DNA from: Takakia lepidozioides
Lineage: Eukaryota; Plantae; Bryophyta
Direction: 5' to 3'
Assembly: GCA_030704615.1 (NCBI GenBank)
Contig: CM060732.1
Coordinates: 35,960,001-36,024,000 of the forward strand
DNA length: 64,000 nucleotides
Part shown: piece by piece, positions 1-64,000 of the stretch
How positions within the stretch are numbered: the first letter of the stretch is position 1
Layout of the letters: each line of letters opens with the position of its first letter
Translations under genes and position numbers: made by a program
Notes under the pieces: model-generated
Seen by the model: only the letters and a program-made list of their open reading frames with translations
Database searches by the model: none
What the model was told of the DNA's origin: nothing

Positions 1-136
1 AGTCTGGTCACTCCAGTCTACTTAAAAGTGTGAGACTGCTCAGTCCGCTTGGTCTGGTGAGTCTGGCGAGTCCGCTCAGTCCGCTCGGTATGGGCAGTCT
101 GTTGAATGGAGTCAATCCGCTCAGACCATTGCGTAC

Positions 137-1117
137 ATGGGTTTTCATACAAGGCCGTGGTCTGTGTGCAGGTTGGGTTCTTGTTTTGCCGCAGCCCTGC
201 GAGGGAAAGTCGCGGCTGGCAATTGCATGGTTCACTTTTATGAAGGCGACCCCCAGTATGAATGCTCCATCGGGCCTTCGGACCTGAAGCCACTTGAGAC
301 GGTGGAGTTGGAGTGCACAGATAGAATGCTGGAGCTGTGGTGTCGTTTCTATGAGAAGACGGTTGAGGAGAAGTACTCAAGTACTGTTGCTCTTCTGCCA
401 GCCTCAACATGGTCTCGTATGATGACACATTGGGATGGGCCACGGGAAATGCTAGTGGAGTATCTGCATTCTTGCTGGAGCGTCCCTCGGCTCGGCAAAG
501 ACATAAAAGACTGCCATCGTATAATCATTCCGATTGTGGAGGAGTAAGATCTCGCATACCCAATCTGTTCTGTCGGGCCAGTCTTTTGAATGACGTCACT
601 ACGTTCACACCTGCCTCTCGCTGGTTGAGTCCGTTCAGTCTGCTCAGTCTGGCAAATCTGCCCAGTCTTTTGAATGAGGACAGTCTGCTCGGTCTGCCCT
701 CTCAGCCCTGAGTCTGCTCAATCTGCCGAGTCTGCTAAGTCTGCCCATTATGTTGAGTCTGCTCATTATGCCGAGTCTGCTGAGTGATGAGTCTTGTGAG
801 TCTGCTAGTCGTGACTCTGCCGAGTCGGCTGAGTGTAGTGGGACCAGGTCCCAGTCTACTTGCGAGTCTATAGAGTCTGCTAGAGAGACAATTGGATTGG
901 TCTGCTGAGAGGACTGCTGCTGTGAGACTCATGAGATTCGTCTTGCAGGGCGCACTGGAGTGTTGTTGTCATTGACTTGCGGAAAGGCTGCTACACTCAC
1001 ATGAACTCCATCGAGTCTTTGCATGGTTGCCCATCTATTTTGTCATGGATACGGAAGCTGCATGTGGAGTGTTTAGGCTACACTATTGATTCACCGGGTT
1101 GGGAGGTCCGAGATTAG
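137..1117 (+). pseudogene. Ulp1/C48 (SUMO protease-like) peptidase fragment within the MULE
   Basis: Splicing GA|GTAAGA (543/544) to CTTGCAG|G (948/949) gives IIIPIVEEAHWSVVVIDLRKG..MNS, matching the Ulp1 'IP...HW....D' motif. Stop at about 1115-1117; no clear QxxxxDCG seen. Confidence 0.6.
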
Positions 1118-1826
1118 AGGTGCACCATAGGACGCATTTGTCATGTAAGCATGCTTTTGAGCATTTGCAACGAAATAAAATATGACTTTGCATACACATC
1201 CTATTGGTCGCATATGAGTGCAATGTGGAGTAGTCGCAGTAGACTTGTGACCAATTCACTACATGTTGTTAAAGCGGACTTACCCCTGCACACACAATCA
1301 TTTTGTTTAACATACTAAGGGAGTCCACTGGTCAGCAAACAGCCGAGAGACAGCAGACTGCCAGAGTACGGGAAGAGATGCGATTGGGAACCATGAGTCT
1401 GCACTGGTGAGCAGACTGTCGAGAGTCACCGGAGTGGTAGAGTACAGGCGGATGGCATTGTCCAGTAGACTGCCAAGTCTGGTCAACAGAGTAATGGAAG
1501 TCCACCATGCTGAGAATGGCCAGTCTGATGGGCAGACTGCATGAGGCTCACTGGTCAGCCAGGTGTAGGCACGTCCAGAACTGGGAGACTGGTCTGCTCA
1601 GGAGAAGGCTGGCACAACAGACTGTTCAAAGACTGAGTCCCAGCCTGGTACAACAGACTGGTTCAGACACCAGAATAGTGGTTGAGCAGACTAGTTCAGA
1701 CGCCAGAAGACTGGTTTACCAGGCTGGTTGGCAGACAGGTTGGAAGTCTGGTGCACATGCAATCGTACCGCCGAAATTTTATTTCATGGGGAGAATAATA
1801 CTGTACCATTTCCTACATTTCCTACT

Positions 1827-4800
1827 CTACTTTACAACTGGTATACGGTCTGCGACTCTCCGGATTGTGGAGTATATGTGTGCTGCAGGTGTTGGGGCAC
1901 CAACCCTCTTCCCTGTTTTGCATAAGACCCTGGGTCGCGTTTTCCATGCCTCAACGAAATCCCGTTTCCTTTTCAGCGACATATTGTTGTTGTCATTTAC
2001 AGGACGGAAGCTCTTTGCTGCCGCAGGGTGCAACTTTTCTGCAGCACTCTTGGCGAGAATATCAACAAGCTGCCCCCTACAGATACGAAGAGAAGACAAC
2101 ACATGTTTCTGCAGATTGTTGTCGTCCCCAACAATGCGAAGTATATCTGCAAATTCTTCATCCATGGAGGATGGTATGAGGATAGACTCCGCATCATAGG
2201 GGAAGTCATCTGTGGAAGGGCCCTCTGTTGCATTTCCCAAATCCTCTTCGTCGCCGACACTTGCATGAACCCTAAACACATTATGCAATCCTCCATGAAT
2301 GGTTCCCAGCGCCGTGCCACAAACGCGCACTATGAGTTCATCCTGCAAGGGTGGATGAAGCAATTTCAGGACTCGGACTTGATGCTTGCACAAATTGCCC
2401 TTCATTGCCCATGAAGCCCATTCGCATCCGGGGTTGTAAACAATGTAAATTGTGTTTGGGTGATTGGTGCTTAGAACATAGGCTGGTTGCCCAGGATGGA
2501 ACGGAAGAGTGACATTGCAAGCTGGGATATCGCGTGCCGCAATCACAGAACTGGACATGTACTTTTCTTGTTTGTCATTCCTTATGAATCCCTGCGTCTT
2601 CAGGTGAATTGCATACCAGTAGTGTGTTAGCACACGACCTGTGAGTTCCTATATGAGCCAATCCACTCTACGCCCAGTCATTTTGCCTTTCTCCATCCTC
2701 AGTCTTGCCTTCAAGTTTCCATGGTATGCCTCAATGCTAGCATTGGTGTCTTGATTGGCTTGCGGAACATGGCGAGCTGTTATACACCACATTGTTATTT
2801 TAGGACGCCATTCCTTATTGATGTAGTCCAGAAATTCATGCCCATTCGGATATTTCTTTCTCATGCGTCGGAGCGTTGTTGCTATCCATGCAAGACCTTC
2901 TTTGGGATTGATTGGTCCACCTCTACAATACATGAGGTCTCCCATATCTTTTAGCAAGTTTGCGGCAGTGATATGATCTTTGGTTTTTGCGCATGATTGC
3001 TTCACCCAAGCCCGCCGGACATGCCAAAGGCACAGGAAAATGAGCACTCCTCGAAAAACAGCCCTGCAAAGTACACATGCCCACATGAGAGACTTCAAAG
3101 AGGACTTCGCCGGTGGACTTGGGCACTAACCCAGTAGACTGTCTAGTTGACTGGTTTGCCCGTCTGTTCCAAACGGATTCAGGTAGCAAACCCCACTCTG
3201 ACCTGCCATGAGTGTTGCCCTCACGACACCGGATTCGCCTGGGAGCGGACTTGCTCGACCAGATTGAGGTCGCAGCAGACTCACGCACGTGTGTCTTGCA
3301 GCAAATAATCCCCTCCGGCGGACTCGCCTGGGAGCGGACTTGCTCGACCAAACTGAGGTCGCAGCAGACTCGCGCACGTGTGTCTTGCAGCGGACTGCTT
3401 GCGAACAGTCCCCTCCGGCGGACTCGCCTGGGAGCGGACTTGCTCGACCAGACTGAGGTCGCAGCAGACTCGCGTATGTGAGTCTTGCAGCGGATTGCTT
3501 GCGAACAGTTCCCTCCGGCGGACTGGCCTGCCAGTGGACTTGCCTTTAGGAGACCGACAGCAGACTTACCCAGACGTTGCTGGCAGCACACCCGAGCAGA
3601 CTGACCTTGCAGCATACTTGCGCGAGTCTTCCAGCGGACTTCGCTAGAGGACATTATCAGCGGACTGGTTTGCCAGCAGACTTGCAGAAATGAATGGCCC
3701 GGACTTGCAGCCAGGACTGTGTTGTATGGTAGGGGACTTGACAATGGACGCAGACAACGAAGTTGCACGCAAGTGTACATGAGGGTACATGAAACTTACG
3801 TAATGGCATTTATTTCGGCGTCGGCATCGTCCACAATGAAGGCATTGGGTCGCCAGTCCGACATTTCTGCGAGGAGAGAGTCCCGCAAGGCTGCCATCCA
3901 CGGCACCAGGTCTGTTGCCCACTCACGCGCGCATATGATGTACACAACTGGTATACTGTTAAGCCACTCGTCGAAGACCATCAACGTGTACAATGGGAAC
4001 TGTTCAAATGCACAATGTCAAATGTTGCCAGTGTGCGTACATCCACTACTTCTGCAAGTGGATAAATTGTGAAAAGGATGAAGAGTACTTTATGGTGATT
4101 TGTCCCGAAGGTTGCATCGCATGCAACGATACGGGCATGGCCTAATTGAAGCATTCGCTTCTTCTGCCATTCAGTCTGTATGCTGATTGTGAATGTTAAG
4201 TCGCCATCGTAGTGCTTGAATGTTGGCGCCAATTTCTCCTCTTGATAGAAGAAGACCGATTTCGGGTTCTGGTCTTTCCACATGCGGACACTCTCCGCAT
4301 CGTTGGGATATTTTTTGAACGTTTGTCACGCCCGTTTCTCGGCCAGGTTGCGCATATCCTGCTCCAGCAAAAAATCGTCCCGTGTCCATGCATCCCCCAA
4401 CCCGGTGTTGTTCATGACGTGTTTTTTTTTTTTCCATCATGATTTGGGCGACTGACAGGCCTCGGCACAGACACTCTTTGACCCATGCTTTCAATTCCTC
4501 GCTAATGTGTGGTGCATAGGCGTGGAGAGTGTTCCTGAACTCAACGGACTTCCCATGACATGCGTTCCTTTTCGTGTCTGTATGCTCCATATTGTTGTAG
4601 TACGTGAGGACACAAATGTCGGGGGCGAGATAGCTTTGTTGGACCTTGAAACTGCACTGGCAACCACGCTCTCGGCTCTTTTAGCATGCCGGGTTGCACT
4701 TTAGTATGGACATTAACCCAAAACTGAGTGGGGTAGTCCACCAAACTCTCATCTCCAAGGAGAAAGTCATCAACTCTATCCCACGGTATGCAGGCCTTCA

Positions 4801-4966
4801 GAATATTCTGTCTGGCACCCATATAACCATATTGCGTGTCTCTCTTCCATTGGAGGTCCTTCGTGTTGAAGGGTCCTGGTTTGGGTGTTTGCAAACTTTG
4901 TCGAAGAGGACGTATAATCCAGCATCCCGTTTTTAGTATATCATCACCTTATGCTTCTACGTCCAT
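1827..4966 (-). pseudogene. MULE transposase with SWIM zinc finger, frameshifted and intron-containing
   Basis: ORF pieces 4541-4894, 4171-4590, 3981-4283 (CDATFGTN), 3796-3993 (FIVDDADAEINA), 2649-3098 (TNASIEAYHGNLK) and 1827-2633 (GNLCKH, SWIM-like), broken by frameshifts and stops. Confidence 0.85.
3231..3530. repeat. Tandem repeat, about 89-100 bp unit, about 3 copies, in a probable transposase intron
   Basis: GGA(C/T)TCGCCTGGGAGCGGACTTGCTCGACCA recurs at 3231, 3320 and 3420, with a partial copy at 3520. Confidence 0.9.
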
Positions 4967-6249
4967 GCCCTGTACAGTACAGAGGACATGCTTCAGAACC
5001 TGCAAGAAATGCGCCGCAGTACACTGGACATGATGGACAACGTGCAAGGAGCATCAGTGCGCACGTTTGCGGTTGCTGGCAAGTGGCAGACGGCTTAGAA
5101 TTCATGCCCTAAAAATGGAGGGCTCAGATGGCATTTACGAACGGACGGTCCAGATGCGGCATCATCAGTGGACTGGAGGAAAGCGGACTCATGGGCTGCG
5201 GACTGGCGGGCAGACTGTTGGGTGTACTGGCCGGGACTGGCACAACGGACTGGTATGGATGGCGCGGATGATCCAGATACTTCGGTCGCGCGGACTGGCA
5301 GACTGGCAGACTGGGGCGCAACAGACGCGCACAACGGACTGTTGGGTGGACTTGCGGGGACTGGCACAGTGGACTGGCGTGCACAGCGGACTGGCCGGCA
5401 GACTGGCGGTTGGCGGACTGAGGGGAACTGGACTCACGGGCAGCGGACTGGCCGCGCGGACTGGGGCGCGGCGGAGCGCGGGCGGGGCTGCCGCAGGCGC
5501 GGCTGGTGGGCCGCTGGGTGACCGCGCGCAACGGCGGGGGGAGCCGGGCGTCCGTGCGCGGGGCCCACCGGTCAACTCGCGTGCGCCATAACGTCCCAAT
5601 TATTGTAAAATGAGAGGCAAATCTAATAGATCTCCTCATTTTCTATGAATAGGGTAGTTAGAGAGAACCCATCATTCTGGGCATGTGGAAATGTGGGACC
5701 TGCCATCTCTATCATTGATTTTTGATTTTGAGTTTTTTCCTAAGAAAAGGGGATTGTAGTGCATCATATGGAGAAATGTGACCTAAAACCATTTTTCCAT
5801 CCCTCTGCATTAATGGTGCTATGAAAAAATCTCCAATCGGAGACTCTATAGAGTAGTTTATTCAACATATTTATACCTCTCATTGTTGCAACCGAGAGAA
5901 CACGTCTTATTTCAGCTTAGTTACTCATCCATAAGCCATAAAGCCTCCAATGACCCCTTTTAGTACAGAAACAAGCGGCTAGTCCCGTAATGGCTCCACC
6001 CTAAGATTCTAAGTAGAAAATTTCCTTGAAATGTTATATTAAATAAGATAACACATATTGAAAGTTGTTTTGCATAAGAAGAAAGTTTACTTATTTTTAA
6101 AACAGGGGACAAAGGCGAAACTTTATTGATGTAGGAATTTTTATTTTATTTTATTAATAGGAAGGGGAACAAAGGCCCTTTTAATCAAAATTAATTGAAT
6201 ATTGATGTATGATATACAAAACTAATCATCAAATTTACTAATTATTAAA

Positions 6250-6430
6250 ATATTGAAATGCTTGTTGAAATACGAACTGGAATACTGAAATATTTGCTGA
6301 AAAACTAGCTGAAACATTAAAAATACTTGCTGAAAAACTGGCAGAAATACTTGCTGAAAAACTCACTGAAAAACTCACTGAAATACTCGCTGAAATACTG
6401 AAATACTGAAATTTTGATGTACTGAAATAT
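6250..6430. repeat. Degenerate short tandem repeat (CTGAAA(A/T)A core)
   Basis: Repeated gctgaaaaact / actgaaatact units. Confidence 0.8.
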
Positions 6431-8703
6431 TGTAGGCATTTGTCGGGCCACCAACATTATATATTGTAGTGTGAAAAGAATGGCCGAAAAGCCTAGGTAG
6501 TATTACTTACTAACTCATTATGACCACAGAAGTCAAGGCTTACCCTTACCGCAGTGACAGATAAAGTAAGAATAAACCTGCGTACACTATCCATCTACCC
6601 CTTATGTATCCTCTTGTGTTTGGTGACTGCATAACTTAGCCAGTAGGTGAGTCATGTACTCATAACACAAAACACAAAATCACAAATGTTGGGTTAGTTT
6701 ACACCACAAAGCGTGCAACTATAGATCATTGCTATACAACTTTTTCTTTTACACTTCCAGGTACTTTCATGATAAACCCAGCTATGCAACACTTCTTGTT
6801 TTGGGTATGGCTGCAAACACCTCTGGATGTTCCCTCTCTTTCCAGATCATGTATGCAGATGTGATCTCTCTCCATCCCCCTGTTCTCTTCCTTACATCAT
6901 GACAAGGATAACATGTATGTCAGGCTCACAAACTCTTCTTGGTTCTGCCTATCTCTCTAACTTAGTGAAATTCAGTCAGTTCAACAACCTTGCAGGTTTT
7001 CCTTTTGATGAACAATTACTTTAGTACATTGCAGGTCATCTCAAGGCGTTACCTCTTTCTCACTTGATCATGCTCCCAACCACTTTATGATATGCATTTT
7101 CAGGTCTCTCTCCCATCTCTTGTTCTCTTCTCACAGCAGCAAGTTGTGTTTGCAAACACAGATACCCTCCACAAATTTATTGCAACCTATATGTTGTGCA
7201 ATGCAATTGAGCCCATCCTGTTGGCCTTCAATGTGCAACATGTCATCACATGAACCATTAGCCTGTCTGCTATGACCACCATACTCTGCAGCAAACTAAA
7301 AACAAAGTCTACTACATGCATCATTCCAATGTAATTTCCAGTAAACAACACTGGGTCTGAAACCCTACCTACTCAGCATCCCTTCCATTGTGGTCAGGAC
7401 TACAACTAATTGACTTAATTCTATTGGAGCAAAACAGACTGCAAACAGAATGCAACAGATCTAATTTTCACAAAGTCATGCAACATCTACATCACTACCA
7501 ACAATGAATCCTTCTTCTCACAAATCAAGAATGTACACACTCCAGCTCTCTCAACACAGGATTCCATCTGGTTTGAACTCACTCTGTCACAACTTCATTC
7601 ATAACCCCAATTTCCCAAGTTTTTCTCCCTAACGCCATTGCCAAGCTATCTCTCTCCAGCTTGCATGTTCTGTTCTAAGTCATAGCAAAAAGAAGAAGAA
7701 ACATCACGAGCACAACACCTAAATACCCCTTTCCTGTGTCGATATTTGCAAGTACCCATCCACAGGTGAGTTGTCCGTCCCCTGCTGATGCCCTCACTCC
7801 ATGCCGTCACCGCCCAAGCTGCGCTAGTAACGATTACTCGAGCTCCACACCCCATAACTCCCCAGCGCTTGTCGTCACCGCTTGAGTTGCCACCAGTATA
7901 AGCAATCGAGCCCCCCATATCCTAATAACTCCTAGACTATCACCTCCCTTTTGCAATGAATCTACCTCCCAAAAACCTTAACTCAAAGCCTATCTGCAGC
8001 CGTCTCTCATTCATATCCTTATCAATTCGGATTGCCAAGACGCTGTCAGACCCACCGCCCCCTTCTCCTTGATGTCGTATGTGCAATACACCAGATCCTT
8101 CCATAAAGTAGTAGCCCGTCGAGCTATGCCAGCACCAACATTACGTGAACAAGACGAAGAATGAACTTGTTCATCCAATGTGAACTTATTCATCCCTGGC
8201 TCAAAACTTCACCCCTTCTCATATTTGGCTAAGTCCTTCAATGACTTTCCTCCCAACACCAGGTTTTCTCTGATCTCAACTTCTGTGGCAGGTTTTCCAC
8301 AGCTGAAATCACACCACAATATATATATATGTATGAAGGAAATTAAACCTTGCTCTTATTCTTATAGTTTTTCTATAATTCAGATGCGTCTATCCCCATA
8401 TACCCTTCATTTTGGGTCTTCATTTATGAATATTTACATGTGTAAGATTCACTTATGGGTCTTATCCTATCAAGGTACATTCAATTTAAGATCTAAGATG
8501 GGGAGGATTATCTGCTTCATGTAGGTACTATCTAGTGGAGGTATATCAGGATCTTACTGATTTTTGGCACCAATGCGTGGTCTATCCCTTATAGGGAGGA
8601 GCCAATAAATTGGTGGACAATAGCTCAACATATATCCATATCGTTTGTCGGGGACAGGATAATCTGGGAGTATATATTGGTGCACGGTGTTCAACAACGT
8701 TAA

Positions 8704-9531
8704 CCCTTAAGTTCCCAAGCCTTTTTTTGACTTTTTACCAATTTTGGGTACCCAGCTGCAGTAAATTGCCCCTAGAAACCTACCAAAAATCATCCAGAGA
8801 TTCCAGCCTTATAGCAATGGGCCTAGCTCATTTGTGCATGACATACCAAAAAATGAGCCAAGTCCACCGTGGAAATTGTGAGATTATAGCGTTGGCCCGG
8901 ACCTCAAATATCAGGTCCCAAAGAAAAAGTGAGAAAGAAATTGGTTTGACCAAATCAAAACCTAGCTTTATCCAATTTTGCTTTCCCCAAGACCCACCAT
9001 TTCCAAATCAATAGTGGAGTGGCTATGACCCCACTAAATTGCAGGTCCAACTGATTTTTTCACCTATGGTTGCTATGCATGCAATTACATGGGGGTTGAA
9101 ATCTCAAAATTGACAAGAGAAAATGTGCCTCCAAATGAAGTACTTTTTTTTCTACAAATTTCTTAAAAGCCAATGGTGGATGTGTGTATGTAATGCTCAC
9201 ACAACACAAGGTGAAGGGCTTTTTCCAAAATTGCTAATTTTCTGCCAAAAATGGCCTTTGGAGTGCAATCTGTTTTGGGATTGTTTACCTGCCACGTCAG
9301 CAGTCAACAAGCCCTTTTCAGGCCCCAAAACGTAAATGAGAGATCTAAGATATTTTTTTGTAGGTTGTAGTTTTTTTTTTTTTTTTTAAAAATTGTTTTT
9401 TGCATCATACTCGAGACAAATCCCTTGTCATTAAAGCTTCACAAGTGGGGCCCATCAGATTAGATCTGCAAAAATTTGGTCGAACTGCAAATTCAAAGTG
9501 ACCTGATTCAGGTCGCTTGGGAACTTAAGGG
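8704..9531. mobile_element. Non-autonomous piggyBac-type element (828 bp) with TTAA target site duplication
   Basis: TTAA (8700-8703) + CCCTTAAGTTCCCAAGC (8704-8720) ... GCTTGGGAACTTAAGGG (9515-9531) + TTAA (9532-9535). Perfect 17-bp TIR beginning CCCTT; no transposase ORF inside. Confidence 0.8.
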
Positions 9532-9910
9532 TTAATGGCCTAGAGTGATTTGCTTTGGTGCAGGAAACTCTAGCGTCTCCCGCGAGAGTATGCACTTTAG
9601 GTTTAAGACAGTGGAGGCTTACATTAGTGTGCTCCCCTCCCAACACTAAGATTGAGGACTAGTTGCCTCCACTTTGTTTGTTTGCTTTATGTGCTCTTTT
9701 GAACTACTTGGGGACCTTTGGGGACCTCAAGAACTTGCTCCCTAACGTGTGTGGACGGAATGTGTTTGTGTGTTAAATGTTCAGATCCACATGGGGGAGA
9801 TAATGTAAAAATATATATGTCTTTCTCCATACGACCTCATGTGGATGTAATATATTTGTATAGAATGTCCAAGTGGCTCATTGTATAGAGTGTAATGTAG
9901 AATGTCCAGG

Positions 9911-10197
9911 CAGTGTTTTTTTTCTGGAATTTGAAAAAAAGCGCGCGTGGCTACAGAGTTTGGCAGAAAATAGCCATACATTCTGTTCATCCATTGAAAT
10001 TAGGACAGAATCATCCATTTCCGTACATAAATCCATTTATATCATCCATATCTGGCAAATTCATCCATAATTTATTTTTCATTTGGAGAAATTTGGCGAT
10101 TTCATCCATGAAAAAACAGGGAATTTGCGACAGCATATTCCTTTTTTTTTTTCTGAGGTCGAAATTTGGCGAAAATTCGCCAGCAAAAAAAACGCTG
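9911..10197. mobile_element. hAT-type MITE (287 bp)
   Basis: TIR CAGTGTTTTTTTT...AAAAAAAACGCTG, flanked by the exact 8-bp TSD TGTCCAGG (9903-9910 and 10198-10205). Confidence 0.9.
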
Positions 10198-12046
10198 TGT
10201 CCAGGTGATCAATCAAATGGAGATGGGCCAAATTTCGTTTCCTCAATCAGTAGGAAGCACCTGGAGATTTGGATGGAGCTAGAGTGCTTGCCGTTTGTCC
10301 TCAGAACATCTGCATACTACAGTCATCAAATTCCCACACATTTTACACCCGTCAATAATTTGATCAGAGACGATTTTGCCTAAGGTAGTATATATTGTGC
10401 GGGGGAACTTGTTGTCGAACACGGACGCATATGCCATTAAAGATCCAGGCAGTGAATGTTGTTCCAGGCTTGACAACAGTGCCAAGTTAGACCATTGAAG
10501 GAGTTTAGAAAGAGATTGAGGATAGAGGGGATCAAAGAATTTCTAGGGGGAGTACAAAGACAAAAGCTTGGACCATATAGATCTAGCAAAGGGACATAAC
10601 ATAAAGCAATATTTCACAGTTGCAGTAGCATTCATGTTACATGACTTACACAAATTATTAGGAAGCAAAGATAATCCAGCTGACAGTGTAAGATTAATAC
10701 AACTGGAGGTTGGGTAGCGTGAGCATGCACAAGGGCATATTCCCTGAATTCCGCGAATTTCCGTGAACTTTCCACAATGAAACGAAATTGGCGAAACTAA
10801 CAATTATACCAAACTAACACATAAAGAAGAAGTAGCCCCTATACCTGATGAACATATTACCCTAAAGGCGTCGTTTTTTCTCCATAATAGGTGCGAGAGT
10901 GGGCGGTGAGGCTTCACCTCAAATTTAAGGTCCTCGCCCATGGATAATTTCGCAGGCCGAAACTATGTACTTACCAACCAGCCAGAGAAGAAATCACACT
11001 CTAGCTGAATGGATGAATAGGTCACTTTTAAAGTCCCCATCCATTCCTTTTGGATGGGGGATTGTTGGGTGATGGGATTTCGTATAGAAAGTTTCGACTC
11101 AAGCTATACCACTAAGGGTTTCTCAATGCGAAACCCACCATTGCTTAGGTTTGTGCCCATATCACATATGATTTTTCAATACGAAATTCGCCGCCGTTAT
11201 AGGTTTAGGGTTTCTGGCTACAACACTGAAGATTTCGATTTCGCCTCACTCAATTGGCGCAGATGTACTTTACAATTTATGCGCAAGTCGTCTATATCCG
11301 CTTATGGTTTTATTTCATTTTGAAAACATATAATTCCTATGACCTAGGTTAAAAAACATAAAACTCCTGTGACGGTGGGTTGTGCATGCTCACGCTGTGC
11401 TCAGAGGATACCAACCCATACAACCGTAGATTTTCCAAAGGAAAGCACTGCGCTTTGAAGGTCACCAAGGGAGCCACATGTCTTTCCAAATATTCTTCCA
11501 AATGTGCAAGGGACCTCACTCAATTGAGAACATGATGAACCACAAAAAGCCTACAACATTCTAATTCTGAAAAGTGTATGACAAATACTGCAGGCCTCCT
11601 AAAGTGTTGTCGATGGTTGCAAAGTGGGCCCAAGTCTGAACTCCGATGAGACTCATGCCTCCAACATCACTTTCTACATCTCTGCCATTTGCTTGCTGCT
11701 ACACCACCCTTCACTCACACTCAAATATGGGCCTGTGAATGTTGTGGTACTAGTCATGCTTGTCTATCTAGTTACCTAGAGACTTACTTAGCTGCTATAT
11801 AGCAGCGTATGTATCCACAGGTGTAAGAGCAGCCACGTTGTCCTCTGAGACGACGATGTGCAGCCATGGATCCACAGGTGTTTGCAATCTTGATTTCTAG
11901 ACTAGGAAGAAGAGGAATTAAGAGGTTTGCCAACTGAAGGTGTAGAGCTTTCGGTTCCCAGGAATCTGCAAGGAATGGGTTTGTTGGGTACTTGCTGTTG
12001 CTCTCCTTCATGAGGTAGCGTTGTCTGCGTGAGTATCAAGTATCAA

Positions 12047-12428
12047 ATGGAGACACTCGTTCTACCTTGGGATTGCTCGCCAGCAGCCAGCAGGTACGGT
12101 GTTTCAGGGCAACTGGGTGGCAGACTTGTCTCTCGTGTGCCCTCGTCTGTTGCCGTTCGGCCGGGTACTAGTGAACGGTTGCACAATTGCATGCCTGCCT
12201 TCGTCCTCCATCAGCTGAGCTGCCAATTTCTTTCTCAATCAGCATTCACGTTGAGACCTAATTTCCTACGGTCTTCTCCTGTATATGCGAGAGCGGCAGT
12301 GAGCACCGGAAAGGACCCCAAGACCAAAAAGAATGGTGGATTGGAATCGAGCACAAAAGGTGCTGTTGTTCTTCCACACCCAGAATCTCCAGCAGGCAGG
12401 GCAACGGACACAGCAGGCGCGGTCAGTA

Positions 12429-12461
<33 letters not shown>

Positions 12462-15400
12462 ACCGGAGACGCTGTTCGACTGGTGTGCACCCCTATATGC
12501 CCTCTGCCTCCTGTTTCTATGGTTCGAGTGTGGTCGTTCTACTTGGTACCTGTCACACGAAACAAATATTAGAGTGTGGGAGGAGAGTGTATTACCACTT
12601 TCCTCCCATCTTCCTGCAATGTCCTATGACAAACTACATAAATTTATCTGGACCCATGCTGGGCATCGTTACAGCTGTTGTGGGTGGGAAGAAGAATGTA
12701 GATTCAAGTGCTTTTGTGTTGCTGGTTTGTATCACTATGCCATGCAATGTACAGAACAGTTTTTTCTGGTTGTGCAGGTGTTGGTGGTGGAGGAGCTGAC
12801 ATTGAGTGCAGGAGGACTGGACTTGTTGACTGGAGCGACCTGGCGTTTGCTTCCAGGGCAGCATACAGGCCTGGTGGGCACCAATGGCTGTGGCAAGTCC
12901 ACATTGCTTCGTGCACTGGTGGGTCAGGCTGATGTCCAATCAGGAGTCATTGCACTGGCTCCAAGCACTTCAGTGGCGTACTTAGAGCAAACGTGGGTCC
13001 TACATTTCTCTTGTCATTCATAGCTGGCATGGTTTCGTCAGTGGTGGAATACCACTTAGGTAGGAGACAAGGACAATTCAGGTCTCCTTCATATTTATAT
13101 TCTTTCAAACTGCCAAAGTGCAGTCAGGTCAGGAGCTTCAGTGTGACATGTTGGCCTTTCACCACATGCGTGGATTGATAGAGGGACTTTGAAGCAAAAA
13201 AATACTACAAGATATTCCTATGTACTACCCACACTGTTGTCTGACTGGAAAGTAGAACTCCTGGTAGGGACTTTCCCTCAGCTGTTTGAGAATGCAAGTG
13301 CAGTGCCTGAGGTCCTTGAAGCCGGTATGCGCAGGGCAGTTTCTGGGTCGACTCGAACCGTCTGGGACGAGGCAAGGTCCCGCATGGTGGCTCTTAATGC
13401 AGCGCTCCAAGAGTTAGAAGCTGCAGAAACTGCAGTGGAAAGGGGCGTAGAAGGTGCAATTGTCCGCTTGGCCAATGCGCAGGAAAAGGTGGAGGCTATG
13501 GATGGCCACCGAGCTGATGAGATCATTGCTGGGTGAAGACCTGTTTCTGGCCTCTTTGCAGTGCATCTGTCAGTCCTTGTTGTCACTTGCCACCTGGAGA
13601 TGAATTTGGGTGTCATTAGTCAGACTGACTGTCGTATTGGACAAGAGTCACTCAATGGTGGCAGGCTAATTAGGAGCATTCAACAGTGGTGTTTTTCTTT
13701 CCATTTTCCACTGCTTGGCACATTCATGTCTGAGACTGCCTGCAAGTGGTTAAGTTCGCAACTTTGGAAAACTTACATGTAGAGTTCAGAGGACAAGTTG
13801 AAAGCCTCGAAGCTGCACAGTGTGTTGTTTAGATACTTCATATTTTACTGCAGCTGATCTGATCCAGTTCTCTCGTCATGGAACTGTGACCAGAGTTTTG
13901 AATGGGTTAGGGTTCCAACAGTCCGACTGGACGAGATCCTGCATGGACTTCTCAGGTGGATGGCAAATGCGAATAGCACTAGCAAGGCTGCTGTTGGAAG
14001 AAAGGTCTCATTTGGGTGAATCACTGCTTCTGCTGGATGAACCCACCAACCATCTTGACACCAGGGCTAAGGTGGGCAAAATACAAAGGTGTCCTTTCTC
14101 ATACATGGCATAGGTGAATTTACGGCCTTTTACATATTTGCAGGTATTGTCCATCTGTGATTTGCTCTGTAGATGTGGAAGTGATTGTTTCAGTGCAGTC
14201 CCATCTCAGCAGCACCCAAGGGGAGGGAGGAAGACGGGGTTATTTCATAGTAGAATTACGGGAGGTTATTCAAACTTCCCTCCTGAGTGGGTCGGTTGTG
14301 ATTGCACATGCAGGAGTGGCTTGGCAGGTATCTGCGCGGGGTAACAGCAGCGGTGGTTGTAGTGAGTCACGAGCAGGACTTCGTGGAGAAAGTTTGTAGT
14401 CACATTGCGGAGGTATCTGTTTTCCTTCTAGTTCCAGCGCATGGTTTCCTTTATACAGCCTCAACTGCATCATCAGCTGGTAGATAAACAATTGCACAAC
14501 TTTCATGTAGGAAGCAGGTTCTTTAACTCTTACAGAAGATGTGTGTGGTTATTCTGCAGATTCAGGGAGGCCAATTGCATCACTATGTTGGGAATTACTC
14601 GAGTTTTTTGCGAGCACGTGCAGCCCGGCAGTTGCAGGCTTCCCAAGCATACAAGGCGAAGCAAGCGGAGATTGAGCGTTTGCAAAGCTTTGTCGACCGC
14701 TTTGGAGCAAAGGCCACCAAGGCGTCAGCTGCCAATTCCAGAAAGAAGCAAATTGAGCGGATCAAAGAGGAGATGCCAGAGGTTGCCCCCACTGAAGGTG
14801 TGTCCGTCATTTGTACTCCTGTCTTTTTGAAATATTTCTATTTTTGGCATGTTTGATGGCATGTCAAGACCGATTGTCTGACAACTGCCAGAGTTACAGT
14901 TTGGGTGAAGTTTGTATTGATGGTTCGGAGATTCAGCTAGGTGGCCTTTACACTTTTCCAAATAAGGATCACAAAGAATAATCTGGAATACAACTGACAG
15001 GGAAAATATGGGAAATGCAGATCTTGGTGCATCAGGAGGGGATAAGCGCTCAGTGAAGATGAAATTGCCCAGACCTCCACCATGTGCCAGAGAGGTGCTG
15101 CTGCTACGCAAGGCGCAGATAGGGTGGGACACAAGTGCGTCCTTACTTCATGATGTTGACATGCGCCTGGAGAAGGGCATGCGACTGGTATACTACCCAC
15201 ACTTGATCTCGTGGACCAAGAAGTGAGAGAGGATTGTGACCATGATGATGGATGTATGCTTCAGACAATCCTTGAAATTAAGGAGAGAAGCCAGGTGGCT
15301 GAATCAGCAATTACTTGACATTTAAGCCTCCCTGAGGTAGCTTATGGTTATCCAGGATGCCTGTCGCAAGTCCTTAAGACCTGAAAGTAGTAGTCGTTTT

Positions 15401-18117
15401 GTGGTGCATGTTTTTAAAGAAGTCTTTTTTGATGAGAAAGCTTTGGACAGAAGGCAAGGTGAAGTAATAATGTAAGGTCGCCTCGAGAATAATCGTTGTG
15501 CTGTCTGATTTCCATTATCCTGTCAGCAATTCGGGAGTATGGTTAGAACTGATACAAACAGCTGCGCTTCTGTCCAGGTGATTCTAGGACCAAATGGATG
15601 TGGGAAGTCTACTCTGATGCGGGCCATGGCTGGTAGAGGAGGGCTGCTAGCTGGTGTCCGTGAGGTTGGTATGGGAGTGGAGATTGGAGTCTTTACTCAA
15701 GACCTTGCGCAGGATTTGCCTACTCACATCTCAGGCCTGGAATTTGTCCTCCAAGTTTGCTCCGCCCCTTTTTTGCCTTTGTCGATTCCAACTGCTCTGC
15801 ATGCCTGGACTCTTTAGTATTTTACGGAATATGTTTTTGGCATGTCTCCATGAGGAAAAGTGTTTCTTTGCTAAACACTCTACACGGCTCTCCTAACTAC
15901 ATTGTCTGTCCAAAACTGCATCTGTGGATTTTTCTGTCTTAGTTTTATTTAATTATTGTTATTCTGCTGTCAGCTCGAGTTTTTTGTGTCGGTCTTTGGC
16001 TCTTTTTCCCTGGTTCTGTTTCTTGCTTTAAGTGAATTTTACGTTATCATTATCACTGGCATCCTATTCCAATGCACAACCGCAGATTGAAGGTTGGTGG
16101 GGTTCATGTGGTTTCCAGGTAGCAAGGGAGACAGATGCCAGCATCACAGATGAGCAGGCACGCACTGCACTAGGATCCCTGGGCCTAAGTGGAGACGCTG
16201 CCCTTCGTCCCATTCGTGCTCTCTCTGGTAGTCATTCATGCTCAAACCATAGTTGAGGTGTGCTTTTTAGGTTGCCTGTTTTCTGTTGGTTTATGTCTAG
16301 CATCTTGTAAGGCTCTGGATGCTGTGTGGTTAGGGGGTGTGCATTGAACTCGTCATTGGTAGGTGTGTTACCAGGTTGATAGTTAGGTCCCTGGTTCTTT
16401 TCATTTGTTCTTTCCTTGTTTGGCTTGCTTTAAACTTTGTGTGCTGTCTTTTCAGCCATCTTTTCTGCTTCATTTGTACTGCTAAAACTGTTTCTTGACT
16501 GAGTAGTCCTGTTACCCTTCCGGAAAGATGACACAAACCTCAAATGTTTTGTACTCACTGTAGGGAATTGATGAAGTTAGTGTGGCTTTCCAGCTGCTAG
16601 TCATTGGTATTCAAGGAATGGTTGGATTGCCCTGTCCTCTGACATTGACTGTGGTACAGTCAATGCTACAGTCATCATTTGACTGTTGTTCCATTGGTCA
16701 TCTACGTCTTCTTCTTTAATAGAACATCTTTTGTTGCCTTGGATATGGTCTATCTTCTTCCTTCCATTGGTCCCTTTTCCGACGTAAGCCTTGAACTCCT
16801 CCACTGTCACATGTATATGATATTTTCCCTAAAGCTTTTGTTAGTGATCGGATATGACAGCTTCATTGTAGCTATCACAGGTGATCTTTATCATTTAGGC
16901 TGTGATTTGCAGTTGTCATTCCAAAGTCTCTACATGAGGAAAGGTATAATGTGGTAGTCTACTTGCAGTCATTGGCCATCCTTGTGTTTTTAGGGAAGAG
17001 GTGAATTGATTGCTCCATGTGGTGATTGTGGCAGGGGGTGAAAAAGCGCGGGTAGCACTTGGGGTGTTCATACTCCGGCCATACAATTGCCTGATGCTAG
17101 ATGAAGCTAGCAACCACCTTGATCGCCCCTCAGCCATGGCTCTGGCACAGAGCCTGAGTACATTCCAAGGTGCATTATATTTTTTCACAAAAAATGCAGG
17201 TCTGCTCTAGTTATGAAGGGAAAGGACACAGTTGAGAGGTGAGGAGAAAGGGAAGGAGTTTATGATGTAGAAGATAAGTCGGGTGAGATCTGAATTGGGA
17301 GCTGAAGTTGGAGTCACTCGGTGATGAGGTACAGGTGCAATGGTGGCAATCTCTCATGATATTCAGTTCTGCCAAGCAATAAAACCTACTCATGTTGCCA
17401 GAGTGGGGCCAGACGGATCAGTCACAGTCAGCCTTTGTATTGACAGCGACTTGGGAACCGAGGGTCAGGGTATATCTGCTGCCACTAAGAAAAAGCCAAG
17501 TAATGACAAACCTGGTTTGCAAGTTGGTCTTGCTAAGGAGCGCAAACGTGCTGCTATTGCTGTCGCTGATGCTCCTGTCCTTGAAGCTCCAAAAAGAAAG
17601 CAGCAGGTAGGAGATTGACTGGTCACTTACCCACCTGCTTATCACTGGTGCACATATCCACGTTTGGGACTGTAGGATCTCAGGAGATGCATTTTGTCAA
17701 CCAAGTGAGTTGGTGTGGTAAGCTCTAGTGCATCATGGTATTTGAAGAGTTTTTAGGTATGTCTCCTCCAATTGAAAGATTACTTTCTTCTAGGCAATTC
17801 CTACAAATGTTTCAATCTCTGCCGCACCACCAGGCACAGAACATGGCATGCATGATTAGCGGGGCAATTCGACAGGATCTGCCTGATAAGGGGATTTGTG
17901 TTTGCAGATTCAAGCTCAGATTAAGAAGAATCTGGTGCTCATTGAGAAGGCTGAGACGGTGTTGCAAATGCTTGACAAAGAGATGATGGAAGCAGGCAGC
18001 AATGCAGAGAAAGCTCTGGATGTTCACATTAGAAAGCAAGCTATTGAAAAGAGGAAGACCGAACTTGAAAGGCAGTGGGAATCTCTTGAGGAAGAATACC
18101 AGCAGATTCCTGCATGA
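12047..18117 (+). CDS. ABC-F family ATPase (two ABC domains, no TM domain, C-terminal helical extension), probable plastid transit peptide; 12 exons
   Basis: Approximate exons: 12047-12421, 12778-12992, 13335-13532, 13894-14071, 14314-14412, 14560-14797, 15021-15187, 15578-15754, 16119-16227, 17035-17169, 17334-17606, 17908-18117, with GT-AG borders. Walker A GTNGCGKST and GPNGCGKST; signatures FSGGWQMR and LSGGEKAR; Walker B LLLDEPTNHLD and LMLDEASNHLD; H-loops VSHE and ISHD. Ser/Arg-rich N-terminus. Confidence 0.92.
12429..12460. repeat. (CT)n microsatellite at the start of ABCF intron 1
   Basis: ctctctctct... run directly visible. Confidence 0.9.
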
Positions 18118-19095
18118 GAGTACTTAATGCCTGTGCCGCGCTCCTCACCCTCTTCTCCATCCGTTGCGGTACCGACCACCAGATGACCAGCATTTCAACT
18201 CGCAATCCTCCACCTCGATGTGAATTGAAAGTCCAACAACACCCACCGCTTCTTTTGTTGCTTCAAGGAACTTATCGACTCCCCTGGGGTCTAAAAGCCT
18301 AATACCATACAAGGAGAGTTTAAAGAATATTCACTGATTGAATGTATCCATCCAGGTACATGATTCTTATGGTGCATCAATTAAGGTTCATGCATCAGTG
18401 GCACTGAAGATCTGGTTTTCATTCTTTTTGGGCTTCAGTGCATGGCAGACTCTTAACAACCCAAAATGATTATAGATCTGATCTACAGTTGGTTTTGTTC
18501 ACTTGAGAACCCTATTGTAAAGCAAGCTTGAGTGGTGAACCGACTGCATAACTAGAGAGAGCATGACTGTATGTTACTAATACTTGTTCAATTAAGAAGC
18601 AGCTGAAACCAATCCTATGAACAGGCTGACTGTCAATAAGGAATGTCGAGACTACAAGCCTACACTTTTGAAAAATCCCCTCTTCTCCATGGAGTTTTAC
18701 TTGGGTGAGTTGAGAAATAAAGGAAGTACCTTTTCGAAAAGATGGATCAATGAAGGTGGCTTGCTGCTCATGACAATGTCAGCTACACATGGGTTCTCAA
18801 GTTGCCCAATGTTTAAGTTTCCGCCCAGGGACTTTGAAGCAGTAGTTTGCTGTAGAGACTTTGGAATGACAACTGCAAATCACAGCCTAAATGATAAAGC
18901 TCACCTGTGATAGCTACAATGAAGCTGTTATATCCGATCACTAACAAAAGCTATCCCTCCAGCACCCCCCACACTTTCCTCCAGATTGAACGGTACTCTT
19001 GTTTCGAGCTTCATAAATAATTTGATTTTAATTCAAATTCCTGTTCTAATAATATAATATATGACACCTTCCCAAGGAAGCATAAAGTATGGTGT

Positions 19096-19231
19096 CTCTT
19101 GACCCCAAAGAGCTACTGCCTTCTGGTAAGAAGGTGGACACCTTTGTGACAACAATCGGTGGATTGAACTTGAACCCATAGCCCACTTCCCCGGTGGTAT
19201 ATGCCCATTACCACCACCACTCGGCTACAAC
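19096..19231 (-). mobile_element. tRNA-derived SINE-like copy 1
   Basis: Minus strand reads GTAGCCGAGTGG (A-box-like) ... GGGTTCAAGTTCAATCC (B-box-like) ... AAAGGTGTCCACCTT...GAAGGCAGTAG...GGGGTCAAGAG; homologous to 19529-19640. Confidence 0.6.
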
Positions 19232-19528
19232 TTGGTTGTCTCTTGTTCTACATTCTTCCATGGCGGCGGAAAAGCACTGGCCTTGTAAGTGTGATCTCCC
19301 ACAGCAGAATTTTTCCGTCGTGAGTCATGCCCTCCACGGAAGACCCACTGGAAAATCTTAAAGTTAGAGGGATTCCCAAGATCCAAATAGTACATACCTC
19401 GAAAGTACTAATGATTTAATCACTTCAACTATTCTTTCAAAAAAGAATTTTTTTAGTAAGGCGCGGTTGAGTCTGATTGAATTCCTACAAAAATTGTGCT
19501 TCGGTCAGGTTTAAGTGTGTATGCCTCA

Positions 19529-19640
19529 TTGTAGCCCAGTGGTAATGGGCCCATACCACCTCCTAAGTGGTTCTACCAATTCCTGTCGCAAAGGTGTCCA
19601 CCTTCCCGCCGGAAGGCAGTAGTCCTTGGGGGTCAAGAGG
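19529..19640 (+). mobile_element. tRNA-derived SINE-like copy 2 (inverted relative to copy 1)
   Basis: GTAGCCCAGTGGTAATGGGC...CAAAGGTGTCCACCTTCC...GAAGGCAGTAG...GGGGTCAAGAG, followed by a poly-G run. Confidence 0.6.
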
Positions 19641-20299
19641 GGGGGGGGGGGGGGGGGGGTCGGAGTCCATAATTTACGCTTCCTTGAATCCTTGGGGAGG
19701 CATCATACCGGAGGGTTTATTTTTTTCCCTCCAATAATTTCAAATGATGGCCTTCTACCAGGTTTGTTTTCCCTCAATGATGCTCAAAGGGCCTCTGTCC
19801 CCTTTTATTTAAAAAAAAACACAAAACAATTTCAAATAAAACTTAAATTTGCCCAGTCACTTCCGTCACCTTTATCCTTTATCATCCAAGTATTTAGAAT
19901 ACCTGGATGAGAAATAAGGATAATTACTGGATAGGATGGTAAAAGGACGGTACTGACAAATGCCAGGACTGGACAATCACAGTGCCTGTTACCCTGACCA
20001 TCCAAGAGGCCATTATTGAGGACCCACCCTGCTAATATACCGGTGCCACAGTAACTCACCTACTAATTACCACCACCTGGTAGTTTCCTGGGTAATCCAG
20101 AGAGGATGGCTTAGTGAGTTGATTAGCGCTCAAGAGACGTAATTAGTCAGTTTCCCGTGGGCGAGTGAGCGCGTTTAGTAACCACGATATTTTGGGCAGG
20201 CAAGCGTCACCAAGATGAATGAACCAAAATATCATCCGTTAACGCTTCCTTCATCCGTCGGGAACCTCATCATCCTGGTTATAACGGGAAGCTGCCGTG

Positions 20300-20420
20300 C
20301 CGTCGTTGGTCCATGGACGAAGAACTGGAGTTTCATCCACAGTTGTCCAGTTGTGCGACCGTCGTTGGTCTATGGACGAAGAACTGGACTTTCATCCACA
20401 GCGAGTGTCCAGTTGTGCGA
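20300..20420. repeat. Tandem duplication of about 59 bp upstream of the 20994 gene
   Basis: CCGTCGTTGGTC(C/T)ATGGACGAAGAACTGGA at 20300 and 20359. Confidence 0.9.
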
Positions 20421-20993
20421 GAAGGGGCAAGTAGGACTGGAGTGTTGGGAAGGGAAGGGGGGTTACTTGGGAAGAATATGTGCAAAGGAACTCTCGGGCA
20501 GAGAGCCGCGTGCTTGCCTGTTGTTTTTGTCAGGCCTTTGCTTTGCTTTGCTTTGCTGCAGCTGATGAGCTCTGAGGAGTTGTGGTAGCTATCCAATTGA
20601 ATGAAGATACAGGGCCACAGTGCATGGAAGGTAGGTTTCTTGAGCTATGCAGTGGTGTGAGATGAAGGGACGGAGTATTGGGTAACGATGCCATGGGGGG
20701 TTGCTTTGAACTAGTGGTGAGAGTTAGATTGCTGAATGCAGCAATGGGGTGTCGGATAGGTTGCTCAGAAAGATGGAGGTGAGTGTCATTCCAGAGATGG
20801 CAGGTATGAATCACACAGTGATGATGCAGATCTGATGGATTCATATAGCAGTTTGGTTGTGGCTGTTGGTTCCACTCCCTCGAAGTTTTTTTCCTCTTAT
20901 ATCCCCGCTCTTCCGTCAGTACCTGTGGAGCTGCACTAAGGGTTCTGCCTCGTCTCTCTGTGCTTTATTGTGGAAGATGTGGTAGAACCAAGT

Positions 20994-23900
20994 ATGGCTG
21001 TTGCCGGGGCAGCGGAGGTAGTAGGATCGTATGGTGGGGAGTTCCGATCGCAACCACCTGATCCAGGTCGAGTGGAGGCGGAGCTGCGTGAGAAACTTGG
21101 GTCTATGGAGCTGGCAGTCAACCCGCCGGCCGAGCGTGAGGTGAATCCCTGCTGCTCCTTCCAGGTCAAGGGTATTGGGCACTCCACGGTTTTCCGACAA
21201 AGGGTTGGCCTCCCCTGTTAGTACTTTTCTGTCTACTATCAGAGAAAGGCTGGGAGAGAAGTGGAAGATCGTCCGGGTGGTTGTTTGACACAAACGCCCA
21301 CTCACATGTCCTTGAGTGAGGATCCATTCATCCCCGATTCTGTGGGCAATCGCCCTTAGAATCAGCACCGAGTGTGTATGTATTTATATATATTTAGGTG
21401 CATCATCTGGCTTGCCTACACTAGTCTTAGCAGACATGTGCTGGTATGCATATGATTTCCATTCTGATCCAGGGACGTCTGTGGGTGGGTTGCTGCAAAC
21501 TGTGCATGTGAAGGATTTGGTGCAAGTTTTAGAGGCTGCGGAGTCTGCCATTCGCGAGCAGGTGAGATTGAGGGGCTTGATTGATGTGGGCAGGGTATAC
21601 AACTGTAGGTGAATGTATCATTTTCCTTGCGGTGCTACTCTCTTGCAGGGCTCTGGCTCTGATTATTGTTGTGACAACATCTGATATGTTGGAAGACCGT
21701 CAAGAGGAGGAGTATAAAAAGATTGCGTGGTGCAGATGCAGGAAAATGTTCACTTGAAGTCCACTCTCAGAGCCACAGAATTGGAGCTCCACAATTTTGT
21801 AAGATTCCTTTGTTGGAGGAATTTGTTTATGTGCTGTAATTTTCCCGTTGTTGATTAGAAGTTGTTGAGTTAACTTGAAGAGCCGGTAAACACTTCTCTA
21901 CAGGAGCACTGAGTAGGATGCACATTGTTTGTCAATGCCAATGTTTATTATCTCATGTAGCCTCTTGTCGAAATTTTGGAGCCAGCCCTTCGATTGCCAA
22001 GTATCCGCTTACAGTTGTGCGCACCTGAATATTACTGCCAGCCATGGCCTCTCCAATTTGACAGGTAGTTGCTGCTTGAGTTTACAAGCTCCTGCTGGTG
22101 GATGAAGGCCCTCACTTGTGTATTTGATGGCTACACTGACACATGTGTATGGCAGAAACTTGATCAATCAAGGCAAAGTGGTCCCCAGGGCTATCAGCCC
22201 CCCCATCAATCCTCTCAGAGACTGCATGCTGGTGGTCGTTCGGGTGGACGTATAGAAGGGCAGGGGAGCGCCCATCCAATAGAGTATCAAAATGGGTCAT
22301 TGTCCTTGCCAGGTGATGTACCCGTGGCAGGTCGGCAATTAAGCAATGGCAGCAATGGCAGTAATGGCATAGCCTCTAGAGGCACAATTCACAATGGGCA
22401 GCCTATTGTTGATTCTGGCAGCTTTTCGCGGCTCTCAAATGAATCCTCCTGCTCAGTTTCCCCACGTGGGTATGTTTTGCACATTGTTTTGGCTGGATTC
22501 AAATGATACCCAACGTTGTTATTTTGCAGTTTAGGTTAATGGGTGTGCTCCATGGATTCTGCAGCAGTTCTTACATGCCACTTCCATCAGTAGACATACA
22601 AGAGTTATTACTTCACACAGAAGTGCCTGCATCATTGGGTTGGTGCCACTCGGACACTGCACATCAAGCATTGCTTTACAGATAAAAGTACTGTTTATGG
22701 TCAAAATAGTACCAACTATTACTGGTTAAAATTACTCGTACTGGAATACTAATTTTAAGTGAGTTATAAATAGCTGCTGGTTCTGACATGCAGGCGGCGT
22801 AGAGAAAGGGAGACAGACATGCGGCCGCAGTCAATCCAGGGACAGAGTTTCTTGTCGGACATGCCAGAAACCAACAATCACATTACATATCGTCCACAGG
22901 TGCTGTTTCCCTCACAGGCTTGCCTTTCTACATGTGCACCATTTTCAGTGTATTCACTCTTACCTAGGTAGGTTATTTGGGGGTCTAGATTCTCTGAGAT
23001 GCATTGCAAAGAGGTGGACTACATCTTGAGCTAGATCCAAACAGGGGAAGGAATGTCAATAATTTTAACAATTTGCAAAACAGCCTTGACTGCATAACTG
23101 CTTCCTGGCAATCTTGGTCTGATAGGCCCCCCATGCTTGAGACTTACAGTCACATCATAAGGTTGTTGTGTCAAATGTTGAATGGATTACGAGGTGTGAG
23201 AAGCTTGCTGTTGTATCATGGCACAGGATATGATGGTAAGGGTGCCGGACGATGATGTGGTGAGGATGCGGGAACGACTACTAGATGCCTCCATCAAGGC
23301 AAGTTGGCCGGCAACCCTTCTCCTCCTCTTTCTGCTTTGTGTTTGGGTCCTCTCTGCAGTAAACTAGCAAACTAGGAGAAAAATGGGCCCAGCAATTCCT
23401 GAGCTAGTTTTGGGATTTGTTGTATCACTCTCTTAACACGCCCAAGGATACTAGTTGGATGAAGGTAGGTCCTGAAGCTTGTGCATCCAACAGCAGTGAA
23501 TAATTGATCTTGGCAAAAAAAAATTGAGGGTTAATTCTGAAGTACTGAGAGGTGTGCTCATGTCTGTATTTTGGATGCATGGAGAGGGAAGAAGAGGTAT
23601 TTTATTGAGTCGATGGGAGGCCAGACGGCCGATGGGGTACACTATAATGGCAAGCGAAAACATAACGAGTTTCTCAGAACCCCCAAGATGTTACTCAGAG
23701 ACAGTGCCTCGTCTAGGTTAGCATATGAGAGAGGGGTATATGAGATAAAGAAGTTCTGTTACATGCCCAGAGGGCCCAGAGAGACAGAGTATATCAGAGA
23801 GGGCAGTATCTTTTTGTATCAAAGAACATGACTATAAGACTGCTTTTTCCTGTTGGGGTCATACTCGAAAATTTCGCAGTCTGGGTTCCATTTATCTATG

Positions 23901-26900
23901 GGATAGTCTTGGCAGTGTTAAGGCAGTCTTCAGCATTGGTGTTGTCAACCTATGGTGTTATTCCGTCTGTGGAACGGACTTGGGGCAGGTGGCCTTACTT
24001 GGGGTTGTCACGTTGTTTTCGGGCATCAGGAAGCTCAGATGCTGAGTGATAAGAGGATACTGGAGCGACGGGTGGCCGAACTACGACTGGTTGGTACCCT
24101 TCTACCTAGCCTTGAGTGATCTACTCTTGCGGCATATTGACAATGGTGAAGACTTGTAATCTTCCAACCCATGATTTGGTTGGGACAGGCTTATGATCAG
24201 CAGCAGCAGGGGCTTGTGGACGCAGCTTCCAAGGCCTTGTCATACCGGCAGGATATTCTGGAAGAAAACATCCGCCTCACCTATGCTGTCCAGGTCTGTG
24301 ATTTTTGTTCAATGATCTTACCTCCTTCTTTTGCAACAGTTGGCCAACTTAGCCCTGTTATGTCCTGAGTTGTAAGCATTATATGGTGAGACTCTCAAAA
24401 GGATTGCAGATGGGTGCAGGTGGCAGAACAGGAGAGAGCAGTTTATGTGCAGTCGTTGATGCCTTTGTTGGCTGAATTTGACTTGCAACCTCCGGTCACT
24501 GATGCCCACTCGATGGTCAGTCACATCAAGGTTGGTTATGGTTCTCTGTACTTTTCACCATTTCCTTTTGGGTACTGTCTTTGTGTTGAACGCCTCGACT
24601 CATTTGCTGGATAACCCTTGGCATCAAGCCACGGGAGTCCTGAGCTGCAACCTTGCTTTGTGTTATTTTCCAAATTAACTATTGTGGAGTAGGCTGTAAG
24701 ATTGAATGGCATTTTGCCTTACGGAACCAATTTGAAGGGTAGGAGCAGGACAAGTTGTCCGTTCATAGATGAAGGATAAATGTCTTCATTCTGAAGGGCT
24801 AACTAAAAATTAAAATTTCATGTCTAACTATAAATAGTGGACACGGTAAATGGTCTATAGAGTTGCAGTAGCAGGTCCCACAATGGCCTTATTTAATTAG
24901 GATCGTGTGCATGCAATTTGGGCAAACATGAGGGGCTACAAACTGTTTATTTGAGTAGGATTTACACAAGAGTCTTGAGCATCTCTGTGGCATGAAGACC
25001 TCCAACATGATTTTAGTATACTGTGGTGCTCTCATATAGTTGCTGACTATCAATTCAGTAGCACGAAGAGGTCTGACAATATCTTCGTGTAAGCACAGAA
25101 GTTCCGTTTCATATGAAGTATATTGGTTGCGGTGGCGGAAGTCTTGAAGGAAGGAATGATGTGCTGAGGCAAATTCGACTATTTTGTTTGTGCTTTTTGG
25201 ATCTGTTTTGCATCGGATTGCCTTTGGCAGATTGACATACCCAACCATTCTGACAGTGTCTAGAATCTATAGTGGTTTGAGGAGGGAGAGCAATCCCTGA
25301 CTTCTCAGGATTGTTTGAAAGGGTCGATGGAGTCCTGCCCATGTTTGTGTAGTCTCTGCTTGAATGTAGACTGGGTTATGTGCTAGGTAGACTCAATAAC
25401 ACAAGCAATCATGGGAATTGACAGATTCTCGTGCAGAAGCTGCGGTCAGAGTTGGAACTTTTTGAGGTACACTGCATCCTCTCAAAAGTTTTGGGAATCA
25501 GATTGCAGTATTTTGGTCATTGTTGCCATTCAATTTATAATGTGTTTATGGTTTGGCTGCACACGAGTTATTTCATCCTTTTCTTGTTAAGCACTGCACT
25601 TGTTGGGAGTTTGGTTGGCTTTTCCTCGCTTCTGAAGTTTGTCACTTGTTTGACATGTGACTCATCCGTCGAGGATTGATGCAGAATAAGGTGAAAGAGT
25701 CACAGTACTACCGGCCACCATGGAATGCAGAGCCCCCTTATCAGCCTCCTACATCCTACACTCCTCCCCCTCAGTCTCCTCCCTTTACAGTGAGTCTTGT
25801 CTTTCTTTTTCAGCCACAAATTGGCAGTTCTTTTCTTCCTAAGGTTTCAGTGTTAAACTGATGTTAGGGCATAGCTTCAGAGTAGGTGAGTCTCAAAGCT
25901 TTTGATTGTTGGGAAGATGAGCTGGAGATAAGGGATGTCAATATGCATGTTGGTTCCAGTAATACTATACAGGGAATCGCTGTGTGCACGTTTCTCTCCA
26001 GTGGTCCAATTGCTTTGACCGGGTTTTCCCAATTTCTGCAGTGACCTAACTAGGTGAGAATTGTTGGGACTTCAGCTTTGATTACCTTCAAGGCTCAAGT
26101 AGTCATCAATGGTGCATTGGAGCTCACCAGGGTGTGCTGTTTTGAATAGGGCCATGGTCTAGAGATTGTGCCATCTTATGTGGGAAGGCCTCCATCCCCA
26201 TCACCACTCCAACATGCTGGACCCAGTTGGGAATCAGGGGTTTCTTCTCCATACGCTCCAGCAAGCGATGATAACCCACAACAGGCCGCTTACAACGCAC
26301 CAGCGTAAGCGTCACCTTGGAAAGGGCTTCCTTAGCGCTCGCAGCCTGTTAGTTTGCCACACTGCACTTCTGTTTGTAGATATTGAGGCTCACACTGAGC
26401 ATAGACAGGATATGATCTGTAACATTGAGTGAATAGGACGGTGTAATTGTTCTTCACTGTGATTTAGGCACCATCTAACCTACAGTGAAGTGTCAATGTC
26501 AACAGTGTACTGAGGTCACCTATGAGTGGGTTAGAGTTGATGTGCCCTCATCCAAGTTGCAGCGCTGTTTCAGAATCTGTACTTCTCAGCCACCTAACAG
26601 TGCTACATGTAGTTGTTGCAAAGTGGAGATTGGGTTGGGAATTGTTACATCTGATTGCTTGAGAGATCATTTTGCAAGCAGGTGAAGGCTGTATTTATAT
26701 GTAAATTTTGGCTATCTATTCTCTGGCAGTCAAAGTAGTCCAGGGTGCTAATTCATAAATCATACCAGTGAGTTTTACTTCTTGTCATAGGTTGACAGGA
26801 TCGCAACGGACAGCATCACGTGCAATTGTGCCCCATGAGACAATGGACAGCAGGGGGCTGCAGCAGCCTTCTGATGTCTTTAGTGATGTTGAGGGTGATG

Positions 26901-29900
26901 AGCCCAATGGCATCCATGGTCATGAGACGGACTCCGACTTTGATAGGCCGGAAGCTGCACCTCGTTCTCCACAATTGGACCCGCTGCCTGAGGAGCCCAA
27001 CTCTCCTGGTTTTGAAGGTGATCCTAACTTGAGCATTGGATTTTCAGGTTAGCTATATTTAAAGTTGATAGACTTCTCTAAAGATGTCTTCATCATCCAG
27101 CATTAGAGCTCCTTGATTAATTTCGTCGACAAAAACTAAATCCTGGTTGTTTTGTCTTAGAAGAACCTACCGTTATAGATCTACATGGGAGAGTTAGGTT
27201 TTCTGGAGGTGTGGCATCCTCACTCGTGTCTTGTATGTGACACATTCATGATCATCATGCAAAAAGGTGGACTCAGATGTTTTGAGATGTCACTGCAGCA
27301 ATGTAACTTTCGGCTTGTCTGAGAGCCATTGTGTCCAATATCATGGATGTGCTAGTCACCGTCCAACCATTGCCTGAAAGATAGAAAGGTGGTCGAGTTT
27401 TTCCTCCTTTGTCGGCAATTGTAAGAGGCTCAGCCAAATTGTGTGCACAGATGGTGACCCACTCCCGGGCATCGATGGCTTGCGAATTGTGGGTGATGCC
27501 GTGTTGGGTGGTCGATTGACTGCGTGCGGCCACCCTCTCAATGGCACCGCCCTTTGTATTTTCCAGGTTCTTTCCCCTTCTCCTTTTGGACGCTAGATTG
27601 GTGTGGATGTGAAGCCATTTTGGGGTGTAGGGTGCGGGCAGGTGTACACCTGGTAACTGGATGACTCGATTCATGTATTGTAAATTGTCTGGGCTAGTCA
27701 CACAGGTTTTTCTCACATTCAGGGTGCTTGCAAACATGTGTGAATTGTAGCTGGCAAATGAAAGTGATTGTGCTTTGGAGAGGCTGCTTGGGAAGGATTC
27801 TGGAAGTTGTCTAGTGTTATTGGTTTCTGAAGTGGAAGAAAGGAACCCTTGGCCTGTTGACGATGAACCCTGTCCATGAGTTTTTTATGAGAAGTGTTGG
27901 TTACTTGTTGGCGACAGTGGGTGCGGCATTATCAGAATGGGAGTGTAGCTTACATTGAAGGTACTACTCCTTGCTATGTATGGATTCGATGTAGTGGTAG
28001 TTTCTACGTGCATTTATTTCTTTGAAGAGAAGAATGCATTCAAAAATAAAGTTCAACTCACAGACGATTATGTGCTCACCTAAAGGTGGAAAAGGCAGCT
28101 GTACTGATGTGGGGTAGCCCCAGTATCCAAATAAGAGAGACCAGTTATAAATTTCCCAGAGCCAACTCTGAGTCATACAGTTGCCAAAGTTGTGCAAGTA
28201 GCCTTCCTACCAGTAAAAGGAACTGTCCTCCAAAAATAGAAGCAAAGTGAATGTCGGTGGAAGGGGAGTGGTCAAAGAGCCAAGGCTTTAATCTGTACCA
28301 AAAAGCCAGGGGTCCTCCTTGCTTCTCTCCCTGTCCTTAATCATGGTAAGCTGCTTTCACACCACCAAGGGCTTGCCAGTTCTCTAGATCTCAATCTGCT
28401 TTGTGGCAAGAAACTGGTGCACTTCAGCTCAGTGTTACTTTACCAGTGGTTTTTTGGCTGTGAACTCTTGGTTTTATTGGGTCAATAAAAACTGTCTTTG
28501 AAGGCGCCCATATCCAGCCAAAAACTGGCTTATGACATTGTGGGGGCTGGGTGCAATGCAATCACAGGAGCAGCACAGCCACAGTACACTATCACTGCCG
28601 ATGACATTGACTCTATGGTTGCTATTGAATGTGTGCCGATGGATGAGCGTGGTCGTAGAGTAAGTGCTGCATCTTTTGTAGGAATTTGACAGTCCCTTCC
28701 TAGAAATGTGCACTTGTGCCTTGTATCTCTTGACAGCCATCTTTTCTCCAAGGAGCATGGGGATATTTGCAGAACAGCCTTTTAAACTTATTGATAAATT
28801 ACTGTCATAGATTGCAGGATGGGGATGATTTTCAACAAGTTCTGATATTGATGGAACAAAACCTTTACAGCATGGTCCTGCTGACAATAGGTCGCAGCTA
28901 TAACAATTGAGAACTGCCTTTCCTTGACCTTAGCTTCGTGCTCATAAGGTAGGAGACATCATGATGATTGTCTCACATTGGTATGGAAACCCCTAGGTGC
29001 TATGTGAGCTCTAGTTTGCTAGATTTCATGCACCTTGAAATCAAACAGAGATCTTTGGACTCCATCCTTGACTAGTTCTCAACAAAGAATATTCAAGTGC
29101 ATTTGGGGATTGTATGACTGTACTCCAAACCACGAAAACTTATCTTTTTGTGTGGTTGTGCCTGGTCTGCAGGGTGATCACGTGACTGTGATGGCCAACG
29201 ATGGCAACTGGATAACACGAGGTCAGCCCTCCTTCTGAATTTCATGCATGTCCTATATCTTTCTAATTTGAGAAAAGACCGCATGTAGAAGCTGAGGTAC
29301 AGGTCTACATATCTGTCTGTCTTTTATCCTGCTTTGTCCAAGGTGGCCCCCCTGTGGACATTTTAAAGTCAATGCTTTGGTTTTCTTTGTTCTCAGTTTT
29401 GTTCTTCAGTGGTTCTTTCTTATGTCCCTTAGGCCCTCCCTTGGGCCGAAATACGTCTTGGTTCTTCGTCTCTCTCTCTCTCTCACTCTGTGTCACTGTT
29501 AACGGACAGAAGTCCAACTTCTTTGACATAGACCAAGGTGTAGCTCAAGGATGTACTCTCTCCCCTCTGCTGGTGGACCTGATGGTATTGTCAACGAGCT
29601 TATCAAGCACGGTGGCGATCCCATGATAGAGGCCCTAGTTCTCCTCTTTAACCTTATCTGGAAGACTGAAATGATCCCCTTTCGCTGGCGACAGGGGGTC
29701 ATTGTCAATCTATACAAGAAGAGTGACAGAGAAGAACCGGGGAACTACCGTGGCATCACGCTCCTCAATGCTGTTGGCAAGACATTCTGCAGAGTTATAA
29801 GTACTCGTCTCGAGGTTGATCTGGAGTCTAGAGGTTGTTTCCACGAAGGCCAAGCTGGCTTTCGGCGAAACAGGGGCTGTGTGGATCATATCTTCACTCT

Positions 29901-32900
29901 AAGCCAGATTATCCAGGGAAGGAAAAAAGAAGGGAAACCCACTTATGTTTTTTTCCTGGATGTCAAAAAGGCTTATGACACAGTGTGGAGAGATGGCCTA
30001 TGGTTCCGCCTCTGGTCTTGTGGGATCAAGGGAAAGATGTGGAGAGTTGTCCACAACTTGTATGCTCACACCAAAAGCTGTGTCACTGTTAACGGACAGA
30101 AGTCCAACTTCTTTGACATAGACCAAGGTGTAGCTCAAGGATGTACTCTCTCCCCTCTGCTCTTCAATGTTTTCATCAATCAGCTCCTCGAGGATGTGGA
30201 AAGTGAGGGATTTGGGTTAAGGGTGGGTGATACCACCATACCAGCCCTTATGTTTGCGGATGACTTCGCAGGCATAGGGGAGACTCCAACCAATCTCCAG
30301 GAGTTGATTGATTGCGCGAAGAGATACTTTGATCTTTGGGGGCTAGAGGCTAATGTCAGCAAATGTGCAGTGGTAGCATTCAACGACAGAGGAGAGGGAG
30401 GAAGTGATCTTAAGTGGCAGTGGGGTAGCCAAGAGATCCCGGTCCTCCCTTCCTACACTTACCTGGGCGTTGAGTTCTCCTCCAATTGTAATTGGGATGC
30501 ACATATCCGGAAAGTTGTTCAAACTGGCAAGGGCAAAGCTCTGGGGCTCACTAAATTTTTCCACTGCAGAGGGGTCAACTCTGAGGTCAAGAAAACCTTG
30601 CTTTGTCGCGTTATTAGACCTGCCTTGGAGTACGGATCTGCTATATGGGTTGATAACTCCAACCAGGCTAAGTCTCTAGAATCCATTCAAGTGGGGGTGC
30701 TTAAGGAGTGTATGTCAGCATGCTCCAAAACAGCCAATGTGGCTGTTTTGGGTGAGTTTGGCATTCCGTCCTTACGCTCCCGACGAGATGAATTCAAGGT
30801 CAGATGGTGGGGTCAGCTGCAACATATGCCCAACACCAGATATCCTAAGTTAATCGACTCTATATCTTGGAAACAGGACTGCCCTGTCAAACAGGCTAAG
30901 TCCTGGCAGAAGAGAGTAGAAGAGATCCTCAAGGACCTGGACCTGGATCCGCAAGTCTTGACCCTGCTGGATAAATCTGACTTAGAGGCTGTAGTGTCCT
31001 CAGCCATGTCTGTTGCCATGAGATTGTCTGATGAAAATGAAGTTAGGCAGAAAACTTCCCTGAACTTGTTTCCAGTCTGTGATGTGGGGGAGGACATCTT
31101 GGATGACCTCAAGGGTCTACCCACTCTCGGCACTAGACTGAAATTTAAACTCAGGGCAGGAAGCCTACCTTTGAACAGCAAACAGAAGCAGAGAGGAAAG
31201 GGAGAGTGCAATTGCCCGTTGTGTGGGCAATCTGAAGACAGTACTCATTTTCTGATACACTGTCCGGGGTTCTCTCACCAAAGAGACGCTCTCTTCAAAT
31301 CTATTAAGGGAATTGTGTCTGTACCCCTGTTTACCAACTTTGAAAGTCTCGAGGCTGAGCCAAAAGCCCAGGCCCTCCTGAGGCCTAGTTTTTGGGCAAA
31401 TCACACACAGCAGATTGATGCTTGTGTGAAGGGATTTCTAGAGGATATCTGGAAAACCCAGATTAATTCTTTATATGGAGGTAAGTCTTACTACCAACGT
31501 CAGCCCCTGACAGAGGTAGGTTCTGTCCCTTTTGTTCCCGCTCAAACTGGGCGCGGGGTCAATGGCCACAAGGCTACGGCAAACAACGTCTTATGAGTAC
31601 AATCTCTGTCGCTCTGTGTGGCTTGACATGCCGACAACGCCCCTGTTTGAAGTTCTTGAGAAGCAAAACATGGAATGTGCTTGGTGATCTTCAAGTTGGG
31701 ATCAAAATGGTCTGTGGATAATCTGGTCATGGAGAAGAACTTTCTTCTTAGATTCGTGGAATGCGATTTCTTTTTATTAGAAGAACATAAAATAGTATGG
31801 GACTATGTGCTATGGCAATCTCAGGCTGGCCCTGGAACGGTTGATATGAATACAATCTGTTCCTTTAAGATACTAACTCTGTTATTTTTGTCATGGGTGT
31901 GTAACCAGATTCAATGATGCAAGATCAGATTGAGAGCTACAGCACCGCTGGACATGCAAGCTTTGAAGTACAGTTACTGGTCTGAGTTCCCTGCTGCCCT
32001 CTCCTTACAAGTTCCATATTTGTTGTCCATGTAATTGAACATCCTGCTGGTCAGGTCTGCTCAAGTGTGTGTGCTTGGAAAGCTCTATTGAACATGTATT
32101 TGGGCAATTTAACGAATGTGCAAGTTTGGAAAACACATGAAACAGAGGCTTGTTGCAGTGCATAACTTCACACATGCGCTCAATGATGCGTGTAGGAGTA
32201 GGTTTTGGGTGTAATTGGTGACCCTTATCGCTCTGAGTTGCTGAGGTGGGAGGTTGCACAGATGGAAGGAGCTTCTGATGAAAGTATGGAGCCTGCCATT
32301 CTGACCCTGCGGCGCTCCAATTATGAGCTGCGCAAAAACACTACGCGTAGAGTAGTCATCAGTGAAAAATATGCTTCAGATACCTCTGTATGTCCCCCTC
32401 CCCCTCAGGTTCAACTTCTGTTGCTATGGTTTCATATAAATTTAAAGGTTCCTCATCAGTGATGGATGCCTATCTATGAAGATTTGTAGTGCTTAGTAGC
32501 TTACCTGCATGAGGCAGCCTGTCTCCCAGCAAGATAAGCGTGTCATCATACACTCTTTTGGTTTTCCCTTGTAGTTCTGTGTATAGACCCTATGGGCTGC
32601 AATCAATTTATCTCCTCTTGTCCTATGTCCCTTTATGCGTAATTTGACTTTCGTTGTATTGACTGTTGAAGCCTGTGTGGCCTCTTAGGAACTGATGGAA
32701 TGATGGGGCATTGTACTTGGCAGATTAAAATACCTGTGGGCCATTTCATACAGTGCCTGATTACAAGCCATGATGGCAGACAATATTACCTTGAATTCCG
32801 GGATAGCCGGTAAGTTTATTTTTTATTGCCTTAAATAAATACAATTGAACTCCTGCAGGATGAGAGGTGAACTATACTTGTCTTGTGGCTTAGATGTTTG

Positions 32901-33725
32901 AGACTCGGGAAAGGAATATTGTAAATCAAACCGTAAAACTCTGGCTTGAGAAAGCTTGAGCTCTTGATCTTGCAGATTGAGCAGCTCATGGCGGTCGCCA
33001 TTGTTAGCTGGTGTACCTCCTGTTCTCCGCTCCATGATTGTCCTACATACTGACAATCTGACTCTTTCTGTGAAGCTAGAATGTCCGCACAGAGGACTTT
33101 CCAGATTGTTTGTTGGATTGGACTCTTGGTCACTGATGGTGGTTACATTTGTCTTGATGACTAATGCCTATTTGACTGGGTGCAACCCTCCACAATTACA
33201 CTGGTCCCCATAAATATGTTGCCCATCTGCTTGTAGTGAATGCAGATTTGAGTACCATGATTGTTGCTTGGTGCAGGACGCGGGATGTTGCAGTGCTGAC
33301 CGTACGATTGTTTCAGAAAGCGGTATGTTTTTGGCCTTTGGCCTTGTCTCCTTCATGGCCGTCAAGATAGTTGCAGTATCAGGACTTCCATTTGTAAGGA
33401 CAAGACACCTTGGATGGTTTAAATCATGTCGCCAACAGTGGGTGCTTCTGGCACACCTCCTTGGCATTTTAGTGTACCTTTTGTACATGAGGTTCCTTGA
33501 TTTTGAGCGAAGGCAGAACCTCTCATCTTGGCATACTAGGATGACTACGTCTTATCTTGGTATTAGGGATGATTGGATTTCCAGGCTGCAATTGTAGTTA
33601 TGGTGTCTGAGGTCAACATTTTGAGCCTGTCTTCAAGTCCAGAGTGTATCATGTATGGATGCTTGCAGGCCATAGAAGAGCAGAAGAGAAAAGGCAGGCG
33701 CAAGTGGTTGCGAGGGCGCGAGTGA
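20994..33725 (+). CDS. Conserved uncharacterised plant protein (At3g03560/At5g08440-like family; coiled coil plus C-terminal AIR9-like beta domain), multi-exon
   Basis: Spliced exons give EAQMLSDKRILERRVAELRL|AYDQQQQGLVDAASKALSYRQDILEENIRLTYAVQ|VAEQERAVYVQSLMPLLAEFDLQPPVTDAHSMVSHIK ... DGDPLPGIDGLRIVGDAVLGGRLTACGHPLNGTALCIFQ|WVRHYQNGSVAYIEG|AAQPQYTITADDIDSMVAIECVPMDERGRR ... AIEEQKRKGRRKWLRGRE* (TGA 33723-33725). The start codon is less certain. Confidence 0.85.
29488..31620 (+). mobile_element. 5'-truncated non-LTR retrotransposon (RTE/RTEX-like) in an intron of the host gene
   Basis: Uninterrupted ORF 29551-31596 with RT motifs (NYRGITLL, QAGFR, FLDVKKAYDTV, GVAQGCTLSPLLF, MFADD, YLG) and a C-terminal CPLC..EDSTHFLIHC zinc knuckle; no endonuclease (truncated). 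Possible imperfect TSD tctctctcactctgtgt / tctctgtcgctctgtgt. Confidence 0.93.
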
Positions 33726-34108
33726 GTAGGGATCTAGAATGATCCAGTTGCATCTAGGTTACATTGCCCACGGGTGCCCAAGGGGGCACTACTCTGTATT
33801 TTACGCCATGTACTTCCCGGCTGAGTTAGTTGTGTTGAGCTTTAGTATATTGAAAAATTCTGTAGCTATCCATGGCCTGATCTACTGATTATTTACAAAA
33901 TGGAACACTGTGTCCATCCACCTGGTCTGACTGTATTCTCTAGTTACTTTAACACCTACACAATATTGCTTTATGCAAATGTATTTTTGGATCTGACAGC
34001 AAGTGTGGACATTGATAGTTCTGGAAACACATTACATGAATTTCTGTGCGCGCTTTCAGGACTGATTTGTGCAAGGCATCAAGATAATGTAAGTGTTTGA
34101 TCCCTGAA

Positions 34109-34349
34109 CTCATACCTCCCGTTTTGTCAATCGCCCTGCTCTTTAAACAGCCATGGCACTGCCTGGGTACTATGCCGATATGAATTGTTGTAACCAAATT
34201 TGCTAGACATTAATTTCTGTTTGAAGGCCTCATACCTCCCGATTTGCCAATCGCCCTGCTCTTTCAACAGCCATGTCACCTGGTTACTATGCCCATATGA
34301 ATTGTCGTGATCAAATTTGCTAGACATTAGTTTCTGTTTGAAGGCCTCA
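34109..34349. repeat. 120-bp tandem duplication
   Basis: CTCATACCTCCCG..TTTG.CAATCGCCCTGCTCTTT at 34109 and 34229. Confidence 0.9.
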
Positions 34350-34619
34350 ATGTAACCAGGTGACAAGAAGTTTTCTGCCTGCAAAGAGGTAATCTCAGTG
34401 GCTGTGTCCAAGTTGTGGGAGTAATTGGCTTGGGGAAAGATGGACCTCACAGGAAGATCAGTATTACATTCAATCCACTAAGTAGATCTTACTATTAAAC
34501 CCTTTACCTGCAATTTAAGGACAAATTGATGGTGACCATCACACCATTGCAGATAGATTGATTCTTGCTAATTGTGCGGCAATGTCCCCGTGGAGAATCA
34601 AACCCCTTGAAAGCTACAG

Positions 34620-35170
34620 TGGCTTATCTAGACAGTCAACATGCATTCAAATACGTGCAAGCTTACAGGCCATGTGCGGAATACAATGCGAGCTTGAATC
34701 ATGTAGAGACTTGTCATCCTGAACTTCATACAATTGAGTCTAAATTATCCAGAGTAAGAACAACATTCTGATTGTGACATGCTGCTACAAAGACCTGGAC
34801 CCTGCTTGTCATGGGCTGCCAGTTGGTGGCTTATACCTGTAGAAATTAGCACCTGACAATATACTTAGTATGGCTATCGCAATCCCACTGTTGGGATACC
34901 ATATCCCCAGCCCCTGCCCACGTTGTCTTGATGTATCAAACTACTGCCTGATCAAGAAGGGTTCACCTACGTCTATACAATGGAACCACCTGTTGAAGAA
35001 TGGAAACTTCATCGTCCACTACTGCAAGACATCGTCATCAAATTGATCTGCCCCTAATGTTGACATGGTTGGCTTCACACCACCCAAACCAAGTGCTATC
35101 AAGTACAGTGAAATATAGAAGAATACCAGTTCACTAGAAGTTCCACGTTGGCAGACGCTGGCTTTTGGGC
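34620..35170 (-). pseudogene. NRT1/PTR (NPF) transporter gene remnant
   Basis: FFYISLYLIALGLGGVKPTMSTLGADQFDD, then after stops and frameshifts FFNRWF, QDNVGRGWGYGIPT, FYRYKPPTGSP and QVFVAA, all typical NPF motifs. Confidence 0.85.
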
Positions 35171-35260
35171 TACACGGTCGATGCCTGAAATTGATATAGT
35201 GACACTGCTGTTCAACAATTGCTTGTCCAACACAATTCACGATAAATGATTGAGACCCTC

Positions 35261-37568
35261 CCATAAGAATCCCCACAAGAACAGAACCCATCTTGAAAAT
35301 GGTGAAAGCGGTTGGCATCCGGTACAACAATTGCTCACCAGCAATTCTAGATATGCACTTAGTAGCTGTGTGGCAATCACCGGACACCCGGAGGTTCTTG
35401 ATGAGATGGAGAGGTGTCCCAGGGGACATGCTGATGAGCCCAAAAGCAATGGCCAGTCTTTCGCTGTGGTGGCAAAGTGAACATTCCTTGTGCCCCTCCT
35501 CGACATCATGCAATATAAAGCCTGTGTCAGGCATGTATCCCACTTCCTACATGTGCCCACACAATCTCTTCAGCTCCACATGAACTTCATCATGAATTTT
35601 GTGGATGCAATTTGTCATCTACAACAAAAGTGTGCACCTGGTTGTTGTCAACCTCGATAGAGCACCGACCTGGCTCCTTTCTGACACCTCTGTACTTCAT
35701 CATCTTTCTCAGCTTCACAGTATCGACCCACCTGCCAGCAGCAGCATAGATGTTTGATAGCAGCACATAAGTGGCTGCATCCTGTGGATCCAACTGGAGA
35801 AGGCATTTTGCTGCATGCTCTGCTACCTCCACATCACCATGAATCCTGCAGGCACCAAGCAAAGGCCCCCCACGATGCAGCATGTCCTTTGATTGGCATT
35901 CTGTTAACCAAGTCCTCTGCCCATGCTGAGATATCCTGCGATCATCACATTCCATGACACCCCATCCCGCTTGGATGTACTATCAAATACTCGATGTGCT
36001 TCCTTTTGGCTTCCACGTTTGGCATACATGTCAACAAGGGTATTTTCCAGAATGATATTTGCCTCAAATCCAGCTTTCATGATCTCAGCATGGGATCATG
36101 AAATCTGGGATCTTTCACCTTTTCCAAGGCTGCGAGGCTGGGACACACATTGAGAATGCAAACAAATTTAACCTGATTGGGCATCACACCTTCCCGTACC
36201 ATTTGCTCATAAGTCTCCAAAGCCTCCCTACCACACCCATGCTGCACATATCCTGCAGTCATCGCACTCCATGAGACCACATTTCGCAGAGCCATATTAT
36301 CAAATACTTGACGAGAATCCTTCAAGTTCCCACATTTGGCATACATGTGAATAAGGGTGTTATCCAGATTTATCCATGACGCAGTTCCGGCTTTGATGAT
36401 GTCCGTGTGGACCTCTTTGCCCTTTTCGAGGGCTGCCAGGCTGGCACACACTTTGAGAACGCAAACAAAGGTGACCTGGTCAGGCATCACCCCTCCCTGT
36501 ATCATCTTTTCATATGTCTTGAAAGCCTCCCAACAACAACCATTCAGAGCATATCCTGCAATCATGGCGCTCCATGAGACCACATTTCTCTCAGCCATAT
36601 TGTCAAACACTTGCCGTGCAACCTTCATGTTCCCACATTTGGCATACATGTTAACAATGGCAGTCTCCAAAATAATATTTGGCTCAATTCCAGTTTTGGT
36701 TGATGTCAGCGTGAACCGCTTTGCCCTTTTCTGTGGCTGCCAGGTTGGCACATGCGTTGAGAACGCAAACAAATCTGGTGTCACTCCTTACTGTATCATT
36801 TGCTCATGAGTCTCCAAAGCCACAGCCATGCTCAGCATATCCATCTATCATTGCAGTCCATGCAACCACATCTCGCTGAACCATGTTGTCAAGCACTTGG
36901 CGTGCACCCTTCATGCTCCCACATTTGACATACATATTGACAAGCATATTCTGAAGAATGATATCTGGCACAACTCCAGCTTTAATGATGTCAGTGTGGA
37001 TCTCCATACCCCTTTCCAGGGCTGCCAGGCTGGCACTAGTCTTGAGAACACAATTGAATGTGACCATGTTAGGCAATACCCCTTCATGTATCATTTGCTC
37101 ATAGATATTGACAGCCCCCCTACCACATCCATGCTGGACATATCCTGCCATCATTATCGTCCATGTAACACACTTCGTGCAGGCATGTTGTCAAACACAA
37201 GGCACGGATTCACCACACTCTGGCACTTGGGCATACATGGTCACAAGGGTGTTGAGTGAAAAGATGTTTGGCTTGAATCCACTTCGGATAATGTGGGCAT
37301 GCACCTGTTTTCCCTCTTCTAGGCCTCTCCTCTTGCCACACTCCTGTAAGAGACACACATATATACTAGAGTCGGCCAAAATGCCGCCCTGGTTCAAAAT
37401 CTGCAGCGCCTCTTTCAGTTGTCCTGCCTTGCATAGTGACCTCACATCCTCACTAGTGCCAAAAGAGTTCTTGTTGCCTAGGTCTTTGGATCCTCTTTCA
37501 AAAGGAGTATTCATGGCGGAGGTGCCTGATTCACATGACAGTACCTTGCTCAACCTTGCATCCTGCAT
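35261..37568 (-). pseudogene. PLS-class PPR-E-DYW RNA editing factor pseudogene
   Basis: [14 protein letters not shown] repeats split across ORFs 37191-37568, 36804-37154, 36077-36784 and 35590-35955 (E domain). DYW remnant GYMPDT...HHSERLA...VSGDCH...[17 protein letters not shown] with multiple frameshifts. Confidence 0.92.
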
Positions 37569-40500
37569 GACTCAGAACCTCTTCAGTTACAAACCTTTGG
37601 AATCATAGAATACATCTCACAGCTCCTACATACAAGAGAGGTCTCTTCATGACAACAGCTTACATGCTACATGTTAACAGGATTTTTATGTGGGTTGTTT
37701 GACAGATCACAGCATGAACATGTGCAACCCATACTTTAGCCAACACGAGCTGCAATAACATCACTGCTATTTCATGCAGTACCCGCTAAGAACCACCTCT
37801 GACAACTGTATTCACCTTCACACTGAAAAATCCACTCCAATACCCGTGTAAAATTCCCTCATTGTGTTACCTCCTATGCAGTGCCAACACACAACTTCTC
37901 TTCTCCATTTCACTGAAAGGGGATAAATAACTGACCCCTCATTCAAAACATAGAAACACTTCTCAATCGGATAGGTAATGAATGGCTCACTGTCTGCTGA
38001 CTTGAATATTATAAGGAGAGTACTAAGAAAAACACACCCCATGAAACTACTAGAGGAAGATCAGACGTCTGAGAGGTCTGCATCCATAAAAGAGGAGGGA
38101 CTGTCATACTGGAAGCGCTCCGACCATCCCCCTCCACCAGGGTTTGCCATAGACTTTCGCCTAGAAGCTGCCAGGTTCTCCAATTGACCATCTACCCATG
38201 CAGGCTTCGTGTGGCAATCAATCCACAGTGCCTTGTTGGTACTCTTGTGCATGACAGATGGTCCGGATTGATCTGCATGCCCAATCCATCCCTATCTTAG
38301 AGAGAGAGACAAATCATGGGCACTATGATAGTTGCAAGAAACAATGCGGCAGTGAAAAGGGAGAGACTGTAGTCCTTGACAGTTGAGAAGCGTCACCTCA
38401 AGGGCTTTGTCCCGGCAGGATAGAAAGCATCAGCTTCACTCCAGCACTGTCCCTCTAGCCCTCTAGCATGCTAGACCATTGAATATTGTTGTCGAGTCAC
38501 AGGGAATTCTGTGTGGATCTATGTGAATGCGGTGGCATTGCACTTATACTTGACAGCATGAGGATGATCCGACACTACTCCACTCGACCTCTAGCTTGCA
38601 ACCGAAGTGACACATGTGGCCACACTGCCCGTCACAGATGGGATGAAAGACGATCTACTCGTGCCGTTCCCTGCATAGAGAGAGAGAGAAAATTCTCAAG
38701 CCTCTCGCCTGTTCTGAAACACCGCGTTGGGTACAGTAGACCAGCCAGGAGAGCAATGTACATTGACCGGATCATGTAGAAGGTGTACACATATACTCCA
38801 GTATGCTGCTGCTACAGAGCCCTAGTACATGACTTCTACAGAGCCTAGCACAAGAGACCCCTGGATTCGTTCGCCATCAAATGTCATGTTCGTTCACTAG
38901 AAACCTTCATGGACATACGCCTTTACCAACAGAGACGTACGAGTAGTTTTAAGAGAAATGCCCACCCACGACAGGATTAAGTAATCCAAGAGTGGAGTTA
39001 GGATAGAGAGAGCCAAAGGGATCAGAAAATTCTTGAGTGTTGTTACGAAGAACTTTAGCCATTGTCAAGGAAAAGAGCGAAAGGGCTGCAATCACATTGC
39101 CAGAAAGCTATAAATACAGCTTGATGTGTGGTCTCTACTGTAACACAAGCATTCACCTGATTGCCTCGATTATCCCACAATTGATGCAGCCTAGCCTCGA
39201 CGTCTGCGAGGACTGTCCCACAGACAAGGATCGTGGATGGATATCGTCCATCCACTTGCGTGTTGTCTCGTATTCACTTTTCAGTAGGTCGTCGCCTTCG
39301 TCACTGCCAAGCTGCAGGTGCTCTCTTGTATGGACTGTATGGACTCTGAATTGAGAGCTCATGGAGCTGCAAGTTGAGTCCTTGCTCACTGTCCTGGTTC
39401 TTTGGAGCAACAGATCAGAACAACTTGAGTGCCTCATTTTAAATGCACTGTGGAGAATCTATGTTTCTCCAGTTCTGAAGAATCTCAAGTTCTAGAGTTC
39501 TTTGATCAAGTTCTAGAGTTCTTTGAGCAAGTTCTTCAGATTCCCCAGAGAAAGCCAAACCATAAGCTTCCGAGCAGCAGACAGGAGGATTGCTCTAAGG
39601 GACAATGGTGGCAAATTGCTTAACAGATACACAACAACCAATACTCATGAAGACTCGGATAGTTTGTTCTGTGCCCTTCAGAATGGTTTGTGGAAAGTGA
39701 AGTTCCTGCCCCAAGTGTTTTGAGAATCTTGGCCCCAGGACAAATGAGGCTGACTTTGGGGAGGCTGACTTTGGGGAACTCTGCCGATTCCAGGGCAAAA
39801 GCTGGTGTACATTATCCCTTGTACTCCTGGGGCAAAAACATGGAATCTGTGGAATGGGGTTTTCTGGACAAGAAGGTATTCAAATATACAAAGGAAATTT
39901 TCAACCAGGGTTTTATGTACGTTTGGTATTGAGGGAGTTCCAGACTGGCACCCCAAGATGGTTCAAAACAACCCCACATAGCTTTTCAAGTAGGCTCACA
40001 ACCTCAACATATACAACTGTACTCAGTGATTGGAGACAAACGACCATATACAGTAAGCTGTTAGTCATCATAGCTCAAGAAAGAATGTCCGCATAAGACA
40101 TTGTTTTCATTATCCTTGTGGCCATAGACCCCGCACCCAGCTTGGTGGAACAAAGAGGAACATACACTACCTTTGAGAGGAGCTCACTCTGGTAGTGGGA
40201 ATATCAGGAAAGAAAGAGAGGGGGAGAGAGAGAGAAAGACAGGTTTGAAAAATGTCCCCAAGTGCACACTTTCAAAACGGAACGTGGAGTGACATTGCTT
40301 CATCTGCCTTCCGAAACTCATCCAGTCCACATGTGATTGCCTCTGAAAGTTCTCCTTGATCGAGTGCATGCTGCTTAGAGGAAGAATTGGCCGAAAATAT
40401 GCCAAGTCAGAGTCTTGTTTAGGCGAAATGTCTTATTGAGGAGATAAGCCCTATGCTCACAGAAGCTGGTCCGGGACACAGAAAACAATGCGCCACATTG

Positions 40501-40741
40501 CGCCGTTGACAACTCAAACCTTCGAAGAGCAAAGAGGAGCGTCTGCAATTGTCTCAGTGAGACACTAAGCTGAACAATGGATTCAGAAACATAAATTTGG
40601 CCTTCTAAATACTTATGCAGATGGATGGTGCTTGACGGTCGTTTTCCTTTTTAAGTCTATAATCAATTTCAGACACAGACACAGAACTTTCATTGCGAGA
40701 AATAGTACAAACCTAAATCGGTGAACATAAAATCAAACGTT

Positions 40742-41956
40742 CTACATCCTCTGTCTGACTCGCCTGCCACTGGCGTCAGTTCCGTCAGAGAGTTGGCCCC
40801 ACACGCTCCTGTTTCGAATTGATCCCCCTCCTCCCCCTCCTCCCCCTCCCGCATCCTCATAGACTCCAGCAACAGTTCTCAACAGCTCAGACTGCAACGA
40901 TGGACAGCTTTCTCGTAGGTACTCGAAGCCATCTGAATGCATAACTGCTGCAAGGTTTGCTGCGGCAAACTTAAGACAGACAGCCTTTAACTCTGACGCA
41001 TGGTGCTGCTCTGCAAGGGCAAGGGTAGTGGCCACCGTATCTGTGCTCACATTCTCACACAGCTTGGACTCACAAAGCAGGCGTAATCGGTCGAGACCAT
41101 ACCGATCTGCTGCTGCTAGAAGGTGTTGCGCCAACAGAGTGGACGCAGATGATCCTGTCAAATCCTTAGAGTCAGGAAGAGCATCCCTGTAGATAAAATG
41201 CAGCAGAGCCTTGAATACGGGTGCTTCAATGTCAGCAATCTGAAGGTTTCCACTGTTCCGGTCACGCATTGGCCCGAAAAGCTGGGCTTTGAAGACTGGC
41301 GAACGAGCAGCTAATACCAGTTTATGTGCATGGAATGTCTCACCATCTACCTCAAATATTACATCCGTGCCCTCTCCATTTTCAAACAGCGCACCAAAAT
41401 GCTGACCTAGGTCCGGCTCTGGCACAGGAATGTGATATAGCCTGGGACCTTGCGTAGACGACACAACCACCCCCACCGTACACGTAATTGCAAGGCTATC
41501 ATTCTTCAAGAAATCCGAAGTTTCCAGAACGGCGCGCCTAAAAAACCGCTTGTAACCCCACATGCTGCCGCGATACTTGAGAGTGTAAGGACCACTCTCA
41601 AGCGAGCTATCAAAATGGCTGTGCACCTTGTGTTTGGCCTTGCCGCTCTGGTCCAAGAGCGTCAGTTCGAACAGCGCTCGAACATCTGTGCCCTCGCTTG
41701 CTAATGCTATGAAAACAGACACGTACAGGGAATTGTCTTCCGCATTCTTGCCATCGGGGTAGAATTAGATGGCCCACTGGTATCCCCCGACAGTGAAGCT
41801 CTCACTGGCAATGTACTTCCCCACTCCCATGCCCTTTGCAAGCGAATATCCATTAATGGTGAAGTGATGCGAGCCATTTACAGTTTCTGTCACACAGCGT
41901 GACCGCGTATTGCTATTACTACCAGCGCCTGTGCTTGCCATGGGTGTCCGGGCCAT
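40742..41956 (-). pseudogene. Intronless BTB/POZ-MATH (BPM-like) gene with a single in-frame TAA at 41765-41767
   Basis: 405 collinear codons: MATH ([44 protein letters not shown]) and BTB ([25 protein letters not shown]), C-terminus GRRVRQRM. The stop replaces the conserved Tyr of WAIYFYPDG. Confidence 0.9.
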
Positions 41957-42452
41957 GAGATTCCGCCTGCCTCATCCCCTGCCTGTATGTCTACCTCCTT
42001 TCCTTGTTCCCAGTCTCGGCAGCGGCATGTGCCTGCTATGCTAGAGCTCGCAGCAGCTAACCCTTGGCTCGCTTTGCTGGTGGCAGACCTAATGCGGCAC
42101 TCTGGTCTGTCTTGCGCTGCGCGAGGTAGTTGTAGAAAGCTCTAGCACCTGCCCTGCCGCTGCCCACAAATGACTTTGACTCGCGCGCTCGCTAACAATC
42201 GCTAACGTAATCCGCCACGTCTCTGTCGTGCTCGCCACCCTAATTCCTTTCTTCCACGCTCTCTGTTACTTACAGTACGCACCCTCCGACACCGACTCGC
42301 GAGTCGCGACTTGTTTGCTGCTCGCTAGCCTACCGTAAAGGATTTTGGGGGCAGATTCTGCCGTTTTTGAGGCAAATTAGGATGCAGAAGATCGACGCTC
42401 CACGGCGCTGGCGCTTTCTGCATTCCTAAAGAACCGGGCCATATGTCTTAGC

Positions 42453-42712
42453 GTATAAATATGTTCATTATTTACCTGAATGCCCCGCCGGTGCGTGAGG
42501 AGGCAATATGGCGCGGTGTATTGCACGGTGCACATTATACCCGGTATAATGCTCATTATTTACCTGAATGACCCGCCGTGCGTGAGGAGGCAATATGGCG
42601 CGGTGTATTGCACGGTGCACATTATACCCGGTATAATGCTCATTATTTACCTGAATGACCCGCCGTGCGTGAGGTGGACTTGGCGCGGTGTATTGCACGA
42701 TGCACATTATAC
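42453..42712. repeat. 87-88 bp tandem repeat, about 3 copies, with the palindrome CATTATAC-CCG-GTATAATG at unit junctions
   Basis: CATTATTTACCTGAATG at 42466, 42554 and 42641. Confidence 0.95.
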
Positions 42713-42970
42713 ACCCCCTTCTAATGCACTGCCCTCATCTTTTGGGGTTCAAATCTTTTCTTTTCGCGCTAGATTTCTTTTAGCAATTTCTTCCAAGCCA
42801 AAAATGCCGTTGATAGTTTTCCAGGAAATGGCGCAAAGTTTACTGAAATTGTTCAAACAGCTTCTGTTGTGTACATGAATTCGTAGCAATGTGCCGCACC
42901 TTCTACGTATCTACGGCGGCAATGTGCCAAACACCAACCCTAATCACTCATTTTCTTTCGCAGGCGCCTT

Positions 42971-44979
42971 CTAGACAAGTGCAGCACGTAGCAGATTGGC
43001 TGCTTGAATAGCATCACCTGTCACATTCAGTGTAATGATGTTGCAGTTTTGCATATTGTTAAAATTATGCCCAGCCTGCACTCGAACTGTAGTAGCAGGA
43101 AAATGATGCAACATCGAAGTATCACATTGCACAAGCTCACGTTCAGCCTGCACAAACAATCCATCTGGCATGTTGAACAAATTTTCCTCGTTCCGCTTAG
43201 CCGGAATGGATTTCCCTGCAGTCTCCAACGCACTGGGATCAACCGCCGCATTAGGGTGAACAATGACAAGATTATTAGGAATAGAACCTAAAATCTGCCG
43301 AAGTGCAGGAGACTCCATCTCCAAAACAGAACCCTGTTGGACCTTACCGTACGCTTGGACTTCATACTGTAAAGCATCAACAAACAGCAGGGTTTTGCCC
43401 TCGTGTTTTTCACCAGAAACAATACGTTGAGCAGCCCGGTCTTGCAACATCTTGTCAACACAAGAATACTTCTCGTAGCTCTCTTCATCGCGATGCCTTG
43501 TTATCTGCATCCCTGTCCTCGAGGCACAAATGCCTCTTGCATACGAGTTATGCCGGTGCTCCTTCCAGATTTATTGGAAATGATCTTATCCTGCAAACCT
43601 GGAACTCCATTGGTCATTTTTTTTGTCATGCCCCCTAGCGTGTTCCTGCCGACAGGCCCTTTTGAGAACCACGCGACATCGTTGGGTTCAAATTTCGAAA
43701 GCGGCGTGAAAAACAACGGGTGAGGAGGCTTTTCCTCCACACTAAAAACAAGTCGGTGCAATACAAGCACCTCGAAGGTATGGATAACATCAACAACAGG
43801 GCCTATCACAGGTTTATGGAGGTTGTGAACTCCGCATTTTTCAATACCTACTTTGGAGGTTTTCGTAATCCCTGAAGTGTATTTTAAAACTCTGCCGAGA
43901 ACAGTATTGGTAGTTGTAAAGTCCTGCATCTTGATAGCATGCATCTCCGACGCAGCACGGATGAAGATATTCTGCATTGCTACCCACACAAATCTGAAAT
44001 TAGCGCCACTAGGAGAGTCGACTTGACACATTGGTTGTGCCAGAACAAGAAGCTCTTCATCGAGCGTTAATAAGTGTGAGTTCTTCACAACTTTCCCCAG
44101 GCCAGCCCCGAAGGCCCTCATTATAGTCTCATCACCTACTATCTTTGCTTTTTGGTAGCGAACATCAGTGAAGATGTTGAATCGTTCCTGTACTTTGCTA
44201 TTCTGGATAGCCCTTACATTGCACCGCGCTCGAATTAACCGACCTAAACCACGCATCAGGGATTGCAGTGATTTGGGTGGATACACTTCTAAAATGAACT
44301 GAGGTAGCATATCGACAAATGGATGCAAATCTTCCTGTTCAGACAGGTCCTCCACAAAGATATTGGTATGATAGCCTTTCTCCGAACTCCAGTTGTCAAA
44401 GGTCTTGCGCGCACATTCTTCTGCAGGTCGGCTCCTTCTCCGACCACCTTCGTCGACAATCTTCAGCTCCTGACCAGAAATGGTCATGTGCCGTCGTTTA
44501 GCAAGCTCTGCAAGTTGTACAACTACACTCTCCTCATCCGAGGAGGAATTATCACTCCCCGAGCCTTCGTCGATACCTTGATACGCAGGTACATCATTGT
44601 CTCTTACCACAACAACATGCTCAAGTGGTTGTGCATTCGGCACCTCATCTTGCAATTCGACCTTAACACCCGCCAATTCGACACCAGCATTCTGCAATTC
44701 GGCAACCAGCAATTCAACTTCAATCGACGAGTACAAACCTGTAAGCAAATTGTCCTCTACACATTGTGCGGTGAACAAATAAGCAGCAGATACTTCTTCC
44801 GTAGAATTGACAGCAAGTTTCACATCCAATTCGACCTCAACAACATAAATATCAGAATCAAGAACAATTTCTTCAGGCAGGTCTGAAAAATTCACTCCAA
44901 GATCAAAATTCGGCAATTCCACTTCTGTGCATTGGCGTTTAGCAGACACGCCATCCTCTCTATCAATTATAGCCTCCAT
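42971..44979 (-). pseudogene. DUF3504/Crypton-type tyrosine recombinase, one frameshift near 43510
   Basis: FILEV-YPPKSL, FNIFTDVRY, GLGKVVK..LTLDEE, DSPSG, FIRAASEMH (catalytic R), KYTSGITKT (K), LFFTP, WFSKGPVGRNTL, ISNKSGRSTGIT (HxxR position, K for H), then after the frameshift MQITRHRDEESYEKY (H, Y). Acidic N-terminal region. Confidence 0.8.
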
Positions 44980-45619
44980 CGTCACAAGCAATCACCGCAA
45001 CAGAGTTGAGTAGACGCTGCAAAAAGTGAGTGTTACCGAAAACAAGCTGCAAACACAGCTGATACCAAACATGAGCGATAAAAGAAAAGCCACAAGCCAA
45101 CGCCAAAATGACTTACTAAAGAAAACGGGAAAGAAAATGAAATATGGCCTGTTTCTTTACACAGGATAATGCCCCTTGTGTCGGGCATTCCCGGATTTAA
45201 GTGCCTTCCTTGGGCTACCGCCCTCGAGGTCAGGCCCTTAAATCCGGGAATGCCCTCCACTCGGGGCATTACCCAATACCTAATCAGCTGTTTGACTCTC
45301 CTAATCGGCAGTTTGACTTTAATTGGCTCATTATGGCTTGCAGCCAATGAGCGCCTCGTAGAATCTGCTCCCAAAAGTCCTTTGCGCCAGGGAACGCGCC
45401 CTAGGGGGCGCATTCTCTAATACGGAAAACACTCTCACTCTCACTATTCTTCGACTCATCAACCTTAGCTAGGATATCATGGAGCTGGAGATTGAACCCA
45501 AGATCTCATGGCGCTGAAGCATTGAACATAGAATTTCATGTGGTTCAAGCATTGAACCCAGGATCTCAGGAGCTTGAGAGCATTAAATAAGTTTTGCCCT
45601 GGGCCCACCAGCCCCACCA

Positions 45620-45828
45620 AGGGGTCAAGAACCGGAACCTGTTTTTACCCCTGCGCCCCGGTTCTCTGGTTCTCACACCCAGCAGGAACCGCCGGTTCGG
45701 TTCTGCGCCGATCCCCATTGGCAAGTTCCGGTTCCGGGTCAGGTTCTGTAGGAATGGGCCCGGTTCCGGTTAACTTGAACCTGAACCAGCGGTTAACCTG
45801 GGTCCCGGCGGGTAACCGCCCAACACTG
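45620..45828. mobile_element. Right end of a hAT-like non-autonomous element
   Basis: Repeated AACCGG/GGTTCCGG subterminal motifs ending in GCCCAACACTG (reverse complement CAGTGTTGGGC). The left end was not found. Confidence 0.5.
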
Positions 45829-48599
45829 GTTCAAACCCCCCTTAGAGCCAAAATGACTTTTCAAACAGCGGATGAAAAATTGCTTTTCCCATCCATTGGT
45901 CATCCATTGTTCATCCCTCCAACGGATGAAAAATTGCATTTATCATCTCGTCTTCATCCACCCTACATCCATCCATCCTTCCTTCATCCGCCATCATCCA
46001 TCCACAAAAAATCTCTACTCAACGCCACGAGTCGAGGATTTGGTCGTTTCTCTGGTTTGAAACCCCTAAAAGCCTTGGTTCGAGTTCCATGGATTTTCTC
46101 TCCTCTAATTCCCGCCGAGGTGTCTCGTGTTGCTTTGCGATGCCGTTTTGGACTATAGGTTCATTTTATGGCTCTAGACTACGACTTCCAAACCCTCAAG
46201 AGCCCCTTCAAAATTCCCCTCTAGCCGTTATAGTGGCCTAATCATCCCACATACCTAACCAACAAAGGGTATTAATCCTCCAAAAGGATTTGATCTTGCC
46301 ACCCCCCTTAATCAACATCCGCTGGACAATAGCAAATAAAGAACTATATCTATTACCCAGCAGTCCCCTGGCCTGACAGATCCCGCACTGCCGCGACGCT
46401 ATTGGCTGAAAACGGGGCCAGTCAATGGTCAATGGGGTCTTATCCAATGGGTAAAAGCTCCAACCAAGGGATCCGGACGGGATTTGAAGCCCCCCCACCA
46501 CTGCTTAAGCCTGCGCGACAGCCGTGGGCCTGGAGCCAGTCAACGCCTCCCCCTTTTCTCGTGGTTTGTGTTTAGTACCACACAATAGCCAGCTTTGGCT
46601 ATTGACTTAAGCATAAAGGCCCATCATCATGGCCCACTTTAGTTCCATCATGCCGAAAAAAGAAAACACCATCCCCCCATAATATGCCAACTTTTGTGGG
46701 TTATACTAACCCTTGGGGTTAGTAAAAAAAAAAAACATATTAGTTCCTTAAAAAATGAGGTCCCTCAAGCTTATATGGGTTATGGGGGCCTAAACTTGGT
46801 GGAATCAAGCTCTGAAAATTGGGTTGGGAAGGTATTTAAGATTCCAACGACATGGGACAAAGTAAATATTATACTTGCAAAAAAAATTCATTCTTCCTAC
46901 CTTCTTGGTTTCCTCTCTCTCCCATGAGGGAAAATGAAGCCTAGTGAAGAGGACAAAAGAAGGTTAGACCTAGTTGCTCTAGGCTCCTCTCCCTTAACTT
47001 CAAATGACAAAAAGAACTAACACTCATATTTATTCCAAGCTTGAACTAAGCTAATCATTGCATGGTTAGTCTTGGAAGTCAAGGGTTAGTGATTCATCAA
47101 TTTGAACAATACAAAGGCCTAGTGGCCAACATAAAAAGAACCCACATCCACATTAGAGCTACCCCGACACTGCATAGTTAGCACTCTTAGGTTAGATCTT
47201 TCTACTCTTAAGCCAAAAGACAACACATGGAACAAAATGACAACTCCTTGGGCTCTTGGCCACTAAGGAGGGTTAGGTTTTTTTTTTTTTTCCCAAGCTC
47301 CCACCACTATCTTAGTTAGTAAGACCAAGCTAAGGTTAATTCAAAGGTTTCCAACAACAATGGACAAACCAACAACACAAAATGCAAACAAAAATGGACA
47401 AAGGGCTAAGAACTTTCTCTTCATTCAAAGGGTCTTCATTTGGCTAAGTGGGCTACCAAAACTTAGATGGAAGGGGTAGTGCTCACCTCTCCTATGGGGT
47501 TTGTTACTCATATCTCCTCTTCACACTCCAAGGGCTTCGTCATGTTTGCTGAGGTACTTAACACAGCAAAATCCCAGTCGGCCGCTATCGCTGGATAAAA
47601 CCTCTTTAGGATTTTTTTTTATGAGACCAAGACTCCTTGGAAGCTCCTTGAACTGATTTCATACTAAAAAGTGGAAATGCCCTCATGGGAAAAAGATATC
47701 ACTGTCGGTACTTCGCTGCTTGCCGCACTACAGTGTCTGTTTTGCATGAAAGAACTAAAACACAAGGGAACCCATGCTTGATCCCTGTCACTGACATATC
47801 CGAGCATGAAAATGGAATCGTATCATGAGCATGTGTGCTTCACGCCTCCAACGTCCTCATGAAACTGCATTGGAGCAATGTGAAAATTTCTACTTGTACA
47901 TTGCGAGACTGTTGTCAACCGTGTCGTTGAAAGTATAAGCCAGTGGGTAGTTTGTCGTTGAGGTCAAACTTTCCTAACTTGCCTCTGCTTGAATAGCAAT
48001 TGGATGTTGAGGTAAGGAACAGGCAGACCGTTGCCTACAGTCATTTAATCGGCCCCTAGGTGTTCGAACGGAGAAGCAACACCCAAATGACCCTTTACTG
48101 CCTCGTACGTACTTGGTGTGTCAGGATATTCCTCCTTAGCAAGTGGAAGAAGAAATACAATGTTCTAGTATTTTTCCCTTGACATCCACGATAAGACTTT
48201 TTTGCAAGCGGTTGCATAATCTGTAACCATCCATGCTCCATTTGTTGAAAGTGATGTAGTCCGACAATCAAACATCCACAATGTTTGAGCTTGGGGGGAA
48301 GTGTGATCTTGGCTTCGGGCTCGTCTTAAAGATGGAGCGCTTGGGGCTGGTACTGAAGTAGAGCTGGGGGGCCCTAGAATCATCATTGACGTGCTTCTCA
48401 ACGGGACTCAATTTCATACGGGTTCAACACCTACAATCCGAAATCCGCAGTTTAAATATGTAATTCACTTTGCAATTATCTTTGTATGGTAGTTTAGATA
48501 TCTGCTTCATTAATCTGCACTACTTTTGCAAATAGTGTACTATGTTATAAGTTTTGTAATTCGCATTATATTTGTCCGTAGGACATTATTTTAATAAAA

Positions 48600-51500
48600 A
48601 TGTCAATATGTATCTACTATTAATACATATATGGCGGTCGCATCTAATTAAAAGAAATAATAATAGCTGTAACCACCAAAATTTGACGGTTGTATCTAAT
48701 TAAAATCTCGTAAAAATCAAGCAATCGTAAAAAATTGGCAGCCGCATATAAGTTGATAGTGGGTAATTGAAATCTACATAAAATTCATGACCGCCACTAT
48801 TTGACAATCGCATATAAATTTTAAAAACCATTTATAGCTGCGACCGAGAAATTTTGACGATCGCAACTAATTAAAAAATTCACAAAATTATCAATATCCT
48901 GGGGTCGCATCTAGTTTAAAATAGCTACAACCGACAAATTTTGGCAGTCGCAACTAATGAAAACGACCTGAAAATTCAAGTGACTGTCAATATGTCGCGG
49001 CCCTTTGCCTTGAGGGCAGGGGGTCGGGACACGAGAGGGGCTGCCCTTGTGGTGGAGGCGGTGACAACAATAGATGCGGGGGCTGAAGCACTCTTGCCTT
49101 GGGAGGCGGAGGCACTCACTAGGTGGAGCCCCGCACACCGGGCTGCAGTGGGGGTGGTTCTACGAGGGGTGGTGGTAGCTTAGCGGGACTTGTTGGCGCA
49201 GTTTGGCGGGACGTTGAAAGACGTGTTGAAGGCGGCTAATGTCACTTCCACTAAGACAAATTTAAGGTGAAGCCTAAGGAACCCGGCACCTTCGAGGGCG
49301 TCCGAAATCGGAAGGCACTCAACACCTAGCTCTTGGAGCTAGAGCAGTACTTCCGGGCGGCCAAGTTGAGTGACGAGGATTGGGTGGAAGTGGCTCCCAC
49401 CTATTTGAGGGGCTATGCTCAACAATGGTGGCAGAAACGTCTTCACGACCGAGGTCCAAACCCGAAAACCATGACCTGGAGTGGGTTCAAGGAACTAATG
49501 AAGAGACAGTTTGTGCCCCTCAACACGTCTTGGCTCGCCCGGAACAAGATGAGGAATCTGAAGCAAACGGATGACATTCGGGGATATGTTCAGGCTTTCA
49601 ATGTGTTGTTGCTCAAAGTCGCGGACATGGCAGAACCAGAAATGGTCTTCAACTTTGTGGCGGGACTCGCCCCATGGGCCAGGCGGAAGTTGGTGGAGAA
49701 GCCACCTAAGACTTTGAACGAGACAATTAAGAGGGCTGAATGTTTCTCAGATGTCCCTAGGGGCGAAAGACAAGGCCGTACGGAGCTGAACCACAAGAAG
49801 ACCCGGCGGGAGGGTGACTCATTTTGACCGGAAAAGAAGTGGGATAGGCTACGCGGCGACAATGGCACGTGGAAATCGAAGGGAGGGCGCGAGCGTTTGC
49901 TGAAGCTCGTAAAGTACAACATTGCCAAAGCTAGGAAACGGTATGAATGGCAAGCGAATCGGAAGCGGGGGAGGTTAAGTTTGAGGCAGGCACGGAGGTC
50001 TGGTTGAACATCAAAAATTTTCGACTCGGCGTGTTCCCGTACCTCAGGCCAGCATTCCAAGGCAGACCCAATTGTAGTGATTGGGGCGTACGGTTGGTTC
50101 AAGGTTATCTTCCTAGTCAAAAAGGGTTCAAGGTGAACCCTTGCTCGAGGTGATGCCAAAAAAAGTGGCATCACGAGCGATCGCAAGCAAATGTTGTTGC
50201 AGTAAGACGATTCGATCCTCGGGGAGGATCGTTCCTTGGCCTTGAAGTGGGCCAAGAAGAGTGCACTGGGAGGAGCTTGAGAGGCTTCACCCTTGGCCGG
50301 GACTTGGAGGAAGTCGGCCGAACTAGCTAGTAGAGAGTAAAGTCAAGTGGGGGTTTGGTTCTTTGCCATGGGTAGCCATGGTACAGAAACAAACTCGTTG
50401 ATGTTGGACGCCACAACTTGGATGTTCGTTTTTACAAAATGGACAAGTTGATGAGGACATCGACTCCCTGTTGGTAGGGGTGTGTGTCGCGGCCCTTTGC
50501 CTTGAGGGCAGGGGGTCGGGACACGAGATGGGCTGCCCTTGTGGTGGGGGTGGTGGCAACAATAGGTGCGGGGGCTGAAGCACCATGAGTGCCCAAAGCA
50601 CTCAAGGAGGCGGAGGCGCTCACTAGGTGGAGCTCCGCACACTGGGTTGCGGTGGGGGTGATTCCACGAGGGGTGGTGGTAGCTTAGCAGGGCTTAGTGG
50701 GGGTGGCATAGGACTCACCATGGGGCGGAGACCTTGAGGTGGGAGTCGTGGGGAGTCTTGGGACTCATCACGGTCTAAATGGGGCCGTGGTGGGTGGGCC
50801 AAGACTCACCGCGACTCATCACCGGGAATCGAGGGTCTTCGTGGTGGTTCGCCATAAAAGGATGGTGTTGTTTGTGGAACCCCCGCGGACAGTCACAGAA
50901 GTATATATAGGGAGTAGTAACCCCGAGAACGGTGCAAGCCCGTTGGCGACCAAAAACTAGTGAGTAAACGAGCGAGTCGGAAAGCGACCAAGGAATGGGG
51001 AGTGATTCCGGACTGCCATCTACCAAGGGGAATTTCCACTAGGCCCAAATTGGTGGAGGGTTCCTTGGAAGAATAAAGGGGGACCGTTATGTCCCGGTGA
51101 GCAGCCGAAGCTCCGAGTTGGTCCGGCGGCCAAGTTGGGAGTTAGGCGCGCGCATCAAAGCGAGTAACTATGACTTGAAGGGGAGCTTACCGAAGTGAGG
51201 TGCGCGACACAATATTTGATGGTCACACAAGTTAAACAAAACATTAAACAGTTACAATCGTCAAAATTTGGCAAGCATAGCTAATTAAAAAATACATCAA
51301 GTTCAAGTGACCACTAATATTTGGCGGTCGCATGTAATTTCAAAAACATTAATAGCTGCAACTGCCCAATTTTGGCAGTCGCACTTAATTAGAAATACAA
51401 AAATAGATTTGATCACTAGTATTCGGCGATCAAAGTAAATTGATAATTAAAAAAATGTAATTGAAATCCATAAAATCTCTATAATAATAACTACATCTAC

Positions 51501-52200
51501 GTATGTAGTCCACGGTCAACCTAGGCTACCACCTCGTTATCATAGGATATGATTGAACTAATAAAAGTTAAACCCCAAAAAATTATACAATGTATAATGT
51601 GCATTAAAGACGTTACGCCCTAATTTATGATTTTCCATTTGTTACGTCGTATCGCGTCAAAATTCATGCTAACATTTGGGATAGCCATTACAAACCGTCT
51701 TTTTGAATTTCAAGCTAACTTAATTGTGTATATTGGAGGATTTTGTTCTACACCATGGATGATTATCATGCTTTTTATCCATACTCTGTTCATAAGACAT
51801 GTCAATCCACCTGTCATTGTTGGGGGGGAGGGATTTAAAAAAAACAATATTTTTATTGTGCACGCTCGAATATAATGTTTAAAAAAAATAAAAATCCAAT
51901 GTGGCCACTATAATCTGTGAGACCACTACAGTGGTCGCCCAAACATACTCAACTCAAGGGGATCGCTAATGCGGTATTTAATTATTATTTTCAGGTGACC
52001 ACTGGAGCCGTCGTCCAAATATAATGTGAATGTTTTTTTTTTTTTTTGTTTTTTTTGTTTTTTTCCTTTCCACAATACGACCGTTCGTTGGTGACCTCCG
52101 AGAAACCGCAAAGTGACCGTCGGTGATCTCTAAGCGGTTGTCTGACAACCGTCCAATGTTTTTTTAATTCTTTGAATTTTTTTTTCAAGCAACTGTTATA
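48600..52200. mobile_element. Degenerate DNA-transposon (CACTA-like) subterminal repeat region, interrupted by the Gypsy element
   Basis: AT-rich DNA with many TTTGGC(G/A)GTCGCA(T/A)CTAATT-like motifs on both sides of 48993-51209; termini not defined. Confidence 0.45.
48993..51209 (+). mobile_element. Internally deleted Ty3/Gypsy LTR retrotransposon
   Basis: TGTCGCG...CGCGACA termini with 5-bp TSD CAATA (48988-48992 and 51210-51214). 5' LTR remnant 48993 to about 49190 matches the 3' LTR 50485-51209. Purine-rich tract GGTAGGGG before the 3' LTR. Gag ORF 49333-49827 (YLRGYAQQWW..TWSGFKELMKRQF..LKQ..YVQAF..FVAGL). Confidence 0.92.
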
Positions 52201-54749
52201 GTAGTCCTCTTGCGCTCATCCAAGTATAATGTTTTTATTTATTTTATCTCGACAACTGTCAAGAAATCATTTGCCGTATATGTTGACTGAAATAATTCAA
52301 TTTATTTTCGAGGTTATTAATAAGTCAAGATTTTCTTCAACCAATTCAAATTGCTCCACATGTCATTTACGGATGACATGTATACTTAGTACATGTCCTT
52401 TTTTTTGCACCCCCATGGCTATTACATAAATACGACATAAAAACTGACGTGATGTAATGTCAGCATTAGGTCCAATGTGATCTGACGCCTATAACCCTAC
52501 GTTTATTTATGGATGTTAATGCATATGTCAGCGATAACTGCACATATTAGATGACAGATATATTACTTTAAAATTATAATATTTATCGATCGCATATAGA
52601 TATGAATGTCAAATAAGTTAAGGAAATTATTTAACCATCCGCAACTTGTTAGATATGGTTGGTTAAGAAACCATAACCCCTGAGTGCGTCCAGTAGCTTC
52701 ACCTCTCGTGCTCTACTTTACAACCAATCAAATTATTTATGACACATGGAAACAACTCAATGACAATCTTACCCCACCTCATCCTTACAAATTGAAGTCT
52801 GAAAAAGCACCAACACTTTCAACCTAAAATTCATCATGTCATGTAGCATATGTGTGAGAATAGTACTCGGCGAGGAAATGATGTGACAGCAAAGAAGTCT
52901 TCGACACTTTGTCAAACTTCAGCCAGAACAACTGAACATTCACCAAGTATGGGCACTAGCGTTCAGTTCCTTGAGAGTACTTTAAGAGAGGAGGCAGACC
53001 CGCAAGGAAGAAAACCGCTTACACGTTCTTATAAGAACCTTACACGTTCTCATACTGTAATTACCGTTCTTATTTATCGTTCTTATACGATATTTATCGT
53101 TCATATAGTATACTTTCCGTTCCTATAGTCTTAAACCCTATGCCCTACCCCTTGTCTCGGCACTGTTTGAGCTTCTCTCGTTTTGGAATCAAGAGATCGA
53201 GTGACGGTTTTCTTACTCTCGATTTCCGATGGACGGTATGCTCGGTGACCTAATGACAAATGCTCTATCTTCACTCTGCACGAAGAGGTGGACCATTGAG
53301 GATGTTTGACAACTGAGGGACATGATTCGGTAGCTATATCGGGTACCTTGCAAGACAAATGTGATTTGGTTCATTATTCTTTTGCTAAGAAAAAGGTTTG
53401 GGATACAATGGCGGTTGCTCTGAGTGGGAAGCGTGCTGAACTAAAAAAAACTCTATTTTGAGAATAAAAATACTCCGACAAAGGTAGGTCATCATCAATT
53501 TCGGAAAAAAATTGAATGATTATTCTTAAAGTGTTCATTTATCCGGACAATGATATTCAAGATGAAATGATGAAGAATGTACAAGGGTGCGTTCAAAACC
53601 CTTCGAAAGTTGGGAGAGCTGGATATGCAGCCTAGTTGCACATGTCACGTCCATCAAGTTACGTCGCATCGTGTCAGAATTAACGTCAACGCATGTCGCA
53701 ACCTACTTCAACCTATTTAATAAAATTAAATATATATGAGGGATAAAAAAAATGCCACATCGTATTGATTAACACGTTGACATATTAACAACATCGTAAT
53801 TAATTAAAAATTTAAAAAATAAATACAACTGTCAGTATATATATATATATTATTTGATTTATTTTAATGATGGGTTAGCTGTCATGTATTTAAGCTTACA
53901 TGAAATTCTGTGGCAAATGGAAGTGAAGCATCAATCGTGTTTCACACTAGCGCTGCCACAACTGCTACTGCTAACACAAGGGTCTGGCCGTCGTTTTAGG
54001 ACTCAATGATTTTTTTATTTTGTTACGCATTGATCCCTTTTTTGTCTCTGAAGTTTTATGTTAGCATACGACCAGCCAGGCCAGAAAGACGCTCCCGCAC
54101 ACGTACTAGAAATAGTGTCTATGTGCGATCCATAGTTGTCATGTTATCCTTCAGCAATAGCAGCAGCCCCTCGAGCCAGCTAGTGGTATCACCCTCATCC
54201 CAACCCTACCAACAGGAAGCCGGCCTAGTGGTGGTGAGGGACAGCAATTTGCCACAACACCGGTCAGAACGCGATTGTCCTCCTCAGCAGCCATATATCT
54301 CCGACCCTCTCCCATATGACCTTTTGCTTACGCATGAAGATCAAACCGAGGTGCACACTCCCAACACCGTTTTTCTTCCACTCCACCTTTCTGGCTTCGC
54401 TTGTCCAGTCCCATAGAAGTTACCTCACCACCGGATTCTCTACCTCGCTCAAGCATTAACGGGTCCATGCTCACCCTCCTTTTGCCCTTGGATCTTTCAT
54501 TTTGTCAACTCCTCCAGCTACGCCACCCCCTCCCACGGCTCCACCCAGTCCACAACCACCAGTTATTCTTGCGATCGTTTTTTCGCCCGAATCAGAGGTT
54601 TGGCTCGCCACCAACGCACTTACACAGCTTTTCGGCAAGCTAACCATGAAGGTTCTTCTGTGGCCACTCCCCTCAGTGTCTTGCAAGCTCCCCCTCCATA
54701 TTCCACTGCATGGAAGTGGCGCTCCTCATTGGATGTAGTTGGAGCTAGC

Positions 54750-57545
54750 TTTTCATTTGGGATTGCCCCATCCCCGCCTCTACACGCATCCTGGTGGCCC
54801 TTCGTCAAGAGGTCCAACATTGCTTTCGCATGCCTTTAGACAAACTGGCCCAGGGTCCTGCTGATGTGACTACGTGATATCTTCTTCTGTTGTTTGCCTA
54901 GTGGTACTTGGTCCTGCCACCACGTGGTAGCGAAGTTGGTCATATAGAGACTCGTACCCGGCTTCGACATTTTTTCTCGCGAGAGACTGGGAGAATCTTC
55001 AAGAAGAGCATTATATCCGGGCACAAGCCCTGGCAGCACGTGCTCGTGCACCTGATACTTCATCACCATCATGCTCTTCTGCTCACAGACGCTTTGGCAC
55101 ACCCTCATGCTGGGACGGGTAGGCGAGATTCCCGTGCAGCTCGCGCTCTTACACCATTTGTTCCCGTCCTACTTTCTACAGACACTATTTGCCGCTCTGC
55201 AGGCTCTCCATTCTAAGCAGACAACATCCTTCCAGCTTTTGTCGATGACTTTGAGCCGGATCAAGACCTTCAGCTAGTTCTCTCTCTGTTCACCGCTAGG
55301 CTTTTATCCGCAGTCCGCATTTTTCCGCACTAGGACCATTTGGTATGTTATACGAACACTGTGGGTGATTGTTTTTCTTCACAAGACTCTGCTAGTGGCT
55401 TCTCCCAACTGTTTGAAGTCTGTTCCTACATCGCCGTTGGCCGCATCCCTACTCCAGTGGCACGTCTTCTCGGAGGCTCCTGACAGTTACTAGCTATGAC
55501 CAAACACTCTGGAAAAACATCCGTCCCATGTGTCATCGGGGAAGTTTTGTATTGTCTTGTTAGCCATTTCCTTGTCATGCAATACCGTGATGCATGCTCT
55601 ACCCATCTCTCCCCACATCAATTTGGCGTCGCTACTCCAGACGGTTGTGAGGCTGTGGTACATAGGATTCGGGTGATTTCGACCTAATTCACATATCTCG
55701 GTTGGACTCGTAGTGGACTCGGTAGCATGGACTCGGTTGTGTTTCCAATCGATGTAGCAAACGCCTTCAACTCCGTGACCCGCAGCGCCATCTTCCAAGA
55801 ACTTCGCTCTGCTGGAAGGGATTTCCATCAACCCATCCCTTTTGTCAAATTGTTTTATGCATCTGCTGCCCCTCTTTTTTACAGTTACCATGATACTTGT
55901 ATAGACGACACGTGATATGATGATACTTTGGAATGACCTTTGTTTGCCATGCCACATCTGCGCACCCTTATGTCATCTGCAACATCATTCCCAACTTGTC
56001 AGTTCCTCTTAGTTGCTGACGACTCTCACATCATACTTCATTGGCCCAGTCTCCAAGGTGCTCCCAATGTACAACCACTTCACCGCTCAGTTTCAGGATG
56101 TGGGGCTATCGGTTCAACCTCGCAAGTGTATTGCATGGTCTCTAGCCGCCTTGCCCCCAGACTTTGTCCCTCCCGCACACTTCATCACAACATCTGACGA
56201 CATTCGCATCTTGGGCATCCCCTTCGATACCACCTCTTTCACTTCCTCTTTCTTGGAGAATGCCTTGATCATGATGTCATTCATTTCGATCCTCATTCCT
56301 CGCCTCGGGGACCTACATGTAGCCTATGGCATCCTAACAGAATGCTTTATCCAGCGGCCATCATGTCTTCTCAGGACTTTCCTTCCTATTCTTGAGTTTT
56401 TGCGGTTATCATTATGGTTTGATGCTACCATCATGAATATCTTTGTTTGTTTTCTGGGACTGGGGACTTTGGATGGATCCAAGGGAAGCGGTGAATGCTA
56501 GAAGTCTGGCCCTGTGAGCCTGTGAGTCTGGGTAGACTCACGTTTTGGCACGCGATTTTTCGGGCCCATAATAACAGACTGGCACCTATTTCCGCAAATA
56601 GACGTGCAAACATGTGCATATTAGGGAAACCCTCATTTTTTCCACTAATAGTACATAGAAACTGAACAAAACACAACGCTCCAGAAGGTGTTCAACGATT
56701 GAAGTTCCCCACACCTACACTATAACCTGTTAGCCTAAGTTAAAAATAAAAATAAGAATTATGTACATCCTTTTGCGGATGGCCTCATGCAGCTAAGGCC
56801 AAAATAAAAATAAAAAATAAAAAATCCTAGGTCAAGTCCATGATTGTTCGCAAAGGAGGCAGATGGACGTATATAAGGCCATTGGTTTTTTCTTGCTTTA
56901 CATATATACATTTGCCTCGATCGTGAACGATCGTGGATTTGGCCTCATGCAGCTAAGGTTTTTTTTTTTTTTTTTTTTGGGCCTTATATACATCTATTTG
57001 TCTCCATCGTGAACATGCAGATGTTCGGAACCATGATCGTGAACGATCATGGTAGCACTACCTTCTGCAGTGTTGTGAAAAATATGTGTGTGCATTTATA
57101 GTGAAAAAAGTAAGAGTCTATCTGTTTACAATATTTTTGTCAGTTAGACGATTTCCCGTAGTATTATGTTTTCGTTTGTCTGACCTCGAGTATAGGTCCT
57201 CTTTCTTTGCACGACCACCCTGCGCTCACGTTCTGGAGGGAAAGCGTGAGCCTGGGCTCGTGTTTTTGTGGGTGAAGCGTGAGCCTAGCTCACATGTTCA
57301 CAGGGCTAGGTTCACACGTAGCTGCGCTGGCCAACAAGCTATCATTCCCATATCCTCGGAGGTGTAGGCTTGCTCTCCACAATCAGCACTTCCCCCTCCG
57401 CATTTTTGGGCAGCTGGGCATTGATCGCCCCTGCCCTTGCATCCCCTTTCTGTACAGTCAATGACCCCTGGTTCATGTCAGTTCACTGACACCTAATTCC
57501 CTTTCCAACAACATCTTCGTTCTGCACGAGTTCTTCGTCAGGTAC
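54750..57545 (+). mobile_element. Degenerate CRE-clade-like non-LTR retrotransposon, interrupted at about 56.5-57.3 kb
   Basis: LLAMTKHSG, IGEVLYCLVS, HLSPHQFGVATPDGCEAVVH, IDVANAFNSVTRSAIFQEL, ADDSHI, IRILGIPF; resumes near 57330 with QQAIIPISS..G..SAFLGSW. Confidence 0.75.
56507..57308. mobile_element. TIR-bounded non-autonomous insertion within the CRE-like element
   Basis: Imperfect inverted ends TGGCCCTGTGAGCCTGTGAG / CTCACATGTTCACAGGGCTA; internal duplicated GGCCTCATGCAGCTAAGG; no TSD recognised. Confidence 0.5.
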
Positions 57546-57599
57546 CAGCATAAGCGGGTGATGATAGTAGACATCCTTTCAATGGGACGGGCATAATGT

Positions 57600-58040
57600 T
57601 GGTCATGCTATCTAAATGAGAAATGAGAAATAGAAGATGTCTTACATATTTCCTCATTAACCAAGAACCTACTTTATGTGATAAATATAGTTGTAGCTGG
57701 ATATAATGTATTATTCAAAAACAGTCAAAGTTGAAGGAAATGTCGTAGCAAAAGCTATAAAGGTAAACGATTTGTAAAAGTTACACATTCATAATACAAT
57801 TAGAAGAGCGGAGTCAGAAAAGACTATCTCAGATACAAAACTGTGGCATAGAAGGTAGCTATGGCATATTAGCACTAAAAAACTCAAACAATTGAAAGAA
57901 TTAAACCTAGTGGAAGGGCTCCTTTTAAAGGAGGTGGAACATACTAAGCTTTGCAAGGGTTGTATAGAAGACAAGCAACGCAGACAACAGTTCTTGAAGG
58001 GCGGAGGTCAACGTGCAAAGACTCTATTAAAGATTGTACA
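57600..58040 (+). mobile_element. Ty1/Copia remnant (GAG-pre-integrase region)
   Basis: LWHRR*..H...KELNLVEGL...LCKGCIEDKQRRQQF..RAKTLLKIV matches the Copia pre-integrase HHCC region. Confidence 0.7.
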
Positions 58041-58089
58041 GGGGATAGGCATTATGGGAAATGAAATGGTACTTTATAATGTCCGGGGA

Positions 58090-59475
58090 AGTTTTATAGG
58101 GCCCACCCCCGAAAGGGGGGCAGTAGCCACAAGGCGAAGTGGCTCTTAGTTACCCCAGCTTCGGTCGAAGTCATCTCTCTGTCTGGGGAAATCTTATGGG
58201 ACAAAATGCAAAAAACAAGATAGAGGAGACAAAACCAGAGCCAGCCCAAAAACAATTATTGCTCAAGGGATAGTCTAAGGGTGAAGGCCTTGTGCAGGTA
58301 AGCTGCCAAGCATTTTTTATCCTCATAGTGGAAGACTTCAGTGAGAGATTGAGTTAGCTGATGCAAACTAGAATGTGGGAGAGTGGATAATCAGACCCAC
58401 GCGTTCATTTGATTTGATAATCTCAATTTCCTATGGTTGAAGATGAATCTGCGGTCCGCCTGGCCATTGAAAACCATGATCTTAGTTTTGCTAAGATTGA
58501 CTTGTAGCCCGTAGTCTTCGGAGAACTCTTCCAAGATGCGAAGATTGCATTGCAGGAATACAAGAGATTGTGCCAAGAGGGCAACATCATCATCAGCGTA
58601 GAGGTTCCCTGATTTCTTTCCCAACCTTATTATGATTTCCTTTGTCTTATCTCTAACCATCCGATTTGGTGGGACCATATAGATGTCCTTTTAACTTAGC
58701 TCTTTCTTTTTCTCAAGCGTTCCTTTTGGTCCCTCCTTAAACCTCACAGAGTCTCACCCCCAATCACTGACATTCACGTCTGGCATGAGTATGCTCAGTC
58801 ATTGTATCACTCCCAAGCCAATCTCCCTTTCCCATAACCTCCTACACTTCTCTCTCTTCACTACAGCCAATGTCAGCAAGGCAAGGAGTTACAAAATGGC
58901 AGGGCATTGGATATATCAGGGCTACAAAGTGAATTCATCAAACACGCGGCAACAACTTTGGCCCCATTTATAGCACACCTCTTCAGCCACATGGCCTTCC
59001 AACAGAGTGGACAAAGAGCATCATCCACCCCCTCTTCAAGAGCGGTGACAGACTCGCACCGACCAACTATCGCACAATTATGGTGTCTTCGTTACTGGCT
59101 AAACTGTTTGGGGCAGTAGTGGCCCTGGAACTGGATGATTGGGCTGAATCCTCTCACATGCACTCTTGACCACATTTTCACTCTTCAGACTATGGTAGAA
59201 CATGCAAGCTATGACCAACAAAATTGTGTATGTTTGCTTCGTAGACTTCCGAAAGGCTTCTGATTCGGTTCCTCGAGACCTCCTTTTTCGATGGCTCCAT
59301 AGGGTGGGAGTCCCTCCGGACATCCTCTTCCATGTATGAGATTGTCATTGGCATGGTCAACGTCGCGGGGGAATTTTCAGCAGAGGTGCATAGCGACATT
59401 GGGGTCATACAGGGCTACCCCCTCTCACCTACCGTTTTCGGGATCTACATTGACGCTTTGGAGGGTTACATCTTA
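58090..59475. mobile_element. RTE-like LINE remnants in two opposite orientations
   Basis: Plus strand 58860-59475: PLFKSGD..PTNYRTIMV, LDHIFTL, VCFVDFRKASDSVPR, IGVIQGYPLSPTVFGIYID. Minus strand 58605 leftwards: LYADDDVALLA..GLQVNLSKTKIMVF, followed by a structured 3'-UTR-like segment near 58100-58150. Confidence 0.8.
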
Positions 59476-60210
59476 AAAACCATGGAGTTGGGGTGCCATT
59501 GGATGGGGGACCAACACAATCAGAACCTGTCTCTCCCAGCTTGTGGGACATGAGAAGATCACTCCCTTTATGCAACACTCACCTGGCACACTGTTTGTGC
59601 AGGAAATGTAACAACTTCTTCTCGTACTGCAAACACGTGCATCCCACAGGCTTGTGGCTGTGAAATTGTGGGAGGGTTTGCCATGTGCAATGGTGGGCTC
59701 ATGCAAATGCACTTTGGCCACCTACAGCGTTCAGCCAGAAACACAACCAGAAAACACAAAAAGGGCCAGAGAAACTCTCCTTGGAGCTTAACACAATTAG
59801 TGGGCCACATATCTACGGTTTGCAGAAACCTCCTTTGGCAAACCTCCCTCATCTTGCCGTTGTAAGTAGGCACGCAGTGGGAGCAGCTTGGGAGGTTATG
59901 CCATGACTGGGCGAAGCATGTATCTCTCTCTCTCTGTTCAAGACACGAATATGCAGTCCAACAACCATGTCTGTCAGGAGTTAAAGCAGCAGCGTAGGCA
60001 TCCACAGTTTGCTGTCTAGCCTGATCTAGACCACCTTGTACATCAACAGTTGATACCTCTAACCAAATTGCAGTTTGTTAAGTGGGGCATATCACTGTTC
60101 TAGACAGAGTTTCCACCTTGTCGCTAACTAGGGAATGGTGAATGCACAGGCAGCTGCACGTTTTAATGAATGAAGCAAACACACTCACACCTGACAAGAC
60201 AAACATCGTT

Positions 60211-63200
60211 TCACCAGTACTCCCCGCAAGAACAAACCCCATCTTGGAAGTGGTGAAAGCGGTTCGCATCGCGTACAACAATTGCTCTCCCAACAATTTT
60301 TGAGATGCACATGGTGGCTGTGTGGCAGTCACCACACACCCGAAGATTCTTGATGATATGAAGAGGCGTCCCAGGGGCTGTGCTAATCAGCCCAAAAGCA
60401 ATAGCCAGCTTCTCACTGTGGTGGCAAAGAGAAAATTTCTTTTGCTCCTCCTCCCACTCATGTAATACAAAGCGTGTGTCAGGCACATCCTGCCTCCACC
60501 ATCTGCCCAGACAATCTTCTCAGCTCAGCATGGATTTCCTCAATTTGTGGATGCAATTTGTCATCTACCACAAATGTGTGCACCCCATCGTGGGCCTCAA
60601 TGCAGCAACCACCTGGCTCCTGTCTGACACCTCTGACCTTCATCATCTTTCTCACTTTTGCGGTATCGTCCCACCTGCCAGCTGCAGCATAGATGTTTGA
60701 AAGTAACACGTAAGTTGCTGTGTCCTGTTGATCCCACTTGAGAATACATTTTGCCATGCGCTCTGCCACTTGTACATTGCCATGAATTCTGCAGGCACCA
60801 AGCAAAGCTTTCCACACCACAGCGCAAGGTTTGATTGGCATTTTGTTAATGAAGTCCTCTGCCTCATTCAAGCACCCTGCACGGCCAAGAAGGTCCACCA
60901 TGCAGCCAAAGTGCTCCACTGTAGGAGTAAGGCCATGATCTTGACTCAGGAAAACAAAGTAGTGTCTGCCTTCATCCACTAGGCCCCCATGGCTACATGC
61001 AGAGAGAACACCTATAAAGGTGACACTGTTCGGCTTCAAGCCTTCCTTTAGCATATCTTCAAATAGTTCCAGGGCCTCCCTACAACAACCATGCTGGGAA
61101 TATCCAGTGATCATCGCATTCCATGAGACCACATCGCGTTTAGCCATACAGTCAAACACTCCCTTTGCATCCTCGATGCTCCCACATTTGGCATACATGT
61201 CCATGAGGGTGTTGTTCAGATTGATATTTGGTACAATTCCAGCTCTCATGATGTCAGCATGGACCTGCCTGCCCTTTTCAAGAGATGCAAGGCTGGCACA
61301 CGCATTGCAAACGCAAACGAACGTGACCTGGTCGGGCTTCACACCTTCCCACATCAATTGCTCATACGTCTCCAGGGCCTGCATCCCACAACCATGCTGG
61401 GCATATCCTGCAATCATTGCACTCCATGACACCACATTTCGTTCAGCCATATTGTAAAATACTGCCTTTGCATCCTCCATGCTCCCACACCTGGCATACA
61501 TGTGCACGAGGGTAGTGCTCAGGATAATATCTGGCACAATTCCAGTTTTCAAGATGTCAGCATGCACCTCTTTGGCTTTGTCCAGGGCTGCCAAGCTGGC
61601 ACATGCATTGCAAATGCAAACAAACGTGACCTTATTCGGCTTCACCCCTTCCCGCATCATTTGCACATAGGTCTCCAAAGCCTCCATCCCACACCCATGC
61701 TGGGTATATCCTGTGATCATTGCACTCCAGGAGACCACATTTCGTTTCGCTATATTGTCAAAAACTCCCTTTGCATCCTCCATGCTCCCACATTTGGCAT
61801 ACATGTCAACAAGGGTGTTGCCCAGGATAATGTCTGGTATAATCCCAACTTTTATGATGTCAGCATGGACCTCTTTGCCCTTTTCCAGAACTGCCAGGCT
61901 GGCACATGCATTGCAAACACAAACGAACGTAACCTGATCAGGATTCACCCCTTCCTGCATCATTTGCCGATAGGTATCCAGAGCCTCCAGTCCACATCTA
62001 TGCTCAGCATATCTTGCAATCATTGCATTCCATGACACCACATTTCGTTCAGCCATACTGTCAAACACTTCCTTTGCATCATTGATGCTCCCACATTTGG
62101 CATACATATCCACAAGGGTAGTGTTTAAGATGATATTTGCCACAATTCCAGATTTGATAATGTCAGCATGCACCTGTTTGGCTTTTTCCAGGGCCCCCAG
62201 GCTGGCACAGGCATTGCAAATGCAAACAAATGTGACCTGATTGGGCTTCACCTTTTCCCGCATCATTTGCTCATAGGTCGCCAAAGCCTCCTTGCCACAC
62301 CCATGCTGGGCATACCCTGTGATCATCACATTCCATGACACCACATCTCGTTCAGGCATATTGTCAAACACTCCCTTTGCATCCTCCATGCTCCCGCATT
62401 TGGCATACATGTCTGTGAGGGTATTGTCCAGAATGATATCTGGTACAATTCCAGCTTTCATGATGTCAGCATGAACCTTTTTGCCCTTTTCCAGAGCTGC
62501 CAGGCTGGAACAGGCATTGCAAACGCAAACAAACGTGACCTGGTTGGCCTTTACCCCTTCCCGCTTCATTTGCTCATAGGTCTCTAAAGCTTCCATCCCA
62601 CACCCATGCTGGGCATATCCTGTGATCATCGCATTCCATGACACCACACTTCGTTCAGCCATCTTTTCGAACACTACCTTTGCATCCTTGATGCTCCCGC
62701 ATTTGGCATACATGTTGACGAGGGTAGTGTCCAAGATGATGGTTGGCACAATTCCAGCTTTCCTGATGTCAGCATGGACCTCCTTGCCCTTTTCCAGAGC
62801 TGGCAGGCTGGCACAGGCATTCAAAACGCAAACGAATGTGACCTGGTCAGGCTTCACCCCTTCCAACATCATTTGCTCATAGATGTTCAAAGCCTCCATC
62901 CCACACCCGTGCTGGGCATATCCTCCGATCATTGCACTCCATGAAAACAGATCTCGTTTACCCATATTACTAAAGACTTCCTGTGCATCATTGATGCTCC
63001 CGCATTTGGCATACATGTTGATGAGGGTTGTGTCCAGGATGACATCTGGTACAATTCCAGCTTTCATGATGTGAGCGTGGACCTCTCTGCCCTTTCTCAG
63101 GTCAGCCAGGCTGGCACATGCCTTGAGAACCCAAATGAACGTGACCTGGTTAGGTGTCACCCCTTCCTGAATCATTTGCTCAAAGGTCTCCAGAGCCTCC

Positions 63201-63586
63201 CTAAAGTATCTGCGCTTGGCACATGCTGCTATCACTATATTCCACGTAGTCAAACCTCGTTCAGGCATTTTGTCGAACACTAGGCGTGCATCCACAATGC
63301 TCCCGCACTTAGCATGCATGTTGATGAGGGTGTTGTGTAGAAAGATGTCTGGCTTGAATCCACTTTGGATGATGTGGGCATGCACCTGGTTTCCCTCTGC
63401 TAGGCCTTTCCTCTTGATGCACTCCTTCAAGAGACAGACATAGGTTTTGGAAAGCTCGAGGTTTTTCTCGCCAATGGTCTTGCCCTCATTCACAGCCACC
63501 ACTTCGCCACGTGCGGAACACCTCAAACGCCGCCAATGCTTTAAAGGAAGCTTCATTTCACCAATGTCGGCTGCTATTTTGCACAT
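60211..63586 (-). CDS. PLS-class PPR protein with E domain; DYW deaminase domain (ending EYW) out of frame after a 2-bp deletion
   Basis: Open frame to 60479 with 8 PLS triplets of about 101 aa ([23 protein letters not shown]) plus E1/E2. The DYW part 60211-60486 has [20 protein letters not shown] and [12 protein letters not shown]. In-frame ATGs at 63586 and 63556; a short upstream exon from ATG 63933 would splice in frame. Confidence 0.9.
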
Positions 63587-64000
63587 CCACAAACTCCAAT
63601 ACAGAATTCTACAGCAGGAAAATCGACACACACACAAACAAACCTTGCGGCTTAGTCTGAGGAGTGCTGGGGACCAGATTGCCGCCGATAGTTTTCTCTC
63701 CAACTGTCTGGATGTTGATAGGGACACAATCACCCAAGGGCTTCAGAGCTGTGAAATTCGCTGTTGCAGCCCTTAGGCCAAGGCACCCCCTTGGCAAAGA
63801 AGGGAAGAATGTCTGCAAACTTCCGACTTGCACCGGGCAGATGTCGCCCTCAGTCCCTTGAGAGACCCCATTCCAAGGTATGAACTCACCGCCGATCCCA
63901 GCTGTGGCTTCCATCTCTTCTCCGAATCTGCATCTAGTTGTTGCAACAGTAACTACACACAAGATCAACAGACAAGAATTGGTTAGCCGTAAAGCTCAAT

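Follow-up and report, generated by a model that had tools for sequence, protein, structure and literature searches.

The window, by which we mean the whole stretch of 64,000 nucleotides that was analysed, contains on its minus strand a recombinase gene in two open reading frame (ORF) pieces of 496 and 179 amino acids (Table 1), the first ATG being at 44979. The second piece continues the first in the -1 frame, and compared with intact homologues one base is missing from a Gly codon, so that a -1 shift is required for reading through. This agrees with the initial annotation, which had described a minus-strand gene with one frameshift, and all the peptides that it quoted (YPPKSL, DSPSG, WFSKGPVGRNTL, SNKSGRST and ITRHR...Y) were found. 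The motif order R..K..KxxR..H..Y was likewise recovered. The catalytic set of R (FIRAASE), K (TKTSK), KSGR, H (TRHR) and Y (EKY) is complete; a Lys takes the place of His-I, the His of HxxR, and the Tyr follows nine residues after His-II. The set is split by the frame break, a 1-nt deletion that falls between KxxR and H..Y. Judged by its reading frames, this copy cannot give a full recombinase without a -1 frameshift, and the two pieces were searched separately as proteins, not as a joined read-through product. In the relative locus L010 an independent -1 frameshift was found approx. 5 codons away. A programmed -1 frameshift was considered because of this coincidence; since the site lacks a canonical slippery heptamer and the frame runs unbroken in most homologues, the frameshift was treated as a mutation. 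The element was detected in none of the RNA runs whose contigs were searched.

Table 1. Features of the transposon copy and of the repeat that it interrupts, in positions of the window.
Feature	Position	Strand	Basis
Recombinase ORF, piece 1: acidic N-terminal region, core-binding-type domain, catalytic domain through Arg-I, Lys-beta and KxxR	43501..44991	-	
Recombinase ORF, piece 2: His-II and Tyr nucleophile (TRHRDEESYEKY), plant-clade C-terminal tail (RAAQRIVSGE...)	42971..43510	-	
Frameshift site	43511..43513	-	three-frame translation against homologues reading VPxxxGMxxTGH
5' terminus TATTGGG, TAT(T/A)GGG in relatives	45272..45278	-	alignments; conservation starts exactly here
5'-terminal palindrome with two 43-nt arms (45164-45206, 45232-45274) of 86% complementarity	45164..45274	-	
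3'-terminal segment X, approx. 21 nt, with an inverted copy beside the 5' palindrome	42427..42447	-	
X', repeating the 3' terminus in inverted orientation and immediately following the inner palindrome arm	45139..45159	-	
Tandem array, 87 bp x 2.9, 19-nt palindrome per unit, in the 3' non-coding part	42461..42712	.	TRF score 446, 95% matches
3'-terminal pentamer TTAGG (CCTAA on +), putative crossover core	42425..42429	-	one of two 5-bp direct repeats
Target-side copy of pentamer TTAGG	45279..45283	-	loose ends behind 45283 in 8 contigs with unlike flanks
Left part of the approx. 199-bp MITE-like host repeat, including arm 42334-42360; outside the Crypton	42334..42424	.	contig joints, depth
Right part of the approx. 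199-bp host repeat, including arm 45359-45386	45284..45386	.	contig joints, inverted repeat

The AF2 model of the recombinase had a pLDDT of 92.4 and a pTM of 0.77. In the Foldseek search Cre came first (E 6e-7, approx. 315 aligned columns, both domains covered), followed by QRICH1 (9hjt_H), Tn1549 Int, XerH, IntI, Flp and lambda Int, with a probability of 0.95-1.0 for Cre and for each of those named after QRICH1. When the family profile was aligned to the integrase 3nkh, the Lys was matched with a His, and R, H and Y each with the identical residue. The modelled protein is thus a two-domain tyrosine recombinase (YR) of the DNA_BRE_C superfamily with a Cre/Xer-like catalytic domain.

The initial annotation had drawn the element from 42334 to 45417. 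The contig joints and the start of conservation placed it instead at 42425-45278, a span of 2,854 bp, in which the recombinase was the sole gene matching any protein family and the other ORFs were short overlapping or antisense frames. TTAGG stands on both sides of the element, the window reading CCTAA on the plus strand at 42425-42429 as well as at 45279-45283, and the ends are marked by direct repeats of 5 bp and not by terminal inverted repeats. Short terminal direct repeats have also been reported for known Cryptons (PMC3212892). In the family of the relative locus L004 the 3' pentamer TTACG was constant and the pentamer of the 5' flank variable (TTATG, TGACG). The insertion point lies in the middle of a MITE-like repeat. 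The uninterrupted form of this host repeat is seen in contigs of its paralogous copies, in which 42424 is followed directly by 45279, five letters at the joint being assignable to either side. The reconstructed repeat is 199 bp long with the element inserted at position 96, and no target site duplication was found around it.

Between 589 and 834 contigs per run matched, with 85-100% identity, the stretch of 4,501 letters with which they were compared. Among the contigs of the same organism there were several gene-bearing copies, diverged from each other, together with deletion derivatives, recognised by internal-deletion joints, and many solo palindromes. The element is thus multicopy, and the earlier proposal of a plant family of which the present copy is inactivated by a frameshift is borne out. 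Copy numbers were taken from summed contig depths, which are not true copy numbers; the depth was 4-9 times that of the flank over the coding part, approx. 150 times over the 5' palindrome and approx. 80 times that of single-copy flank over the host repeat. Within the 64-kb window no second copy of any part of the element was found. In a relative, a 3,645-bp unit was present with 99.6-100% identity in at least three flank contexts (L001-L007). As in Cryptons, the family is thus multicopy with defined ends, and has short terminal direct repeats in place of terminal inverted repeats and target site duplications.

The imperfect inverted repeat of approx. 26 bp that had been seen as bounding the element does exist (42334-42360 against 45359-45386; 27/28 nt, with one indel and 2-3 mismatches), but its arms belong to the host repeat. 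It could be argued that the whole of 42334-45386 is a transposon with 27-bp terminal inverted repeats, and that the approx. 199-bp repeats are MITEs derived from it by internal deletion, with the breakpoint at the 5-bp microhomology. The outer left end of the real inverted repeat coincides with the repeat boundary at 42334, before which 7-8 contigs with unlike flanks have loose ends, and it is usual for MITEs that a short element is paired with a long one. Moreover, TTGGGAGCAG(G)ATTCT, a motif of 15-16 nt from the repeat arm, is present again in the distant relative L004, where it lies in an arm of the terminal palindrome. We nevertheless consider this reading unlikely. Sequence conservation with relatives from other species begins exactly at 45278-45279 and not at 45386, unlike flanks begin in the contigs at 45283 (8 contigs) and at 42427, and the copies of the L004 family lack such terminal repeats at both ends. 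The depth of the host repeat was approx. 10-20 times that over the recombinase gene. In the copy on a 445-nt contig the alignment starts at 42427 and is preceded by 121 unaligned letters of a different flank, which already points to gene-bearing copies outside the 199-bp repeat. The 27-bp inverted repeat was therefore dropped as element terminus. We concluded that the obvious inverted repeats at this locus are a property of the target repeat and not of the transposon, and in this respect the revised boundaries are a correction to transposable element annotation.

The cis-acting parts of the 2,854-bp element consist of the 5' end TAT(T/A)GGG, a terminal palindrome of approx. 110 nt, an adjoining inverted copy of the 3' terminus and the 3' end TTANG, and this architecture is kept in at least two other species. 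The 5' palindrome gave a predicted DNA fold of -49 kcal/mol (z=-10). It matched that of L011 with 71% over 115 nt (E=3e-8), was also conserved with the Riccia locus L009, and showed compensatory changes in 12 of the 47 predicted pairs. The hairpins noted in the initial annotation correspond to this palindrome and to the palindromes inside the 87-bp tandem array, which represents the repeat families D1 and I2. That the hairpin at 45164-45283 was an unrelated MITE was also considered and was dropped after inspection of the contig flanks and the alignments with relatives. Segment X agreed with the inverted sequence of X' at 18 of 21 positions, and no other match within the element was better (p<0.001 by shuffles). 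Together, X' and the inner palindrome arm are the complement of the junction between the 3' end and the 5' end, in the manner of an internal complementary region (ICR), and in L004 and L011 the X' arrangement was found at the same element position (125-157). The recombinase binding sites and the crossover position are putative, being derived from the sequence pattern.

With its complementarity to both the start and the end of the element, the segment formally qualifies as a DIRS ICR (PMC6681497), and the locus might accordingly be the remnant of a DIRS-like YR retrotransposon that has lost gag, reverse transcriptase (RT) and RNase H. This is very unlikely, since the uninterrupted copies of the host repeat delimit a unit of 2,854 bp with the recombinase ORF only and neither RT nor RNase H, and since the recombinase-only layout was also found in L004 (3.6 kb), where the protein is intact with 843 aa, and L011 (1.8 kb). 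The only RT ORF of the window lies 11 kb away on the other strand, and the protein groups with the DUF3504/CryptonA type.

A check against the DUF3504 profile (PF12012), as had been suggested, gave only a weak direct match for this copy (E=0.019, 15.4 bits, cut-off 29.7), whereas the close relatives P0001 and P0003 scored above the cut-off with 30.1 and 31.7 bits. Membership in DUF3504 is thus probable by way of the relatives, with the plant clade as a divergent sister. The homology itself is firm: searched exhaustively, phmmer returned 208 matches, 54 of them at E<=1e-10, and the named ones were from Riccia, Calypogeia, Marchantia, Ceratodon, Diphasiastrum and Adiantum. Pfam matches among 99 aligned relatives were to DUF3504 (45), QRICH1 (PF25561; 19) and Phage_integrase (17), and the Atlas feature search gave a score of 0.97 to DUF3504 clusters. 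The word-indexed protein search found no match with the whole 496-aa ORF and, against the 208 of phmmer, 3 with the family profile; searches of NCBIfam and, with the single sequence, of the PDB returned only noise. The loci of the fern Adiantum were spread over multiple chromosomes.

In the phylogenetic tree, a clade with every named plant sequence was split with an SH-aLRT of 100 from an animal-type clade, which included Haliotis QRICH1-like and strong matches to DUF3504, QRICH1 and Phage_integrase. The sister of the plant clade is thus the animal CryptonA of the DUF3504/QRICH1 type. All named members of the plant clade are non-seed land plants (liverworts, mosses, lycophytes and ferns), and the term plant-specific rests on these named sequences, a minority of the rows of the tree. 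The Lys at the His position of HxxR, noted earlier as a variant, is real and is not specific to this copy: it was found in 19 of 22 sequences of the plant clade, against His in 15 of 18 of the animal type. In the alignment, the Lys of KxxR is therefore a signature of the plant clade and not a quirk of this copy.

The origin of the lineage had been given as either ancient or horizontally acquired, for instance from a fungal associate. DUF3504 Cryptons are present in Glomeromycota, fungi that inhabit the thalli of bryophytes (PMC13465315), so that a recent horizontal acquisition from a fungal associate, such as a CryptonA of the Glomeromycota 'Glomhopper' type, or a contamination could be imagined. 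The flanks of the locus are however plant genes (BPM and a PLS-type PPR), and a contig of 2.2 kb bridges from the flank into the host repeat. The closest relatives are plant sequences with 40-50% identity, and the animal-type clade, with its HxxR, lacks the KxxR that the plant clade has in common. As all named clade members are non-seed land plants, separated from the animal type with 100% SH-aLRT, a long residence in plants is favoured; on this tree, which took in no sequence known to be fungal, a recent fungal transfer is unlikely. From the sequences compared, the Crypton lineage is more likely to be old in plants than to stem from such a transfer.

The least probable reading is that of an immobile, domesticated or decaying host gene like the animal ZMYM/QRICH1. 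DUF3504 genes are classic products of domestication (PMC3212892), and in Marchantia the catalytic motifs of a conserved family member are degenerate. The present locus, however, is multicopy, with copies that have diverged and others derived by deletion; its ends are sharp and marked by direct repeats, the repeat that it interrupts exists in insertion-free copies, and a full set of catalytic residues goes together with a broken frame and a conserved cis-palindrome.

We concluded, with a probability of approx. 0.8, that a Crypton-class DNA transposon of 2.85 kb is present at 42425-45278 as a defective copy, and that it comes from a branch of the DUF3504/CryptonA-type tyrosine recombinases that is specific to plants. 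The homology found by phmmer, the tree and the recombinase-only element all speak for the Crypton-type, DUF3504-related transposon in a land-plant genome that had been proposed at first.

To our knowledge, no class of eukaryotic DNA transposons is less well understood than the Cryptons, whose ends are difficult to define and for which we know of no experimental demonstration of a transposition mechanism. In the literature searched they were described from fungi, animals and stramenopiles, and DUF3504 was called an opisthokont domain (PMC3212892, PMC13465315); the plant lineage is apparently undescribed. Like CryptonA of animals and the Glomhoppers of Glomeromycota, the plant element has as its sole ORF a YR, probably with DUF3504 and QRICH1-type domains, and no RT. 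Where CryptonA has HxxR, the plant clade carries KxxR; it is further set apart by a conserved C-terminal tail (RAAQRI.SGE), and most of its Pfam scores lie under the cut-off or close to it. For animal Cryptons no terminal repeats were reported (PMC3212892), whereas the plant element has the terminal palindrome and the ICR-like segment. It shares with CryptonS and CryptonF of oomycetes, diatoms and fungi the short terminal direct repeats of 5-6 bp, which are taken as the recombination substrate; the repeat is mostly TATGG in CryptonS and TTAGG or TTANG in the plant element, which differs also in belonging to another recombinase lineage and in having neither a GCR1_C domain nor a peptidase ORF. 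DIRS1-type retrotransposons have a comparable internal segment, which is complementary to where the element begins and where it ends (PMC6681497), but the plant element is without RT/RNase H, gag or long inverted terminal repeats, and its ICR-like segment is the inner arm of the 5'-terminal palindrome. The KxxR variant is shared with the SSV1-type archaeal integrases, in which the active site R...KxxR...Y is catalytically active (PMC8371274); there is no close sequence relationship, and the Lys was acquired independently.

The element also resembles Cre/loxP and the Tn916/Tn1549 integrases in the two-domain fold, and probably in a circular intermediate and an exchange within a short core. The coupling sequences of Tn916/Tn1549 tolerate a mismatched core, as may the plant element. 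It differs from these systems in being eukaryotic, in a palindrome far longer than the 13-bp lox arm, and in that the junction is inside the arm and not in a spacer.

In the main reading, an intact recombinase would for the present copy be supplied in trans. The element would leave its site as a circle, strands being exchanged within the 5-bp core present at either end, and the circle would re-insert at T(T/G)ANG-like targets, the core tolerating a mismatch. Circularisation would unite the 5' palindrome with the 3' end in an extended palindrome of approx. 70-90 nt per arm with the junction inside one arm, which would serve the recombinase as a platform for binding and synapsis. Only tentatively do we suggest that non-seed land plants harbour an old but still recently active Crypton lineage, distinguished by a KxxR active site and by a long palindrome platform that holds both the end-to-end junction and the inverted copy.

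The locus and its relatives extend the Cryptons to liverworts, mosses, lycophytes and ferns. With exact ends, insertion-free copies of the interrupted repeat, a co-varying palindrome and young copies of 99.6-100% identity in a relative, the family offers a tractable system for the recognition of ends by a eukaryotic YR transposon. If the tentative suggestion on the lineage is true, the DIRS internal complementary region would have in the palindrome platform a counterpart that involves DNA only, and an ICR-type architecture would belong to the substrate of this branch of recombinases and would not be an adaptation to reverse transcription. The substrate could then, for example, consist of two inverted crossover sites or of a hairpin or cruciform, and the abundant solo palindromes would be minimal non-autonomous elements of the lineage. 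This would provide a mechanistic link between Cryptons and DIRS elements.

Contigs of the same organism from three runs were mapped onto 41700-46200, and copy numbers were inferred from the summed contig depths. At single-copy flank depths of 22.7, 35 and 48.5 in the three runs, the coding part reached a summed depth of 4-9 times the flank, with hundreds of contigs at 85-100% identity, and 42334-42424, 45164-45283 and 45284-45386 reached approx. 80-150 times. Direct joints of 42424 to 45279 were detected in contigs, with 5 letters compatible with either side, and loose ends with unlike flanks started to the left of 42334 and to the right of 45283. Another copy, on a 445-nt contig, aligned only from 42427 on, preceded by 121 unaligned letters. 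CCTAA was present at both 42425-42429 and 45279-45283. The initial annotation had described a transposon bounded by an inverted repeat of about 26 bp. The repeat is present (42334-42360 versus 45359-45386, 27 of 28 nt), but from the contig joints, the unlike flanks and the CCTAA pair we concluded that its arms are part of a ~199-bp MITE-like host repeat. The element is inserted at position 96 of this repeat, flanked by TTAGG on both sides, and the 27-bp arms fit less well as true element ends. The transposon itself was confirmed: it is multicopy at 85-100% identity, with internal-deletion derivatives (joints 43972 to 44739, 44096 to 44423 and 42552 to 42839, among others), and a domesticated host gene fits less well.

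A published hallmark of Cryptons is the combination of short direct repeats at the ends with a lack of TIRs; in CryptonS the repeat is mostly TATGG (PMC3212892). The window element likewise has short direct repeats, but of TTAGG. The host repeat (42334-42424 and 45284-45386) may itself be non-autonomous and belong to a different Crypton subfamily of this genome. The motif TTGGGAGCAG(G)ATTCT of its arms was also found in both terminal-palindrome arms of the distantly related locus L004 (1085-1100). A separate, very abundant repeat (100-280 times flank depth) lies at 45475-45830. It includes tandem units of 30 bp (45471-45584), and unlike-flank loose ends place its right-hand boundary at 45830.

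Features of the element and its surroundings in the window.
Feature	Position	Strand	Remarks
Element	42425-45278	-	2,854 bp; joints, loose ends, direct repeats
Hairpin/5'-terminal palindrome	45164-45274		
Tandem array	42461-42712		87 bp x 2.9, 19-nt palindrome per unit; element's 3' non-coding part
Recombinase ORF piece 1	43501..44991	-	496 aa
Recombinase ORF piece 2	42971..43510	-	179 aa
Frameshift site	43511-43513	-	1 base missing from Gly codon
MATH-BTB (BPM) gene	40742-41956	-	directly adjoins host repeat
Reverse-transcriptase ORF	29551-31596	+	RVT_1, 6.7e-34
PLS-type PPR with E/E+ motifs	60479-63733	-	1,084 aa

A word-indexed protein search with the recombinase ORF gave no matches, and the direct match of the window copy to Pfam DUF3504 was weak (E=0.019). 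Exhaustive phmmer with residues 188-496 as query detected 208 relatives, of which 54 reached E<=1e-10. Among the 99 aligned relatives 45 matched DUF3504 (best 1.6e-37), 19 QRICH1 and 17 Phage_integrase, and a language-model feature search indicated the same families. The AlphaFold model, made with the 99-sequence alignment as input, was confident (pLDDT 92.4, pTM 0.77); its top structural match was Cre, covering both domains (E 6e-7), followed by QRICH1, Tn1549 integrase, XerH, IntI, Flp, XerA and lambda Int. When the family profile was aligned to integrase 3nkh, NKSGR fell over SHILR, GH over GH, and the nucleophile position on the second Tyr of SYxKY. The active-site set was therefore assigned as Arg-I (FIRAASE), Lys-beta (TKTSK), Lys-x-x-Arg (KSGR), His-II (TRHR) and Tyr at H+9, so that every residue of the previously noted order R..K..(K)xxR..H..Y was located.

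The window copy keeps this set complete, yet divided by a frameshift. Three-frame translation revealed that a -1 shift leads from the first ORF into the second, in agreement with the minus-strand gene with one frameshift noted initially. At the break frame 0 reads ...SNKSGRSTGITRMQEAFVPRGQGCR and then a stop, the other frame GMQITRHRDEESYEKY...; as intact homologues read unbroken through VPxxxGMxxTGH(R/K)xxxSYxxY, we concluded that one base was lost from the Gly codon. Compared with all aligned homologues, 7 residues are absent in frame before YPPKSL. A search for expression data returned no RNA run with the element. In a 39% identical relative (L010:1590-1660, Logan SRR33208251) the frame is broken independently, by a -1 shift ~5 codons upstream of the one in the window and within the same linker from KxxR to GH..Y, and the Adiantum models P0023 and P0154 diverge directly after VPREE. 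Chance, a hot spot for mutation or a regulatory role may explain this pattern.

The ends were also found in relatives. The 843-aa protein P0152 is encoded on JGI plant-associated metagenome contigs (L001-L007) in a 3,645-bp unit, 99.6-100% identical and in at least 3 different flank contexts; the 5' end of this unit is TTATG|TATTGGGTAACGG, and that of the window element TTAGG|TATTGGGTAATGC. L011 is the nearest relative (protein identity 48%); its DNA resembles that of the window starting exactly at 45279 and across the hairpin, with 71% over 115 nt (E=3e-8), and Riccia L009 aligns likewise. In each case the flanks are unrelated as far as the pentamer. Since among the young copies of the L004 family TTACG is constant as 3' pentamer while the 5'-flank pentamer varies (TTATG, TGACG), the pentamer fits better as a putative element-borne recombinase crossover core than as a target-site duplication.

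The hairpins reported initially were recovered both at the 5' end and in the tandem array. In one paralogous copy this part of the element (42553-42838) is swapped for 33 nt. A 5'-end palindrome was present in all loci with upstream sequence (window, L011, L009, L004; looser in L008), and its DNA folds with z-scores of -8 to -14. Compensatory changes on both sides were present in 12 of 47 stem pairs from three sequences only; symmetry is kept while the sequence drifts. Because the hairpin unit alone reached ~150 times flank depth, we concluded that solo palindromes are numerous in this genome. Adjoining the inner palindrome arm, at element position 125-157 in the window, L004 and L011, is an inverted copy of the 3' terminus (18/21, 22/27 and 25/28, respectively), in each element the best match to the reverse complement of the 3' end (p<=0.002 each). 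Inner arm and inverted copy together are the complement of the 3'-end/5'-end junction, formally the same complementarity as in the internal complementary region (ICR) of DIRS elements (PMC6681497). DIRS carry a reverse transcriptase whereas these three elements do not, and a DIRS remnant fits less well. In a circle or tandem junction each palindrome arm would lengthen to ~70-90 nt, and one of the two arms would contain the junction.

Named relatives were found in Riccia sorocarpa (four proteins on four separate contigs of 46-56 Mb), Calypogeia fissa, Marchantia polymorpha and M. paleacea, Ceratodon purpureus, Diphasiastrum complanatum, and Adiantum capillus-veneris and A. nelumboides. The Adiantum relatives comprised several proteins, some of them copies >90% identical that lie on separate chromosome-scale contigs of 161-178 Mb; among the named phmmer relatives none was from seed plants. 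A maximum-likelihood tree of 51 rows, named rows being a minority and none known to be fungal, had two clades, each with SH-aLRT 100%. One comprised the window and every named plant sequence in the tree; the other had strong DUF3504, QRICH1 and Phage_integrase matches and included Haliotis QRICH1-like proteins. The His-I column held Lys in 19/22 rows of the plant clade versus His in 15/18 of the animal-type clade. The Lys initially noted as a variant at the HxxR His is thus real, but a clade signature and not specific to this copy; in SSV1-type integrases catalysis is possible with KxxR (PMC8371274). The neighbouring genes, MATH-BTB and PPR, are plant genes, the BPM protein being 85-87% identical to Sphagnum, Physcomitrium and Riccia and 73-77% to lycophyte proteins; recent fungal transfer or contamination fits less well.

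Two side observations concern relatives. P0059 of M. polymorpha (Mp5g04240 / MARPO_0141s0031) clusters with the M. paleacea counterpart at 90% identity, but its catalytic motifs are degenerate (NRPGR, no GH); it is a candidate domesticated Crypton gene. At the Adiantum P0023 locus a Replitron_HUH-domain gene lies 4.7 kb downstream of the recombinase gene.

The DUF3504 domain is described as widespread in Opisthokonta in the 2026 Glomhopper paper (PMC13465315), and one survey only names Crypton in its list of superfamilies that all groups have on record. In the literature searched, Repbase reports and subscription journals lying outside its scope, we found neither a plant report on DUF3504 nor a description of such elements as Crypton in land plants, Marchantia or fern. 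Since UniProt already labels the Marchantia family protein as DUF3504 domain-containing, the proteins are on record; the plant transposon family apparently is not.

The data show the recombinase fold and residues, multicopy status, exact ends, direct repeats, the uninterrupted host repeat in other copies, and a palindrome that is conserved together with the ICR-like segment. All four alternatives match the boundary data and cross-species conservation more poorly. We infer that the Crypton would be excised as a circle via exchange in the 5-bp core and re-inserted at T(T/G)ANG-like sites with core mismatch tolerated, and that the extended palindrome may serve as a platform for recombinase binding and synapsis. 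Mobilisation of the window copy would require recombinase supplied in trans.
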